Positions 1 through 50,873 of a DNA stretch of 50,873 nt are shown piece after piece. The first letter of the stretch is position 1. Every line of letters begins with the position of its first letter. The notes beneath the pieces were generated by a model. It had not been told where the DNA came from, did not search any database, and was given only the letters and a program-made list of their open reading frames with translations. The stretch covers positions 1 to 50,873 of the forward strand of contig JBBIMT010000001.1 of assembly GCA_037444265.1 (NCBI GenBank), written 5' to 3'. The translations under genes were made by a program, and so were the position numbers. This stretch comes from a bacterium (lineage in GTDB: Bacteria; Patescibacteriota; Minisyncoccia; 2-01-FULL-47-10; JBBIMT01).

Positions 1-2
1 CC

Positions 3-1409
3 AGTTTACCCCCATCAAATCCTCAAGAATTATCAAACTATCCTTCAGAAATAACACTCCCTCCAGCCAAGCAAAATCAATCTTTAGAATATTGGACACA
101 AGAAAAAACAAATGAAGCGCAATTAAAGCCGCTTTTAAAAGAAAATGAAAAAAATTTTAATCCGACTATCAATACCCTGCCTGAAAATTTTGAATTTAAA
201 TTAACTATTGATGTTTATCAAAAAAGCTCTTCTGATAAAAACAATATAGAAAAATTAAAAGCAAAAGTTGATTTCCAATCTAAAATAGATTTGGTATCTT
301 TTTTTGAATCTGGTCAGATTTTATTTTTAAATGACAATTTATATTTTAAAATTGACAAAGGGACTTTGCTTAATTCATTTTTACCAGATATTACTCAAAA
401 ATGGATAAAAGTTGATTATAAAGACTTTTTTGAAAATCAGGCTGCAACTGATTTTAAACAGGTATTTCCAAAACTCTTCCAGGGTAAAGAAGTTTTAGTA
501 AAAAAACTGGCTTCATTTTTTAGTGGCGCTAAAATACAAGATATATTTTTTATTCAGAAATCAAAAGAAGAACGAATTAATAACATTGATACCTATTATT
601 ATAAATTGACCCTCAAAAAAGAATTTATTTTAAAAATGTTAATGGAGGTTGTAAAAATTTTATCTGAAGAAGTAGTTTTACAAAATACTGAATTCGATTC
701 TAGCAAAAATTTAGCAATTTTCATCAATGAATTGAAAAACAATCAAGAAAAAATGGAAAAAACCACTGATAATATTTCTCAAATGCCCTTTGAAGTTTGG
801 TTTGGCAAAAACGATAATTTAATCTATCAATTTAAAGTTGACATTGGAGAGTTCATCTCTAAAATAGAAGAGCCATCTTCGTCAGAGAGGCAATACAATT
901 ATATCCAAAATATAGCTCCAAAACCCCAAATAGAAGGCTACTTGCAAATTCAATACAGCGATTTTGGAAAAGATTTTGCTATAGAAGAACCTACTGAATA
1001 TGAAAATATTGAAGCGATACTATCAAAGATGGGATTAAGCAATCAAGTTGAAGATGAAAGCTTGAAAATAAAAAAAATTCGCAATGATAAACGCCTTGGT
1101 GACATAAGCACAATAAATTTAGCTTTAGAGTTATACCACAATGATTACAAAAAATATCCAGTTGCTTCAAAATGGACTCGCTTGGATAAACCTAATAATC
1201 CTCTCTGGAGTATTTTATCCAGCAAAAAATATTTTCCAGAGATTCCAAAAGATCCCCTATCGCCTGACTTCTATTATGCTTATAAATCTGATGGCAAGAA
1301 ATATGAATTAAGCGCCCGGTTAGAATATTATCCTGAAATTCAAAATATGTGCGACCCAAGTAACAATCAAATCTGTCTTTTTATTGTAAAAGGCGGTTCA
1401 AATAAATAA
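3..1409 (+). CDS. 5'-truncated large hypothetical (probably surface or secreted) protein ending in a GspG/type IV pseudopilin-like globular domain
   Basis: The frame is open with no stop from nt 3 to the track's TTG at 291, so the CDS enters from outside the window. The last ~110 aa (nt 1077-1406) read RNDKRLGDISTINLALELYHNDYKKYP...FPEIPKDPL...YYAYKSDGKKYELSARLE. This is the R-x-D-x-R-x-x-D...AL-x-x-Y...YP and PKDP pattern of GspG/pilin head domains. Confidence 0.55.
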   Translation, partial: SLPPSNPQELSNYPSEITLPPAKQNQSLEYWTQEKTNEAQLKPLLKENEKNFNPTINTLPENFEFKLTIDVYQKSSSDKNNIEKLKAKVDFQSKIDLVSFFESGQILFLNDNLYFKIDKGTLLNSFLPDITQKWIKVDYKDFFENQAATDFKQVFPKLFQGKEVLVKKLASFFSGAKIQDIFFIQKSKEERINNIDTYYYKLTLKKEFILKMLMEVVKILSEEVVLQNTEFDSSKNLAIFINELKNNQEKMEKTTDNISQMPFEVWFGKNDNLIYQFKVDIGEFISKIEEPSSSERQYNYIQNIAPKPQIEGYLQIQYSDFGKDFAIEEPTEYENIEAILSKMGLSNQVEDESLKIKKIRNDKRLGDISTINLALELYHNDYKKYPVASKWTRLDKPNNPLWSILSSKKYFPEIPKDPLSPDFYYAYKSDGKKYELSARLEYYPEIQNMCDPSNNQICLFIVKGGSNK

Positions 1410-1476
1410 AAAATTTCTAAAAATTAGTTTATTTTTTCTTAAGATATTAGCATTTTAGTGCATAAGTAATTGCGAT

Positions 1477-3861
1477 ATGGAGAAAAACTATAATCACCAA
1501 TTAGAATCCCAAATTTATCACAAGTGGGAAATTTCTGGTTTTTTTAATCCGGATTATTTACCAAACGCTAAATCTAAAAAGGGCTTAAAAAAATATTTTT
1601 CAATTATAATGCCTCCCCCAAATGCCAACGGCTCTTTGCATATGGGTCATGCGGTTTTTATTACTTTGCAAGATATTTTAATCCGTTATCATCGAATGCT
1701 AGGTTATATAACCCTATGGCTTCCTGGGGCTGATCATGCTGGGTTTGAAACTCAGGTTGTTTTTGATAAAAAACTTGAAAAAGAAGGTCGTAATCGTTTT
1801 AAAATTCCCAAAGAAAAACTTTATCAAGAAATGCTTAAATTTACCTTAAATAATAAAGAAAAAATGAAAAATCAGCTTAAAATACTTGAAAAAGAAGGTC
1901 GTAATCGTTTTAAAATTCCCAAAGAAAAACTTTATCAAGAAATGCTTAAATTTACCTTAAATAATAAAGAAAAAATGAAAAATCAGCTTAAAATACTTGG
2001 AGCTTCATGCGACTGGTCGCGAGAAAAATTTACTTTAGATAAGGATATTATAGATATTGTTTATCAAACTTTCGAAAAATTAAAAAAAGACGGCTTGATT
2101 TACAAAGGCGAAAGAATAATTAATTGGTGCACCAAACACCAAACTTCTCTTTCAGATTTAGAGATTAAATATGAAGAAAGGACAGATCCTTTGTATTATA
2201 TAAAATATGGTCCCTTGGAAGTAGCCACAGTAAGACCTGAAACAACATTTGGAGATATTGCTCTTGCAGTCCATCCTGATGATAAAAGGTATAAAAATTT
2301 TATTGGTAAAATCATTGATATTGAAACAGTTTTAGGAAAAAAACAAATCAAAGTAATATCTGATAAAGCTGTTAATCAGGAATTTGGCACTGGGATAGTT
2401 AAGGTTACACCGGCACATGATTTAGTTGATTTTGAAATTTGGCAAAGGCATAAAAATGAAATTCCTCCACCTCGTCAAGTTATTGATAATTATGGCAAAA
2501 TGAACGATTTAGCTGGTCCTTATAAGGGATTGAATGTCAAAGAAGCGCGCAAAAAAATTTGTGAAGCAATGATAAAAAAAGGTTTACTTGATCCACAAAA
2601 AACAGATAACCAATACAAACATAATGTCGCTCTTTGTTATAAATGTAAAACAATCATTGAACCATTAATTTTAAAAAATCAATACTTTATTAAAATGACT
2701 CAAAAGCCAAAAAGTGGTAGCCTATCACTTCGCGATATGGCAATACAAGCTGTGCAAAAAGGAGAAATTAAATTTTATCCAAAAAGATTTACGAAAATTT
2801 TTTTAAACTGGATGAAAGATTTGAAAGATTGGAATATATCGCGCCAAATTCCCTGGGGCATTAAAATACCTGAAGCTGACACAGATGATGTTTTTGATAC
2901 CTGGTTTTCTTCAGCCCAATGGCCTTTTGCGACCTTACTTGCAACAAGCCAATCAAAAACGAAAAATTTTTATCCAAAAATAGATCTTTTTAAAAAGAAT
3001 AAGCAGATAAAAATATTAAGTGATTTCGAAAAATTTTACCCAACTTCAGTTATGGAAACAGCTTGGGATATTTTATTTTTTTGGGTAGCCAGAATGATAA
3101 TGTTAGGTTTATATGTTACTAAAAAAGTTCCTTTTAAAGATATAGTTTTACATGGCTTAGTTAGAGATGCTAAAGGGCAAAAAATGTCAAAATCTAAGGG
3201 GAATGTTATTGACCCGATAGAAATGGCAAATAAATATGGTGCTGACGCTATTAGAGTTTCGCTTGTTTTGGGAACGGCTCTTGGCAATGATCAAAGCATA
3301 AGTGAAGAAAAAATAAAAAGTGCACGAAACTTTGTAAATAAAATTTGGAACATTGGAAGATTTTTAAAATATAAGAATTTAACTATTTTCAATGAAAAAG
3401 AAAATTTAATTGATCCTGACAAATTAAGTTTAGCGGATAAATGGATATTAACTTTATTTTATAAAACACTAAAAGATTGCCAAAAATATTTAAAGAATTA
3501 TAAGTTTAATCAAGCTTTGGAAAAAATGAATAATTTTATATGGCACGAATTCGCTGATTGGTATATTGAAATAAGTAAGTCAGAAAAAGCCAATGTCCGA
3601 TCTGAAATTTTAAGGTATGTGTTTACTGAGGTAATAAAAATTCTTCATCCTTTTTTACCGTTTGTAACTGAAAAATTATGGGAAGACCTTAACGGTCAAG
3701 GATTACTTATAATCGCTCAAATAAGAAAACTCGATAAAAAATTATACTTTAAAAGAGAAACGGCGCAATTTGAAAAAATAAAACAAAAAATTATTGATAT
3801 TAGAAAAAAAGAGCCAACAAAAAGTATTAAAGTAATTTTTGAAGAATTAAATAAATTGTAA
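1477..3861 (+). CDS. valS: valine--tRNA ligase (class I aaRS with CP1 editing domain), carrying an internal 37-aa tandem duplication
   Basis: HIGH-type motif GSLHMGHA, KMSKS motif (GQKMSKSKGN), editing-domain motifs TVRPETTFGD and GTGIVKVTPAHD, and LGASCDWSREKFTLD. Confidence 0.95.
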   Translation: MEKNYNHQLESQIYHKWEISGFFNPDYLPNAKSKKGLKKYFSIIMPPPNANGSLHMGHAVFITLQDILIRYHRMLGYITLWLPGADHAGFETQVVFDKKLEKEGRNRFKIPKEKLYQEMLKFTLNNKEKMKNQLKILEKEGRNRFKIPKEKLYQEMLKFTLNNKEKMKNQLKILGASCDWSREKFTLDKDIIDIVYQTFEKLKKDGLIYKGERIINWCTKHQTSLSDLEIKYEERTDPLYYIKYGPLEVATVRPETTFGDIALAVHPDDKRYKNFIGKIIDIETVLGKKQIKVISDKAVNQEFGTGIVKVTPAHDLVDFEIWQRHKNEIPPPRQVIDNYGKMNDLAGPYKGLNVKEARKKICEAMIKKGLLDPQKTDNQYKHNVALCYKCKTIIEPLILKNQYFIKMTQKPKSGSLSLRDMAIQAVQKGEIKFYPKRFTKIFLNWMKDLKDWNISRQIPWGIKIPEADTDDVFDTWFSSAQWPFATLLATSQSKTKNFYPKIDLFKKNKQIKILSDFEKFYPTSVMETAWDILFFWVARMIMLGLYVTKKVPFKDIVLHGLVRDAKGQKMSKSKGNVIDPIEMANKYGADAIRVSLVLGTALGNDQSISEEKIKSARNFVNKIWNIGRFLKYKNLTIFNEKENLIDPDKLSLADKWILTLFYKTLKDCQKYLKNYKFNQALEKMNNFIWHEFADWYIEISKSEKANVRSEILRYVFTEVIKILHPFLPFVTEKLWEDLNGQGLLIIAQIRKLDKKLYFKRETAQFEKIKQKIIDIRKKEPTKSIKVIFEELNKL
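1773..1994. repeat. Perfect 2 x 111-bp tandem direct repeat inside valS (in frame, 37 aa per copy), followed by a 5-bp partial third copy ACTTG (1995-1999)
   Basis: Base-by-base comparison shows 1773-1883 is identical to 1884-1994. The protein shows LEKEGRNRFKIPKEKLYQEMLKFTLNNKEKMKNQLKI twice. Confidence 0.95.
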
Positions 3862-3888
3862 AAAACAACTTACTTTTCAGTATTTTTA

Positions 3889-4728
3889 ATGAAATTAGAA
3901 GATATGGTATATCTTAAAATAATTGAAATTGTAATTTTAACCTTGCTACCTACTTTTTTATGGCTGCAATTTTTCAAAAGCAAAGATTATAATCAAGAAC
4001 CCAATTATATATTGCGTCGTATATTTATTTTAAGTTTTTTGTTTACCCCTTTAGTTGGTTTATTTCAATTTTGTACTAACGAAAATCTAAAGACAGCCTT
4101 AGGCTATTTCTCTTTTTTAAATTTCAATTGCTCTTTTATAAACAAATCTTTTTTTTCTTTAGATATGCCCTTTGTAATCATAGTAATGTTTTTTATAGCG
4201 GCGGCAATAGAAGAATCTTATAAATTTTTCACTATGAGACTTTCGCTTTGGGGAAAAGCTAAAGAAGAATTTGACGAACCAGTAGACGCGATGGTATATT
4301 TAATAACAGCTGCTTTAGGATTTTCGGCAGCTGAAAATTTATTGTATGCATTGGATATTGCTTTTAAAAACGATTTTTTAGTTGAGGACTCTTTTTTAAA
4401 TTATCAATTTGAAATCATCGGTTTTATTTTTATGCGGTCATTATTTAGCACATTTTTACATATTTTAGCTTCGGGAATTTTTGGTTATTTTTTTGCAAAA
4501 GCTTACTTTCACTTTAAAAATACCCGATTTTATTATGCAAAATCTATTTTGGTGGGTCTTATGTTTTCAACCCTAATCCATACAAATTTTAATTTAAACA
4601 CACAACTGACCTTCTCGCAAGATGAGATTACAAATTACAGCATTAAAATCTTTCTCCTTTTGCTTTTATTATTTTTTTCGTATATAATAGTTGATAAAGA
4701 ATTTAAAAAACTGCAAAAAAATAATTAG
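3889..4728 (+). CDS. PrsW-family intramembrane protease-like membrane protein
   Basis: Polytopic membrane protein with AAIEESYKF (E-E-x-x-K), AAENLLY and FLHILASGIFGYFF motifs as in PrsW-type proteases. Confidence 0.55.
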   Translation: MKLEDMVYLKIIEIVILTLLPTFLWLQFFKSKDYNQEPNYILRRIFILSFLFTPLVGLFQFCTNENLKTALGYFSFLNFNCSFINKSFFSLDMPFVIIVMFFIAAAIEESYKFFTMRLSLWGKAKEEFDEPVDAMVYLITAALGFSAAENLLYALDIAFKNDFLVEDSFLNYQFEIIGFIFMRSLFSTFLHILASGIFGYFFAKAYFHFKNTRFYYAKSILVGLMFSTLIHTNFNLNTQLTFSQDEITNYSIKIFLLLLLLFFSYIIVDKEFKKLQKNN

Positions 4729-4842
4729 TAAATAAACTTGTTGATTTTAATACGATGTCCTTAAAAAATTTGCCAAAAATTTAAATAAATTCCGCAAAGT
4801 AGTATCCTTATTTTATTGGATCACTGCGCGGAGTAAAAAAAT

Positions 4843-5349
4843 ATGAACAATAAGAAAAAGCCAACATTTTTTGAATTATTAACCGGGTCTTTCACTTCAG
4901 ACGCCAAAAAAGAACACACTATAGAAACAAAAAGCGATACCCAAGAAGTCCAAACCAAACAAATTACACAACAAAACCAACAAGAATCTAAATCAAACGA
5001 ACAAAACATACCGGAAGAAGAAGGACAGCTCACCATAGATGTTTACCAAACTGCTTCAGAAATTGTCATTAAATCTCCGGTAGCTGGCGTAAGACCAGAA
5101 GATTTAGATGTTTCCATTTCTAACGATATGATCACAATCAAAGGTCGTCGTTCAAACGATGAGCCGGTCGCTCAAGAAGATTATTATTTCCAAGAGCTTT
5201 ACTGGGGCCCCTTTTCTCGATCAATTATTTTACCTCAAGAAGTAGAAATTAATAAAATTAGAGCTTCCCTTAAAAACGGAATTTTAACTATTCGTTTGCC
5301 TAAAATTAAAAAGGAAACAACCAGAAAAATTGCTATTGAAATTGAGTGA
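4843..5349 (+). CDS. Hsp20/alpha-crystallin family small heat-shock protein with a Q/E-rich N-terminal arm
   Basis: The alpha-crystallin domain runs LTIDVYQTASEIVIKSPVAGVRPEDLDVSI...ITIKGRR...GPFSRSIILPQEV...ASLKNGILTIRLPK. GGAG lies 10 nt upstream of the ATG. Confidence 0.9.
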   Translation: MNNKKKPTFFELLTGSFTSDAKKEHTIETKSDTQEVQTKQITQQNQQESKSNEQNIPEEEGQLTIDVYQTASEIVIKSPVAGVRPEDLDVSISNDMITIKGRRSNDEPVAQEDYYFQELYWGPFSRSIILPQEVEINKIRASLKNGILTIRLPKIKKETTRKIAIEIE

Positions 5350-5430
5350 TTTAAGAGCTTTTTTAAATTAAAAATCCTCAATATAATAATAAGACCTTAA
5401 AAAAAGTCGCGGTTTTTTGAATTTAACGAA

Positions 5431-7119
5431 ATGATGAAAAAGCCAAAGGGTAATCTTATTTTTTTCAACAAAATCAACATTTCACTGATAATCTTTTTTA
5501 TTTTTTTCATTAGCATTTTTATTTTATTTGAAATTTGGGCAAACAGCCATTTTATTAATGTTTTTTTAGCCGGTGAAAATATTAATTTTTTTAATTTCGC
5601 AAAAGCAAAAAAATTATTTTCAAACAAAGTCGATGTTTATTTATCTCAAGATTTCCGTTTTAAAATAAAAGATCAAGAAATTTTATCTAAATTAAAAGAT
5701 ATAGGACTAAATATCAATGTTGAACAAACTTTAGTTAATATTTTAAAAAAACAGAACTTTTCAGAAAAATTTTATCTTAATTTTATAAATCAAATAAAAA
5801 GTTTTTTCGTGCCAAAATATTATGATTTAATAGTTTCTTTAAATTTTAACAAATTCAATAAATTTATTGATGAAAAATTAAATGTTTTTATAGACCAGCC
5901 CCAAAACGCTTTTGTTGAAAAGATCAACGGTGAATTCATATTACACAAATCAAAAGATGGATCAAAGATAGATGCTGAATCCTTGAAAAAAGAAGTTATA
6001 TTTGCTTCAGCTAAATTACAAAATAAAGAATTTGATGTCAAAACTTTAAAAACTAAACCTAACATTGAAGATTTTAAGGCACAAAAGGCAATAGATGAGG
6101 CTTTGGCTTTAGTAAGAAAAAAAAATTTTAAATTAAAATATAAAGATGAAACCTGGCCAGTACCGAAGGAAGTTATCTATGATATCATTTCCTTTAAAGT
6201 CGAAGAATCTTCAATCAATATATCGCCCAGCACAAAAGAAATCGAAAACTTTTTAAATCAAATAGCGCCTCAAATTGCTAAAAAACCAGAAAACGCGATA
6301 CTTTCTTTCAATGATAACAAAAGTGTTGTTATAAAACAAAAAGACAAAAGCGGTAGAGAAATTGAAATTCAGGAAACTTTAAATGAGTTCGTAAAATCTT
6401 TCAATGAACGCAATGAAATAATAGAAATAAAAATCAGAGAAATTCCTGCTGCTTTGCGAGAAGATAATTATTTAGAATTAGGCATAAACTCTCTATTAGC
6501 GCAAGGCAAAACAAATTTTTCAGGTTCAGCCGCTTCAAGAGTGCATAATATAAAAGTTGGTGCTGCAAAATTTAACGGGATATTAATTGCTCCCCAGGAA
6601 GAATTTTCATTCAATAAAAATTTAGGTGAGATAGGTCCAGAGCAAGGATATTTGCCAGGACTTGTCATCAAGGACAACAAAACTATTCCAGAATATGGTG
6701 GGGGTCTATGCCAAGTTTCAACAACTTTATTTCAAGCGGTTGTTAAAGCTGGACTGAAAATCACTGAACGTTCACCCCATGCTTATCCAGTAGCCTTTTA
6801 TGATCCTCCAGGATTTGACGCCACGATTTATTCGCCATATACTGATTTAAAGTTTGTAAACATTACAAATGGCTACATTTATATTCAAAGCGAAGTTAAA
6901 GGGAATGATATAATTTTTAGTGTCTTTGGTTTAAATGAAGGAAGGCAAATCAAATTAAAAGGACCAATCATATACGAAAAAAAGAATGATGGAGCAATGA
7001 AGACTGTTTTAACACAAGAAGTTTATGATAAAGACAATAATCTTTTGTTAAAAAAAAGTTTTTATTCAAATTATAAATCGCCAAGTTTATACCCGATATT
7101 AAGGAATCCTCTGGAATAA
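5431..7119 (+). CDS. VanW family protein, N-terminally membrane-anchored
   Basis: N-terminal TM segment. The C-terminal VanW signature is GGGLCQVSTTLFQAVVKAGLKITERSPHAYPVAFY...GFDATI. Confidence 0.85.
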   Translation: MMKKPKGNLIFFNKINISLIIFFIFFISIFILFEIWANSHFINVFLAGENINFFNFAKAKKLFSNKVDVYLSQDFRFKIKDQEILSKLKDIGLNINVEQTLVNILKKQNFSEKFYLNFINQIKSFFVPKYYDLIVSLNFNKFNKFIDEKLNVFIDQPQNAFVEKINGEFILHKSKDGSKIDAESLKKEVIFASAKLQNKEFDVKTLKTKPNIEDFKAQKAIDEALALVRKKNFKLKYKDETWPVPKEVIYDIISFKVEESSINISPSTKEIENFLNQIAPQIAKKPENAILSFNDNKSVVIKQKDKSGREIEIQETLNEFVKSFNERNEIIEIKIREIPAALREDNYLELGINSLLAQGKTNFSGSAASRVHNIKVGAAKFNGILIAPQEEFSFNKNLGEIGPEQGYLPGLVIKDNKTIPEYGGGLCQVSTTLFQAVVKAGLKITERSPHAYPVAFYDPPGFDATIYSPYTDLKFVNITNGYIYIQSEVKGNDIIFSVFGLNEGRQIKLKGPIIYEKKNDGAMKTVLTQEVYDKDNNLLLKKSFYSNYKSPSLYPILRNPLE

Positions 7120-7274
7120 ATTAAAATAAACGATTTTGCCTCACTTGGCAAGAGCCAAAAACAATAAAAATTTAGGGGGTTTTCATAATTAAAAATTATA
7201 AATCAAGAATGATAAATCAATGAAAATTAAATTTTTAAGTATCGATAGTTGACGCTTGATGGTTCAATTAAAAC

Positions 7275-7360
7275 GCGGATGTGGCGGAATTGGCAGACGC
7301 GCAGGGCTTAGGACCCTGTGAGGGATTACCCTCTTGGAGGTTCGACTCCTCTCATCCGCA
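7275..7360 (+). tRNA. tRNA-Leu (anticodon TAG), long variable arm, no encoded CCA
   Basis: Acceptor GCGGATG/CATCCGC plus A, anticodon arm CAGGG-CTTAGGA-CCCTG, T-loop GGTTCGACTCC. Confidence 0.93.
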
Positions 7361-7377
7361 TTCAATAAAAATTAAAA

Positions 7378-7405
7378 AGGTAGGCAGAACAAACCTACCT
7401 TTTTT
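7378..7405. terminator. Bidirectional intrinsic terminator shared by tRNA-Leu (+) and the pilin-module operon (-)
   Basis: Stem AGGTAGG (7378-7384) pairs with CCTACCT (7394-7400). It is flanked by an A-run upstream and T-run 7400-7405. Confidence 0.75.
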
Positions 7406-7433
7406 GGTTTTATAAATTTTTTATTAATCAATA

Positions 7434-7859
7434 TTAATCCAACAGTTGTTGTCCTTCACATTCTAAACTGAAATCTACGCCGGTTAAACTTCCTAAAACT
7501 CTAACCAAAGCAAAAGCCAAAGCAACAATAATTATTCCAATTGCGGCAAATCCAATGGTTTTGCCTGCCTGCCCCGCTTTTGCAGAATCACCTCCTGCTG
7601 TTAAAAAACTAATCCCACCAAAAATAATCACAACTACTCCAATTAACAAACCGATAATCAAAATCCATTTAATCATATCACTTAAAAATTTCAAAAAAGT
7701 ACACCAATCCTTAAATGGAGCTTCTCCGATATTTGCTTGTTTCCAAGTTCCCCCTTCCTGTGCTAAAACTGAAGGACTAAAAAAATAAAAAAAAGAAATT
7801 AAATAAGTCAAAAAAGTCACGCCCCACAAAATATTGTAAAAAAATTTTTTTTGTCTCAT
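7434..7859 (-). CDS. TrbC/VirB2-type (T4SS-like) pilin, small form ('A')
   Basis: Long signal peptide ending VLA/QEG, then two TM helices joined by a short loop (IIFGGISFLTAGGDSAKAGQAGK...AAIGIIIVALAF). Strong RBS AAGGAGGTG upstream. Confidence 0.7.
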   Translation of the reverse strand: MRQKKFFYNILWGVTFLTYLISFFYFFSPSVLAQEGGTWKQANIGEAPFKDWCTFLKFLSDMIKWILIIGLLIGVVVIIFGGISFLTAGGDSAKAGQAGKTIGFAAIGIIIVALAFALVRVLGSLTGVDFSLECEGQQLLD

Positions 7860-8008
7860 TTATTTCACCTCCTTTACTTTTTGAAATTTGATAATTATTA
7901 AGATTAATTTCCTATAAAGATAAGTTCCTGATAATTAATTATACCTCAAAGGTAATTTTTGCGCAACAATTTATTTTCTGTAAAAAACAGGAAAAACCAA
8001 TCCAAAAA

Positions 8009-10114
8009 CTATCTATACCCTATTAAATCCATTATAACATTGACAAGGCCAAATGATAATAAAATAATAACAAATCCTATAGCCGCCCAAAGCATCATTT
8101 TTGAAGCAGTTTTTACTCTTTCAGGATTACCTCCAGAGATAAGATACATAATTCCAGCAATAATAAATATAGCCGGAGCTAAAATAATTGCTAACCACTG
8201 CAAAAAAGTGCCAATTCGTCTAATTAACTCAAGTAAAGTGGAATCGCATAAAGGATTAGGAATTATAATTTCACCTTCTTTAGGTTCAGGCATTGATGAA
8301 CAAAAATTTTTTTTCTTGCCGTCACCTCCACCTGTTTCAGAGTCTTTAGGTACACAGATAGCATTTCCTTTCCCATCATCTACGCATTTTTCTGTTTTTA
8401 AATCGCATTTAGAGATATTTTCTGGACTTAAACAAGGATCTGTTAAAACTGGCGGCAAAATATCACTGCCCATACTTACACATTTTCCGCTTACGCATTT
8501 TTTTCCAAAATCACTACAACAGGCTAAAAGAGCGGGTGTGCATATATTATCTGGATTATAATAAATTGAACAATCATTAAAAATTCTTTCAGGCATACAC
8601 TTTAAAAACTTACCGTCTTGGTCTTTTAAGCATCTACCGCTTGAGCAAATAGTCGTTAGACAATTTTCATCGATTCGAGTTTCTTGGACGCATTCTAATA
8701 ATTTCCCATTTTGATCTCTTAAACACATACCACTTGAACAACTAACACTGCAATTTTCATCAAATATTTTTTCGCCATTATTGCTTCCTCCAACATTACC
8801 ACCTAATGGCGGACTGGCGTTTTTTTCTTGTCCAGAATCAAATGTCCCTTGTGCAAACAATAAAGAACCAAGCGCCCAAGTCTTATACTCAACTTGTCCG
8901 CTTTTATTTATCAAAGACGTAAAAGTGCATTTCTCATATTCCTTTAAATCGCCACCTTGAATGATTTGCCATTTACAATAACTATCAATTCCTGCATTAA
9001 ATTCATAATTCAAATTATTTCCTTGTTCGCCTAAATTTTTATAACCTACATTTAAGTCCCTTAAAGTAGTAGCCTGCTTCAAACCAGAAACAAAAGCCGC
9101 ATAATGGTTATAAATATTTTCCATTGCTACTGGAAAAAGAGCAATCGCTGTTTTTACATCATCATTACCAGATGAGTTCAAAAGATTAGCTAAAAAATTA
9201 TAAATCACGTTACCTGCGAAGTTTTTCAGTTTAGCCAAAGTATCAGCTAAATTAGCAATTTCAATTAAATGTCTAGCCGGCTCTATTAATCCATGAAGTT
9301 CTTTTGGATAATTTGATGGCGAATCAAAATTTCCACCTGAAGACAAAACCGCTACGGTTTGCGATAGTGCATCTTTATCAAAATATCTATCAAATGTTAT
9401 TCCAATTGACTCAAACCAAGCGTTAACATCTCTAAAATCAGAAAGTCCTTTTAAAAAACCCATTAAACAACGAAAAACTGAAAGCCCAAAATCAACTTTT
9501 TTAAACATATCACTACTTTGTTTAATATCTACAGGCACATTGTTGATTTTCTCTAAAAAGCATTTTGCATTATCCTTTACCTCCTGAGCGCTCTTTGTTA
9601 AATCTATATTTATTGCTTTTAAATAATAACCTATCGCATCTTGTATCATGTCTACAAAGGAAATAACAAAAAGCACCGCCACTTCTTCGCCTAAAACTCC
9701 AATAAAATTCTCTTTAAGGTCAGGATATTTTTCGCTTAAGAATTTCTCATACAATTTAGTGAAACTTGAGTATTTTTCCTTTGTAAAATTATTGATATCA
9801 ATATCTATTTTATTGCCAGAAACATTGGGTACAAAAGTATGTCCATAGACTAAATAAACAGGACGCAAAACAGTCGCTGCATCTTGTTGTAAAGAATTAA
9901 ATTTTTGTTTTAAACTTTGAAGTTTAGACTTAAAAGCGTTCAGCTCTGATATTATTTGAGCTTCAGCGTCAGCAGTTCCTCCATTGTTGCTCCCTTCTCC
10001 TGGTGGTGGTGGCGGAGGTGGCGGCGCTTGAGCTAAAGCGATAAAAGGAAATATCGCTAATAACAAAATAACTATAGCGATTTTTCGTTTAGTATTTTGA
10101 TGACAAAAAGACAT
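8009..10114 (-). CDS. Large secreted protein ('B'): signal peptide, Pro8 tract, ~430-aa unknown domain, Cys-rich array, C-terminal TrbC/VirB2-like pilin module
   Basis: Signal peptide MSF..KRKIAIVILLLAIFPFIALAQA followed by PPPPPPPP (nt 10001-10024). There are 20 Cys in 172 aa (nt 8246-8761). The C-terminus is PLCDSTLLELIRRIGTFLQWLAIILAPAIFIIAGIMYLISGGNPERVKTASKMMLWAAIGFVIILL. Confidence 0.7.
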   Translation of the reverse strand: MSFCHQNTKRKIAIVILLLAIFPFIALAQAPPPPPPPPGEGSNNGGTADAEAQIISELNAFKSKLQSLKQKFNSLQQDAATVLRPVYLVYGHTFVPNVSGNKIDIDINNFTKEKYSSFTKLYEKFLSEKYPDLKENFIGVLGEEVAVLFVISFVDMIQDAIGYYLKAINIDLTKSAQEVKDNAKCFLEKINNVPVDIKQSSDMFKKVDFGLSVFRCLMGFLKGLSDFRDVNAWFESIGITFDRYFDKDALSQTVAVLSSGGNFDSPSNYPKELHGLIEPARHLIEIANLADTLAKLKNFAGNVIYNFLANLLNSSGNDDVKTAIALFPVAMENIYNHYAAFVSGLKQATTLRDLNVGYKNLGEQGNNLNYEFNAGIDSYCKWQIIQGGDLKEYEKCTFTSLINKSGQVEYKTWALGSLLFAQGTFDSGQEKNASPPLGGNVGGSNNGEKIFDENCSVSCSSGMCLRDQNGKLLECVQETRIDENCLTTICSSGRCLKDQDGKFLKCMPERIFNDCSIYYNPDNICTPALLACCSDFGKKCVSGKCVSMGSDILPPVLTDPCLSPENISKCDLKTEKCVDDGKGNAICVPKDSETGGGDGKKKNFCSSMPEPKEGEIIIPNPLCDSTLLELIRRIGTFLQWLAIILAPAIFIIAGIMYLISGGNPERVKTASKMMLWAAIGFVIILLSFGLVNVIMDLIGYR
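8597..8752 (-). repeat. Two tandem copies of a ~21-aa cysteine module within protein B
   Basis: CSVSCSSGMCLRDQNGKLLEC (nt 8690-8752) and CLTTICSSGRCLKDQDGKFLKC (nt 8597-8662). Confidence 0.8.
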
Positions 10115-10261
10115 ATGTATAAAATAGGGTTTGAAAAATTTAAGATTTATGAATTATAAATTACGGATCAATTTTAATTTTTCAATTTAACAATTTTTGC
10201 AAATTCTTAGATTACAAATCTTAACTTTAAAATCTCAATCCAACATTAATTATTCCTTTTA

Positions 10262-12115
10262 TTACTTTACCGGACAAGTTATACTAAACCATCTTTCAGG
10301 AAAATCTTTTATTGCTTCCGGATTTACAAAAGCAATTAGGATAGTATTAATTATAAGCCAAGCACCATAAATAATCAAAATTCCAATTGCTACGCCTATT
10401 AAAATATCAGTTCCCTGTCTTACGCGATTTGTATTACCAAAATTAAATAAATACATACCACCACCAATTATTATCAGCAAAATAGCAATTGTAGGGACAA
10501 GTTTTAAGGTAACAAAATTGATAATTTTTTGGATTAGATAAAAAAAGTGGCAAAATGTGCAAGGGCAGCCAGCAGTTCCTCTGCAAGGAATAAGTCCTCC
10601 GTTTTCCAAAATACCGTTTTTGCAATCTTGGTCAAATGCCATTTGCGAAGGGGGGTTTGATTGGGGAGGTTCTTTGGATTCCCCGGTTCTTCCAGTATCT
10701 CCCACAACTTTACAAAGAAGCTCTGGTTTTTGATAATCAACGCATTTACCTTGTTTTCCATCGATTTCACATTTATCATCCACTGATTTTCCTTCACAAT
10801 CGTTAAAAACTGGTTTGCACCATAAACTTAAATCTGAAGAATTGGGAATATAATTACATCTTCCGCTTTGACCGTTATTGGCTGTACAAGCTTGTCCCCT
10901 ATTTTTTCTTTCACAATCATCTTTTGTGCCTGAAAGTTGATTATTATCTTGACCTATTTGACCTTCATTTAAGCCACCAATCATTAAAGGCTGATTATTA
11001 TCTGCTTTGATAACAGCAACTTGCGCCGAAACTTCAGAAGACTCAGAAGTATCATAAAACGATGGAGATATAGTAGTTGGCAAATCGAAATTTGAAGATG
11101 GTGGCGGTGGAGGTGGCAGTGATACCTGCGTATAAAGATTATTAAATATATTAAATTGTGATAAATTAATTTTAGGATTAAAAGTATCAAAATCATAAAC
11201 TTTTCCCTTGTATTTAATAATCCATTGAATTTTATCATCTGCCCCAATCGCCCCAACGCCTTCCAAAGAAAAAGTTATCTCACTACTTGACTTTTGTGTT
11301 TTTATTTGAATATTGGTGATTTTAAAAATAGCGCTGATATCCCCGGCAAAATCGGAAAAACCATTCAGACTAAATTCAATTTTTAAATTATTTGTTATAT
11401 GATTAATAAGCTCATCAAAAGTTTTTGGCAAAGTCGTTTTTATAATACCTTCTAATTCTTTTATCAAACTATATTTATCGGCGCAGCCTGAATCTAATTT
11501 AAGATCAGTTTCACAAAGAGCGATTCTACCAATTAACAATGCTGCCTGATCTGCTTCTTTTTTAAACTTCTGGTATAAATTTTCAAGCTCACCCTTAACA
11601 ATATCTTCTAACTTTTTTTTGCCAGAAACAGTAAGTTCAAAATTTATTTTAATATTTTTTAAATTTAAATTGGATTTTGATTCGTTGTAGGATTTTTGCA
11701 AATTATCTAACGCTGTTAAAGTTTTTTGACTAATATTTACAACATTTTGAATATCAGATATAGAAGACACTAGTTGTAAAAAACTATCGAAATTTTCTTT
11801 TGCCTCAAATAAAAGCCCAGAATCAGCCCCACTTAATATCTCTTCAATGATATTTTTTATTTCGTTTATACTTTCATTAACGAAAGTTTTAAAACTTTCA
11901 GGATTTGAAAAAATTTTGGTTTTTTTATCAATTTGGACTAAGGACTTAGTAAAAGCGTTAAAATTATCAACGAAGTCTTTTGCAGATAAAATTAAATTTT
12001 TTAATGAGCTATTTTTATCAAGCAAAATTTTTAAAGCTTGATTTCGATTTATTTTTTTTTCGCTATCTTCTATGGTTATTTTAGCTTTGATTTTTTCCTG
12101 GCTAGTCTCGTTCAT
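10262..12115 (-). CDS. Large protein ('C'): coiled-coil/helical N-terminal region without signal peptide, Pro6 tract, Cys-rich modules, C-terminal TrbC/VirB2-like pilin module
   Basis: Strong RBS AAAGGAGA. LPPPPPPSS lies near nt 11099-11116. Cys modules CERKNRGQACTANNGQSGRCNY...WC and CEGKSVDDKCEIDGKQGKCVDYQKPELLC occupy nt ~10622-10921. The C-terminus is IPCRGTAGCPCTFCHFFYLIQKIINFVTLKLVPTIAILLIIIGGGMYLFNFGNTNRVRQGTDILIGVAIGILII. Confidence 0.7.
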   Translation of the reverse strand: MNETSQEKIKAKITIEDSEKKINRNQALKILLDKNSSLKNLILSAKDFVDNFNAFTKSLVQIDKKTKIFSNPESFKTFVNESINEIKNIIEEILSGADSGLLFEAKENFDSFLQLVSSISDIQNVVNISQKTLTALDNLQKSYNESKSNLNLKNIKINFELTVSGKKKLEDIVKGELENLYQKFKKEADQAALLIGRIALCETDLKLDSGCADKYSLIKELEGIIKTTLPKTFDELINHITNNLKIEFSLNGFSDFAGDISAIFKITNIQIKTQKSSSEITFSLEGVGAIGADDKIQWIIKYKGKVYDFDTFNPKINLSQFNIFNNLYTQVSLPPPPPPSSNFDLPTTISPSFYDTSESSEVSAQVAVIKADNNQPLMIGGLNEGQIGQDNNQLSGTKDDCERKNRGQACTANNGQSGRCNYIPNSSDLSLWCKPVFNDCEGKSVDDKCEIDGKQGKCVDYQKPELLCKVVGDTGRTGESKEPPQSNPPSQMAFDQDCKNGILENGGLIPCRGTAGCPCTFCHFFYLIQKIINFVTLKLVPTIAILLIIIGGGMYLFNFGNTNRVRQGTDILIGVAIGILIIYGAWLIINTILIAFVNPEAIKDFPERWFSITCPVK

Positions 12116-12135
12116 TTACATTCTCCTTTCAAAAA

Positions 12136-12182
12136 ATGACGGATCGTTCACTTTTTTAAAGATGACATACTGTTCACTTTTT
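12136..12182 (-). promoter_or_regulatory. Two tandem 21-bp repeats ATGAC-N5-GTTCACTTTTT (26-bp period) just upstream of gene C; candidate operator
   Basis: 12136-12156 is ATGACGGATCGTTCACTTTTT and 12162-12182 is ATGACATACTGTTCACTTTTT. They lie 21-67 nt upstream of the start codon at 12115. Confidence 0.3.
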
Positions 12183-12329
12183 GTAAAGCAAAAAATTTAA
12201 AAAAAAAGAAAAAAGCACAAACGCGACAAAGCTTACCGAAAATGTTAAGAAGGAAATTTTAAAAATTTTCAACATACAAACTAACAAAGTCAAACCTTGA
12301 TGCGTATTGATTTATAATTTAAAAATCAA

Positions 12330-13829
12330 TCACCTTTTAGTTGGTGGAATAAGGACTTTTACTTTCTCATTGGCTGACTTTAAAGCTTCAAATATTTCTT
12401 TATTTCCCTTTAAAACATCTTCCATTGCATTGATTAAAATTTGTTCAACAAGCGCTCTATCTGGACGAGGCCAACTTTTAGCTGTTAAAGATTGAACTGC
12501 AAAAACTCCGAGTTCTGGATGATTGCCTTGAAAATCGACAAGATCTTTTCTAGCAGTTGGCCTGAAAGCTTTTTCTAAATAAACTTTAGAATTATCTTTA
12601 TTGGTCAAAAATATTAAAAACTCCCACGCGCTATAGCATTTTGCGCCACAAATAGATCCTTGTCGCGTTTTATCTAAAACCTTATTAGTTACGGCAACAC
12701 CATAATAATCAGCATAATTTACTTTACTAAAAGAATCAGCTTTTAGTTGAGGTACAGGCGCAACTCCAAAATTTAAATAAGCATTTTTATTTTTAATATC
12801 GGGTATGATATAAGCATAATCTAATATCATTGACACTTCTTCTCTAACGAAAGCATCTATTGAATAGTTTTGTCGATTATTCCAAGTATAAACATCTTGA
12901 TTATTTATTAAAGCAATGGGATTGGCAAAAGCTAAATAAAATTTAAGGGCATCAATCACTGGAAATACAGTCCGACCATCCGATAAAACACGACTTTCCG
13001 TAAAAGAAACTTTTCCTTTTTGTAAATCAATTGGAGAAGCCCCACTTTGAAGGGCAAGAAGCATAAAAATATCTACCGCTCGATGCACTGTTTTAGTATC
13101 GCCTAAAGCAACAGCCGCACGCTCAATAAAACCATCTATTCTAATGCGACGCAATTTTTGGACAACAGATATAAACTCATCCCAAGTTTGGGGAGGTTGG
13201 GCAATAGCAGAAGAATAAAAATGGTTTTTATTATAAAATAAAGCTAAAGTATCGACATAAAGTGGCATTGCATACACCTTACCATCAGAAATAAAATCTG
13301 CTGCTGCTACTGGTACAAAAATTTCACCATAATTTTTTAAAATATTTTGATAAAGTTCTTTTTTAAAGGAAGCGTTTGTATATTCACAATTCTTTTTCGG
13401 TGTGTTTTTAGGAATTGGCGGTATAGTATCTTCAGCAGTGGTGAAAAATTTTCGATAAAACTGATTATAAACAATACAAGGAGGTAAAGGTACTAAAAGT
13501 TCTTTGTTTTTAAAAAGTTCAGTATTATGAAGCATTATAATATCCGGCCCCTTACCGCTAGCAAGTCCTTCTAAAATTGCTTTTTCATAATCCTGAGGAC
13601 TTAATTTTTTATAAGAAATAGAAATATTAGGACGCACTAACTTAAAATTTTTTATTACGCTGTCATAAATATAAGAATCATCATATACCCCCCAAAAAGT
13701 CAAAGAAACTGGTTCAAGTTTAGGTGGAGCTGGTTTGGTTCCAAATGTAAATACCAAAAGGATAATCAAAATGAATGCCGCTAATCCCCCAAAAAGTATA
13801 ATTTTTGTTTTTGATTCGACTAAACTCAT
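12330..13829 (-). CDS. Extracellular solute-binding protein (ABC-type, family 1-like), membrane-anchored; no cognate permease or ATPase nearby
   Basis: N-terminal TM anchor, then LTFWGVYDDS...GKGPDIIMLHN...YAMPLYVDTLALFYNK, which is typical of sugar/solute SBPs. Confidence 0.7.
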   Translation of the reverse strand: MSLVESKTKIILFGGLAAFILIILLVFTFGTKPAPPKLEPVSLTFWGVYDDSYIYDSVIKNFKLVRPNISISYKKLSPQDYEKAILEGLASGKGPDIIMLHNTELFKNKELLVPLPPCIVYNQFYRKFFTTAEDTIPPIPKNTPKKNCEYTNASFKKELYQNILKNYGEIFVPVAAADFISDGKVYAMPLYVDTLALFYNKNHFYSSAIAQPPQTWDEFISVVQKLRRIRIDGFIERAAVALGDTKTVHRAVDIFMLLALQSGASPIDLQKGKVSFTESRVLSDGRTVFPVIDALKFYLAFANPIALINNQDVYTWNNRQNYSIDAFVREEVSMILDYAYIIPDIKNKNAYLNFGVAPVPQLKADSFSKVNYADYYGVAVTNKVLDKTRQGSICGAKCYSAWEFLIFLTNKDNSKVYLEKAFRPTARKDLVDFQGNHPELGVFAVQSLTAKSWPRPDRALVEQILINAMEDVLKGNKEIFEALKSANEKVKVLIPPTKR

Positions 13830-13865
13830 AACTTTTAGTTTATAATAAAAAATAAAATATTTATT

Positions 13866-14396
13866 TCATTTCACAAAAACAAGTCCAAAATGAGCAATTC
13901 CAGCGTTAAAACTTTCTAAGAAATTAAATCCTACTTGAAAAGCTTTTTCTTTAAATTTTTCTGAATCAATTTTATGTTCTTTAGGACCGAAACTGGCTTT
14001 ATTTGACCAATCGATGACGATTAATTTACCTCCGTGTTTCAAAATTCTATAAGCTTCATTTAAAATTTTAATTTTATCTTCATCAGGATTTTGAAACATC
14101 ATATTTGCAGCAAAAACAAAATCGCAGGAATTTTCTCTTAAAGCAGTGCTTTGGGGCAAAGCTAAATTAGTTTTTTTAACTTCAATATTTTTAAAACCAA
14201 ATAAATGGGCCTTTCTTAAAAGCCCTTCAAGCGCTTCATCTAGAATATCAAAAGCGTAAATTTTTCCTTCATTGCCTATTTCTTTGGCAATCAATAAAGT
14301 TAAATGGCCATGCCCACAACCAAAATCAGCAACTTTAGCACCGTTAAAAAAAGCGCATTTTCTAATAATATCTTCCGGATTTAATAACCCGTCCAT
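13866..14396 (-). CDS. Class I SAM-dependent methyltransferase
   Basis: Motif I VADFGCGHGHLT and post-I/II motifs (IYAFDI, LKHGGKLIVIDW). Confidence 0.8.
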   Translation of the reverse strand: MDGLLNPEDIIRKCAFFNGAKVADFGCGHGHLTLLIAKEIGNEGKIYAFDILDEALEGLLRKAHLFGFKNIEVKKTNLALPQSTALRENSCDFVFAANMMFQNPDEDKIKILNEAYRILKHGGKLIVIDWSNKASFGPKEHKIDSEKFKEKAFQVGFNFLESFNAGIAHFGLVFVK

Positions 14397-14489
14397 ACTT
14401 ATCCTACCCTTCTTTAATTTTAAAATTTAAATTATTTTCGATAATACCTTTTAATACTTTTTTGCTTTTAAAATATATCTTATTCGCCT

Positions 14490-16880
14490 CTATAATATTA
14501 CCGCATCTGCTACCTTATCGTTTAAATCAAATTTCATTATAATGACTCCTTGAGCATATCTGCCTTGTACTGGAATTTTAGATATTTCTGTTCTCATTAT
14601 TTGTCCCATTTCTGAAACTATCAACAACTCTTGAGAATTTTCTTTAACTGCTTTGAGAATTTTTATAGCACCGGTTTTTTGATTTACTTTAGAGAGCTTC
14701 CTACCTGTACCACCGCGTCCCTGAAGAGAAAATTCTTTTATAGATACTTTCTTACCCAATCCTTTTTCAGTAATTACCAAGATTTGAGATGATTTTTTCA
14801 TATCTTCAACACTAATAACTTCCGCACCAATCACTTCATCTCCTTTTTCTAAACGAATTCCTTTGACTCCTCCGGCATAACGCCCTTGCTCTGAAATATT
14901 TTTAACAGCAAACAAAATAATTTTTCCAAATTTAGTAGCAATGAAGATAAAATCTTTATCATCGGCGAACTTTAAAAATTTTACCACATCATCCTGAGCT
15001 ATTTTCACAGCAATAAGTCCCCCTCGCGAAATATTCGTAAATTCTTCCTGTTTTGTTTTTTTAATTTTACCATATCTAGTAATAAATACAAAATATTCTT
15101 TTGCAATATCATATTTTTTAGTTACTATAACAGAAATAGGTTTTTGCAAAATTATATCCCCCTTTTGCTCTCGCTTTTTATCTGGAATATCATATGCCTT
15201 ATAAACGAACATCACTCCATCATTTGTTAAGATAAATACATCATCAGTAGTTTGACAATATACCAAATGCTTTGCTTTATCATCGGAATTAACTAAAATA
15301 CCTAAAATGCCTTTACCACCACGAGCCTGGGCTTTAAATAATTTCGGTGAAATTCGCTTCACATAACCATTATCAGTGCCAATGATTAAAGTTTCTTCTT
15401 TAATAACTAAATCTTCTTCTGCAACCTCTTCAAATTTACCCTTAATAACTTTGGTTTTTCTTTCATCTCCGTAAAGCTTTGCCAGTTCTTTTATTTCTTT
15501 TTTAATTTCAGCTAAAATCTTTTTTGGATGAGCTAATAAATCTTTAAGATACGCGATAATTTTTCTTTTTTGTTCTAATTCGTCGGAAATTTTTTTTCTC
15601 TCAAGTCCAGCTAATCGCGCCAACTGCATTTGTAAAATTGCTTCCGCTTGAATTGATGTAAACTGAAATTTTTTAATCAAATTTAAAGCAGCTTCCTCTC
15701 GCGTTTTTGAACTTTTAATTACTTTAATAATAGCGTCAATATAATCTAATGCTTTTGAAAGACCTTCTAAAATATGTACTCTTGCTTGAGCTTCTTTTAA
15801 ATCAAATTGCGCCTTTTTTGTCCAAATAATCTGCCGATGCTTAATAAATTCAGAAATTATTTCCCGAATTGACAAAACTTTAGGTTGCACTCCATCGACC
15901 AATGCCAAAAAATTAACATAAAAAAACTGCTCGAGTTCTGTATATTTAAACAAATATTTCAAAACCTGCTCTACAGAAAAACCCTTTTTTACTTCAATTT
16001 TGATAGAAATACCATTTTTATCAGATTCATCTCTTATATCTTTGATGCCTTTAATATTATCTTCTTTTACTAAATCGGCTATTTTCTGGATTAAATTAGC
16101 TTTGTTCGTTTGATAAACAAGTTCTTTTATAATAATTTCATTATCCTTGATTTCAGTTTTAGCACGACAAGGAATTGCCCCCTTGCCTGTACCATACGCC
16201 TTTAAAATAGCATTCCTATCATAGATAATTCCACCAGTTGGGAAGTCAGGACCCTTAATAAAATTTAATAAATCTTCACTCGTGCAATCGGGATTATCAA
16301 TCAAATAAACAGCCGCATCAGCTATTTCTTTTAAATTATGTGGAGGAATAGAAGTTGCCATTCCAACCGCAATGCCTTTAACACCATTAAGTAATAATTG
16401 GGGTAATTTTGATGGCAAATAAGCTGGTTCTTTTAAAGTATTATCGTAATTGGGCACAAAATCCACAGTTTCTTTTTCTATATCTTCCAGCATCTCTTCT
16501 GCCATTTTAGTCATTTTTACTTCTGTATAACGCATAGCAGCCGGCGCATCCCCATCTATTGAGCCAAAATTACCTTGCCCATAAATCAAAGGATACCGCA
16601 TTGAAAAATCCTGCGCCATTCTGGTCAACGCGTCATAAACCGGCATATCACCATGAGGATGATATTTCCCCAAAACTTCTCCGACAACTGTGGCTGACTT
16701 TCTAAATTTTGCTCCTGATTTTAATCCTAACTTATACATTGCATATAAAATCCGTCTTTGTACTGGTTTTAATCCATCCCGAACATCAGGCAAAGCGCGT
16801 GACACAATAACACTCATTGCATAATCTAAATAAGATTTTTCTAAAGTTTCAGTGATTTCTTTTTGGATTATTTTTCCCAT
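14490..16880 (-). CDS. gyrA: DNA gyrase subunit A
   Basis: [28 protein letters not shown], the active-site region AAMRYTE, and C-terminal beta-pinwheel repeats. Confidence 0.95.
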
Positions 16881-16937
16881 ATTAATGCTAAAATTATTTT
16901 AAATATAAGTCATTATTAAAATCGTTAAATAATATCA

Positions 16938-17243
16938 TCACTCCTCATTCTCATTGCCATTTTCATCAAAATTCGGTTTTGGCGTTAAAAATTCAGCAAA
17001 ATCGCTGAAAAATTCTTTTAAATTTCCGAATAAAGATGGAATAACTATTTGGTTTCTTTTAGGTTCTTCGTGAGGTTTGCTAAAATTTAGTTGAAGTTTA
17101 TTTTTAATGTAGATTGACCAAAGAAGTAAAATAATAATTATAGTAATAACGCTATAAAACCACATAAGCCTTTTTCTTGTAGAATATGGTTTAGCTCTCA
17201 ATTTTTCAACATATTCTTTTGTTTTATAGACAAATTTTTGCAT
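16938..17243 (-). CDS. Hypothetical small single-pass membrane protein with acidic tail
   Basis: ORF with one TM (LMWFYSVITIIIILLLWSIYI). No recognisable motif. Confidence 0.4.
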   Translation of the reverse strand: MQKFVYKTKEYVEKLRAKPYSTRKRLMWFYSVITIIIILLLWSIYIKNKLQLNFSKPHEEPKRNQIVIPSLFGNLKEFFSDFAEFLTPKPNFDENGNENEE

Positions 17244-17287
17244 TGCCAGATTGATTATTTTGTTTGCTTTATAAATCCGTTTTTCAA

Positions 17288-17932
17288 TTAACTATATTTT
17301 TCAAGAAGCACAACTTCTGGTCCTTCTTTAAGCGAGGATGAACTAGTGATTTTTAATTCTTTCATTTTTTGAGGTTTACTTTGCCCAATCTCTTTTAAAA
17401 AAATTGAAACTTCTTTTAAATCATATTTTAAATTAGGAATCTTATAATGAATAGGAATAACAATTTTCGGTTCAATTTGATGCAAGATATGCGCTGCTTC
17501 AATCCCATCGATTGTATAAACTCCTCCAACAGGAATAAATACAATATCGACTTTACTTAATTCATCAAGCTGTTTTTCTGAAAGTTCAGTCTGTCCAATA
17601 TCTCCCAAATGACACAAAAAAACATCCTCTATATTCATTAAATAAATAATATTTTCGCCTCTTTTAGCACCTTTAACATTGTCATGAAAAGATGGAATGC
17701 CTTTAAAATAAAATCCTTTTAAAGCATATTCGCCTGGCTTATCTATCAAAAAAGGATTATTCAAAATTGTTTCTCTATTTGAGTGATCTAAATGTTGATG
17801 AGTAATAAGTAAAATATCCGCCTTTATTTTAGGAGGCAAAAATCCAATTTCCGCGCTGTATGGATCTATAGCTATATTAGCATTTTTAGCTTTAATTTCG
17901 ATAAATGATTGTCCGTGCCATCTTATTATCAT
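17288..17932 (-). CDS. Metallo-beta-lactamase-fold hydrolase (UPF0173-like)
   Basis: ITHQHLDHS motif (H-x-H-x-D-H). Size and layout match UPF0173/YtkL-type MBL proteins. Confidence 0.75.
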   Translation of the reverse strand: MIIRWHGQSFIEIKAKNANIAIDPYSAEIGFLPPKIKADILLITHQHLDHSNRETILNNPFLIDKPGEYALKGFYFKGIPSFHDNVKGAKRGENIIYLMNIEDVFLCHLGDIGQTELSEKQLDELSKVDIVFIPVGGVYTIDGIEAAHILHQIEPKIVIPIHYKIPNLKYDLKEVSIFLKEIGQSKPQKMKELKITSSSSLKEGPEVVLLEKYS

Positions 17933-18056
17933 GAATTTTTTAAAGATTTTAAAGAAACCAACAAAAACTTTTTCTTTAAAAGTATAATTAAGTTTAAAAA
18001 TAAAAAATAAATATTATTCATTGAGATATCAATTATTAACCAAAAAACAACAAATT

Positions 18057-18764
18057 TCAAGATTTAACTACAGTTCCAATAAAATCTTTACCAGCAATTA
18101 CTTTTTTGAAATTTGTTAAATTTTTTCCGTTAAAAACATAAGCAATCATCTTTTCTTTTTTGGCAAAATCAGCAGCTTTCTGATCTATAGGAATATTAAG
18201 CCCTGGGGTCCATTTTTTAATAATTAAAGTATTATATTTATTCCAAGATATCTCTTTAAAAGGCTTGGCGGATGTAAATTTTTTCGGGTCTTTATCGAAA
18301 ATATATTTTACATTTGTAGGCAGAAGGACTACTTTAACCCCTAATCTTTTAGCCCAATAAAAAGCATCAAAATCAGTAGACCACCCTGGTTTAACACCAG
18401 CCCCGAAAATAATATTATACTGACCAAAAAATATCCTTTGATTAAATGAGGTTAAAATTTTAGGACTTGCGTTTTTGTCGAAAATTTTTGATGTAAAATA
18501 AGCATTTAAATGAGTAACTTTAATGCCAAGCCAATCTAATATTTCATTAGGGATATCAGGAGATATTTTTTTCAAACTTGATTGGAAAATACGACATAAT
18601 CTTCCACCGCCTACGACAATTAAAAACTTATAACCTTCATCTTTTATAAAACGAATTATCATTTGCCTAAATTTTTTTAAAAATTCTATATCTGGTTTCC
18701 CAGGATTAATAATAGAGCCGCCAAGTGCTATAACTTTTATTCTTTCACTCTTGTCTTTTGGCAT
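18057..18764 (-). CDS. pyrH: Amino-acid-kinase-fold UMP kinase, archaeal type
   Basis: IKVIALGGSII...FLIVVGGGRLCR...PGWSTDFDAFYWAKRLGVKVVLLPTNVKYIFDKDPKK resembles archaeal PyrH rather than the bacterial hexameric type. Confidence 0.55.
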   Translation of the reverse strand: MPKDKSERIKVIALGGSIINPGKPDIEFLKKFRQMIIRFIKDEGYKFLIVVGGGRLCRIFQSSLKKISPDIPNEILDWLGIKVTHLNAYFTSKIFDKNASPKILTSFNQRIFFGQYNIIFGAGVKPGWSTDFDAFYWAKRLGVKVVLLPTNVKYIFDKDPKKFTSAKPFKEISWNKYNTLIIKKWTPGLNIPIDQKAADFAKKEKMIAYVFNGKNLTNFKKVIAGKDFIGTVVKS

Positions 18765-18816
18765 AATTAAAGTAAACTATAACAGATAATGTTTAAATAA
18801 CGATTATTCATTTTAA

Positions 18817-19203
18817 ATGATAAATAAGTTTTTTTCAACTAAAAAACTCGGCAATTATGGAGAAAAAATAGCAACTGATTTTTTAAAAAATAAAGGATTA
18901 AAAATTTTAGAAAAAAATTGGAAAGTTAAAACTGGAGAGGTAGATTTAATAGCCAAAAAAGACTCTGAAATTATTTTTGTTGAGGTAAAAACTATTTTTA
19001 AAAACGACTATTTTTCTCCAGAAGATCATTTTACTTACTTTAAAATTAAAAAATTACAAAAACTTGCCCAAACTTATTTTTTATTTAAAAAAATGTCTCC
19101 TGAAAATTACCGATTTGATTTGATAGCCATAGTGATATCTCCTTTTGATGTAAATAATTATGAAATAAGACATTATGAAAATATTATTAGTGAAGACTTC
19201 TAA
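18817..19203 (+). CDS. YraN-family (UPF0102) endonuclease-like protein
   Basis: GEKIATDFLKNKGLKILEKNWKVKTGEVDLIAKKDSEIIFVEVKT. Confidence 0.85.
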   Translation: MINKFFSTKKLGNYGEKIATDFLKNKGLKILEKNWKVKTGEVDLIAKKDSEIIFVEVKTIFKNDYFSPEDHFTYFKIKKLQKLAQTYFLFKKMSPENYRFDLIAIVISPFDVNNYEIRHYENIISEDF

Positions 19204-19458
19204 AAATAATTAATAAAATAATTAAAATTGCCCAAATTAAAAAATTAAAATAGATGTAATTTAATTAGACTAATTATATGATATCGTATACCATCTTATC
19301 GATTAATAATTGGTGGTAAACGTATAGAAAATTAAGTTTTTTTACAAAGTCTTACAAACAAAGTGATTCTAGCAAAGCCATTGTTTTTGAAATTTAAAAA
19401 TTCAACAATTTTTTCAATTTTACCCCACTTTATTAAAAAATGTAAAATTTTAAAATCT

Positions 19459-20481
19459 ATGCTTACTTTTGCTATTGAAACTTCTTGCGATGATACTGGA
19501 GTGGCTTTAGTAGAAAGCAAATCTATTTTAGAACATAAAATTATTGTTAATTTAGTTTCTTCGCAATTTAAGATACATCAGAAATTCGGTGGGGTTGTTC
19601 CTAAACTTGCTAGCCGTCAACACGGTAAAAATTTGCCTATCTTAATTGAAACCGCCTATCAATTTATAAAAAAAAACCGGCCTAATTTTTCTTTTAATCA
19701 AATCGATCTTATTGCTTATACTTCTTATCCCGGACTTGAACCTTGTTTGCTTGTTGGCATCACTACTGCCAAAACTTTAGCTTATTTCTTAGATAAACCA
19801 GCTCTTCCAATCAATCATATTATCTCACATATTTACAGCGTTTTACTTTCACCAGAAATTCAAAATAAACCCACCCTTTTAAAATTTCCAGCAGTTGCTC
19901 TTGTAGTCTCAGGAGGACACACAGAACTTTATTATTTAAAAACATTAAAACCAATTAAAATAGGACAAACAAAAGACGACGCCGCCGGCGAAGCTTTTGA
20001 TAAAGGCGCCCGACTTTTAGGAGGACCCTATCCTGGTGGTCCATATATTGAAAAATTATCACAAAACGCAGACGAATTAGCATTTAATTTCCCTCGACCA
20101 ATGATAAGAAGTAACGACTATAATTTTTCTTTTTCAGGCCTTAAAACAGCTTTGCTTTATACTTTACAAAAAATGAAAAAAAAAGAAATTAATCGAAATA
20201 AAAGAAAGCTCGCCGCTAGCTATCAAAGAGCCATTGTTGAAACTTTAGTTTTGAAAACATTAAAGGCAGTAAAAGACTATAATGCTAAAACTTTGATTGT
20301 TTCCGGTGGTGTTTCAGCTAATTTGAGACTAATAAATTTTTTTAAAGAAAAAATTTCAAAAGAAAAATTAAATATTCAATTTTTTGTACCACCGAAATTT
20401 TTAAGCACTGATAATGCAGCAATGATTGGGGTACTTGGCGCAATCCAGATGCTTGCTAAAAATCACAAAAAACATCATTGA
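19459..20481 (+). CDS. tsaD: tRNA N6-adenosine threonylcarbamoyltransferase
   Basis: MLTFAIETSCDDTGVALV, the metal site INHIISHIYS, and VSGGVSAN. The track's GTG start at 19363 adds 32 non-conserved residues, so I prefer the ATG at 19459. Confidence 0.9.
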   Translation: MLTFAIETSCDDTGVALVESKSILEHKIIVNLVSSQFKIHQKFGGVVPKLASRQHGKNLPILIETAYQFIKKNRPNFSFNQIDLIAYTSYPGLEPCLLVGITTAKTLAYFLDKPALPINHIISHIYSVLLSPEIQNKPTLLKFPAVALVVSGGHTELYYLKTLKPIKIGQTKDDAAGEAFDKGARLLGGPYPGGPYIEKLSQNADELAFNFPRPMIRSNDYNFSFSGLKTALLYTLQKMKKKEINRNKRKLAASYQRAIVETLVLKTLKAVKDYNAKTLIVSGGVSANLRLINFFKEKISKEKLNIQFFVPPKFLSTDNAAMIGVLGAIQMLAKNHKKHH

Positions 20482-20533
20482 CAGTTTTTATAACATTAAT
20501 AAAAATTTAATAAATATTTTAAATCAGAAAGTA

Positions 20534-20561
20534 TTGACTTTATATAATAACCTGTTACACT
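20534..20561 (+). promoter_or_regulatory. Candidate sigma70-type promoter TTGACT-16-TACACT
   Basis: TTGACT at 20534-20539, 16-nt spacer, TACACT at 20556-20561. Confidence 0.35.
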
Positions 20562-20580
20562 TTATAAATAAAGTTGTTGT

Positions 20581-20617
20581 GTCCGCTTTTCTGGTTAAGG
20601 GAAGCGGCTGTTTTATT
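20581..20617 (+). terminator. Weak hairpin plus U-tract about 25 nt downstream of the candidate promoter (possible short leader or sRNA end, or a distal tsaD terminator)
   Basis: CCGCTT (20583-20588) pairs with AAGCGG (20602-20607), followed by CTGTTTTATT. Confidence 0.3.
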
Positions 20618-20776
20618 AAAAGTTATTGAAAATTTAAAAAATTTAAAAACAATCTAATAATCAAAAGGCGATGAAAAAATAAATTGAAATTAAATCAGCG
20701 ATGAAAAATAAACTATAATTTTTGTAACAATTTTCTTGATAAGTCATAAAATTTTAAGACATTATTTTCAAAAAAT

Positions 20777-22069
20777 ATGGTTTTTAAAGAACTTTTATTG
20801 GCTGTAGAACAAATTGCAGCTGAAAAAGATTTGAACAAAGAAAAAGTTCTCCAAACAGTGGAGATGGCTTTTGCCGCGGCTTATAAAAAGGAATTCGGCA
20901 AAAAGGGCCAAAAGATCATCGCCTCAATCAATCCTGAAAAAAAAGAGATAAAAATTTATGAAGAAAAAATAATAGTTGATGAATCTTTATTAAAAAATGA
21001 AGACGGAAAAGATGGACAACATACCCAAGAAAAGTTAAAGGAAGCTTTGAAAATACAAATAGAAGAATTGTCTAAATTTAAACCGGAAGAAATAATATTA
21101 AATAAAACAACAAAAGAAGAATTAGACAAACTAAAAGAAATCCCTTTAAGATTTAAACCTCAAAGACATATTTTACTTGATGCTGCTAAAAAATTTATTA
21201 AAAAAGTATCTTTAGGTGATAAACTGCTTTTCCCTCTTCCTTTTAAAGAGGATTTTGGTCGTATTGCCGCTCAAACTGCCAAACAAGTTATTATCCAAAA
21301 GATACGCGAAGCTGAAAGAGAAAGTGTATATGAGGAATTTAAGCAAAAAGTCGGACAAATAATCAGTGGCTTTATTCAAAAAATTCAACCGCAGTTAATT
21401 TATGTGGATTTAGGTAAAGCCGTAGGCATCTTACCCAAAGAGGAACAAATCTTTAATGAAAAATACCGCGAACAAGACCGAATGTCTTTCTATGTATCTT
21501 CAATTGAATCCGGGCAAAGAGGGCCAATAATTTTTCTATCAAGAACAAGCGCTGAAATGATAAAAAAAATGCTAGAGATAGAAGTACCTGAAATAGCCAA
21601 CAAAGTAGTTGAAATAAAAAGTATTGCTCGAGAAGCAGGCTCACGATCCAAAGTAGCAGTTTATTCAGCAAATCCTGAAGTGGATCCAATAGGAGCTTGT
21701 GTTGGACAACGCGGTGCTCGTATAACTGCAATCATTAATGAATTTGGTTCTGAAAAAATTGATATAATAAAATGGAGCAAAGACGAAAAAGAATTTATTA
21801 TTAACTCTTTAAGTCCAGCTAAAATTTTAAGTATTGATTTAGATGAAAAAACAAAAACTGCTACTGCCTGGGTAACACCAGATCAACAAAGTCTGGCAAT
21901 CGGTAAAAAGGGCCAAAATGTCCGTTTAGCCGCTAAATTAACTGGTTGGAAAATAGATGTAAAAGTTCAGGGCAAGCCTGAACAAATAAACGAAAAAATT
22001 TCAGCGCAAAATAACGGCATTGAACAAAATAATGGCGATAATACAAACTTAAAAGATAACAATACTTAA
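20777..22069 (+). CDS. nusA: Transcription termination/antitermination factor NusA with N-rich C-terminal tail
   Basis: N-terminal domain, S1 domain and two KH domains (PIGACVGQRGARI; AIGKKGQNVRLAAKLTGWKIDV). Confidence 0.93.
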   Translation: MVFKELLLAVEQIAAEKDLNKEKVLQTVEMAFAAAYKKEFGKKGQKIIASINPEKKEIKIYEEKIIVDESLLKNEDGKDGQHTQEKLKEALKIQIEELSKFKPEEIILNKTTKEELDKLKEIPLRFKPQRHILLDAAKKFIKKVSLGDKLLFPLPFKEDFGRIAAQTAKQVIIQKIREAERESVYEEFKQKVGQIISGFIQKIQPQLIYVDLGKAVGILPKEEQIFNEKYREQDRMSFYVSSIESGQRGPIIFLSRTSAEMIKKMLEIEVPEIANKVVEIKSIAREAGSRSKVAVYSANPEVDPIGACVGQRGARITAIINEFGSEKIDIIKWSKDEKEFIINSLSPAKILSIDLDEKTKTATAWVTPDQQSLAIGKKGQNVRLAAKLTGWKIDVKVQGKPEQINEKISAQNNGIEQNNGDNTNLKDNNT

Positions 22070-22104
22070 AAAAATCAGTAATAAATTAAAGAGTAGTCAA
22101 TCTA

Positions 22105-23394
22105 ATGCGCACAACGGTAAAAAAAACAGAAACTGAAGTTGAAATTTCAGTATTTGTGCCCTTAGAAGAAGTAAACGAGTATTTCAAAAAAGCCGCTTTT
22201 AATCTTTCTAAAAAAAAACCAATAAAAGGCTTTCGTCCAGGAATGGCGCCTTTTGAAGTTGTCAAAAATTATTTCGGTAACTCAGCGATATTGGATGAAT
22301 TTTTAAATATTACTTTAAAAGATACTTTCGATAAGGCTATTAAACAAAATGATTTTTCTTATATCGGCAAGCCTAAAATTGACATTATTAAGTTATCTCA
22401 AGGAGACAATTTTGAATACCGTATTACCTATCCTATATTCCCTGAATTTGAAATCGGTAATTTTGAAAATCAATTGAAAATTACTTTGCCTAAAAAACCT
22501 GAAGTTACTGAAAAAGAAATTAATCAAGAAATAGATTATATTATTAATTCGCGCGCAAAAATTGTTAAAGTGTCTCGCAAATCAAAAAAAGGAGATTATG
22601 TGAATATAGATTTTGCCGCTAAAATCGGCGGTGTTTTAATAGAAAATGGATATGCAAAAAATTATGGCTTCATCTTGGGAAAAGGTAGTTTCGTACCAGG
22701 ATTTGAAGAAGCGCTTGAAGAAATGGCAGCTAATGAAGAAAGGCGATTTTCTTTAGATATACCAAGTGATTATCAACACAAAGAAATTGCTGGTAAAAGA
22801 GTCGATTTTGAAGTAAAAATGAACGCTGTTTTCGAAAGACAACTGCCTCAATTAACTGATAGTTTTGTAAAAAATTTAGGGAATTTTAGTTCCGTTGAAG
22901 AATTAAAAAAATCATTGCAAAAAGGTCTTTTAATAGAAAAAACGAACGAGCAACGGAATAAAATTCGAGAAGATATTTTAACTAAATTGAGAACAATTTT
23001 TTCATTTTCAATTTCTCCCCTTTTAATAGAACAAGAAGCCTTAAATCTTTTAGATAATTTTAAAGAAAATATACAATTTAACGGGTTGTTATGGGGTGAT
23101 TATTTAAAAAAAATGGGGACTGATGAAAAAAAAGTTTTTGAAGATTTAAAAAAAGAAGCTGAAAAAAGAATAAAGAATTTTTTAATTTTAGAAAAAATAG
23201 CTAAAGAAAAAAATATCGAAGCCGATGAAAAAGAAATTACAGCCAAGGCTAATGACATTTTAAAACATTATTATTCCATAAATGATGCATTGCAGGATTT
23301 TCAGCCTGAAGAATTGAAAAATCGCGTAAGACAAGAGATTATTTACGAAAAAGTATTCAATTTACTTGAAAAAATAGTAGGATACGAAAAATAA
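22105..23394 (+). CDS. tig: Trigger factor
   Basis: N-terminal ribosome-binding motif GFRPGMAP, a central FKBP-like region, and position upstream of clpP. Confidence 0.9.
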   Translation: MRTTVKKTETEVEISVFVPLEEVNEYFKKAAFNLSKKKPIKGFRPGMAPFEVVKNYFGNSAILDEFLNITLKDTFDKAIKQNDFSYIGKPKIDIIKLSQGDNFEYRITYPIFPEFEIGNFENQLKITLPKKPEVTEKEINQEIDYIINSRAKIVKVSRKSKKGDYVNIDFAAKIGGVLIENGYAKNYGFILGKGSFVPGFEEALEEMAANEERRFSLDIPSDYQHKEIAGKRVDFEVKMNAVFERQLPQLTDSFVKNLGNFSSVEELKKSLQKGLLIEKTNEQRNKIREDILTKLRTIFSFSISPLLIEQEALNLLDNFKENIQFNGLLWGDYLKKMGTDEKKVFEDLKKEAEKRIKNFLILEKIAKEKNIEADEKEITAKANDILKHYYSINDALQDFQPEELKNRVRQEIIYEKVFNLLEKIVGYEK

Positions 23395-23428
23395 AATTTA
23401 AAAACACCAGATAAAAAAATTAAATGTG

Positions 23429-23457
23429 TTGCAAATCAATAGATAAAATGTTAAGAT
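23429..23457 (+). promoter_or_regulatory. Candidate promoter TTGCAA-17-TAAGAT upstream of clpP
   Basis: TTGCAA at 23429-23434, 17-nt spacer, TAAGAT at 23452-23457. Confidence 0.35.
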
Positions 23458-23524
23458 GTTATATTATTTTTTTTCAATTAAATAAATTAAATAATTTAAG
23501 CATTTTTTTTAAAATTTTAATTCT

Positions 23525-24121
23525 ATGCGTAATCAATACATTGTTCCAACAGTTTTAGAAAAATCACCTCGACATGGCATTTTCGCTTACGATATTTATT
23601 CAAGGCTTTTAGAAGATAGGATTATTTTCATTGGTGGGCCAATCAATGATGCAGTCGCCAATACGGTTATTGCTCAGATGCTTTATCTTGAAAACAAAGA
23701 TTCTAAAAAAGATATTAAGCTTTATATCAATAGCCCAGGAGGCGTTGTTACAGCTGGTCTTGCAATCTATGATACAATTCGTTATTTGTCTTGTCAGGTA
23801 CAAACAATTTGCATCGGAATGGCGGCATCAATGGCAGCGGTTATTTTATCTTCAGGGACAAAAGGCAAGAGATTTGCATTGCCCAATGCCGAAGTGATGC
23901 TTCATCAAGTAATGGGTGGTGTTGAAGGCCAAGCAATAGAAATTAAAATTACCGCTGAGCATATTATGAAAATGCGCCAAAAATTAAATAAAATACTTGC
24001 TGCAAATACAGGAAAGTCTTTAAAACAAATTGAAGCAGATACTGATCGGGAATTTTATTTATCTGCTGAAGAAGCAAGAAAATACGGTTTAATTGATAAA
24101 ATTATTTCCAAAAGAAAGTAA
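23525..24121 (+). CDS. clpP: ATP-dependent Clp protease proteolytic subunit
   Basis: [17 protein letters not shown], the catalytic Ser context [11 protein letters not shown], and His in MLHQ. Confidence 0.95.
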
Positions 24122-24222
24122 AAAAAAACGATAAAAAGATAATGGAAAAATTCGAACTGAAATTTGGTTTTTAATTTGAATTTTTTGTAAATTAAATTTT
24201 ACAAAGCTAATACATCTAAAAA

Positions 24223-26652
24223 TCACAGTTTAGCTCTTTCAATAATTTCTTTTTCAACAATTTCTTTGGGTCTACCATATTTGAGCTTGGATATTTTTTT
24301 AAGAGGTTCAACAATTACTTTATTGCCTGGAGCTGGTTTTACTGTCTTTAACATAAATGGTCGCGAAGTTTTCCCATTGATAATAATTTTAGATAGAGCA
24401 TGAAAATTATCTAAATTAATTAAATCTTGTTTGGAAAATTCCGGCAAAAATTGTTTTTCAACAAATTCAGCATCTTGAGCGCCAATTCTGAAAGAAAACA
24501 TTGAACCAACATTCCCAAAAACAGCATCACGAATTTTTTCATCCAATTGAGCAATAAATTGATGAGCAACAATAAGATTTAAACGATATTTTCTCGCTTC
24601 TGACAAAATAGTAACGATAGAGTTTGTAGTAAAATTTTGAAATTCGTCTATGTATAAATAAAAGTCGCGTCTTTCTTCTTCTACAATATCAGATCTTTTC
24701 ATTGCTGCCATTTGAATTTTTGAAACTAAAATAAGACCAAGCAAAGCCGCATTAACTTCTCCTGTTTGCCCTTTAGACAAATTAGCTAAAAATATTTTTC
24801 CACTATCCATTATTTCTCTTAAATTGAAACCTGATTTCTGCTGGCCAATAATATTTCGCATCATTTCATTTTCAACAAATCTTCCTACTTTTGAAACAAC
24901 ATAACCTAACATATCTGACTTAGTTGCCCCTGTTGTTTGGCGCCACTCTCTTTCCCAAAATAACCTTACCACAGGATCAGAAACTTTTTCGAGTTTGCTT
25001 TGCATAAAAGCATCATCAGTAAAAATACGCGGAATCTCAACTAAAGTACCGGGGCTAGAAGAGTCAGCCATTAAAGCTAACATTGCATTTCTCATATAAT
25101 GTTCGAACATTGGGCCAATTATTTCTGGCGGAAAAAGTTTTTCAAATATTGCAATCATTTCTTGAACTGCAAAATCTTTTTGTTCAGGACTGTCGTATTC
25201 AAGCATATTAAGACCAATGGGTCGAGCCATATCAAATGGTTCAAAAACAATAACATCTTCTGCTCGCTCTTTTGGTATATGGGAAAGTGTAGCATTAATC
25301 AAATCTCCGTGCGGATCAATTACTCCTACTCCCCTACCTTTTTCAATATCTTGTCTAATTAATTCTTCAAAAAGAGCTGTTTTGCCAGTGCCAGTTTGCC
25401 CAATAACATACATATGCCGCCGTCTATCATCAACAGAACCAAAATATACTTCTTTCCTTTCTCCACGAAATACAGTCTCTCCTATTTTAATTTCTCCGTC
25501 ACTTGGTAAATCAGGCGGAGGAGCAACTTCTCTCACCTTTAATATTTTCAATGATGGGGTTTGAAGATTTCCTAAAGATAGATGGAAAATACTTGCTAAT
25601 TCAGCGGTATTTAAAAGAATTTTTTCTTTATATGAAAAACTTCTGAAAATAAAATTATAAATATGTTTTTGGAGTCTCCATTTCTTAACTCTTTGAATAT
25701 GAAATTTTGAACCCAAGGGATTAGTGAATTGACCAAACCCAGCCTCAAGAGATTTTAATATATTTTCTGATTTTTCTTGAGTATCAGCGGAAGCTATAAG
25801 TCGAATATTTACAAAAAAAAGCGGTTTTGATAATTTAAAGGAAACGTTCTCAATCATTTTTTGATCTGGTTGATTTTTTGTTGTTTCTTCCATTTCTCTT
25901 TTTTGCTTTTGCTCATTTGTTTCAAAAAAGCGCCAAATTTTCTCAAAATTAAATGATGCTTTTTTTAAACTTTCATGAAAACTTTTTCCCATATAAAGAT
26001 ATTCAAGAATTTTTTTCCCTTTTTCCTCTAAACTCAAAGGAGCTTTAACTAAAACGATTTGCACCGCTGCTCCTTCATTTTTAGGAATCTTAGATAAAGC
26101 GTTTGTGATTTGTGAAAGTGGATCCTGAGCTAAATTTAAATAAGTTTGTATTGGCAAAAAATCATTTCCTGCTAATTTAATAATTGAGCCGGCTTGCACT
26201 TGATGCAACTTAAAAATGCTATAATCTTCGGAAACTTTTTCTAAATGAGCTTCAGGATATGCCCCTTGAATAGTTTTTATAATTTCTTGTTCGTATGCTT
26301 TGCTTATAGCAACGAAAAAATTAATTTGATTTTCATGAGTAGGCGATACTATTTCAAAAGCAATCACCGGCGGACCCTCAAGAAATTGTTTCCAAAATCC
26401 AACATTGCCTATATTTAAACAGGCACTGTAGATTTGTTCAGCTGCTCCTATCAATTCTTTATAATTTTTTTGCGAATTTTCTTTTTGTTCTTGCGTCAGT
26501 TTAGGAGCTTGAATCAAATAAACACTGCAACCTAACAATGACCTGAGATGCCCTACTTGTCTTTTTGAAAAAATAGCCAAAAAAATATATGCCAAAACAC
26601 CTGTAATCAAAAAAAGTGATAAAATAAAAAGAGTAAAATAATAGGTGTTCAT
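24223..26652 (-). CDS. VirD4/TrwB/TraG-like (type IV coupling protein-type, FtsK/HerA superfamily) membrane-anchored P-loop ATPase
   Basis: N-terminal TM (YYFTLFILSLFLITGVLAYIFLAIF), a ~370-aa unknown domain, Walker A VIGQTGTGKT, IDPHGDL, Walker B LYIDEFQNF, and ARKYRLNLIVAHQFIAQL. Confidence 0.65.
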   Translation of the reverse strand: MNTYYFTLFILSLFLITGVLAYIFLAIFSKRQVGHLRSLLGCSVYLIQAPKLTQEQKENSQKNYKELIGAAEQIYSACLNIGNVGFWKQFLEGPPVIAFEIVSPTHENQINFFVAISKAYEQEIIKTIQGAYPEAHLEKVSEDYSIFKLHQVQAGSIIKLAGNDFLPIQTYLNLAQDPLSQITNALSKIPKNEGAAVQIVLVKAPLSLEEKGKKILEYLYMGKSFHESLKKASFNFEKIWRFFETNEQKQKREMEETTKNQPDQKMIENVSFKLSKPLFFVNIRLIASADTQEKSENILKSLEAGFGQFTNPLGSKFHIQRVKKWRLQKHIYNFIFRSFSYKEKILLNTAELASIFHLSLGNLQTPSLKILKVREVAPPPDLPSDGEIKIGETVFRGERKEVYFGSVDDRRRHMYVIGQTGTGKTALFEELIRQDIEKGRGVGVIDPHGDLINATLSHIPKERAEDVIVFEPFDMARPIGLNMLEYDSPEQKDFAVQEMIAIFEKLFPPEIIGPMFEHYMRNAMLALMADSSSPGTLVEIPRIFTDDAFMQSKLEKVSDPVVRLFWEREWRQTTGATKSDMLGYVVSKVGRFVENEMMRNIIGQQKSGFNLREIMDSGKIFLANLSKGQTGEVNAALLGLILVSKIQMAAMKRSDIVEEERRDFYLYIDEFQNFTTNSIVTILSEARKYRLNLIVAHQFIAQLDEKIRDAVFGNVGSMFSFRIGAQDAEFVEKQFLPEFSKQDLINLDNFHALSKIIINGKTSRPFMLKTVKPAPGNKVIVEPLKKISKLKYGRPKEIVEKEIIERAKL

Positions 26653-26669
26653 TATTTTTAAATTTTTAA

Positions 26670-27041
26670 CTAAATTTTACCAAGCGCCACTAATTTATAA
26701 AATAATTCATCTTTACTTAAAATATCGTGCAAAGCATCAAGGATATAAGCGTCATTCATTTTTTTGGCTATTTCAATCGCTGTTAAGGGACCCTTCTCAA
26801 AGGCTAACTCGATTAATTTTGATATTTTTGTTTCATCTGGTAAATTTTTAAGGGCTTGACTATGCTGATACGCTTCCTGGTGTATTGCCTCTGGCAACAA
26901 TATCTTAGAAATGTGTTCTTTTAAAGCGATAACTTCATGAGAGATTTCAGCCTTACTTTTCTCTTTATAAGCAACCGATTTTTCTATAGCCTCTTGTTTT
27001 ATTTTTTCAATATCTGGCAATTTTACTTCTTTTAATTCCAT
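26670..27041 (-). CDS. Hypothetical helical acidic protein, 17 nt upstream of and co-directional with the coupling-type ATPase
   Basis: ORF only. No motif recognised. Confidence 0.4.
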   Translation of the reverse strand: MELKEVKLPDIEKIKQEAIEKSVAYKEKSKAEISHEVIALKEHISKILLPEAIHQEAYQHSQALKNLPDETKISKLIELAFEKGPLTAIEIAKKMNDAYILDALHDILSKDELFYKLVALGKI

Positions 27042-27154
27042 AATTTATTATCTTAAAAATTTTAAATGAAAGTAATTTTTGATATTTATCTTTAAAAATT
27101 TTTAAAGATTAGAATTTGTAAATTAACATAAATTTTTATTTAGATAAAATAAAT

Positions 27155-28753
27155 TCACAATTGGATATTTAATTCTTTTAATAATGATTTCCCTGTCATT
27201 TCAGGAGGAATAGGAATTTTAAAAATATCTAAAATCGTTGGCGCAATGTCTGAAAGGAAACCTTTTGCTTCCCGTTTTGCTTTAAAGGTGTCAAGAGTTG
27301 TATTTTCTCTTTTTATTTTCGGAAAAACAATAAACAATGGAACATTGTTTGTTGTATGATCCGGTAGTTTTTCACCAGTATAGGGATCAATCATTAATTC
27401 TGCGTTGCCATGATCTGCTGTAACTAAAAGAATAGTATCATCATTTTTTTCCACAAAAGAGACGATTTTTTTTAAATTTGCATCCACTACTTCAATGGCT
27501 TTGACCGTAGCGTTAAAATCTGCTGTGTGAGCAACCATATCAGGATTAGCGAAATTTACAGCATAGAAGTCGATATCACGATTTTTTTCCAGGTGATTTA
27601 ATAATTTATCAGTAATTTCAGCCGCTCTCATTTCAGGATTAGTAGCAAAAGATGTAACTTGAAGTGAAGGAATTAATTCCCTTTCCTCATTAAAAAATGG
27701 TTTTTCTATCGCGCCATTAAAAAAATAAGTAATGTGCGCATATTTTTCAGTCTCGGCGATACGAAGTTGTTTGATGTTGTGTTTTGATAAAACCTCGCTT
27801 AAACAATTTTTTACTTCCGGGGGTTCGAAAGCAACATACACATTTTTAAAATTTGCGTCATACTGCGTCATTGTCACAAAATATAAATCTTTGATGTTTT
27901 TAGGCTGAAAGACAGGATTTTCAAAACCTAAAAACGCTTTAGTTAATTGACGGGCACTGTCTTCACGATAATTAAAGAATATCACAGCGTCGCCATCTTT
28001 AACAAATTGAGGCATTTTACCATTTTGTTTTACAACCAAAGGAGGGATCATTTCATCAGTAATTCCTTTTGCATAATTTTTAGTCAACGAAATTGCTATA
28101 TCATTAATTTCCTCTCCTTTTCCTTCTGTCATTAATTCATAAGCCTTTTGAGTCCTATCCCAATTTAAATCTCGATCCATTGAATAAAAACGACCAATAA
28201 TTGTCGCTATTTTACCAGCGTTTAATTTTTGAATACGCTCTTGAATTTGCGTCAAAAATTTTGCTCCTTCTTCTATTGGGCTATCGCGACCATCGGTGAA
28301 CAAATGAAGATAAGTCTTATCTGCAATTTGTTCTTTTAAACACAAATCTAATAAAGCATAAAGATGATCAATGTATGAATGTACAGACCCAGAACCGATA
28401 AGTCCCATAATATGCAAGTTTGAGTTATTTTTTTTGATATGTTCTACCGCTCCTAAAAACGCTTTATTTTTAAAAAAAGATCCGTCTCGAACCGCTTGAA
28501 TAATACGAGGAAGATATTGATATATAATTCTTCCAGTTCCAATTGCCATATGACCAACTTCTGAATTTCCTGGTTCAAGCCAAGAAAGTCCGACTGCAAT
28601 ACCAGAAGCCTTTAAAGTAGCAAAGGGATAATTTTTTTCTAAATAATCGAAAGTCGGCGTTCTAGCCGCAGCTATGGCATTACCTTGGGTTCTTATCGAA
28701 ACACCAAATCCATCAAGTATTAAAAGAATAATCCGTTTATTTTTTTCTTCCAT
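27155..28753 (-). CDS. gpmI: 2,3-bisphosphoglycerate-independent phosphoglycerate mutase
   Basis: ILLILDGFG, NSEVGHMAIGTGR, TADHGNAE, and a length of ~530 aa. Confidence 0.92.
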   Translation of the reverse strand: MEEKNKRIILLILDGFGVSIRTQGNAIAAARTPTFDYLEKNYPFATLKASGIAVGLSWLEPGNSEVGHMAIGTGRIIYQYLPRIIQAVRDGSFFKNKAFLGAVEHIKKNNSNLHIMGLIGSGSVHSYIDHLYALLDLCLKEQIADKTYLHLFTDGRDSPIEEGAKFLTQIQERIQKLNAGKIATIIGRFYSMDRDLNWDRTQKAYELMTEGKGEEINDIAISLTKNYAKGITDEMIPPLVVKQNGKMPQFVKDGDAVIFFNYREDSARQLTKAFLGFENPVFQPKNIKDLYFVTMTQYDANFKNVYVAFEPPEVKNCLSEVLSKHNIKQLRIAETEKYAHITYFFNGAIEKPFFNEERELIPSLQVTSFATNPEMRAAEITDKLLNHLEKNRDIDFYAVNFANPDMVAHTADFNATVKAIEVVDANLKKIVSFVEKNDDTILLVTADHGNAELMIDPYTGEKLPDHTTNNVPLFIVFPKIKRENTTLDTFKAKREAKGFLSDIAPTILDIFKIPIPPEMTGKSLLKELNIQL

Positions 28754-28855
28754 ATAGCTTAAATTATACCAAAAACTATGAAAAAATAAAATAAGCCAAA
28801 TTTAAATATTTAAGGTTAGCCATTTACTTTTGGCTCTCATAATAATGTCTACTCA

Positions 28856-30373
28856 TTATTGCACCCTATATTGAAGCGCTTCCAAAATATGATTATTTTG
28901 AATATGCTCAGCACCTTCAAGATCCGCAATAGTGCGAGCAACTTTTATAGTTCTATGAATCTGGCGCGGCGAAAGGAAAAATTTATCAGCAAAAGCCTTT
29001 AATGAAGCCTTTGATATTTCATCGAGTGAACAATATTTTTTTATTGCTAAAAAATTTAAACGTGAATTTAACATTTTTTGCCTTTTTATTTGTAACTTTC
29101 TTGCCGCCTGGACCCTTTTTTTTATCTCTTCAGAGGTACTACCTTCTCTTTTTAAATTAATTACTTTTTCGCTTTCTATTCGAGGCACAAAAATCTGCAT
29201 ATCTATTCTATCTTTAATAGGTCCGGAAATTTTTCTTTGATATTTATGTACCTGAAAAACACTACAGGTGCATTCTCGTTGAGGATCATTATAAAAACCA
29301 CAAGGACAAGGATTATAAGCACCGATTAAAATAAAGGAGGCTGGAAAAACGGCCTTACCAATAGCACGCGTTAATTGTATCTTTCCTTCTTCTAAAGGCT
29401 GTCTTAGCGCTTCCAAAATATTTCGATGAAATTCTGGCAATTCATCTAAAAATAAAACTCCATTATGCGCTAAGGAGATTTCTCCGGGCAAAAGATGTGG
29501 GCCGCCACCAACCATAGCTGTCTCAGAAATAGTATGATGAGGCGCGCGATATGGGGGTTTATTAACAAATGGCGTTGCTTTATTTAAAAGTCCTGCCACA
29601 CTGTAGATTTTTGTAGTTTCGATAATTTCTTGATAATTTAATTCAGGTAAGATAGAAGAAAAAGCGCGAGCTAATAAAGTTTTCCCTGAACCAGGTGGAC
29701 CGAAAAATAAAATATTATGAGCGCCAGCTGCTGCAATCTCAAGTGCTCTTTTTGCATTCTCTTGGCCACGAATGTCAGAAAAATCGATCGTTTCTGCTAA
29801 ATGACTTTTTTGATCAGAGGAATTAACATTACCATAAAAAGGAGTCAAAACATTATTGCCTTTAATATGATCTAATAACTGTGCTAAATGACTAATTGGA
29901 AAAATCTCGATATCTTTTATTAAAGATGCCTCTTTAGCATTTGAGAAAGGTAAAAATATTTTCTTAAAACCTTCTTCTTTTGCTTTAAGTGTAGCCAGCA
30001 ACACCCCTTTGACTGGTTTAACCGATCCATCAAGACCAAGCTCCCCTATAAAAATAGTTTTATCATCATCAAATAAAATCTGTTCAGTTGCTTTTAAAAC
30101 CGCTATTGATATGGGTAAATCGAAATGAGAGCCAGTTTTTTTAATATCAGCTGGGGCTAAATTAATTCTAATTTTTCGAATAATGCTATCGGGCGATTGA
30201 AATCCTGAATTTTTTAAAGCCGAGGATATTCTCTCTCTTGCCTCTCTCACGGCATTATCTGGTAATCCTACTACTGAAAAAGACCTCAATCCTTTGCTCA
30301 TATCTGCCTCTACTTCGATAATAGTCGCATCAATCCCCAAAAAAGCTACTGAAAATATTTTGGTCTTTAACAT
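28856..30373 (-). CDS. comM: YifB/ComM family Mg-chelatase-like AAA+ ATPase
   Basis: N-terminal Lon-protease-like domain, DIRGQENAKRALEIAAAG, Walker A GPPGSGKT, and VLFLDELPEF. Confidence 0.9.
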   Translation of the reverse strand: MLKTKIFSVAFLGIDATIIEVEADMSKGLRSFSVVGLPDNAVREARERISSALKNSGFQSPDSIIRKIRINLAPADIKKTGSHFDLPISIAVLKATEQILFDDDKTIFIGELGLDGSVKPVKGVLLATLKAKEEGFKKIFLPFSNAKEASLIKDIEIFPISHLAQLLDHIKGNNVLTPFYGNVNSSDQKSHLAETIDFSDIRGQENAKRALEIAAAGAHNILFFGPPGSGKTLLARAFSSILPELNYQEIIETTKIYSVAGLLNKATPFVNKPPYRAPHHTISETAMVGGGPHLLPGEISLAHNGVLFLDELPEFHRNILEALRQPLEEGKIQLTRAIGKAVFPASFILIGAYNPCPCGFYNDPQRECTCSVFQVHKYQRKISGPIKDRIDMQIFVPRIESEKVINLKREGSTSEEIKKRVQAARKLQIKRQKMLNSRLNFLAIKKYCSLDEISKASLKAFADKFFLSPRQIHRTIKVARTIADLEGAEHIQNNHILEALQYRVQ

Positions 30374-30437
30374 TAAAAGCTAAGAGTTTTGCCTACCCCT
30401 CAAAGCTCCTTGCAATAATTTTACTATAAAAAACTCA

Positions 30438-30803
30438 TTATTTTTTTTGTTTTTTCAAACATTTAACGCAAAATTTCGCTTCTGGAACTATCTCTAATCT
30501 TTTTTCTGGAATTGGCTGACCGCATTTAATACAAATCCCATATTTTCCTTTTTCTATATTTAAAAGCGCCTCTTTAACTTCTTGTAATCTTTTTTCTAAC
30601 CGATATTCAACTGGCAATGTTTCAATATAACTTTCAAACTCTAAAGCGCTATCCTCCAAAGAACTTCCATAATTAGGGTATTTTGTTTCATAATCCCCTT
30701 TTAATTTTGGGTTTTCGGTCCCTAAATTATTTAATTCTTTTTCAAGTTCCGCTTCTTTTGCAAGAAGAAGCCTTTTAAATTTTTCTAGTTTATTCTTATT
30801 CAT
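30438..30803 (-). CDS. DksA/TraR-family C4 zinc-finger protein (YteA-like)
   Basis: Coiled-coil N-terminus, then YGICIKCGQPIPEKRLEIVPEAKFCVKC (CxxC-N17-CxxC). Confidence 0.8.
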   Translation of the reverse strand: MNKNKLEKFKRLLLAKEAELEKELNNLGTENPKLKGDYETKYPNYGSSLEDSALEFESYIETLPVEYRLEKRLQEVKEALLNIEKGKYGICIKCGQPIPEKRLEIVPEAKFCVKCLKKQKK

Positions 30804-30949
30804 TTATCCAAAAAGTCTTGTTAACAAATAAAGATAACAAGATTATAAATATTTTTTATTGAGCGCATTTTAACATATTATTTTAAAAAAACAAGTATTT
30901 TAAATATTCTTATTATTTTTAAAATAAAAAAAATAAATTTTTAAAAAAA

Positions 30950-31190
30950 TAAAAAACGGCTAAAACCAAAAAAGGCCGTATCGACATTTTGTATACAGTT
31001 TAATGCGGGGCGTTTTAAAACCCAAAAAGCCAATCTTGTAAATGGGTAAACGCCCCGCAAAAGTCTTTTGGTTTTTTGTTAGCCGCTCTTCCCTAAGATT
31101 TTTCCAGATACCCCTAAACAAGAGGTATTAAGATTGCCAAAGCGCATTATAGCGCGGCAGTTAAAAAAGGAAAAATCTTGGCAAAGAGCA
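30950..31190. ncRNA. Candidate structured RNA (or palindromic MITE-like element), about 235 nt, family unknown, strand unresolved
   Basis: GC-enriched island in a 469-bp AT-rich intergenic gap. Nested helices: 30957-30971 with 31066-31085; 31005-31015 with 31048-31058 (11 bp GC-rich); 31021-31024 with 31043-31046; 31085-31105 with 31169-31189; 31108-31112 with 31124-31128; 31136-31145 with 31152-31158. On the minus strand the outer helix is followed by U6-A-U7. Confidence 0.45.
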
Positions 31191-31272
31191 GTATAACTAA
31201 CCAAAAGCATTCAAAAAGAACTCTTAAAGAACTGTGATCAGGATTTTTTTATTATTTCATTTTTTTGAAAAA

Positions 31273-32376
31273 TTATTCTGAAAATTCCTGATCATTATTA
31301 ATTATAGCATTTTCATTTTCCGAAGTCAATGTATTATCCTGTGGATAACTTTCAAAGGCTGAATCCATATTAATAATTCTATCAATTGCTGCAAACATAC
31401 TATCTTTTGAGGTTGTAAAAATGAATAAATTGGATTTATTTATTATAGCATAATCTAAAGAAAAGTTTAAATCTTTAAAATTATAGTAGCGAATTCCAAC
31501 ATTTTTATAGTTTGCATCCTTAAATAAAGGAATTTCAGTATTAAAATCCGAAACTGTCACCCCCAAAATATTTTCAATTTTTTGAATAAATTGATTTTCT
31601 GATTCTTTAAGACTATTTATTAAATCAATATCGCTTTCTTCTTTTTTTTCTATTTCTAAAACAGCCCCATATGCGGGCATGCCGTTTGTATCAATATAAA
31701 CGAATAAATTATAAAATTTCTGATTGAACTTACTAATAATTTTAGGATTTAAATTAATATTCAATCTTTTAAGTAACTCACTAATAGAAGGCACTTTCCC
31801 TTCTATGGTTAAAAAAAGCCTTATAAAAATATTCTTATCAGTTTCATTAAATTGCTGTGAAAAATTTTTCAAAAAAGCCAGCACATCATCATTTTCTACA
31901 ATATTTATTAAATACTTCTGCTCCATAAAAAATTTATTCACTATCGCTTCAGGGTTTTCTTTTTCTTCAGGTTTAGGAGATGAAATAAAAACCTCTTGAT
32001 TTAAATCAAGTTCATTTTCATTATTTTGCTGAAGCGACATAAGACTAACATTTTGAGCAGGCAATTGCGTAGCTGGATAAATAATATACCACCAAGATAA
32101 AGCCATAGAAATTACACTACCTAAAATCGTAAGTAGAAGTATTACGATTAAAACAGGGTGTTTATCTTGATGTTCAAAAATATAAGTTTGTTCTTGTTCA
32201 AGCGCGAAAGCGCCCGCTCTTTGTCTGATTTTTGAAGCTTTTTGTTGTTCTTTAAAATTTTGTAAAACCGCTTTTGCTTTTGCTTGTTCTCTTTCCAATT
32301 CATCAGTCATTGTAACAATTTCAAATTGTTCCTGACTACCACTACTTGCTTTTTTTGAAAAATCAGAATATATCAT
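31273..32376 (-). CDS. Hypothetical single-pass membrane protein (cytoplasmic coiled N-terminus, external ~270-aa domain; faintly DUF3352-like at the C-terminus)
   Basis: TM segment HPVLIVILLLTILGSVISMALSWWYIIY. The start codon is 9 nt after the pnp stop. Confidence 0.45.
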   Translation of the reverse strand: MIYSDFSKKASSGSQEQFEIVTMTDELEREQAKAKAVLQNFKEQQKASKIRQRAGAFALEQEQTYIFEHQDKHPVLIVILLLTILGSVISMALSWWYIIYPATQLPAQNVSLMSLQQNNENELDLNQEVFISSPKPEEKENPEAIVNKFFMEQKYLINIVENDDVLAFLKNFSQQFNETDKNIFIRLFLTIEGKVPSISELLKRLNINLNPKIISKFNQKFYNLFVYIDTNGMPAYGAVLEIEKKEESDIDLINSLKESENQFIQKIENILGVTVSDFNTEIPLFKDANYKNVGIRYYNFKDLNFSLDYAIINKSNLFIFTTSKDSMFAAIDRIINMDSAFESYPQDNTLTSENENAIINNDQEFSE

Positions 32377-32385
32377 TTTAATATT

Positions 32386-34476
32386 TTATTTATTAAGTCT
32401 TTTTAAAGAAAGTTGAACTTTCCCGGAGTCTTCATCTACTCCAATTACTTTAACTTCGAGATCTTGACCTATTTTAACTATATCATGAACATTTTTGACG
32501 AACTTATTAGCAAGTTCAGATATATGAATTAATCCTTGTTTGCCAGGAGCATATTCTAAAAAGGCACCAAAATCAGTAATGCCAACTATTTTCCCTTTTA
32601 AAATTTGACCTACTTCTGGCATCTTTATTATTAATTCTATCATATTTTTCGCTTTTTGAGCACTTTCTTGATTATCTGTTGTGATATAAAGAATTCCTGA
32701 ATCTTCAATGTCAATTTTTGCGCCTGTTTGATTGATAATTTCTCTTATATTTTCTCCGCCAGAACCAATAATTTCGCGAATTTTTTGGGGGTCTATTTGA
32801 ATTGTCAAAACCCTTGGAGCGTATTTTGAAAGTTCTGCTCTTGGCCGACTTAAAACAGAATCCATTACTGATAATATTTTAATTCGAGCTTCTTTAGCTT
32901 GTTCTAAAGCTTCAGATAAAATCTTAAGCGGCACTCCCTGGAGTTTGACATCAAGTTGAATAGCGGTAATACCGATTTCAGTGCCAGCCACTTTAAAATC
33001 CATATGACCATAATGATCTTCAGGCCCTTGAATATCGGTTAATATTTTATAATTGTTTTCATCTTGATAAACGAGCCCTATTGCAATTCCTGCAACATTG
33101 CGTTTTATTGGCACTCCAGCATCCATCAAAGCCAATGATGACGCACAAACTGATGCCATGGAAGTTGAGCCGTTTGAAGATAATATTTCAGTAACTATTC
33201 TAATAGTATAAGGAAATTCTTTTTCAGATGGCAGCAATTGTTTTAAAGCCTTTTCCACTAAAGCGCCATGTCCAATTTCTCTTCTGCCTGGTCCCCTAAG
33301 TGGCGCTACTTCACCGGGCGCAAATGGCGGAAAATTATAATGATGCATAAAACGACTTTTACCAACAACTTCCATGCCTTCAATATAAAGTTCCTCCCCA
33401 GGAGCGCCTAAAGTTAAAACAGATAAAGCTTGAGTTAAGCCTCTTTCGAAATACGCCGATCCATGAGGTCTGGGTAAAACCCCTACCTGAACTTTAAGAG
33501 GTCTAATTTCGTTTAGTTTCCTACCATCAGGTCTTTTTTCTTTTTCAATGATATTTTTGAAAAATACTTCTGCAGTTTTAATTTCAAAAATTTCTATCGC
33601 TTCAGATAATGAAAAATCAGTGGATTGTTTTTTAATAAAATCTTCGAAATCACGTCTAAATTTTAAAGATTCTAATTTGGCTAAAACATTAAATTCTGGT
33701 TTATAAAGATATTTATCGATATTTTGATAAATAAAATTAGCAACAACCTTTTGGAGTTCTTCGTTAAAAATATGCTCTGGAGTTTCTCTTTTAGTAGGTT
33801 TGTATTCTTTTACAATTTCATTTTGAAAATCAATCAACATTTTAAGAAAATTAGAGCCAAAATCTATTGCTTTAACTATTTCTTTTTCAGAAATTTCTTT
33901 TGCGCCGCATTCGATCATTGTTATTAAATTCCCATCACCAGCCACAATCAAATCAAGCTCGCTGCGAGACATTTCATCGTAAGTAGGATTAATAATTAAT
34001 CTGCCATTAATCTTACCAATTTTAACTCCAGCTACGGGACCATTAAAGGGAATATCAGAAATACAAAGAGCCACAGAAGCTCCTAATAAAGCTAAAATGT
34101 CTGGGTCGTTTTCTTTGTCAAAAGATAAAATTGTAGCGATAATTTGAATATCGTTTCTTATATTTTGATTAAATCTTGGTCTTATAGTTCGATCTATCAT
34201 TCTAGCTGATAATATTGCTTCATCTGATGGCTTGCCTTCTCTTTTGACAAAACGTGACCCTTTGATTCGTCCAGCAGCATAAAATTTTTCATCATAATCA
34301 ACAAGTAAAGGAAAATAATCTATTCCTTCCCGCACTGTGTTAGACATCGTAGCCGTAACTAAAACAACAGTCTCACCGCAAGTTACCAAAACCGAACCAT
34401 TGGCTTGAGGCGCATAAGCTTTTACCTCTAAAACCAATTCTCGACCAGCAAAATTTAAACTAAAACGACGACTCAT
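32386..34476 (-). CDS. pnp: Polyribonucleotide nucleotidyltransferase (PNPase)
   Basis: Two RNase PH domains, then KH (GSGGENIREI) and S1 (GKIVGITDFGAFLEY) domains. Confidence 0.95.
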   Translation of the reverse strand: MSRRFSLNFAGRELVLEVKAYAPQANGSVLVTCGETVVLVTATMSNTVREGIDYFPLLVDYDEKFYAAGRIKGSRFVKREGKPSDEAILSARMIDRTIRPRFNQNIRNDIQIIATILSFDKENDPDILALLGASVALCISDIPFNGPVAGVKIGKINGRLIINPTYDEMSRSELDLIVAGDGNLITMIECGAKEISEKEIVKAIDFGSNFLKMLIDFQNEIVKEYKPTKRETPEHIFNEELQKVVANFIYQNIDKYLYKPEFNVLAKLESLKFRRDFEDFIKKQSTDFSLSEAIEIFEIKTAEVFFKNIIEKEKRPDGRKLNEIRPLKVQVGVLPRPHGSAYFERGLTQALSVLTLGAPGEELYIEGMEVVGKSRFMHHYNFPPFAPGEVAPLRGPGRREIGHGALVEKALKQLLPSEKEFPYTIRIVTEILSSNGSTSMASVCASSLALMDAGVPIKRNVAGIAIGLVYQDENNYKILTDIQGPEDHYGHMDFKVAGTEIGITAIQLDVKLQGVPLKILSEALEQAKEARIKILSVMDSVLSRPRAELSKYAPRVLTIQIDPQKIREIIGSGGENIREIINQTGAKIDIEDSGILYITTDNQESAQKAKNMIELIIKMPEVGQILKGKIVGITDFGAFLEYAPGKQGLIHISELANKFVKNVHDIVKIGQDLEVKVIGVDEDSGKVQLSLKRLNK

Positions 34477-34525
34477 TGCATTTACAAAAATAATTTATAA
34501 CACTTGTAAACAGATAATTGTAAAT

Positions 34526-35092
34526 TTAAATTTCAAAAATTATCTCCTCTTTAGAAGGCTGAACTAAAGAGCTTTTTTTATTTTTTTTCTTGGGAAAAAT
34601 CAAAAACTTTTTTTCATACTGGGAAATATCAAAAAAATAATCAGCTTCGTTTATTAAAGCTGATGAAGAGCTGGCTCGAAATCCAGCAATTTCCACTAAA
34701 CAGCCTGAATTTTCTCGAAGATATTTGATAAGAGGAACATAATCCCCATCTCCAGTACAAAGTATAACTGCATCTAATTTTTTTGATAATTTTATAGCAT
34801 CAACAGTAATACCCACATCCCAGTCACCTTTTTTCATTCCCCCAGGATAAGTCTGGAGAGGCTTTGATTTGACCTCGATTCCAGCTTTTTGAAGAGCATT
34901 TAAAAAGGCTTCTTTATCTTCTTGGTGCGTATCGACATCATAAGCGATAGCACGAATTAACCGACGATTACCGATTAAAAATTCGACTAATTTTTTAAAA
35001 TTTACTTTGGCCTGAAATAAATGTTTTGCCGAATGATATAAATTAGGCACATCTATAAAAACACCAATTCTCTGATCGGAATATTTAATCAT
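34526..35092 (-). CDS. NYN-domain (LabA/DUF88-like) putative ribonuclease
   Basis: [15 protein letters not shown]...[11 protein letters not shown]...[20 protein letters not shown]...VEIAGF. The start overlaps the rpsO stop as ATGA (35089-35092). Confidence 0.75.
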
Positions 35093-35355
35093 TTTCTTAA
35101 CCCGAGTTTTTTTAATAAAGAAGAATAAAGCCTTGGATTAGTAGTTTGAATATAATCTAAAAGTCGCTGTCGCTTAGAAACAATTTTCAAAAGCCCTCTT
35201 CTTGAAGAGTTATCTTTAGGATGTTCTTTTAAATGTTGGGTTAGATTTTTTATCTGTTCAGAAAAAAGCGCTACCTGCACCGCTGCTGAACCGGTATCTT
35301 TCTCGTGAAGTTTAAATTTTTCTATTATCTTTTTCTTTTTTTCTGGTTTAATCAT
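35089..35355 (-). CDS. rpsO: 30S ribosomal protein S15
   Basis: [50 protein letters not shown]. Confidence 0.95.
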
Positions 35356-35654
35356 ATATCAAATGAAAATATAGAAATTATTAAAAATATGTTTTTGGCT
35401 ATTTTGCTTTATAGCATTTAGGTAATCTAAATAACTAGTTATATTTTATCTCAATTTTTTGAAAATGTCTACCGATCAATAAAACAATATCATTAAGTAA
35501 AAAATTGAATAAACAATGTAGGATAATTTACCATACTTTTTAAAAATTTCAATGTTTTATTTCCAGCTTTTACAAAACCAAAAATATTTCTTAAAATTAA
35601 GCCTATTATAAATAAAAAGCCGATCTTTCAAGTTATTATTTATTTTAACCAGCG

Positions 35655-37127
35655 CTACTTTATCCAGTGTTTTTCTTTAAAATGCTGATCGCGTTCATAA
35701 ATTTCTCTATCAATACGGTATCTTTTTTGTTTTAACTGTTCATCTGAAAGTTGGTGAAGTTCAACAGCGCGTCGTTTTAAAATTTCTTTTTTATTGTTTT
35801 GGGGGTTATCTAAAATTTCGGCAAGTAAAGCATTAAGAATTAACCCAACGCGAGGTCCTGGTGGAATTTTTAATAAATCCATAATTTCATTACCATTAAT
35901 ATCAAGTTGAGTAACATGAATTGGATCAGCTGAAACTTTTTCTATCATATATTCAAAATGACGCAGTTTATAGGGTTTTTCTTTAGGAACTGGCGTTGCT
36001 TTTCTATCGGCAATCCTCACTGCCACTAAATCTTTCATTGGAGATAACCCGCCCATTTTCATTATTAATCTTCTTACAGCTGATTCAGTAACCTTACCAA
36101 CATCGTAAAAAAACATATGATTGATAATAATTTTATAAACCCCTTCAATAACTTCATTAGAAAATTTTAACCGCCTTAAAATGTCTCGCGCCATTTCCGC
36201 CCCAATAACTTGATGACCATAAAAAGTAATTCTTTCAGGAGTTACTTTTTTAGTTCGCGGTTTCCCAATATCGTGTAAAAGAGCCGCTAACCTAACTACT
36301 AAAGTCGCGTTTTCCATCTCTGATGCTTTCTTTAAAGCTAAAACCGAATGTTTAAAAACATCGTATCGATGAGGAGGGCTTTGGATACAATTTATACCCT
36401 CACGCAATTCAGGTATAATATACTCTAAAAGACCAGTATCTTCCAAAAGAAAAATACCTTCCGCGGCTCTTGGAGACATGATAATTTTTATAAACTCATC
36501 GCGAATCCTTTCAGCTGATATTTTTGTTAAATTAAAAGCAGCTTTTTTAATTGCTTCGAAAGTTCTTTTTTCGATTTCAAAATTTAAAACCACAGCAAAT
36601 CTTACCGCGCGCAAAAGCCTCAAAGCATCTTCATTAAATCTTTCAATTGGTTCTCCAACAGTTCTAATTATCTTATTTTTTATATCTACTTGACCATTAT
36701 GGGGATCGATAATTTTTTTGACTTTACCCTGATTGTCAATATCAAGTGCTATAGCATTAATAGTAAAATCTCTCCTAGATAAATCTTCAAAAATCGTCTT
36801 AGCAAATTTCACCTCATCAGGACGTCTCTGATCAGAATACTTCCCTTCAATTCTATATGTAGTCGCCTCAATCAATAAATTCTTATCATTTTTATTTTTT
36901 ACAACAACTGTTACAGTGCCAAATTTATTCTCATAAAAACTTCCTGGAAAAATTTTCTGGATTTGCTCCGGAGTAGCGTTGGTAGTTAAATCCCAATTAT
37001 CCAGTGGCTCAGGAGGCATACCACGCAACAAATCTCTCACCACTCCTCCAACTAAATAAGCTTCAAAATTCGCTTGCTTTAAAGCATTAACAACTTCAGT
37101 AATTTTTTCAGGAATTTTTATTTCCAT
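35655..37127 (-). CDS. cca: CCA-adding tRNA nucleotidyltransferase with HD domain
   Basis: YLVGGVVRDLLRG, RRDFTINA, and HD motif LLHDIGKP. Confidence 0.85.
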   Translation of the reverse strand: MEIKIPEKITEVVNALKQANFEAYLVGGVVRDLLRGMPPEPLDNWDLTTNATPEQIQKIFPGSFYENKFGTVTVVVKNKNDKNLLIEATTYRIEGKYSDQRRPDEVKFAKTIFEDLSRRDFTINAIALDIDNQGKVKKIIDPHNGQVDIKNKIIRTVGEPIERFNEDALRLLRAVRFAVVLNFEIEKRTFEAIKKAAFNLTKISAERIRDEFIKIIMSPRAAEGIFLLEDTGLLEYIIPELREGINCIQSPPHRYDVFKHSVLALKKASEMENATLVVRLAALLHDIGKPRTKKVTPERITFYGHQVIGAEMARDILRRLKFSNEVIEGVYKIIINHMFFYDVGKVTESAVRRLIMKMGGLSPMKDLVAVRIADRKATPVPKEKPYKLRHFEYMIEKVSADPIHVTQLDINGNEIMDLLKIPPGPRVGLILNALLAEILDNPQNNKKEILKRRAVELHQLSDEQLKQKRYRIDREIYERDQHFKEKHWIK

Positions 37128-37241
37128 ATAAAAAAAATTTATAATCTAATTTATAATATCTTTAAAAGCTTTTTCGATTTTTAAAGCTCAGTCTTATGAG
37201 TTCTTTTAAAAAAGTGCACCAGGCAAAAATTTTTAATAATC

Positions 37242-38099
37242 TTAACATTTCAATATATCTATGATTTCTTTTAAACTTAAACTGGATAACTTCGTGCCTT
37301 CAGGAGCAATATCGCCACCACATAAAAGCATTTTCTTTGAATGATGTAAAAACCAATCAGCGTTTTTATCTATCTGTTGGAGTTTTTTGTAAATTTCAGT
37401 TAAATCTACATTACTATCGGCTCGCGCTAAAATAGCAATGTAATTTTTAAACGGATTTTTAATCGCCACTAAAACATATCCTTTTGAGTAGGCTAAATTA
37501 TCAACGCCCTTATATCGAGTTTCTAAAGCTGACGCCCTACCCCATTTAGTTTCAAAATCAACTCTTGAATTCTCCCAATCAAGCCTTAATCTTTCTTTGA
37601 TAATTAAACTTATAAAAAGTATATCTAAAATTTCAATGCCCCATAAAACAAGTTTTTCATTATCATTACAGCAGTAATTTCTCGCGCCTTGAAAAATGCC
37701 ACTTAAGGAAAAATCACGAATATCAGAATCTAACATTGAAAGCTGTCCAGTATCTTCTAAAACAACATATCGTACAAGACGATGAACTGCTGCCAGTTGA
37801 TCCGAGTTTCGGGGAGGGTTGCCTTCTTTAATAATAAAGTCCCAAACCAAGGAGGCCGATGAATGAGATTTATCGCCATATTTACCACTATGTTCATCAA
37901 ATTTCCCCTTTCCTACACCTATATGGATAATTTGCGGATTAGAATCAACAGGTTTATCATCTAAAGTATTTCCTCCGGCAGAAATGAATTTTAAGTCAAA
38001 TTCCTTGAAATCTGGATGAAATTTTTTTAAAAGCCAAATAGCGCAAATTTCATCTAAATGAGGTTTTCTATGAGTTACAATTATAGGTCTTGTCATCAT
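37242..38099 (-). CDS. MYG1/UPF0160-like metal-dependent hydrolase (tentative)
   Basis: N-terminal THRKPHLDEICAIWLL (compare H-x-x-FH-x-DE-x-x-A), IHIGVGKGKFDEHS, and C-terminal WFLHHSKKMLLCGG. Confidence 0.35.
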   Translation of the reverse strand: MMTRPIIVTHRKPHLDEICAIWLLKKFHPDFKEFDLKFISAGGNTLDDKPVDSNPQIIHIGVGKGKFDEHSGKYGDKSHSSASLVWDFIIKEGNPPRNSDQLAAVHRLVRYVVLEDTGQLSMLDSDIRDFSLSGIFQGARNYCCNDNEKLVLWGIEILDILFISLIIKERLRLDWENSRVDFETKWGRASALETRYKGVDNLAYSKGYVLVAIKNPFKNYIAILARADSNVDLTEIYKKLQQIDKNADWFLHHSKKMLLCGGDIAPEGTKLSSLSLKEIIDILKC

Positions 38100-38235
38100 A
38101 TTTTGATTGTAGCAATGAAAACTACGCTCCGCAAGTTTCGTAAATTTTTAAATTTTTTAAAAAAATTGTTTTGTTTAATATTTTTATTAAATTTTTTTTT
38201 TATCATAAAATGTGAAGTCTTTAGCTATAAAAAGA

Positions 38236-38263
38236 TTGTTTTATTTAATAAATTAGTTATAAT
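38236..38263 (+). promoter_or_regulatory. Candidate promoter TTGTTT-16-TATAAT for the dtd-trpS-rpsF-ssb-rpsR block
   Basis: TTGTTT at 38236-38241, 16-nt spacer, TATAAT at 38258-38263, 22 nt before the dtd ATG. Confidence 0.4.
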
Positions 38264-38284
38264 AATGATTAAAAGTTAATAGAA

Positions 38285-38722
38285 ATGAAGGCTATTATCC
38301 AAAAAGTTAAACAATCATCAGTTAAAATAAACGGAAAAATTGTTGCTCAAATTGAACAGGGTTTAAACATTTTACTTGGAGTTGGTATTAAAGACACAGA
38401 AGAAAACGCTATAAATTTAGCTGATAAAATTTTAAAATTGAGAATTTTTGAAGATAAATCTGGTAAAATGAATTTATCAGTTTTGGACATAAAAGGCGCA
38501 ATATTAGTTATATCACAGTTTACTTTATACGCAGATACTTCAAAAGGAAATCGTCCAAGTTTTAAAAATGTTGCTCCTCCTGAAACGGCTAAAAAAATTT
38601 ATGAGCTGTTTATTGAAAGATTAAAATTATCCGGGTTAAATATTGCACATGGTTACTTTGGAGCTAAAATGGAAGTAAAAATAATCAACGTCGGACCAGT
38701 ATCTATCATTATGGAAAATTAA
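38285..38722 (+). CDS. dtd: D-aminoacyl-tRNA deacylase
   Basis: MKAIIQKVKQSSV...ILVISQFTLYADTSKGNRPSF...GAKMEVKIINVGPV. Confidence 0.93.
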   Translation: MKAIIQKVKQSSVKINGKIVAQIEQGLNILLGVGIKDTEENAINLADKILKLRIFEDKSGKMNLSVLDIKGAILVISQFTLYADTSKGNRPSFKNVAPPETAKKIYELFIERLKLSGLNIAHGYFGAKMEVKIINVGPVSIIMEN

Positions 38723-38740
38723 AATTTACAAACAGGATTT

Positions 38741-39754
38741 ATGAATAATAAATTTAACAATAAAGTAGTTGTTTCTGGAATTCAGCCAAGTGGTATAATC
38801 CATATAGGAAATTATTTGGGAGCTTTTAAAAACTTTTTAAAATTACAAAATGATTATAAATGTTTCTTTTTTATCGCAGATTTGCACTCTTTAACAGTAC
38901 CTCAAGATAGAAAGAAATTAAATAGTTGGATTTTGGAATTAATGGCTACTTTTTTAGCCCTTGGACTTAATCCTAAAAAGTCAGTTTTGTTTGTTCAATC
39001 TTTTGTTCCTGCCCATACCGAGCTTTCATGGATTTTATCAACTCTCACTCCTCTTTCTTTTTTAAAAAAAATGCATCAATTTAAAGAAAAAGCCAAAAAA
39101 CAAGGCAAAGATGTTAATGCTGGACTTTTCACTTATCCAATACTGCAATCAGCTGATGTTTTGCTTTATGATGCTGATTTTGTTCCTGTAGGGCAAGATC
39201 AAATTCAACATATCGAATTAATTAGAGATTTGGCTAAAAAATTTAACGAAAAATATGACAATACTTTTAAAATTCCTCAACCGCTCATTAATAAAAACAC
39301 CGCTAAAATTATGTCTTTAAAAGATCCAACAAAAAAAATGTCCAAAAGCGATCAAGAAAAAACTTACATTGGTATTTTCGAAAGCCCAGATGTTATTAAA
39401 GAAAAAATTATTAAAGCTACCACAGATTCAGGAACAGAAATTTTTTTCGATCCTATCAAAAAGCCAGCCATCTCTAATCTTCTTCTAATAGCTTCTGGAA
39501 TTTTAGATACAGATATGAATACGACAGTAAAAATTATGCAAGCGCCTAATTATATGAAATTTAAAGAAAAATTAGCTCAATTAATTATAGATTATTTCGC
39601 AAAAATCAAAATCAAAAAAGAAAAATTGCTCATTGATGAAAAGGAGTTAAAAAAGATATTTATAAAAGGTGCTGCTAAAGCTCAAGAAATATCAATGAAA
39701 AAAATAATCGAGATAAAAAAGAAAATAGGACTTTTAGTAAAAGATGAGGGTTGA
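38741..39754 (+). CDS. trpS: Tryptophan--tRNA ligase
   Basis: SGIQPSGIIHIGNYLGA (HIGH-type), GQDQIQHIEL, and KMSKS (KKMSKSD). Confidence 0.93.
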   Translation: MNNKFNNKVVVSGIQPSGIIHIGNYLGAFKNFLKLQNDYKCFFFIADLHSLTVPQDRKKLNSWILELMATFLALGLNPKKSVLFVQSFVPAHTELSWILSTLTPLSFLKKMHQFKEKAKKQGKDVNAGLFTYPILQSADVLLYDADFVPVGQDQIQHIELIRDLAKKFNEKYDNTFKIPQPLINKNTAKIMSLKDPTKKMSKSDQEKTYIGIFESPDVIKEKIIKATTDSGTEIFFDPIKKPAISNLLLIASGILDTDMNTTVKIMQAPNYMKFKEKLAQLIIDYFAKIKIKKEKLLIDEKELKKIFIKGAAKAQEISMKKIIEIKKKIGLLVKDEG

Positions 39755-39790
39755 TTTTTGAAAATTTCTTTGTTATACTCATTTAACTTT

Positions 39791-40405
39791 ATGAAAAAAG
39801 TTTCCACTCCCAAAATTAACCAAACAACATCTTCTTTATTAAATAAAGAGGTGATATATGAATTATCCGTTATTATCAGGCCTGACTTAAACAATGAAGC
39901 GGCAGAGCAAAAAACGCGCGCTTTGGCTTCTTATATTACCCAGATAAACGGAGAAATAAAAAAAGAAGATATTCTACGAGAAATCATACTTGCTTATCCA
40001 ATTAGAAAATTCCGCAGAGGTTTTCTTTGGAGTTGTTATTTTATCTTAAAAGATCCTAACAATCTAAAAAAGCTTACCTTTGATTTAAATATTGACTCTT
40101 CTATCTTAAGGCATATTATTATTAAAAGATTGGAGGTTCCAAAAACCCAATCTGAATTATTACTTGAACAACAAACTGTTAAATTAATGAATAATGTTGT
40201 TTCAAATTCAAGTGACGCTTCTTTGGGCATTGAACAATCCACAAAAATATCTCAAAGTACCCAAAAAGAAAAAAAATTATCAAAAGCAATACCACAAAAA
40301 GACAAAAAAACTACTCAACCACCCAAGGATACAACTGAAGCAAAATTAAAATTAGATGATATTGATAAAAAAATAGACGAAATTTTGAGTAAAGAAATAG
40401 AATAA
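39791..40405 (+). CDS. rpsF: 30S ribosomal protein S6 with a ~90-aa K/Q/T-rich C-terminal extension
   Basis: YELSVIIRPDL...LAYPIRKFRRGF...LRHIIIK, in rpsF-ssb-rpsR synteny. I prefer the ATG at 39791 over the track's TTG at 39758. Confidence 0.85.
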   Translation: MKKVSTPKINQTTSSLLNKEVIYELSVIIRPDLNNEAAEQKTRALASYITQINGEIKKEDILREIILAYPIRKFRRGFLWSCYFILKDPNNLKKLTFDLNIDSSILRHIIIKRLEVPKTQSELLLEQQTVKLMNNVVSNSSDASLGIEQSTKISQSTQKEKKLSKAIPQKDKKTTQPPKDTTEAKLKLDDIDKKIDEILSKEIE

Positions 40406-40465
40406 AAAAACAAAATTGAAAAATTACAAATTACACTTTTAATAACAATTCTAACAACCAATTTT

Positions 40466-40945
40466 ATGAATTTTAATAAAGTTTTTTTACTTGGTAATTT
40501 AGCGACTGATGTGGAAGTTAGAACTTTGCCTTCAGGTCAACCAGTTGCCTCTTTTCGCGTAGCGACTAATCGTATTTTTAAAGATGCGCAAGGCAATTTA
40601 AAAAAAGAAGCGCAATTTCATAATGTTGTCGCCTTTGCGCGTCTTGCTGACATTGCATCAAAATATCTTTCTAAAGGTAATATAGTTTTTATTGAAGGAA
40701 GACTAAATCATAGAAGTTACCAAGATCAAAATGCGACAAAGAAATATTGGACCGAAATTATTGCTGAAAACTTACAGCTTCCTCCTAAAAAATGGACAAC
40801 TGAAACTTCGGCCGAAATGGATCAATCTAATGAAACAGAAAAAGAGGTTCCCATAATTCCAGAAGAAGATCCTTTTGATGAAGAAATAGACCAATCAACA
40901 AAAAAATCAAATACAATAAATATTGAAGAAGATTTACCTTTCTAA
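40466..40945 (+). CDS. ssb: Single-stranded DNA-binding protein
   Basis: OB fold MNFNKVFLLGNLATDVEVRTLPSGQPVASFRVATN and the acidic tip EEDLPF. Confidence 0.93.
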   Translation: MNFNKVFLLGNLATDVEVRTLPSGQPVASFRVATNRIFKDAQGNLKKEAQFHNVVAFARLADIASKYLSKGNIVFIEGRLNHRSYQDQNATKKYWTEIIAENLQLPPKKWTTETSAEMDQSNETEKEVPIIPEEDPFDEEIDQSTKKSNTINIEEDLPF

Positions 40946-41008
40946 TTCGATAATTTTTTTAAGAAACAAAACATTTTTTTAAAAGATATATTAAAAAATC
41001 TATCCAAT

Positions 41009-41227
41009 ATGCCAAAAGAATGTTTAATTTGTAAAATGCAACCTATCAAGGAAATTGACTGGAAAGATATCGCTTTACTAAAAAAATTTCTTACACCTCA
41101 AGCAAAAATTGCTCCAAGAAAAAGAACTGGTACCTGCGCCAAACATCAACGAGCTATAGCCAGAGCCATAAAAAGAGCCCGCAACTTCGGTCTAATCTTG
41201 TTTACAACTAGAGTGGCTCATAAATAA
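41009..41227 (+). CDS. rpsR: 30S ribosomal protein S18
   Basis: IDWKDIALLKKFLTPQAKIAPRKRTGTCAKHQRAIARAIKRARNFGLI. Confidence 0.93.
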   Translation: MPKECLICKMQPIKEIDWKDIALLKKFLTPQAKIAPRKRTGTCAKHQRAIARAIKRARNFGLILFTTRVAHK

Positions 41228-41252
41228 TCCTCTTTTTTAAACAGGAGGATTA
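41225..41252. terminator. Hairpin between the convergent rpsR and recA genes (weak, no strong U-tract)
   Basis: TAATCCTC (41225-41232) pairs with GAGGATTA (41245-41252). Confidence 0.3.
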
Positions 41253-41276
41253 TCATACTAAAGTAATTTTTTTAAA

Positions 41277-42299
41277 TTATTTTTCTGCGTGGAAAACTGT
41301 TTTTTTTATCTTTTCAGTGATTTCATTTAATAGCTTATTATCTTGAATCAAATACTTACACGCGGCATCAAAAGATGTCCCCAAAACTTTTTCTTCAAAC
41401 TTATAGGTATTGCCTGACCGCGTTATAACCCCCACCTTTTCTCCGAACTTTATCACATCTCCCTCTTTATTAATACCTTGATTAAATAAAATGTCAAACT
41501 CCGCTTCCTTAAAGGGTGGCGCTACTTTGTTTTTTACGATTTTTGCTTTAACACGATTGCCAATAATTTTGTCGCCTTTTTGAATTTTAGCAATGCGATC
41601 TAAACTAATTCTTACCGAAGCAAAGAATTTTAATGCCATTCCTCCAGGTGTTGTAGTCGGATTGCCAAACATTACTCCAATTTTCATTCTGGTTTGATTA
41701 ATAAAAATAATAGTCGTACTATTTTGAGATGCTAAAGCAGTTAATTTTCTTAAGGCTTTAGACATAAGACGCGCCTGTAGTCCCATCTGTTGCTCATCCA
41801 TCCTTGCTTCAAGTTCTGCTTGCGGAGTTAAAGCCGCAACTGAATCAACAACAATCAAATCAACAGCCCCTGACTTTACTAAAGTCTCTGCAATATCAAG
41901 CGCCTCTTCTCCAGAATCTGGTTGGGAAATTAATAAATCTTCTGTGTTAACACCAATTTTCTTGGCGTATTCAGGATCAAGTGCATGTTCGGCATCAATA
42001 TAAGCAGCAATATGGCCCTTTTTTTGAACATTAGCCACTAAATGAAGGGCCATTGTCGTTTTGCCCGAAGATTCGCCCCCATAAATTTCTATTATTCTCC
42101 CTTTAGGAATACCACCAACTCCCAAGGCTAAATCAAGAGATATTGAGCCAGTAGGTATAACATCGACATCTACATGACGCGCTTCCCCTAACTTCATAAT
42201 AGAACCTTCACCATATTTATCTAAAATTTCTTTTATTGCTGAACCAATTTTACCTTCAGACAATGTATTTTCTTTTGTTTTTTTAAAAGACTTTGCCAT
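41277..42299 (-). CDS. recA: Recombinase A
   Basis: Walker A GGESSGKTT, IAAYIDAEHALD, and LIVVDSVAAL. Confidence 0.96.
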   Translation of the reverse strand: MAKSFKKTKENTLSEGKIGSAIKEILDKYGEGSIMKLGEARHVDVDVIPTGSISLDLALGVGGIPKGRIIEIYGGESSGKTTMALHLVANVQKKGHIAAYIDAEHALDPEYAKKIGVNTEDLLISQPDSGEEALDIAETLVKSGAVDLIVVDSVAALTPQAELEARMDEQQMGLQARLMSKALRKLTALASQNSTTIIFINQTRMKIGVMFGNPTTTPGGMALKFFASVRISLDRIAKIQKGDKIIGNRVKAKIVKNKVAPPFKEAEFDILFNQGINKEGDVIKFGEKVGVITRSGNTYKFEEKVLGTSFDAACKYLIQDNKLLNEITEKIKKTVFHAEK

Positions 42300-42484
42300 T
42301 TTTAAAAAAACTATATAAGCCCTTAAAAAAGACTTACAAAGTTTTTATCAATTAAATATAAAGGAACTATCATAAATGAAATTTTTAAAAAATCAATATA
42401 TTTTAACTTCAGTAAAATTTTCTTTTATATATCAAATATTCAAAATAATTTTATAAAATAAACCAAAAAATCGATTTCCACTGA

Positions 42485-42557
42485 TGCGCCCGGCAGGAGT
42501 CGAACCTGCAACCTTGAAGTTAAGAGCTTCCTGCTCTACCAATTGAGCTACGGGCGC
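42485..42557 (-). tRNA. tRNA-Lys (anticodon CTT), no encoded CCA
   Basis: The reverse complement is GCGCCCGTAGCTCAATTGGTAGAGCAGGAAGCTCTTAACTTCAAGGTTGCAGGTTCGACTCCTGCCGGGCGCA. The anticodon loop is CTCTTAA. Confidence 0.9.
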
Positions 42558-42656
42558 ATTTCAATATATAAAATAATAATTAAAAGATTTCTTTAAATGA
42601 TAAAAATTTTTCTTTAAAAAGCAATTTAACTTGAAAAATTAAAAAAATAAAATCTG

Positions 42657-42729
42657 TGCCTCTGCCAGGATTTGAACCTGGAATACGACGTCCGAAGCGT
42701 CGCGTGATATCCAATTTCACCACAGAGGC
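42657..42729 (-). tRNA. tRNA-Arg (anticodon TCG), no encoded CCA
   Basis: The reverse complement is GCCTCTGTGGTGAAATTGGATATCACGCGACGCTTCGGACGTCGTATTCCAGGTTCAAATCCTGGCAGAGGCA. The anticodon arm is CGACG-CTTCGGA-CGTCG. Confidence 0.9.
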
Positions 42730-42926
42730 ACATTTTTGCGCCAAAAAATTAAAAAATTTTAAATGACAATTTCTCACTCGTTTTACTTTGTATAAAAAAA
42801 ACATAAATTCAAAATATTAACAACCAAAAACTTAACTTAATATTTCAAATTTAATTTACTAAAAATTTAAACCCATAAACCTTGAATTCTCACAAAATTT
42901 AAATGTTTATAACTGATTTTTTATTA

Positions 42927-43892
42927 TCATTTTATAATTTTTTGGTTTTTGTTTTGGTCTTTTCTTTGTAAACTTTTGCCGTGATATTTTTGATAAATTT
43001 CTTTTAGTCTTGGATCGGTAATATGAGTATAAACTTGCGTTGTGGTAATACTTGAATGACCGAGCAGTTCTTGTACTGATCGAATATCAGCTCCAGAAGC
43101 TAACATTTCAGTCGCAAAAGAATGACGCAAAGTATGTGGGGAAACATCTTTACCAACTATTCCTGCTCTAGCAGCGTATTTTTTTATAATTCTCTGGATG
43201 GATCTAACAGTAATTCGCAAATCTGACTTGTCTGACGATAATTTTTTAGGTACTCTTATAAATAAAGCTTCACTTATATCAACTCTTTTATCTAAATAAT
43301 TCTTAATTGCCATTTTAGCTGAATCAGACAAAAAAACAATTCTTAACTTTCCTCCTTTTCCTTTTACTGTAAACTCTCCTTTTTCCAAATTAATTTGCTC
43401 TCGATTTAAATTTACAAGTTCAGAAACGCGCAATCCAGTACTAAATAAAGTTTCCAAAATTGCTTTATCGCGCAGATTTCTTAAACTATTGCCTTTGGGC
43501 GCATCTAACAACCTTTTAATTTCATCAGGATCTAAAAAAGAAACTTGCCTTTTCTCTTGTTTGCTGAGTTCTATTTTTTCGGGCGATAAAACTTTATAAC
43601 CCCTTTTTGCCAAAAAAGACAAAAATCCTCTTAAGGCGATAATGTGATAATTTTGAGTAATCTTTTTAAGTGGCTCACCTTTTTGATCAACTTGCCTGTT
43701 TAACCATAAACGATATTTTAAAATTAAATCTTCAGTGATTTCATTGATGTTTGAGACCTTTGACCAGTTAAGAAATTTTTTAATGTATCTTTCGTAATTT
43801 TTAATTGTCAAAATCGCCCTATTTTTTTCAATTTCTAAATATGTCAAATAATCAAATAAAAGCTTTTTGATGTTATTTGAAATCTCTCCCAT
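42927..43892 (-). CDS. Tyrosine recombinase, XerC/XerD-like
   Basis: N-terminal SAM-like core-binding domain (YLEIEKNRAILTIKNYERYIKKF) and a catalytic domain with GLRVSEL, HTLRHSFATEML and LLGHSSITTTQVYTH. Confidence 0.88.
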   Translation of the reverse strand: MGEISNNIKKLLFDYLTYLEIEKNRAILTIKNYERYIKKFLNWSKVSNINEITEDLILKYRLWLNRQVDQKGEPLKKITQNYHIIALRGFLSFLAKRGYKVLSPEKIELSKQEKRQVSFLDPDEIKRLLDAPKGNSLRNLRDKAILETLFSTGLRVSELVNLNREQINLEKGEFTVKGKGGKLRIVFLSDSAKMAIKNYLDKRVDISEALFIRVPKKLSSDKSDLRITVRSIQRIIKKYAARAGIVGKDVSPHTLRHSFATEMLASGADIRSVQELLGHSSITTTQVYTHITDPRLKEIYQKYHGKSLQRKDQNKNQKIIK

Positions 43893-43906
43893 ACCTTAAT
43901 CTTAAT

Positions 43907-43932
43907 ATTATAAGACATATATGTCAAATTAT
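43907..43932. other. 26-bp dif-like/operator-like inverted repeat ATTATAAGAC-ATATAT-GTCAAATTAT immediately upstream of the Xer gene
   Basis: The core is a perfect 12-bp palindrome GACATATATGTC (43914-43925). The arms match 7/10 around a 6-bp AT spacer. Confidence 0.25.
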
Positions 43933-44519
43933 TCACTCATTTTTAAAAGCTAAAAATAAATTTAAAAAGTCAGTCTAAAATTTTAAAAAAATTCAAAAAA
44001 ACGATATTGCTTTTTTTATTTTTTTATTGATTGGTTAAATTAGGTAAAATCATACCTAAAATTCTTTTTAAAAAATAGTTTTTATTAAACTTTGAGGATT
44101 TTTTTATATTTTAATATCTTAGGGACTTTTGTTAATATTTTACGCCAATGAAAAAGTCAAAGAAAAAACTTTTTAAATCTTTTTTCTTTAAACTAAATTA
44201 TTTTCTTTCAGTTTGCCAAAGCAATAAAAGTCAGTTCTTAACTTTTATGATGCTTTTTACTCATGCAGAATTATTTAAATAAAAAAATGTTAAACGCCAA
44301 TAAATTTTATCAATTTTTAAATTCACATCATTTTATAACCGCATACAACAACAGATACTACTGCCAAGATAACCTTTTTTTAAAATTATAGAACTTTAAA
44401 AAATACAAATAGATATTTAGATATTTATTAACTTTATTGTTTTTAAATAAACGACAAAACTTACCTTTTAACAAAGTAGTTCAAATTTGCAAAAAATGTC
44501 GATGAATTTATAGATTTAT

Positions 44520-44548
44520 TTGACTTTTAGAAAAAAGTAGTTTAAAAT
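44520..44548 (+). promoter_or_regulatory. Candidate promoter TTGACT-17-TAAAAT for the S1-domain gene
   Basis: TTGACT at 44520-44525, 17-nt spacer, TAAAAT at 44543-44548. RBS AAAGAGGTG at 44569-44577. Confidence 0.5.
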
Positions 44549-44586
44549 GACGAGAAAACAAAAAATGAAAGAGGTGAATAAGATTG

Positions 44587-45888
44587 ATGCCTAAAAAACA
44601 AGCTACTCTTAAATCTGGAGAGGTTGCTATCATTTCGCCTTTGCACGAAGGACAAGAAATTGAAGGCAAAGTAATTGAAAAAGGCCAGAGTGTGATTTAT
44701 TTAGATCTCAGTCCATGGGGCACAGGTGTTATTTATAAAGGCGAAATGAAGAGCCTAGCCCAAGATGTAAAAAAAATTAAAGTAAACGATATAATTAAAG
44801 CAAAAGTCATCGCTTTAGAAAACGAAGATGGCTTTATTGAGCTTTCTTTAAAAGAAATTAAAAATCAAAAAGCCTGGGAAGCCTTGAAGGAAAAATTTAA
44901 AAATAAAGAAGAAATCACTGCACTTGTAATTGCTGCTAACAAAGGCGGATTAATGTTAGAGGTGGAAGGAATAAAAGGATTTTTGCCGGCTTCTCAACTT
45001 TCCATTGAACACTATCCTCGCGTTGAAGATGGACAAGAAGATAAAATAATGCGAAAATTACAGAAACTTGTTGGAGAAACATTAAATGTACGCATCATCG
45101 ATATAGATGAAAGTCAACAAAAACTTATCTTATCAGAAAAAGCTGCTCAAGAAGAAGAGTTAAAAAACATTTTATCTCATTACAAGGTGGGCGATATTGT
45201 AGAAGGAGAAATTACTGGAGTAGTTTCGTTTGGCGCCTTTGTGAAATTTGGAGAAGGTTTAGAAGGACTTGTGCATATTTCCGAGTTAGGATGGAAACTA
45301 ATTGATCAACCAAAGGATATCGTAAAAGTTGGAGATAAAGTAAAAGCTAAAATTATTGATATATCAGGCACCCAAGTTTCTTTATCTATCAAAGCGTTAC
45401 AGGAAAATCCATGGTTAAAAGCCACTGAAAAGTATAAAATTGGTGAAAATTATAAAGGAGTCGTGACAAAGCTTAATCCTTTTGGCGCTTTTGTGTATTT
45501 AGATAAAGATATTCATGGACTAGCTCATATCTCGCAATTTGGTTCACAAGAAAAAATGGAAAAAATGTTAAAAATTGGGCAGGAATATCTTTTTAAAATC
45601 ACTTCATTGAAGCCCGAATCGCATCGAATGAGTTTGAAATTAATTCTTAACAATGAAGCAAATCCTTCAAACACTGAAAAAGCAGTACCTTCTACTAAAG
45701 TCAAATCAGCAGAAAAATCAAAAACTGAACCACCAAAACCTTCGATTCCTCAAAACTCTTCTACTCAATCAACAGAAACTCAGGTCTTGCTAAAATCTGA
45801 CTTATCAAATGTACCACAACAGATAAATACCAAAAAATCACCAGAAAAAACTATTGAAACTAAAGTTATTAACAAAAGTAAAAATTAA
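44587..45888 (+). CDS. rpsA: 30S ribosomal protein S1-like protein (four S1 domains plus low-complexity tail)
   Basis: Repeated S1 motifs (e.g. GDIVEGEITGVVSFGAFVKFGEGLEGLVHISEL and YKGVVTKLNPFGAFVYLDKDIHGLAHISQF). I prefer the ATG at 44587 over the TTG at 44584. Confidence 0.85.
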   Translation: MPKKQATLKSGEVAIISPLHEGQEIEGKVIEKGQSVIYLDLSPWGTGVIYKGEMKSLAQDVKKIKVNDIIKAKVIALENEDGFIELSLKEIKNQKAWEALKEKFKNKEEITALVIAANKGGLMLEVEGIKGFLPASQLSIEHYPRVEDGQEDKIMRKLQKLVGETLNVRIIDIDESQQKLILSEKAAQEEELKNILSHYKVGDIVEGEITGVVSFGAFVKFGEGLEGLVHISELGWKLIDQPKDIVKVGDKVKAKIIDISGTQVSLSIKALQENPWLKATEKYKIGENYKGVVTKLNPFGAFVYLDKDIHGLAHISQFGSQEKMEKMLKIGQEYLFKITSLKPESHRMSLKLILNNEANPSNTEKAVPSTKVKSAEKSKTEPPKPSIPQNSSTQSTETQVLLKSDLSNVPQQINTKKSPEKTIETKVINKSKN

Positions 45889-45913
45889 TTTTATTTCAAG
45901 AAAATTTTAAAAG

Positions 45914-47746
45914 ATGAAGCAAATGGTTAAAAATTATGTTAATTTTCTTTTACTGTTGATGCTTGGCGTCTTAGCCTTTTCCTTTTTTGTTCAAAATAAT
46001 ACTCAAAAACCAGAAATAATAGATTTTAGCGAAGTCCTAAAACTTGTAAATGATGGCAAAGTGGCAGCAATCGAAATTACAGGCAACGATTTGTTGATAA
46101 AACTCATCGATAATACTGAAAAAAAATCGCGCAAAGAACCCGAAAGCAGTATTATTGAAACTTTTAAAAATTATGGAATTGAGCCTGAAAAATATCGTAA
46201 TATTAAAATAACGATTTTTGACAACAGTCCACGATTATATTTTTTGAGCGTACTACTTTCTAGTGTTTTGCCAGTAGTTTTAATCGGACTTTTAATTTGG
46301 TTTTTCGCTCGACAAGCATTTAGAGGACAAGCTCAAGCCTTAGGATTTGGCCAAGCAAATCCCCGACTAGCTCATTTTCAAGAAAAAAATAGAGTTACTT
46401 TTAAAGATGTAGCTGGAATGAAGGAGGCTAAAGAAGAATTAAAAGAAATAGTTGATTTTTTGCGTAATCCTAAAAAATATTTGGACATTGGAGCAAAAAT
46501 TCCTCGAGGAGTTTTGTTAATGGGTCCGCCAGGTTCTGGAAAAACATTACTTGCTCGCGCTGTAGCAGGAGAAGCTAATGTTCCATTTTTCCATATTTCT
46601 GGTTCAGAGTTCGTAGAAATGTTCGTTGGGGTTGGAGCAGCAAGAGTACGGGATCTTTTCAATAAAGCCAAAAAAGCAGCACCGGCAATCATTTTTATTG
46701 ATGAAATAGATGCAGTCGGTAGACATAGAGGCGCTGGCCTTGGAGGTGGTCATGATGAAAGAGAACAAACATTAAATCAAATTTTAGTAGAAATGGACGG
46801 GTTTGAGAAAGACACAAATTTAATTGTAATGTCCGCCACCAATAGACCAGATGTTTTAGATCCTGCTTTATTAAGACCTGGTCGTTTCGATAGACGGGTA
46901 GTTTTAGATAATCCTGATATTAACGCGCGAGAAGAAATATTATTATTACATTCAAAAAATAAACCACTAGATAAGAATGTTAATCTGCGGGAAATAGCTG
47001 AAAGAACGCCAGGATTTTCCGGAGCCGATTTAGAAAATCTTTTAAATGAAAGCGCGATTTTAGCTGCTCGTGAAGGGCGAAAAAAAATTACTCAAGAAGA
47101 CTTGATGCGTTCTATGGAAAAAGTTTTATTAGGACTCGAAAGAAAAAGTCGAATTTTAACTGAAAAAGAAAAACGTATTGCCGCATATCATGAAGCAGGA
47201 CATGCCTTGACAGCTCATTTACTCCCTAACACTGATCCCGTTAGAAAAATTTCGATTATCAGTCGCGGAATGGCTGCTGGTTACACCTTAAAACTGCCTT
47301 CTGAAGATAGACATTTTTTCAGTTATTCTCAATTTTTAGATGAACTGACAACTTTGCTTGGCGGATACGCTGCAGAAAAAATCATTTTTAATGAAGTAAC
47401 AACAGGAGCTTCAAATGACTTAGAGCGCGCTACAAAAATTGCTAAAGATATAGTAATGCGCTATGGAATGAGTGAAAATTTAGGGCCTGTCGTTTTGGGA
47501 GATCGCGATGAATTAATATTATTAGGGCGCGAAATTACCACTCATCGTACCTATTCAGAAGAAATTGCCGCCAGAATTGATAAAGAAGTGGAACTATTAT
47601 TGAAAAACTCTTTAAAAAAAGCCATTGATCTTTTAACTTCAAATAGAGATACTTTAGAAAAACTTACTGCTGTTTTAATCCAGAAAGAATCAATAGAGCG
47701 TGAAGAGTTTGAGGCAATTGTTGGTCCAAAAAAAATCAATGATTGA
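45914..47746 (+). CDS. ftsH: ATP-dependent zinc metalloprotease FtsH
   Basis: Two N-terminal TM helices, Walker [21 protein letters not shown] region, and the zinc site HEAGHAL. Confidence 0.96.
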
Positions 47747-47890
47747 TTTATTATTGAATGATTTGAAATTATTTTCGTATTATATTTTAATCGAATATTC
47801 TATCAAAAATCAAAAAATCTATCGAACATTTTTAACAACTCTAAAATATAATTTAAAATATTTTTAATTTTTTATAATATGTCAACTTTT

Positions 47891-47962
<72 letters not shown>

Positions 47963-48443
47963 AAATACATAAAACTTTCTCGCATTCATAATCTCAAGTA
48001 GATATTTAATTTAAATAGCGCCAAAACGATTTTTTATATTGATACTAGTTTTTTAACAAATACTTTTAAAAAAAATTTTAAAGAATAAATGGCTTTTTAG
48101 TTGATAATGAAAAAATAAACTAATGAGTTTTTAAATAATTAACGCACAAAATTTATCAGATTAAACAAAATAAATGTAGAAAGTTTTTTTTCATTTTGTT
48201 TTAGTTTAAAAAATTAAAAATAAGGCCTTAAAAGATTTTTAATGATTTTAGACTGATTCATTTTGATCAAAAATTTAAATTGAATTGCATTTTTTTAATT
48301 ATATATTACTATTAAAAAAATTGCTGATAAGACTATCAATATAAAAACTGACAAAATAAGGAGATAAAAAATTAAGCCTTTGTAATTTTATTGAAGATTT
48401 GAGTTTTTTTTAAAAATTTGTTATATTTTTATATCATAAAACA

Positions 48444-48532
48444 GCCCGGGTGGCGGAATTGGCATACGCGCAAGACTTAAAATCTTGTGCCATCTCGATG
48501 GCTTGAGGGTTCGAGTCCCTCCCCGGGCACCA
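48444..48532 (+). tRNA. tRNA-Leu (anticodon TAA), long variable arm, CCA encoded
   Basis: Acceptor GCCCGGG/CCCGGGC plus A plus CCA, anticodon arm CAAGA-CTTAAAA-TCTTG, T-loop GGTTCGAGTCC. Confidence 0.92.
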
Positions 48533-48823
48533 AGATTTGACTTTCGGAAAAATGAAAGGTTTACTCTGCCCTATCCCACCAGTTACTGCAAAACAACAAT
48601 AGCCTGCCTTTTAGAGAAATTTTTTTAATATTTTTATTTGGCGCTCGTTGATTTTTAAAAAAAAATTTTTGTTTGACTTCTTTTCAATCGTGCGGATAAC
48701 CAAGTTTCTCAGATTTAAATTTTTTTTAAAATAGATTTAAAAAAAATATATAATTACAGCAAATAAACAAAATTGATTAAAACAGAGATTGGTGAACTAA
48801 CATTTGAACACTCTTAGAAAATT

Positions 48824-48860
48824 AAAAAAAGCATCCGAGCTATAAGCTTGGATGCTTTTT
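48824..48860. terminator. Bidirectional intrinsic terminator downstream of the PRTase-like gene
   Basis: A7, then GCATCC (48831-48836), loop, GGATGC (48850-48855), then T5. Confidence 0.7.
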
Positions 48861-48899
48861 ATTTAGACGATATTTATTACTTAAACTAAAAAAATTAGT

Positions 48900-49523
48900 T
48901 TAGCTTAAAACGGACTTGCTTGATTGACAAAAAAAATTGAAAAGCTCACTCGCTTGAAAAAGCGTATATACATTATATCCCTTTTCTTCCAAAACCTCCT
49001 TGCCTCCTTTTTCATCATCGATAACAACTAAAATATCGTAGACCTTTAGATCATTTTCTTGTAAAACTTTTATCGCTTCAAGCTTTGAAGTGGCTTCATT
49101 AACAACATCGTCAATCAATAAAATTGTTTCATTTGGTTTCCAAATGCCTTGCGATATTGCCATTATCTTTTGCTTTTTTTTATTTTTCTCTTTCCAAAAC
49201 TTTATCAAAGAGCAATAGTGGCCAAAACGCGGCGCAAGCGAAAATGCTTCAGCTATACTTTCTCCAACTTCAGAAATACCAACAATCTGATTAAATCGCA
49301 AATTTAACTTACAAGAAAAGTCAAAAAGTAATTCGCCGATTTGTTTAATAAGCTGAGGTTCAAAAAGCTCGCCTTTAAAGTGAGTCTTTAAACGCCAATC
49401 GAAGTAAAATAACGATGATAGCTTCTCTGGCTCTGCTTTATAAAATTTCAACTTAAACCTTACTGCGCCGACATCAAAAAGTTTAAACGCCAACTCTTTC
49501 TTCCGTCTATCGAAATTTGTCAT
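48900..49523 (-). CDS. Type I phosphoribosyltransferase family protein (orotate PRTase-like) with an atypical PRPP loop
   Basis: The PRTase motif ILLIDDVVNEATS is followed by DILVVIDDEKGG. The overall size is PyrE-like. Confidence 0.6.
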   Translation of the reverse strand: MTNFDRRKKELAFKLFDVGAVRFKLKFYKAEPEKLSSLFYFDWRLKTHFKGELFEPQLIKQIGELLFDFSCKLNLRFNQIVGISEVGESIAEAFSLAPRFGHYCSLIKFWKEKNKKKQKIMAISQGIWKPNETILLIDDVVNEATSKLEAIKVLQENDLKVYDILVVIDDEKGGKEVLEEKGYNVYTLFQASELFNFFCQSSKSVLS

Positions 49524-49671
49524 TTTTTCCTCCTTTTAATGAACAAGGTGTTATAAATTTACACAAAAAAAAATCAAGAATCAATATTTACATTTTGTCA
49601 GTTTTAGATTAAAATTTAAAAATTTAAAGGTCGAAAAAATGATAAATAAAAATTAACTTTTTTTAAAAAAA

Positions 49672-50130
49672 ATGAAAAAAAATAATATTATCATAGCGGT
49701 AGTTATTGTTATTTTTATTTTAGCGGCTTTATTATTATTAAAAAAACCAGCGCCTGAAAAAAATCAGATGCAAAAATTACCTGGACCTCCTTTAACTCAA
49801 GAATCAAATAACCAAAATCCCAATCAGCAAATCAAAGAATTTACAATAGATTCTTGGTCTGAAAAAGACGTAGATGGTAAATGGAAACCGCAATTTTCAC
49901 TTAAAGAAATTGTTGTGAAAAAAGGAGATAAAGTTAAAATAAATATCAATGTGAAAAGCGGTAGACATGATTTTAAAATAGATGAGTTTAATATCTATAA
50001 AGATACTCCAACTGGCCAAATAACCACTGTAGAATTTATTGCCGATAAAGTTGGCGAATTTGTGTATTACTGTGCTCAACCAGGACATAGAGAATTAGGG
50101 CAATGGGGAATTTTAAAAGTAACTGAATAA
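49672..50130 (+). CDS. Membrane-anchored cupredoxin (blue-copper) domain protein
   Basis: N-terminal TM anchor. Ligand pattern GRHDF ... YYCAQPGHRELGQWGILKV (His, Cys, His, with Gln where Met is usual). Confidence 0.75.
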   Translation: MKKNNIIIAVVIVIFILAALLLLKKPAPEKNQMQKLPGPPLTQESNNQNPNQQIKEFTIDSWSEKDVDGKWKPQFSLKEIVVKKGDKVKININVKSGRHDFKIDEFNIYKDTPTGQITTVEFIADKVGEFVYYCAQPGHRELGQWGILKVTE

Positions 50131-50150
50131 CTTTAAAGATAGAAACATCA

Positions 50151-50186
50151 AAAAAGCCCCCTTTTTTTAAAAAGGGGGCTTTTTTA
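50151..50186. terminator. Strong bidirectional intrinsic terminator between the cupredoxin and ppsA genes
   Basis: AAAAAGCCCCC-T8-AAAAAGGGGGC followed by TTTTTT (stem 50156-50161 with 50175-50180). Confidence 0.85.
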
Positions 50187-50251
50187 TATTTTAAGTTTCT
50201 TGAAGAAACTGAAGTTAAAATTTTAATAAATAATATCTATAAAAAACTTAT

Positions 50252-50873
50252 TTAACTTATCTGTTGTTCTGTTTCTGCTTTGGCTATTTTGAAAAGCGTT
50301 GGGATAACCGTGTCAGGGTTTAATGAAATACTCTCAATTCCCTCTTTAACTAAAAATTCAGCAAATCCTTCAAGATCTGATGGTCCTTGTCCGCAAATAC
50401 CAATATATTTCCCTCTTTCGCGACATTTATTAATAATATTTTTGATAAGGATTTTAACTGCCTCATTATTTTCGTTTCCAATATGAGCTAAAATACCCGC
50501 ATCTCGATCAAGTCCTAAAGTTAACTGGGTCAAATCGTTTGAACCAATACTCATACCATCACAAAGATCCAAAAACTGATCAGCAAGTAAAACATTAGAA
50601 GGAATTTCGCACATTAAATAAACAGGAACAGGCTCTTCGTTTTGATAATCTTCATTGTTGTTTTTTATAAAATTAGTAACAAGTCCATTTTGCGCCATAA
50701 TTTTTAATGTTTCTTTAACTTCTTCGATTGTTCGACAAAATGGAATCATTGGTATAACATTTTTAAGCCCGAACTCGTTGCGCACTTTTTTTAAAGCCTT
50801 ACACTCAAGCCCAAAAGCATCTTTAAATTTCTCATCGTAATATCGCGACGCTCCTCGCCAACCAATCATTGGA
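50252..50873 (-). CDS. ppsA: Phosphoenolpyruvate synthase, C-terminal PEP-utilising TIM-barrel domain (5' end outside the window)
   Basis: PMIGWRGASRYY, FCRTIEEV, MCEIPSN, SIGSNDLTQLTLGLDRD and ICGQGPSD. The frame is open to the window edge. Confidence 0.85.
   Translation of the reverse strand, partial: PMIGWRGASRYYDEKFKDAFGLECKALKKVRNEFGLKNVIPMIPFCRTIEEVKETLKIMAQNGLVTNFIKNNNEDYQNEEPVPVYLMCEIPSNVLLADQFLDLCDGMSIGSNDLTQLTLGLDRDAGILAHIGNENNEAVKILIKNIINKCRERGKYIGICGQGPSDLEGFAEFLVKEGIESISLNPDTVIPTLFKIAKAETEQQIS

Follow-up and report, generated by a model that had tools for sequence, protein, structure and literature searches.

Do three adjacent genes that all end in a pilin-like module represent a novel kind of surface system, or are they a variant of one already described? 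The question is raised by a locus in a 50,873-nt stretch of patescibacterial DNA (below called the window; genome GC ca. 31%), where gene A (7434-7859), gene B (8009-10114) and gene C (10262-12115) follow each other on the minus strand. The first-pass annotation considered them to encode one small pilin and two giant pilin-anchored proteins of an uncharacterized architecture. The answer reached here is that the locus is an unusual version of the described patescibacterial pilin array, not a new kind of system. The three ORFs were correctly called (141, 701 and 617 aa), and the C-terminal motifs attributed to A, B and C were all found. Recoding according to genetic code 25 (UGA=Gly) was rejected, since every gene reads through cleanly with translation table 11.

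The three co-directional genes are closed by one strong terminator, as had been proposed. This is an intrinsic-terminator-like hairpin with a 12-bp stem and a T-run (7374-7404, minus strand), located between A and a convergent tRNA-Leu gene (7275-7360, plus strand). A terminator scan revealed no such site in either intergenic gap of the A-B-C row. Strong Shine-Dalgarno (SD) sites precede A (AAAGGAGGTG) and C (GAAAGGAGAA), and B has none. Promoter-like sites occur at chance level (24 found, 23 expected), so that no operon or promoter is claimed beyond the single terminator. The only repeats within the locus are the poly-Pro-coding tracts.

The C-terminal module common to the three proteins is genuine, and the likeness reflects homology rather than chance. 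In each protein, two helices joined by a short basic loop form a hairpin, and identities among the three modules are ca. 28-33%. When the six frames of the window were searched with an HMM built from the module, only these three ORFs were retrieved. The scores of A (30.4 bits) and B (39.3 bits) for Pfam family PF18895 (T4SS_pilin) are above the gathering score of 26.6 bits, and that of C (18.8 bits) is below. C is counted in the family because its module is homologous to that of B: BLASTP (E 2e-6) and hhalign (probability 94%, E 9e-8) both align the two proteins along a stretch made up of the last Cys unit and the module. A match to the TrbC/VirB2 profile (PF04956, gathering score 27.9 bits), which had also been expected, was not obtained for any of the three (A, 13.8 bits and C, 20.5 bits, both sub-threshold; B, no match). 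The modules of B (31 bits) and A (18 bits) also score under the cut-off of 40 bits for NCBIfam NF045849. The proposed VirB2-like pilin character holds by way of PF18895: the modules of A, B and C very probably belong to the VirB2-like T4SS_pilin family, with the ectodomains displayed on the cell surface.

Gene A codes for a small VirB2-like pilin of normal size with a signal peptide, as the first-pass annotation had stated. The predicted signal peptide comprises residues 1-33 (cut VLA|Q), and the hairpin module spans residues ~50-127 (7479-7712), flanked by Cys53 and Cys134. In the AF2 model, computed from a 92-sequence alignment (pLDDT 78), helices cover residues 3-27, 52-87 and 92-126, so the hairpin is predicted with confidence. 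An ortholog (P0008) is 93% identical. When this model was compared to the PDB with Foldseek, only generic helical hairpins were retrieved, all with E>1, and no pilin was among the top 50, an outcome that carries little information. Nor was anything specific or meaningful retrieved when PDB sequences were searched with profiles of the module and of the B and C families.

Gene B codes for a giant protein in which a predicted signal peptide (residues 1-27, cut ALA|QA) is followed by a large ectodomain and the pilin module (residues 626-701; 8012-8239). A Pro8 tract is encoded at 10001-10024. The AF2 model of full-length B, based on a 3-sequence alignment, has low confidence (pLDDT 43.9) and was used for secondary structure alone; it suggests that residues ~48-349 are mainly helical and residues ~356-426 mainly beta. 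Next come a Cys-rich region, which contains 20 Cys (residues 455-623; 8246-8752), and an NPL motif. Orthologs are 87% and 54% identical. For B as a whole, dN/dS amounts to 0.39; the helical part has a ratio of 0.52, and the beta and Cys parts have ratios of 0.14-0.15. The ratio for the module is 0.30, computed from few changes. The dN value of the module is 0.005, compared to 0.095 in the helical region, and by this measure the B module is conserved far above the needs of a mere anchor.

The NPL motif just ahead of the B module raises the question of whether the giant proteins are precursors. Cleavage near this site would free a secreted N-terminal region and a pilin of normal size, so that B and C would be carrier forms and not displayed subunits. 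An NP[LIVM] motif occurs at this position in 107 of the 117 single-module relatives, B included, and tandem multi-module proteins among the relatives could be polyproteins. In small pilins, however, the motif lies 10-25 residues past the signal-peptide cut and thus within the mature protein, and in the AF2 model its position corresponds to the start of helix 1. It therefore looks like a helix cap and not like a cleavage site. NPL is missing from A and C, and the locus is devoid of a protease gene. We consider such processing very improbable.

C resembles B in its layout. It has a helical/beta N-terminal region (residues 1-335), a Pro6 tract (11099-11116), a Cys-rich region (residues 401-522; 10550-10915) and a divergent pilin module (residues 523-600; 10316-10549), followed by a 17-aa tail that carries Cys614. 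The number of extracytoplasmic Cys residues is even in both proteins (24 in B, 16 in C). The N-domains of B and C have no match in Pfam and NCBIfam at E<=1 and no sequence match in the PDB. When the full-length sequences of B and C were used in word-indexed homolog searches, only two relatives apiece were retrieved. The N-domain of B is restricted to a narrow lineage. We do not claim homology between the N-domains of B and C: comparison of the two families by hhalign reveals homology in the last Cys unit and the module only, and the BLAST links between the N-domains, which extend over 75 residues, are weak (E 0.002-0.017 with a database of 6 sequences) and suggestive only.

As encoded in the window, C lacks a signal peptide, as concluded from its start context and from an in-frame TAA immediately upstream of the ATG. 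Its orthologs in two related loci (L001 and L004) have 649 aa and an intact signal peptide. Aligning the DNA with the 5' end of the L001 ortholog points to what happened: where the ortholog has 48 nt, the window has a different segment of 100 nt (12089-12188, minus strand). The ATG at 12115 and its new SD both lie in this segment, as does a stop codon. The segment also carries two direct repeats of the type AAAGTGAAC-N5-GTCAT (12136-12154 and 12162-12180), which were found neither elsewhere in the window nor in nine related loci. Upstream, the relic of the original signal-peptide coding region persists as a 33-codon ORF (12174-12275, minus strand; MLKIFKISFLTFSVSFVAFVLFSFFLNFLLYKK, then stop). 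According to these alignments, C has lost its signal peptide in the window through this replacement, and its orthologs retain it. The form without signal peptide was seen in this assembly only.

C can thus not simply be a displayed subunit in this genome. Because its signal peptide is lost, it is probably mislocalized or heading to inactivation. The proposal that the large N-terminal parts of both giant proteins are displayed must therefore be split: B and the orthologs of C are signal-peptide proteins, and their N-terminal regions should be outside, but this does not hold for C in the window. One may go further and consider the big genes, C above all, as non-functional remnants kept by chance, a reading to which the 100-nt replacement, its restriction to this assembly and the missing SD of B would all lend weight. 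Against this, neither ORF is interrupted (617 and 701 codons) despite a GC content at which stop codons arise easily, and the dN/dS ratio is 0.27-0.39 for the big genes (C, 0.27 overall) and as low as 0.05 in the C module. The replacement segment supplies a fresh strong SD and an ATG, and two or three other assemblies contain intact orthologs. Decay of the locus is hardly credible in view of these data.

The locus occupies a conserved housekeeping slot with the order Lactamase_B_3, gyrA, methyltransferase, [pilins], HSP20, PrsW and LeuRS. In all five distant relatives that were looked up (GyrA ca. 50% identical), two small pilins are encoded between the methyltransferase and HSP20. The B module scores 73-88 bits against the first of these ("pilin 1") and 32-45 bits against the second ("pilin 2"). 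By position and sequence, it is the counterpart of pilin 1. A conserved linkage, on which the original proposal depended, is also evident for the locus itself, as relatives retain the order C-B-A. A scan of genome contigs turned up one related MAG; gene content and synteny, rather than a phylogeny of marker genes, are thus what assigns the organism to Patescibacteria here. The dN/dS ratios of the array genes (0.27-0.53) are below 1, yet 3-5 times the ratios of gyrA and of the methyltransferase and SBP genes that flank the array. Such elevated values below 1 fit surface-exposed, host-facing proteins under real constraint.

Is the locus connected to a type IV secretion system (T4SS)? As initially noted, no gene for VirB4, VirB6, VirB8-10 or a relaxase is adjacent; Pfam analysis revealed none in any ORF of the window with at least 100 aa. 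In particular, VirB4, VirB3, VirB6 and TrsD have no match in the window, and VirB4, VirB6 and VirB3 were not found within 10 kb on either side of the slot in the five syntenic relatives. The sole T4SS-like ATPase of the window is indeed encoded 12 kb away (24223-26652). It is a VirD4/TraD-like protein, a stand-alone homolog of VirD4-like coupling proteins that scores below all curated cut-offs. This VirD4-like type is typically unlinked to virB4 in Patescibacteria, so that its presence gives no evidence of linkage, and a connection of the locus to this ATPase was rejected. With no T4SS gene nearby, the link to a T4SS comes from family membership alone.

Under these circumstances, B and C might be ordinary surface proteins of a monoderm that use the hairpin as a membrane anchor, never polymerize and are unrelated to T4SS. 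This would agree with the missing T4SS genes here and in the five relatives, and with the generic hairpins retrieved by fold search with the A model. It would agree, too, with how the module is used elsewhere. In metagenome protein data, 7537 representative clusters share the module, and 22 of the best 150 clusters have at least 300 residues before it. Several of these carry PKD, fn3 or Ig domains; such long family members combine a signal peptide with typical extracellular modules, so that the module is joined to many unrelated ectodomains. It also occurs in tandem polytopic fusions, with 2-8 modules in a single protein. The fusions sit badly with simple subunit polymerization and suggest that the module may also be a plain membrane element. 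A mere anchor, however, does not account for the fact that the module is conserved well past hydrophobicity (NPL cap, GG(D/N)P turn, invariant Gly residues), nor for the match of the B module to a free-standing small pilin in position and sequence (36-49% identity to small pilins and to modules of unrelated long proteins). Moreover, Saccharibacteria encode pilins of this type inside their T4SS cluster, where they are essential (in Ca. Southlakia epibionticum ML1, the cluster is SEML1_0006-0019). On this evidence, we regard a role solely as an anchor as unlikely.

The claim of novelty holds only in part when the locus is compared with published systems. Patescibacteria are known to carry 2-11 divergent VirB2-like pilin genes in tandem arrays, one of which is essential in Ca. 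Southlakia epibionticum, and a pilin gene is near virB4 in only 1135 of 1948 pilin-bearing assemblies (PMC12102498, PMC10633639, PMC12857230). In total, 441 arrays in 383 assemblies have been reported (Quinonero-Coronel et al. 2025). Mean pilin identity in published arrays is 25%, compared to the ca. 28-33% found here. The locus shares with them the protein family, tandem co-directional divergent paralogs, a chromosomal location, the lack of a relaxase and, as is often the case, a position away from virB4. Arrays have been defined by at least two tandem or near-tandem divergent VirB2-like genes (Wang 2023; Quinonero-Coronel 2025), and three are present. The locus is not within ca. 20 genes of virB4 or other T4SS genes, a feature which is not universal among arrays. 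The combination of Sec signal peptide and hairpin typical of PF18895 is seen in A and B, and C has the hairpin alone here. Two differences stand out: the described members are treated as small pilins, whereas two of the three genes here have lineage-specific ectodomains of 520-620 residues, and the array resides in the gyrA / HSP20-PrsW-LeuRS slot and not near virB4/dnaA. The layout of a large ectodomain plus C-terminal pilin module, also taken to be uncharacterized, is widespread in public protein data; it is not addressed in the papers that we found.

Comparison with other pilins places the locus in the same context. The closest small relatives (from Patescibacteria, Nealsonbacteria and Parcubacteria) bear the names "pilin" or "TrbC/VirB2 family protein", and many small relatives have weak PF04956 matches alongside PF18895. 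Like TrbC/VirB2/TraA (PF04956), the proteins have a long signal peptide and two hydrophobic helices with a short basic loop, and mature A is small. It is tempting to speculate that a disulfide between the Cys pair flanking the A hairpin could mimic the head-to-tail cyclization of TrbC/VirB2. The locus differs from those of Gram-negative T4SSs by sub-threshold PF04956 scores, the lack of adjacent VirB4, VirB5, VirB6 and TraF, and a monoderm host. We know of no canonical pilin with a 500-600-residue N-terminal domain. The proposed role of B and C resembles that of VirB5/TraC tip adhesins and minor pilins, i.e. a rare or tip component presenting a binding domain on a VirB2 filament. There is, however, no sequence similarity (no Pfam match at E<=1), and VirB5 is a separate soluble protein not fused to a pilin. 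The conjugal transfer proteins Mbov_0395 and MMCAP2_0565 from Mycoplasma ICEs, the family covered by NF045849, are alike in being small two-helix pilin-like proteins of a wall-less/monoderm T4SS, but they are ICE-borne and small.

The reading that we prefer combines these observations. A would be an ordinary small pilin. B would be the slot's pilin 1, having gained ca. 600 residues between signal peptide and module (the Pro8 tract, a fast-evolving helical region, the beta region and disulfide-rich mini-domains), and C would be a further paralog with its parts in the same order. The proteins would be exported by Sec and cleaved after the signal peptide (A|Q). The two hydrophobic helices would then insert as a hairpin with the basic GG(D/N)PxK/R loop in the cytoplasm, which would place the entire N-terminal region outside the cell. 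A T4SS encoded elsewhere in the genome would polymerize A, the main subunit, from the membrane pool and would incorporate B (and intact C) as rare or tip subunits, their ectodomains contacting a host cell or substrate. Most likely, we infer, the pilin module holds the surface ectodomains, either from its place in the membrane or within a pilus that consists mainly of A and contains the giant proteins as minor subunits. On balance, we lean toward a chromosomal T4SS_pilin array in an old conserved slot, with giant B and C displayed as rare or tip subunits of an A pilus. For the incorporation of the proteins into a T4SS pilus, taken by itself, our expectation stays somewhat below even. A pilus of the VirB2-like kind has never been seen in any Patescibacterium and has been called a possibility (PMC12857230).

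What is new here is the conserved slot, the correspondence of the B module to slot pilin 1 with a lineage-confined N-domain, and the loss of the C signal peptide. Pointing out the long-fusion layout has some value, and no new class of machine is revealed. In the only Patescibacterium that has been tested genetically, the epibiotic way of life requires the T4SS pilin array. Pilin modules joined to large extracellular domains on which selection is relaxed or diversifying suggest themselves as candidates for host recognition. The gyrA-linked slot is a simple handle for comparing pilins across the phylum. We speculate, as a rather doubtful extension, that proteins of the B and C type are true minor subunits of a monoderm VirB2-type pilus, a modular "adhesin-on-pilin" with exchangeable ectodomains on one polymerization module that sets host attachment. 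If so, the varying ectodomains (helical plus Cys-knot here; PKD, fn3 or Ig elsewhere) would decide which hosts Patescibacteria attach to, and the slot with two pilins next to gyrA would serve the whole phylum as a core locus for host contact, distinct from the T4SS gene cluster.

The window has a GC content of about 31% and carries housekeeping genes that include those for LeuRS, gyrA, NusA, trigger factor, ClpP, PNPase, RecA and FtsH. Three neighbouring genes on the minus strand, C (10262-12115, 617 aa), B (8009-10114, 701 aa) and A (7434-7859, 141 aa), form an array that is closed by a hairpin downstream of A (7374-7404, a 12-bp stem with a T-run). The terminator scan detected no terminator-like site in the C-B and B-A gaps. 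As stated in the first-pass annotation, A and C have strong Shine-Dalgarno sites, and B has none. The C-termini of all three proteins consist of two long hydrophobic helices with a short basic loop between them (GGDSAKAGQAGK in A, GGNPERVKTASK in B and FGNTNRVRQG in C). The earlier assignment of these modules to the pilins named the right family, since A (30.4 bits) and B (39.3 bits) exceed the cut-off (26.6 bits) of Pfam model PF18895 (T4SS_pilin). The profile check was less successful for C, which stays below this cut-off (18.8 bits), and for the classical TrbC/VirB2 model PF04956, which gave only sub-threshold matches. The C module is, however, homologous to that of B (BLASTP E 2e-6; hhalign probability 94%). 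A module HMM found no fourth copy in the whole window. ORFs, terminator scan, PF18895, BLASTP and hhalign thus confirm three minus-strand genes with one terminator and a common C-terminal module.

A B-family profile, searched against 1.84 billion representative proteins, matched 7537 clusters at E<=1e-3. All except two of the best 150 match via the module alone. The best small relatives (90-160 aa) are named 'pilin' or 'TrbC/VirB2 family protein' at NCBI and come from Patescibacteria, Nealsonbacteria and Parcubacteria. Such genes have been surveyed with PF18895 and PF04956 in 3035 Patescibacteria genomes (Quinonero-Coronel et al. 2025, PMC12102498). VirB2-like pilins were reported for 1948 assemblies, with a pilin gene near virB4 in just 1135, together with 441 arrays of 2-11 pilin genes each (mean identity 25%). 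In Ca. Southlakia epibionticum, a pilin series of this type has proved essential (Wang et al. 2023, PMC10633639), and a 2025 review treats a Gram-positive-type T4SS pilus as an open possibility (PMC12857230). The locus had been proposed to represent an uncharacterised system. This claim loses weight in view of the arrays already published and of how often long pilin fusions occur (see below); the locus belongs to an already known kind, the T4SS pilin array of Patescibacteria, here as a variant. The window also codes for a stand-alone VirD4/TraD-like ATPase (24223-26652, minus strand, 809 aa). Its NCBIfam matches are all far under the cut-offs, and its first ~380 residues are devoid of a family match. 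An unannotated 123-aa ORF (26670-27041, minus strand) precedes its gene. VirD4-like coupling-protein homologues number 5713 in 2918 genomes, an abundant group whose genes almost never lie near virB4. The ATPase belongs to these and is therefore uninformative on T4SS linkage.

The gene order C-B-A is kept in two related loci, L001 (B orthologue 87%) and L002 (54%; here the end of C overlaps the start of B), as well as in the MAG SIS170217_bin_288 (L004). The flanks are also kept in this MAG, with gyrA, a methyltransferase and SBP on one side and VanW, HSP20 and PrsW on the other. Five long contigs (L005-L009) carry the small pilins closest to the B module; one has 750 kb and one belongs to a MAG of Ca. 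Nealsonbacteria. They all share the order S1, Lactamase_B_3, gyrA, methyltransferase, pilin 1, pilin 2, HSP20, PrsW, LeuRS or TsaD, which is the neighbourhood of the window's locus. Their GyrA proteins are just ~50% identical to that from the window, so that this slot is old. The five contigs are all devoid of T4SS genes within 10 kb to either side of the slot. Against slot pilin 1, the B module reaches 73-88 bits, compared with 32-45 bits for slot pilin 2, which makes B the expanded counterpart of pilin 1. The assignment of A to either pilin is ambiguous. In the small pilin 1 of L006, a short Cys-rich peptide is already present ahead of the NPL motif, which suggests a continuum from short to giant pilins. 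In L007, two ~530-aa polytopic membrane proteins (10956-14199) directly follow the two pilins; they are glycosyltransferase-like, lack a pilin module and are possibly linked to pilin or surface glycosylation.

Among the best 150 clusters, 117 have a single module, almost always at the extreme C-terminus. At least 300 residues precede the module in 22 clusters, and at least 500 in 12. Most of the ten long members that were scanned have a signal-peptide-like N-terminus, and several contain PKD, fn3, Ig-like, ASH or HYDIN-type domains, all of a kind typical for adhesion outside the cell. Between the ectodomain and the module lie a Cys-rich or Gly/Pro-rich linker and then an NP[LIVM] motif, present in 107 of the 117 single-module matches. 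A layout of signal peptide, ectodomain and pilin module is therefore widespread; our literature search found no published discussion of it. The remaining 33 clusters are tandem fusions with 2-8 modules in one protein (e.g., P0016, P0017, P0096 and P0101; one example has 820 aa, eight modules and almost no Cys). These could be polyproteins or polytopic membrane proteins, and we found no description of them in the literature consulted. Such multi-module fusions, together with the absence of a linked T4SS gene, keep alive the reading that the module is a mere membrane anchor. The module sequence is, however, strongly conserved in long and short forms alike, which favours a specific assembly role over mere anchoring.

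The particular ectodomains of B and C are rare. They have no Pfam, NCBIfam or PDB sequence matches, and the search of representative proteins returned only P0003 (54% identity) and P0015 as relatives of the B N-domain. In P0015 (1186 aa), the single pilin module is preceded by two tandem copies of the B-type cassette, each made up of a helical region, a beta region with a C-x-W motif and a Cys-rich region. Comparison of the two halves gives E 4e-6, and the second half aligns with B at E 6e-14, so that the ectodomain behaves as a duplicable cassette. The AF2 model of B is poor (pLDDT 44) and usable for secondary structure alone: helices at ~48-349, strands at ~356-426, small hairpins across the Cys-rich part and a helical hairpin at the end. 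The order of parts is common to B and C, but sequence links between their N-domains are weak (hhalign, BLAST) and at most suggestive of homology. A shorter C-like protein, P0006 (367 aa), shares 72% identity with C across the module region and agrees there nearly residue for residue with the C fragment of L002. It has a Pro/Ser/Thr-rich linker instead of the Cys-rich segment. NCBI lists it under 'candidate division WOR-3 bacterium', probably through a mistake in binning; otherwise the label would point to transfer.

For A, AF2 (92-sequence alignment) predicts a signal-peptide helix and a helical hairpin (helices 52-87 and 92-126), which is confident across residues 60-120 (pLDDT 88-95). The model is consistent with a VirB2-like fold; Foldseek against PDB is without discriminating power, returning generic hairpins (all E>1) and no pilins. 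Cys53 and Cys134 flank the hairpin in A, and C has a Cys cluster (511-522) and Cys614; B lacks the tail cysteine. One might imagine that the cysteines before helix 1 and in the tail after helix 2 are both extracellular in A and C, and that a disulfide would staple the hairpin ends, loosely resembling the head-to-tail cyclisation of TrbC/VirB2.

Comparison of the window with L001 and L004 gave dN/dS values of 0.53 for A (few changes), 0.39 for B and 0.27 for C. Within B, values are 0.52 for the helical region, 0.14-0.15 for the beta and Cys-rich parts and 0.30 for the module (dN 0.005, few changes); the C module has 0.05. Values of 0.09 for gyrA and the methyltransferase and 0.13 for SBP were obtained. 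These figures mark A, B and C as genuine genes under constraint, with distal parts that change 5-10x as fast as the adjacent housekeeping proteins. The 5' end of B together with the C-B spacer (9974-10261) was compared with L001 3090-3470. In the first 47 codons of B, dS is 1.44 and dN 0.59, and the C-B spacer has large indels (146 nt in the window vs 237 nt in L001), whereas gene bodies are ~90% identical between the same two strains. By this comparison, hypervariability between close strains affects both the C-B spacer and the 5' end of B, and the 5' ends of B and C look like hot spots of recombination or replacement.

The N-termini of A and B are signal-peptide-like, with predicted cuts at VLA|Q and ALA|QA, respectively. 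C has no signal peptide in the window. Its N-terminus is MNETSQEKIKAK..., with an in-frame TAA directly upstream of the ATG. The orthologues in L001 and L004 (83% identical, 649 aa) open with a classical signal peptide, MMKIFTISFLTFSVSFVAFALFSFFLNFSSVAFA. DNA alignment to the orthologue places the remnant of its coding sequence in a 33-codon orphan ORF (12174-12275, minus strand). At the start of C, 100 nt (12089-12188, minus strand) stand in place of 48 nt. They contain two direct repeats, AAAGTGAAC-N5-GTCAT (12136-12154 and 12162-12180, minus strand), a stop codon, a new GGAG Shine-Dalgarno site and the current ATG. The repeat motif has no further occurrence in the window or the fetched related loci. 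The replacement could stem from strain-specific recombination, have been inserted with a regulatory role or reflect an assembly chimera; this form of C is on record from the present assembly only. Despite the lost signal peptide, C is not visibly decaying, as judged from its dN/dS overall and in the module.

Elsewhere in the window, a 372-aa ORF (291-1409, plus strand) weakly matches the type II secretion pseudopilin GspG/T2SSG at residues ~262-341 (19.2 bits with Pfam and 21.2 bits with NCBIfam, each under the cut-off). This ORF may code for a large type IV pilin-like protein and be a second kind of surface-filament gene. In the region 42483-43892 (minus strand), a tyrosine recombinase (321 aa, Phage_integrase and SAM-like N domain) adjoins tRNA-Lys and tRNA-Arg; XerC/D is one possible identity, and the border of an integrated element is another reading.

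Three features point to an N-out topology of the N-terminal regions: the basic loop, an even cysteine count and the extracellular domains in relatives. An MdbA/VKOR disulfide system enriched in CPR bacteria has been described (bioRxiv 10.1101/335083). The ectodomains would be tethered by the pilin module and may be taken up into a pilus composed mostly of A, via a T4SS whose genes lie elsewhere. The ectodomain-pilin fusions and the gyrA-linked slot are testable candidates for host recognition in Patescibacteria.

What the first reader, a model, noticed from the sequence alone, without database searches (positions are those of the whole stretch)
30950..31190. About 235-nt GC-enriched multi-helix element of unknown family in the largest structured intergenic gap
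The 469-bp AT-rich spacer between the DksA/TraR-like gene and the pnp-operon tail contains a sharply GC-richer block that folds into two adjacent domains. Domain 1 has an outer helix, CGGCTAA-AACCAAAA (30957-30971) with TTTTGGTT-(TTTTG bulge)-TTAGCCG (31066-31085). This encloses an 11-bp GC-rich stem (31005-31015 with 31048-31058) capped by CCCA/TGGG. Domain 2 has a ~19-bp interrupted helix (31085-31105 with 31169-31189) enclosing two hairpins (31108-31128 and 31136-31158). Strand clues conflict. Two helices gain G-U pairs on the plus strand. One hairpin gains a U-G pair on the minus strand, and on the minus strand the outer helix is followed by U6AU7 like an intrinsic terminator. I could not find the conserved cores of RNase P, SRP/4.5S, tmRNA or common riboswitches (TPP, FMN, cobalamin, T-box, glmS). 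It could be a new structured ncRNA, possibly CPR-specific. It could also be a long cis-regulatory leader with a terminator for the downstream zinc-finger gene, or a palindromic MITE-like insertion.
Basis: seen in the sequence. Interest (0 to 1): 0.6.

Follow-up and report, generated by a model that had tools for sequence, protein, structure and literature searches.

The report
New 345-nt structured RNA gene
The flagged block is the core of a real gene, about 345 bases long, for an intricately folded non-coding RNA of an ultra-small (Parcubacteria-type) bacterium; it has its own strong promoter behind a DnaA-binding site, matches no catalogued RNA family, and its function is unknown.

Summary
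The element is single-copy and is not a MITE. It has no Rfam match. It is conserved at the same place (pnp, membrane protein, RNA, DksA-like gene, Mg-chelatase-like gene) in nine sequences that form about five lineages. Base-pair covariation is clear: 91% of cells pair, against 43-53% when partners are slid, and 27 pairs show compensatory changes.

The RNA lies on the window's minus strand, from about 31294 to about 30951. An invariant TTGACT-17-TATAAT promoter sits inside the last codons of the upstream ORF, preceded by a perfect DnaA box. The unit ends in overlapping hairpin-plus-U-tract structures.

Those bases pair instead with sequence 5' of the flagged block.

A second conserved promoter separates the RNA from the DksA-like gene, so a stand-alone RNA is more likely than a leader. 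Three mutually exclusive 3' helices keep an attenuator reading alive.

Covariance models find the family only in this family-level clade. Analogous units (DnaA box, promoter, structured RNA, DksA-like gene) occur in other CPR lineages. This scan has reported such units before on other DNA. I could not show that they are homologous to this RNA.

The parts
31340..31348 (-). Perfect DnaA box TTATCCACA, 10 nt upstream of the -35 hexamer in this genome (8-10 nt in seven of the eight distinct homologs). It lies in the codons for SYPQ of the 367-aa ORF.
   Evidence: It is conserved in all 9 homologs whether inside the ORF or not. In G004 it lies after the stop codon. The same sequence forms a three-box cluster on contig C21, the likely oriC.
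31301..31329 (-). Sigma-70-type promoter TTGACT-17-TATAAT with an extended -10 TG. The predicted transcription start is near 31294.
   Evidence: 11 of 12 consensus positions, TG present. Both hexamers are invariant in 9 homologs, including two where the ORF has already ended.
30951..31294 (-). Predicted structured RNA of about 345 nt. The 3' end is uncertain: about 30968 if the first hairpin terminates, or about 30943-30951 if the second does.
   Evidence: Fold z = -7.8. Identity between lineages is 61-75%, like the DksA-like CDS (69-75%) and unlike the downstream spacer (28-57%). Covariation.
31236..31293 (-). H0, the 5'-terminal hairpin (GAUCAGGA / UCCUGAUC) with a variable loop. The loop contains the stop codon of the 367-aa ORF (31273-31275).
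   Evidence: helix 1: 97% of cells paired, one A-U to G-C covariation.
31213..31235 (-). ACAGUUCUUU and a second GUUCUU repeat. ACAGUU (31235-31230) is the 5' strand of P1. The rest is single-stranded in the consensus fold.
   Evidence: Invariant in the alignment, with 2-3 copies per homolog.
30995..31000 (-). P1 3' strand, AACUGU. It closes the whole core and overlaps the 5' strand of the next hairpin.
   Evidence: helix 2: 98% paired; the only variation is G-U changes in L194 and in L197/L198.
31199..31212 (-). P2 5' strand (GAAUGCUUUUGGUU).
   Evidence: helix 3. The U-A to C-G change at columns 125/264 occurs in L200 and L201.
31060..31072 (-). P2 3' strand (ACCAAAAGACUUU), preceded by an A-rich linker at 31073-31077.
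   Evidence: helix 3. CCAAAAG is invariant.
31078..31197 (-). It comprises the P3-P4 closing helix (31168-31197 with 31078-31105), hairpin P5 (31132-31162) and hairpin P6 (31110-31126).
   Evidence: helices 4-7: 19 of the 42 pairs have compensatory changes. Models R1 and R3 hit all homologs.
31004..31059 (-). P7, the long GC-rich hairpin (GCGGGGCG...CGCCCCGC with a CCC/GGG apical stem).
   Evidence: helices 8-10.
30968..30998 (-). Small hairpin CUGUAU / AUACGG followed by CC-U6. It is a candidate first terminator, or an anti-terminator.
   Evidence: 94% paired, A-U to G-C in 4 sequences. It is lengthened to 9 bp in L197.
30943..30979 (-). Last stem, ACGGC / GCCGU, with a 14-nt U-rich loop, followed by U6-A-U7. 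It is a candidate second terminator. Its 5' strand overlaps the small hairpin.
   Evidence: helix 11. In L194 it is replaced by GGCC-U5-GGCC-U6. One search lists no canonical terminator here.
30867..30894 (-). Second conserved promoter, TTGTTT-16-TAAAAT with an extended -10 TG, for the DksA-like gene (30438-30803). It is not part of the RNA, but it bears on whether the RNA is a leader.
   Evidence: The sequence is conserved in all 8 distinct homologs. One search does not list it because the -35 hexamer is weak.

Best explanation
The flagged block is the core of a stand-alone gene for a structured non-coding RNA of about 345 nt on the window's minus strand.

Shown:
- The unit is single-copy and has no match in Rfam.
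- It runs from an invariant near-consensus promoter to hairpin-plus-U-tract structures.
- The promoter overlaps the last codons of the upstream 367-aa ORF and sits just behind a perfect DnaA box.
- The fold is conserved with compensatory changes in about five lineages. It comprises a 5' hairpin, a short closing helix (P1), GUUCUUU repeats, a long stem ending in a three-way junction, and a GC-rich hairpin.

Inferred:
- The RNA is made at a high level, because the promoter is consensus-like.
- It is stable, because hairpins cap both ends.
- Its synthesis responds to DnaA, because the box is at a near-fixed distance from the -35 hexamer.
- It acts in trans as a protein-binding or regulatory RNA rather than as a switch for the DksA-like gene.

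The partner is unknown. My best guess, from the conserved linkage to the DksA-like gene in several CPR lineages, is the transcription machinery.
For: - Single copy.
- No Rfam hit at the gathering threshold or at E<10.
- Fold z-scores of -7.4 to -8.3.
- Homologs at the syntenic site in 8 further sequences, hit by models R1 and R2 at E 1e-7 to 1e-19 on the gene strand only.
- Covariation: 90.9% of cells paired against 43-53% when slid; 27 pairs with compensatory change against 2-11; 0 of 500 shuffles reach the observed values.
- G-U against A-C cells, 65 to 16.
- The promoter and DnaA box are invariant, including where they lie outside the ORF.
- The RNA is as conserved as the neighbouring CDS, while the downstream spacer is not.
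- A separate conserved promoter serves the DksA-like gene, and the spacer varies from 127 to 450 nt.
- Analogous units with a DnaA box, a promoter and a strongly structured ORF-free stretch upstream of DksA-like genes occur in G004, L063, L064 and L212.
Against: - There are no expression data.
- The tool's terminator scan finds no canonical terminator on the minus strand. The 3' hairpins are weak or bulged.
- No terminator separates the 367-aa ORF from the RNA, so part of the RNA pool could be the 3' UTR of the pnp operon.
- P1, the small hairpin and the last stem are mutually exclusive yet each is conserved. That is what an attenuator looks like.
- The effective number of independent lineages is only about five.
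- The consensus structure was derived from the same alignment on which pairs were counted.
- Nothing identifies a binding partner.
- The family is found only in one family-level clade.
Confidence: 0.55

Rival explanations
1. It is a cis-acting transcription attenuator or riboswitch-like leader. The folded core, when it forms P1 (possibly stabilised by a ligand or protein), decides between the small hairpin and the last stem. That sets how much transcription from the strong promoter reads through into the DksA-like/Mg-chelatase-like operon.
For: - It is always upstream of the DksA-like gene and on the same strand.
- P1's 3' strand (30995-31000) overlaps the small hairpin's 5' strand (30993-30998). 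The small hairpin's 3' strand (30976-30981) overlaps the last stem's 5' strand (30975-30979).
- All three helices are conserved, and the small hairpin covaries.
- The conserved nucleotides sit in junctions and linkers, not in loops.
Against: - A conserved extended -10 promoter lies between the 3' end and the DksA-like start in every homolog.
- That interval is 127-450 nt, poorly conserved (28-57% identity), and tolerates an insertion of about 245 nt in L200 relative to L201.
- 345 nt with a 5' hairpin is large for an aptamer.
- Support for P1 rests on one divergent sequence and G-U changes.
Confidence: 0.2
2. It is mainly the structured 3' UTR of the rpsO-NYN-pnp-membrane protein operon. It would act as a stabilising or processing element for that mRNA, or as the source of a 3'-UTR-derived sRNA, rather than as an independent gene.
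For: - No terminator lies between the ORF stop (31273) and the RNA.
- The RNA's first hairpin spans the stop codon.
- The layout resembles enterobacterial 3'-UTR sRNAs that share the mRNA's terminator. This comparison is from my own knowledge of DapZ and MicL.
Against: - The internal promoter is invariant at the nucleotide level even where the ORF has already ended (L192, L193).
- It scores 11 of 12 consensus positions with an extended -10, which argues for independent transcription.
- In G004 the promoter lies wholly downstream of the ORF, after a hairpin-plus-U-tract.
Confidence: 0.12
3. It is a divergent copy of a housekeeping RNA: 6S, SRP, RNase P or tmRNA.
For: No 6S RNA and no SRP RNA is detected anywhere in the genome. 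The promoter is as strong as a stable-RNA promoter. The neighbour is a DksA-like RNA-polymerase factor.
Against: - RNase P RNA and tmRNA are found elsewhere in the genome.
- The Ffh M domain is found in none of the 41 genomes of the class that were searched. Loss of SRP in Parcubacteria is published (PMC4508563).
- No 6S model match at E<10.
- The consensus fold is branched, not a rod with a central bubble.
- At 345 nt it is about twice the usual length of a 6S RNA.
Confidence: 0.08
4. It is a mobile palindromic repeat (MITE or REP), a small protein gene, or part of the replication origin.
For: There are long inverted repeats. Two small minus-strand ORFs of 43 and 53 aa lie in the block. One DnaA box is present.
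Against: - One copy per genome.
- The site is fixed across lineages.
- The genome's real dispersed palindrome family is different.
- Indels of 1, 2, 4 and 5 nt occur throughout the alignment, and the ATG is lost in G001 and L201.
- DnaA boxes in the window occur at chance frequency, and the box cluster is on contig C21.
Confidence: 0.03

Closest known systems
Orphan large structured bacterial ncRNAs with their own promoter and terminator (raiA motif RNA, OLE, ROOL, GOLLD, HEARO)
   Same: It is several hundred nucleotides long. It has a multi-helix fold with junctions supported by covariation. It has its own promoter and terminator-like end, a conserved gene neighbourhood and no known function.
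   Different: There is no covariance-model match to any of them. The host group differs (Parcubacteria-type CPR). Detectable distribution is narrow. A DnaA box precedes the promoter. These RNAs' own features are recalled from my knowledge, not tested here.
Sequence-unrelated units in other CPR lineages: DnaA box, promoter, structured RNA, DksA-like gene
   Same: The order of parts is the same: DnaA box(es), a near-consensus promoter, 330-480 nt of ORF-free and strongly structured sequence, a hairpin-plus-U-tract, then a separately promoted DksA-like gene.
   Different: My covariance models do not cross lineages. Local sequence alignment is at chance level. Common descent is therefore not shown.
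6S RNA / Ms1-type RNA-polymerase-binding RNAs
   Same: It is likely abundant and stable, and it is genetically linked to a transcription factor that binds RNA polymerase.
   Different: The fold is not a bubble-containing rod. There is no model match. No binding data exist.
Transcription-terminating riboswitches / attenuators
   Same: Three overlapping, mutually exclusive conserved helices at the 3' end are followed by U-tracts.
   Different: A conserved promoter and a variable spacer lie between the element and the next gene. There is no candidate ligand.
3'-UTR sRNAs with a promoter inside the upstream coding region (DapZ/MicL type; from my own knowledge)
   Same: The promoter is embedded in the last codons of the upstream ORF, and the RNA would share its 3' end with read-through mRNA.
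   Different: It is much larger and more structured. No seed-type target pairing was found.

Membership tests
Any Rfam 15 family | Covariance-model score at or above the gathering threshold | tested here: not met
   One search finds only tRNAs in the window. One search finds nothing meaningful at E<10 in 30750-31350, with a best score of 25 bits against a threshold of 50. The syntenic regions of G004, L063 and L064 also have no hits.
6S RNA | Match to RF00013; a rod-like fold with a large central bubble; a length of about 150-200 nt | tested here: not met
   No match in the genome or the region. The consensus fold is a P1-closed multi-branch structure with a three-way junction. Length is about 345 nt.
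SRP RNA | Match to RF00169 or RF01854; a helix-8 motif with a GNRA loop; a partner Ffh M domain in the genome | tested here: not met
   No RNA match. Hairpin loops are U/A-rich and variable. PF02978 is found in 0 of 41 genomes. SRP loss in Parcubacteria is published.
RNase P RNA / tmRNA | The only copy in the genome lies at this locus | tested here: not met
   RNase P RNA is on C42 (166 bits). tmRNA is on C28 (95 bits).
Riboswitch / terminator-antiterminator leader | Mutually exclusive conserved helices that link a folded core to a terminator | tested here: inconclusive
   P1, the small hairpin and the last stem overlap pairwise, and each is 91-98% paired. The terminators are non-canonical and P1 barely varies.
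Riboswitch / terminator-antiterminator leader | Lies in the 5' UTR of the regulated gene, with no promoter in between | tested here: not met
   A conserved TTGTTT-16-TAAAAT (TG) promoter lies at 30894-30867, and homologs have equivalents. The spacer is 127-450 nt.
MITE / REP mobile repeat | Multiple dispersed copies; terminal inverted repeats with target-site duplication | tested here: not met
   One copy in 743 kb. The syntenic position is fixed in all relatives.
rrn-type BoxA antitermination signal | A single-stranded match to the organism's own BoxA soon after the promoter | tested here: inconclusive
   The organism's own 16S and 23S leaders carry YCUUUAACAA. The RNA's GUUCUUU(A/G)(A/G) repeats share only CUUU(AA). 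UGCUCUUUGCCAA (31192-31180) matches the E. coli-type BoxA (recalled from memory) at 11 of 13 positions, but it is in a helix and is not conserved in relatives.
oriC / DnaA-box cluster | Several DnaA boxes with an AT-rich unwinding element | tested here: not met
   There is one perfect box here and near-matches occur at chance frequency (13 observed, 13.1 expected). A cluster of three perfect boxes is on C21.
DnaA-regulated promoter | A consensus DnaA box at a conserved distance from the promoter | tested here: met
   TTATCCACA lies 8-10 nt upstream of the -35 hexamer in seven of the eight distinct homologs and 10 nt upstream in G004. In L194 a duplicated -35 segment puts it 7 nt from the first TTGACT copy and 22 nt from the functional one. 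An nrdR gene in L037/L119 has the same layout. Binding and its effect were not tested.

The most novel reading that the evidence does not exclude
This RNA is one lineage's fast-evolving version of a large RNA found across the CPR. That RNA is transcribed under DnaA control and works together with the neighbouring DksA-like factor on RNA polymerase. It would be a functional counterpart of 6S or Ms1 RNA, or a new ribonucleoprotein that links replication status to transcription in ultra-small bacteria.
Probability: 0.2. Interest if true: 0.85.

Novelty: new variant of a known kind. Interest (0 to 1): 0.6.

Why it matters
Large bacterial RNAs with complex folds and no assigned function are few. 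Each one solved so far has revealed new biochemistry. Here is one in Parcubacteria-type bacteria, whose genomes of about 0.7 Mb keep very little non-coding DNA. That such a genome retains 345 nt of RNA as conserved as a neighbouring protein gene argues for an important role.

The fixed DnaA box suggests a link between the replication initiator and an RNA regulator. If the similar units in other CPR lineages prove to be related, this would be a phylum-wide RNA missing from all catalogues.

The practical gain now is a defined transcript, a secondary-structure model and a seed alignment of nine sequences. These can be used for annotation and for experiments.

Tried and rejected
- Rfam at permissive thresholds on this locus and on three analogous loci: nothing.
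- SRP RNA: rejected. A GGAAGCA motif hit on C2 turned out to be 23S rRNA. Ffh is absent from the class.
- oriC: rejected.
- Models R1 and R2 (two sequences) and R3 (nine sequences) against 151 genomes of the class, 79 DksA-like loci from genome contigs and a sample of metagenome loci: only noise-level hits with no synteny.
- Pattern AGTTCTTT-N(4-34)-ATRCTTYTGG in 401 genomes of the class: 9 genomes other than G000 and G001 have a hit, against 3 hits for the reversed control pattern. None was confirmed.
- Sequence homology with the analogous RNAs of G004, L063, L064 and L212: local alignment z-scores of 2.2 or less. The by-eye resemblances (ACAGUUCUUU...AUGCUUCUGG in L212; UAAACAAAAACAAAAG in L064) are therefore not evidence.
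- Similarity between the RNA's CCUGAUUACAGUUCUUU and the DksA-like CDS: significant only in L200 and L201.
- A conserved sRNA-mRNA duplex with the DksA-like mRNA: none.
- Structure-aware MAFFT was not installed.
- Metagenome and genome contig scans with the DksA-like protein returned no relatives above 54% identity apart from G001. The useful relatives came from the search for homologous proteins plus look-up of encoding contigs.

Full report
**The observation**

Window 30950-31190 is a GC-richer island (0.36-0.42) in a spacer that falls to 0.09-0.24 GC. The 256-nt block folds much better than dinucleotide shuffles on either strand (z = -8.3 and -7.35). Rfam gives nothing: only five tRNAs in the whole window at the gathering threshold, and only sub-threshold noise at E<10 in 30750-31350. 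The sequence occurs once in the 743-kb, 109-contig, 97.5%-complete genome.

**Finding relatives**

BLAST against 40 relatives found one congener, G001, at 91% identity with the same gene order. Two covariance models built from these two sequences (R1 for the three-way-junction half, R2 for the GC-hairpin half) found nothing credible. I searched 151 genomes of the class and 79 DksA-like loci from the genome collection. The metagenome scan gave no DksA-like relative above 51% identity.

The large protein collection did hold DksA-like proteins at 69-80% identity. Their contigs keep the order pnp, membrane protein of about 350 aa, long gap, DksA-like gene, Mg-chelatase-like gene. R1 and R2 hit these gaps side by side on the gene strand at E = 1e-7 to 1e-19. 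The opposite strand scores about 20 bits against about 88. This gives nine sequences in roughly five lineages: G000/G001, L192/L193, L197/L198, L200/L201 and L194.

**The true extent of the unit**

Every homolog has the following, in order:
- AAAGTTATCCACA, which contains a perfect DnaA box;
- a short spacer, 8-10 nt in all but L194, where a duplicated -35 segment puts the box 7 nt from the first TTGACT copy and 22 nt from the functional one;
- TTGACT-17-TATAAT with an extended -10 TG.

In the window the box is at 31348-31340. The promoter is at 31329-31301 on the minus strand, scored 11 of 12 by the scan.

In six lineage representatives these signals lie inside the last codons of the membrane-protein ORF. 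In L192 and L193 the ORF stops just after the box, and the promoter is intergenic but unchanged. In the order-level relative G004 both box and promoter lie after the stop codon. The conservation is therefore at the DNA level, not the protein level.

The genome's probable origin, with three perfect boxes plus one near-perfect box within about 100 bp, is on contig C21. DnaA-box-like words in the window occur at chance frequency. This locus is a single regulatory box, not oriC.

**Structure**

I took transcripts from about 5 nt after the -10 hexamer to the last U-tract (325-361 nt) and aligned them (A7). RNAalifold gives one architecture, which is also the minimum-free-energy fold of each sequence alone. 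Window coordinates come:
- H0, a 5' hairpin (31293-31236);
- P1, ACAGUU (31235-31230) with AACUGU (31000-30995);
- a single-stranded stretch with GUUCUUU repeats;
- P2, GAAUGCUUUUGGUU (31212-31199) with ACCAAAAGACUUU (31072-31060);
- P3-P4, a 26-pair interrupted stem (31197-31168 with 31105-31078), ending in a three-way junction with hairpins P5 (31162-31132) and P6 (31126-31110);
- P7, the GC-rich hairpin (31059-31004);
- a small hairpin, CUGUAU/AUACGG (30998-30976), followed by CC-U6;
- a last stem, ACGGC/GCCGU (30979-30956), followed by U6-A-U7.

Pair counts on A7:

| Measure | Observed | Partners slid 1-3 columns |
|---|---|---|
| Cells forming standard pairs | 90.9% | 43-53% |
| Pairs with a change on both sides | 27 | 2-11 |
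| Covariation score | 0.254 | 0.07-0.10 |

No shuffle out of 500 reached the observed values for pairing, compensatory pairs or covariation score. The small hairpin, counted separately, is 94% paired, with A-U to G-C changes in four sequences. In L197 it grows to 9 bp.

Two caveats apply. There are only about five independent lineages. The structure was also derived from the same alignment on which pairs were counted.

**Strand**

The conserved promoter, the direction of all neighbouring genes and the U-tracts agree on the minus strand. So do 65 G-U cells against 16 A-C cells.

G001 carries a disrupting C-to-A change. L197 and L200 lose the complementarity. The same bases have better-supported partners: P2, with its U-A to C-G covariation, and P3-P4.

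**Stand-alone RNA or leader?**

In favour of a stand-alone gene:
- An extended -10 promoter (TTGTTT-16-TAAAAT with TG, 30894-30867) lies between the RNA's 3' end and the DksA-like ATG. It is conserved in every homolog.
- The distance from the RNA's end to that ATG varies from 127 to 450 nt. It includes an insertion of about 245 nt in L200 relative to L201.
- The interval is only 28-57% identical between lineages. The RNA is 61-75% identical and the DksA-like CDS 69-75%.
- Hairpins cap both ends of the RNA.

In favour of a leader or attenuator:
- P1's 3' strand overlaps the small hairpin.
- The small hairpin overlaps the last stem.
- All three are conserved.

I cannot tell whether the small hairpin with its U6 is a first terminator or an anti-terminator. 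The tool's scan recognises neither 3' hairpin as a canonical terminator. No terminator separates the upstream ORF from the RNA, so read-through pnp-operon transcripts probably also end here. I rate stand-alone at about 0.55, attenuator at about 0.2 and a 3'-UTR element at about 0.12.

**What it is not**

- RNase P RNA and tmRNA are elsewhere in the genome.
- No 6S model match exists, and the fold is branched rather than a bubble-containing rod.
- SRP RNA is undetectable in the genome and in 41 genomes of the class. So is the Ffh M domain. That matches the published absence of SRP in Parcubacteria (PMC4508563).
- The two small minus-strand ORFs in the block are not conserved. Indels of 1-5 nt are scattered through A7, and the ATG is lost in G001 and L201.
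- The genome has a genuine dispersed palindrome family (AGGTCSGACCT, at least 21 copies). It is unrelated to this locus.

**Breadth**

R3, built from nine sequences for P2 plus the three-way-junction domain, finds only G000 and G001 among 151 genomes of the class. It finds nothing in the analogous loci. Yet G004 (same order), L212/L213, L063 and L064 each have the following on the gene strand upstream of a DksA-like gene:
- DnaA box(es);
- a near-consensus promoter;
- 330-480 nt of ORF-free sequence;
- a hairpin-plus-U-tract.

These are seen. The two of these stretches that I folded are strongly structured: z = -5.6 for G004 and -8.3 for L064.

Across 160 DksA-like loci the box-plus-promoter pattern occurred 7 times on the gene strand and never on the other strand. 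Five of the seven lie upstream of the DksA-like gene (G001, G004, L038, L063, L064). The other two precede nrdR downstream of it (L037, L119).

Sequence similarity between these RNAs and the G000 family is at chance level. I therefore report analogy, not homology.

After I had reached this reading, the scan's own notebook showed that earlier agents reported the same kind of unit in Uhrbacteria, Magasanikbacteria, Doudnabacteria and others. Those are unchecked notes. I verified the layout only in the loci named above. One note proposes a BoxA-like signal. The organism's own rRNA leaders carry YCUUUAACAA, and the RNA's GUUCUUU repeats match it only partly, so this stays open.

**Literature**

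Four full-text searches and one targeted reading found no description of such an RNA. The fourth search turned up only the SRP-loss paper.

**Verdict**

This is a real structured RNA gene of about 345 nt on the minus strand. It is uncatalogued, and a promoter with a DnaA box precedes it. Its function is unknown. It is most likely a stable trans-acting RNA. An attenuator role for the DksA-like operon is the main rival.

Noticed in passing
whole genome G000 and 40 relatives of the class: Neither SRP RNA (RF00169, RF01854) nor the Ffh M domain (PF02978) is detectable in any of the 41 genomes, several of which are 100% complete. This agrees with the published loss of SRP in Parcubacteria (PMC4508563).
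   Followed up: yes
G000 contig C21, about 2477-2579 (minus strand): Three perfect TTATCCACA boxes plus one TTATCCCCA lie within about 100 bp. This is the probable replication origin of the genome.
   Followed up: partly
window 31273-31350 (3' end of the 367-aa ORF): The last 25 or so codons of the membrane-protein ORF are laid over the DnaA box, the promoter and the first hairpin of the RNA. The C-terminal tails differ between relatives and stop wherever a stop codon happens to fall. The motif SYPQ is kept because it encodes the DnaA box.
   Followed up: partly
window 30817-30841: A palindrome, CTTGTTAACAAATAAAGATAACAAG, lies in the 5' UTR of the DksA-like gene. TTGTTA/TAACAAG words recur in the same place in L194 and L200/L201. 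It looks like an operator for an unknown regulator.
   Followed up: no
L200:3124-3146 and L201:3124-3146 (DksA-like CDS) compared with the RNA's 5' region: The coding sequence ATCCTGATTACGGCAGTTCTTT is identical, apart from a 3-nt insertion, to the RNA's ATCCTGATTACAGTTCTTT in the same genomes. The resemblance is weaker in the other lineages and not significant there.
   Followed up: partly
G000 contigs C2, C5, C8, C10, C18, C24, C44, C45, C54, C59: A dispersed GC-rich palindrome, AGGTC(C/G)GACCT, occurs in at least 21 copies, often in clusters. One copy directly abuts the -35 hexamer of the 16S rRNA promoter (C45:456). Similar words occur in L212:2270-2340. It is a REP-like family or a regulator site.
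   Followed up: no
G000 C45:629-2206 (16S) and C2 from about 16980 (23S): The 16S and 23S genes lie on different contigs. The 16S is followed within about 400 nt by an ordinary protein gene. Each rRNA gene has its own TTGACA-type promoter and a BoxA (UGCCCUUUAACAA; GUACUUUAACAA), so they appear to be unlinked.
   Followed up: partly
L037:4081-4130 and L119:3581-3630: An nrdR gene in another CPR genome is preceded by TTATCCACAG-N10-TTGACA-17-TAAAAT. This is the same box-to-promoter layout as the RNA gene and suggests a shared DnaA-dependent promoter type.
   Followed up: no
L200:2551-3000 compared with L201:2795-3000: An insertion of about 245 nt, GC-rich and structured, lies in the DksA-like 5' region of L200. 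It is absent from the near-identical L201.
   Followed up: no
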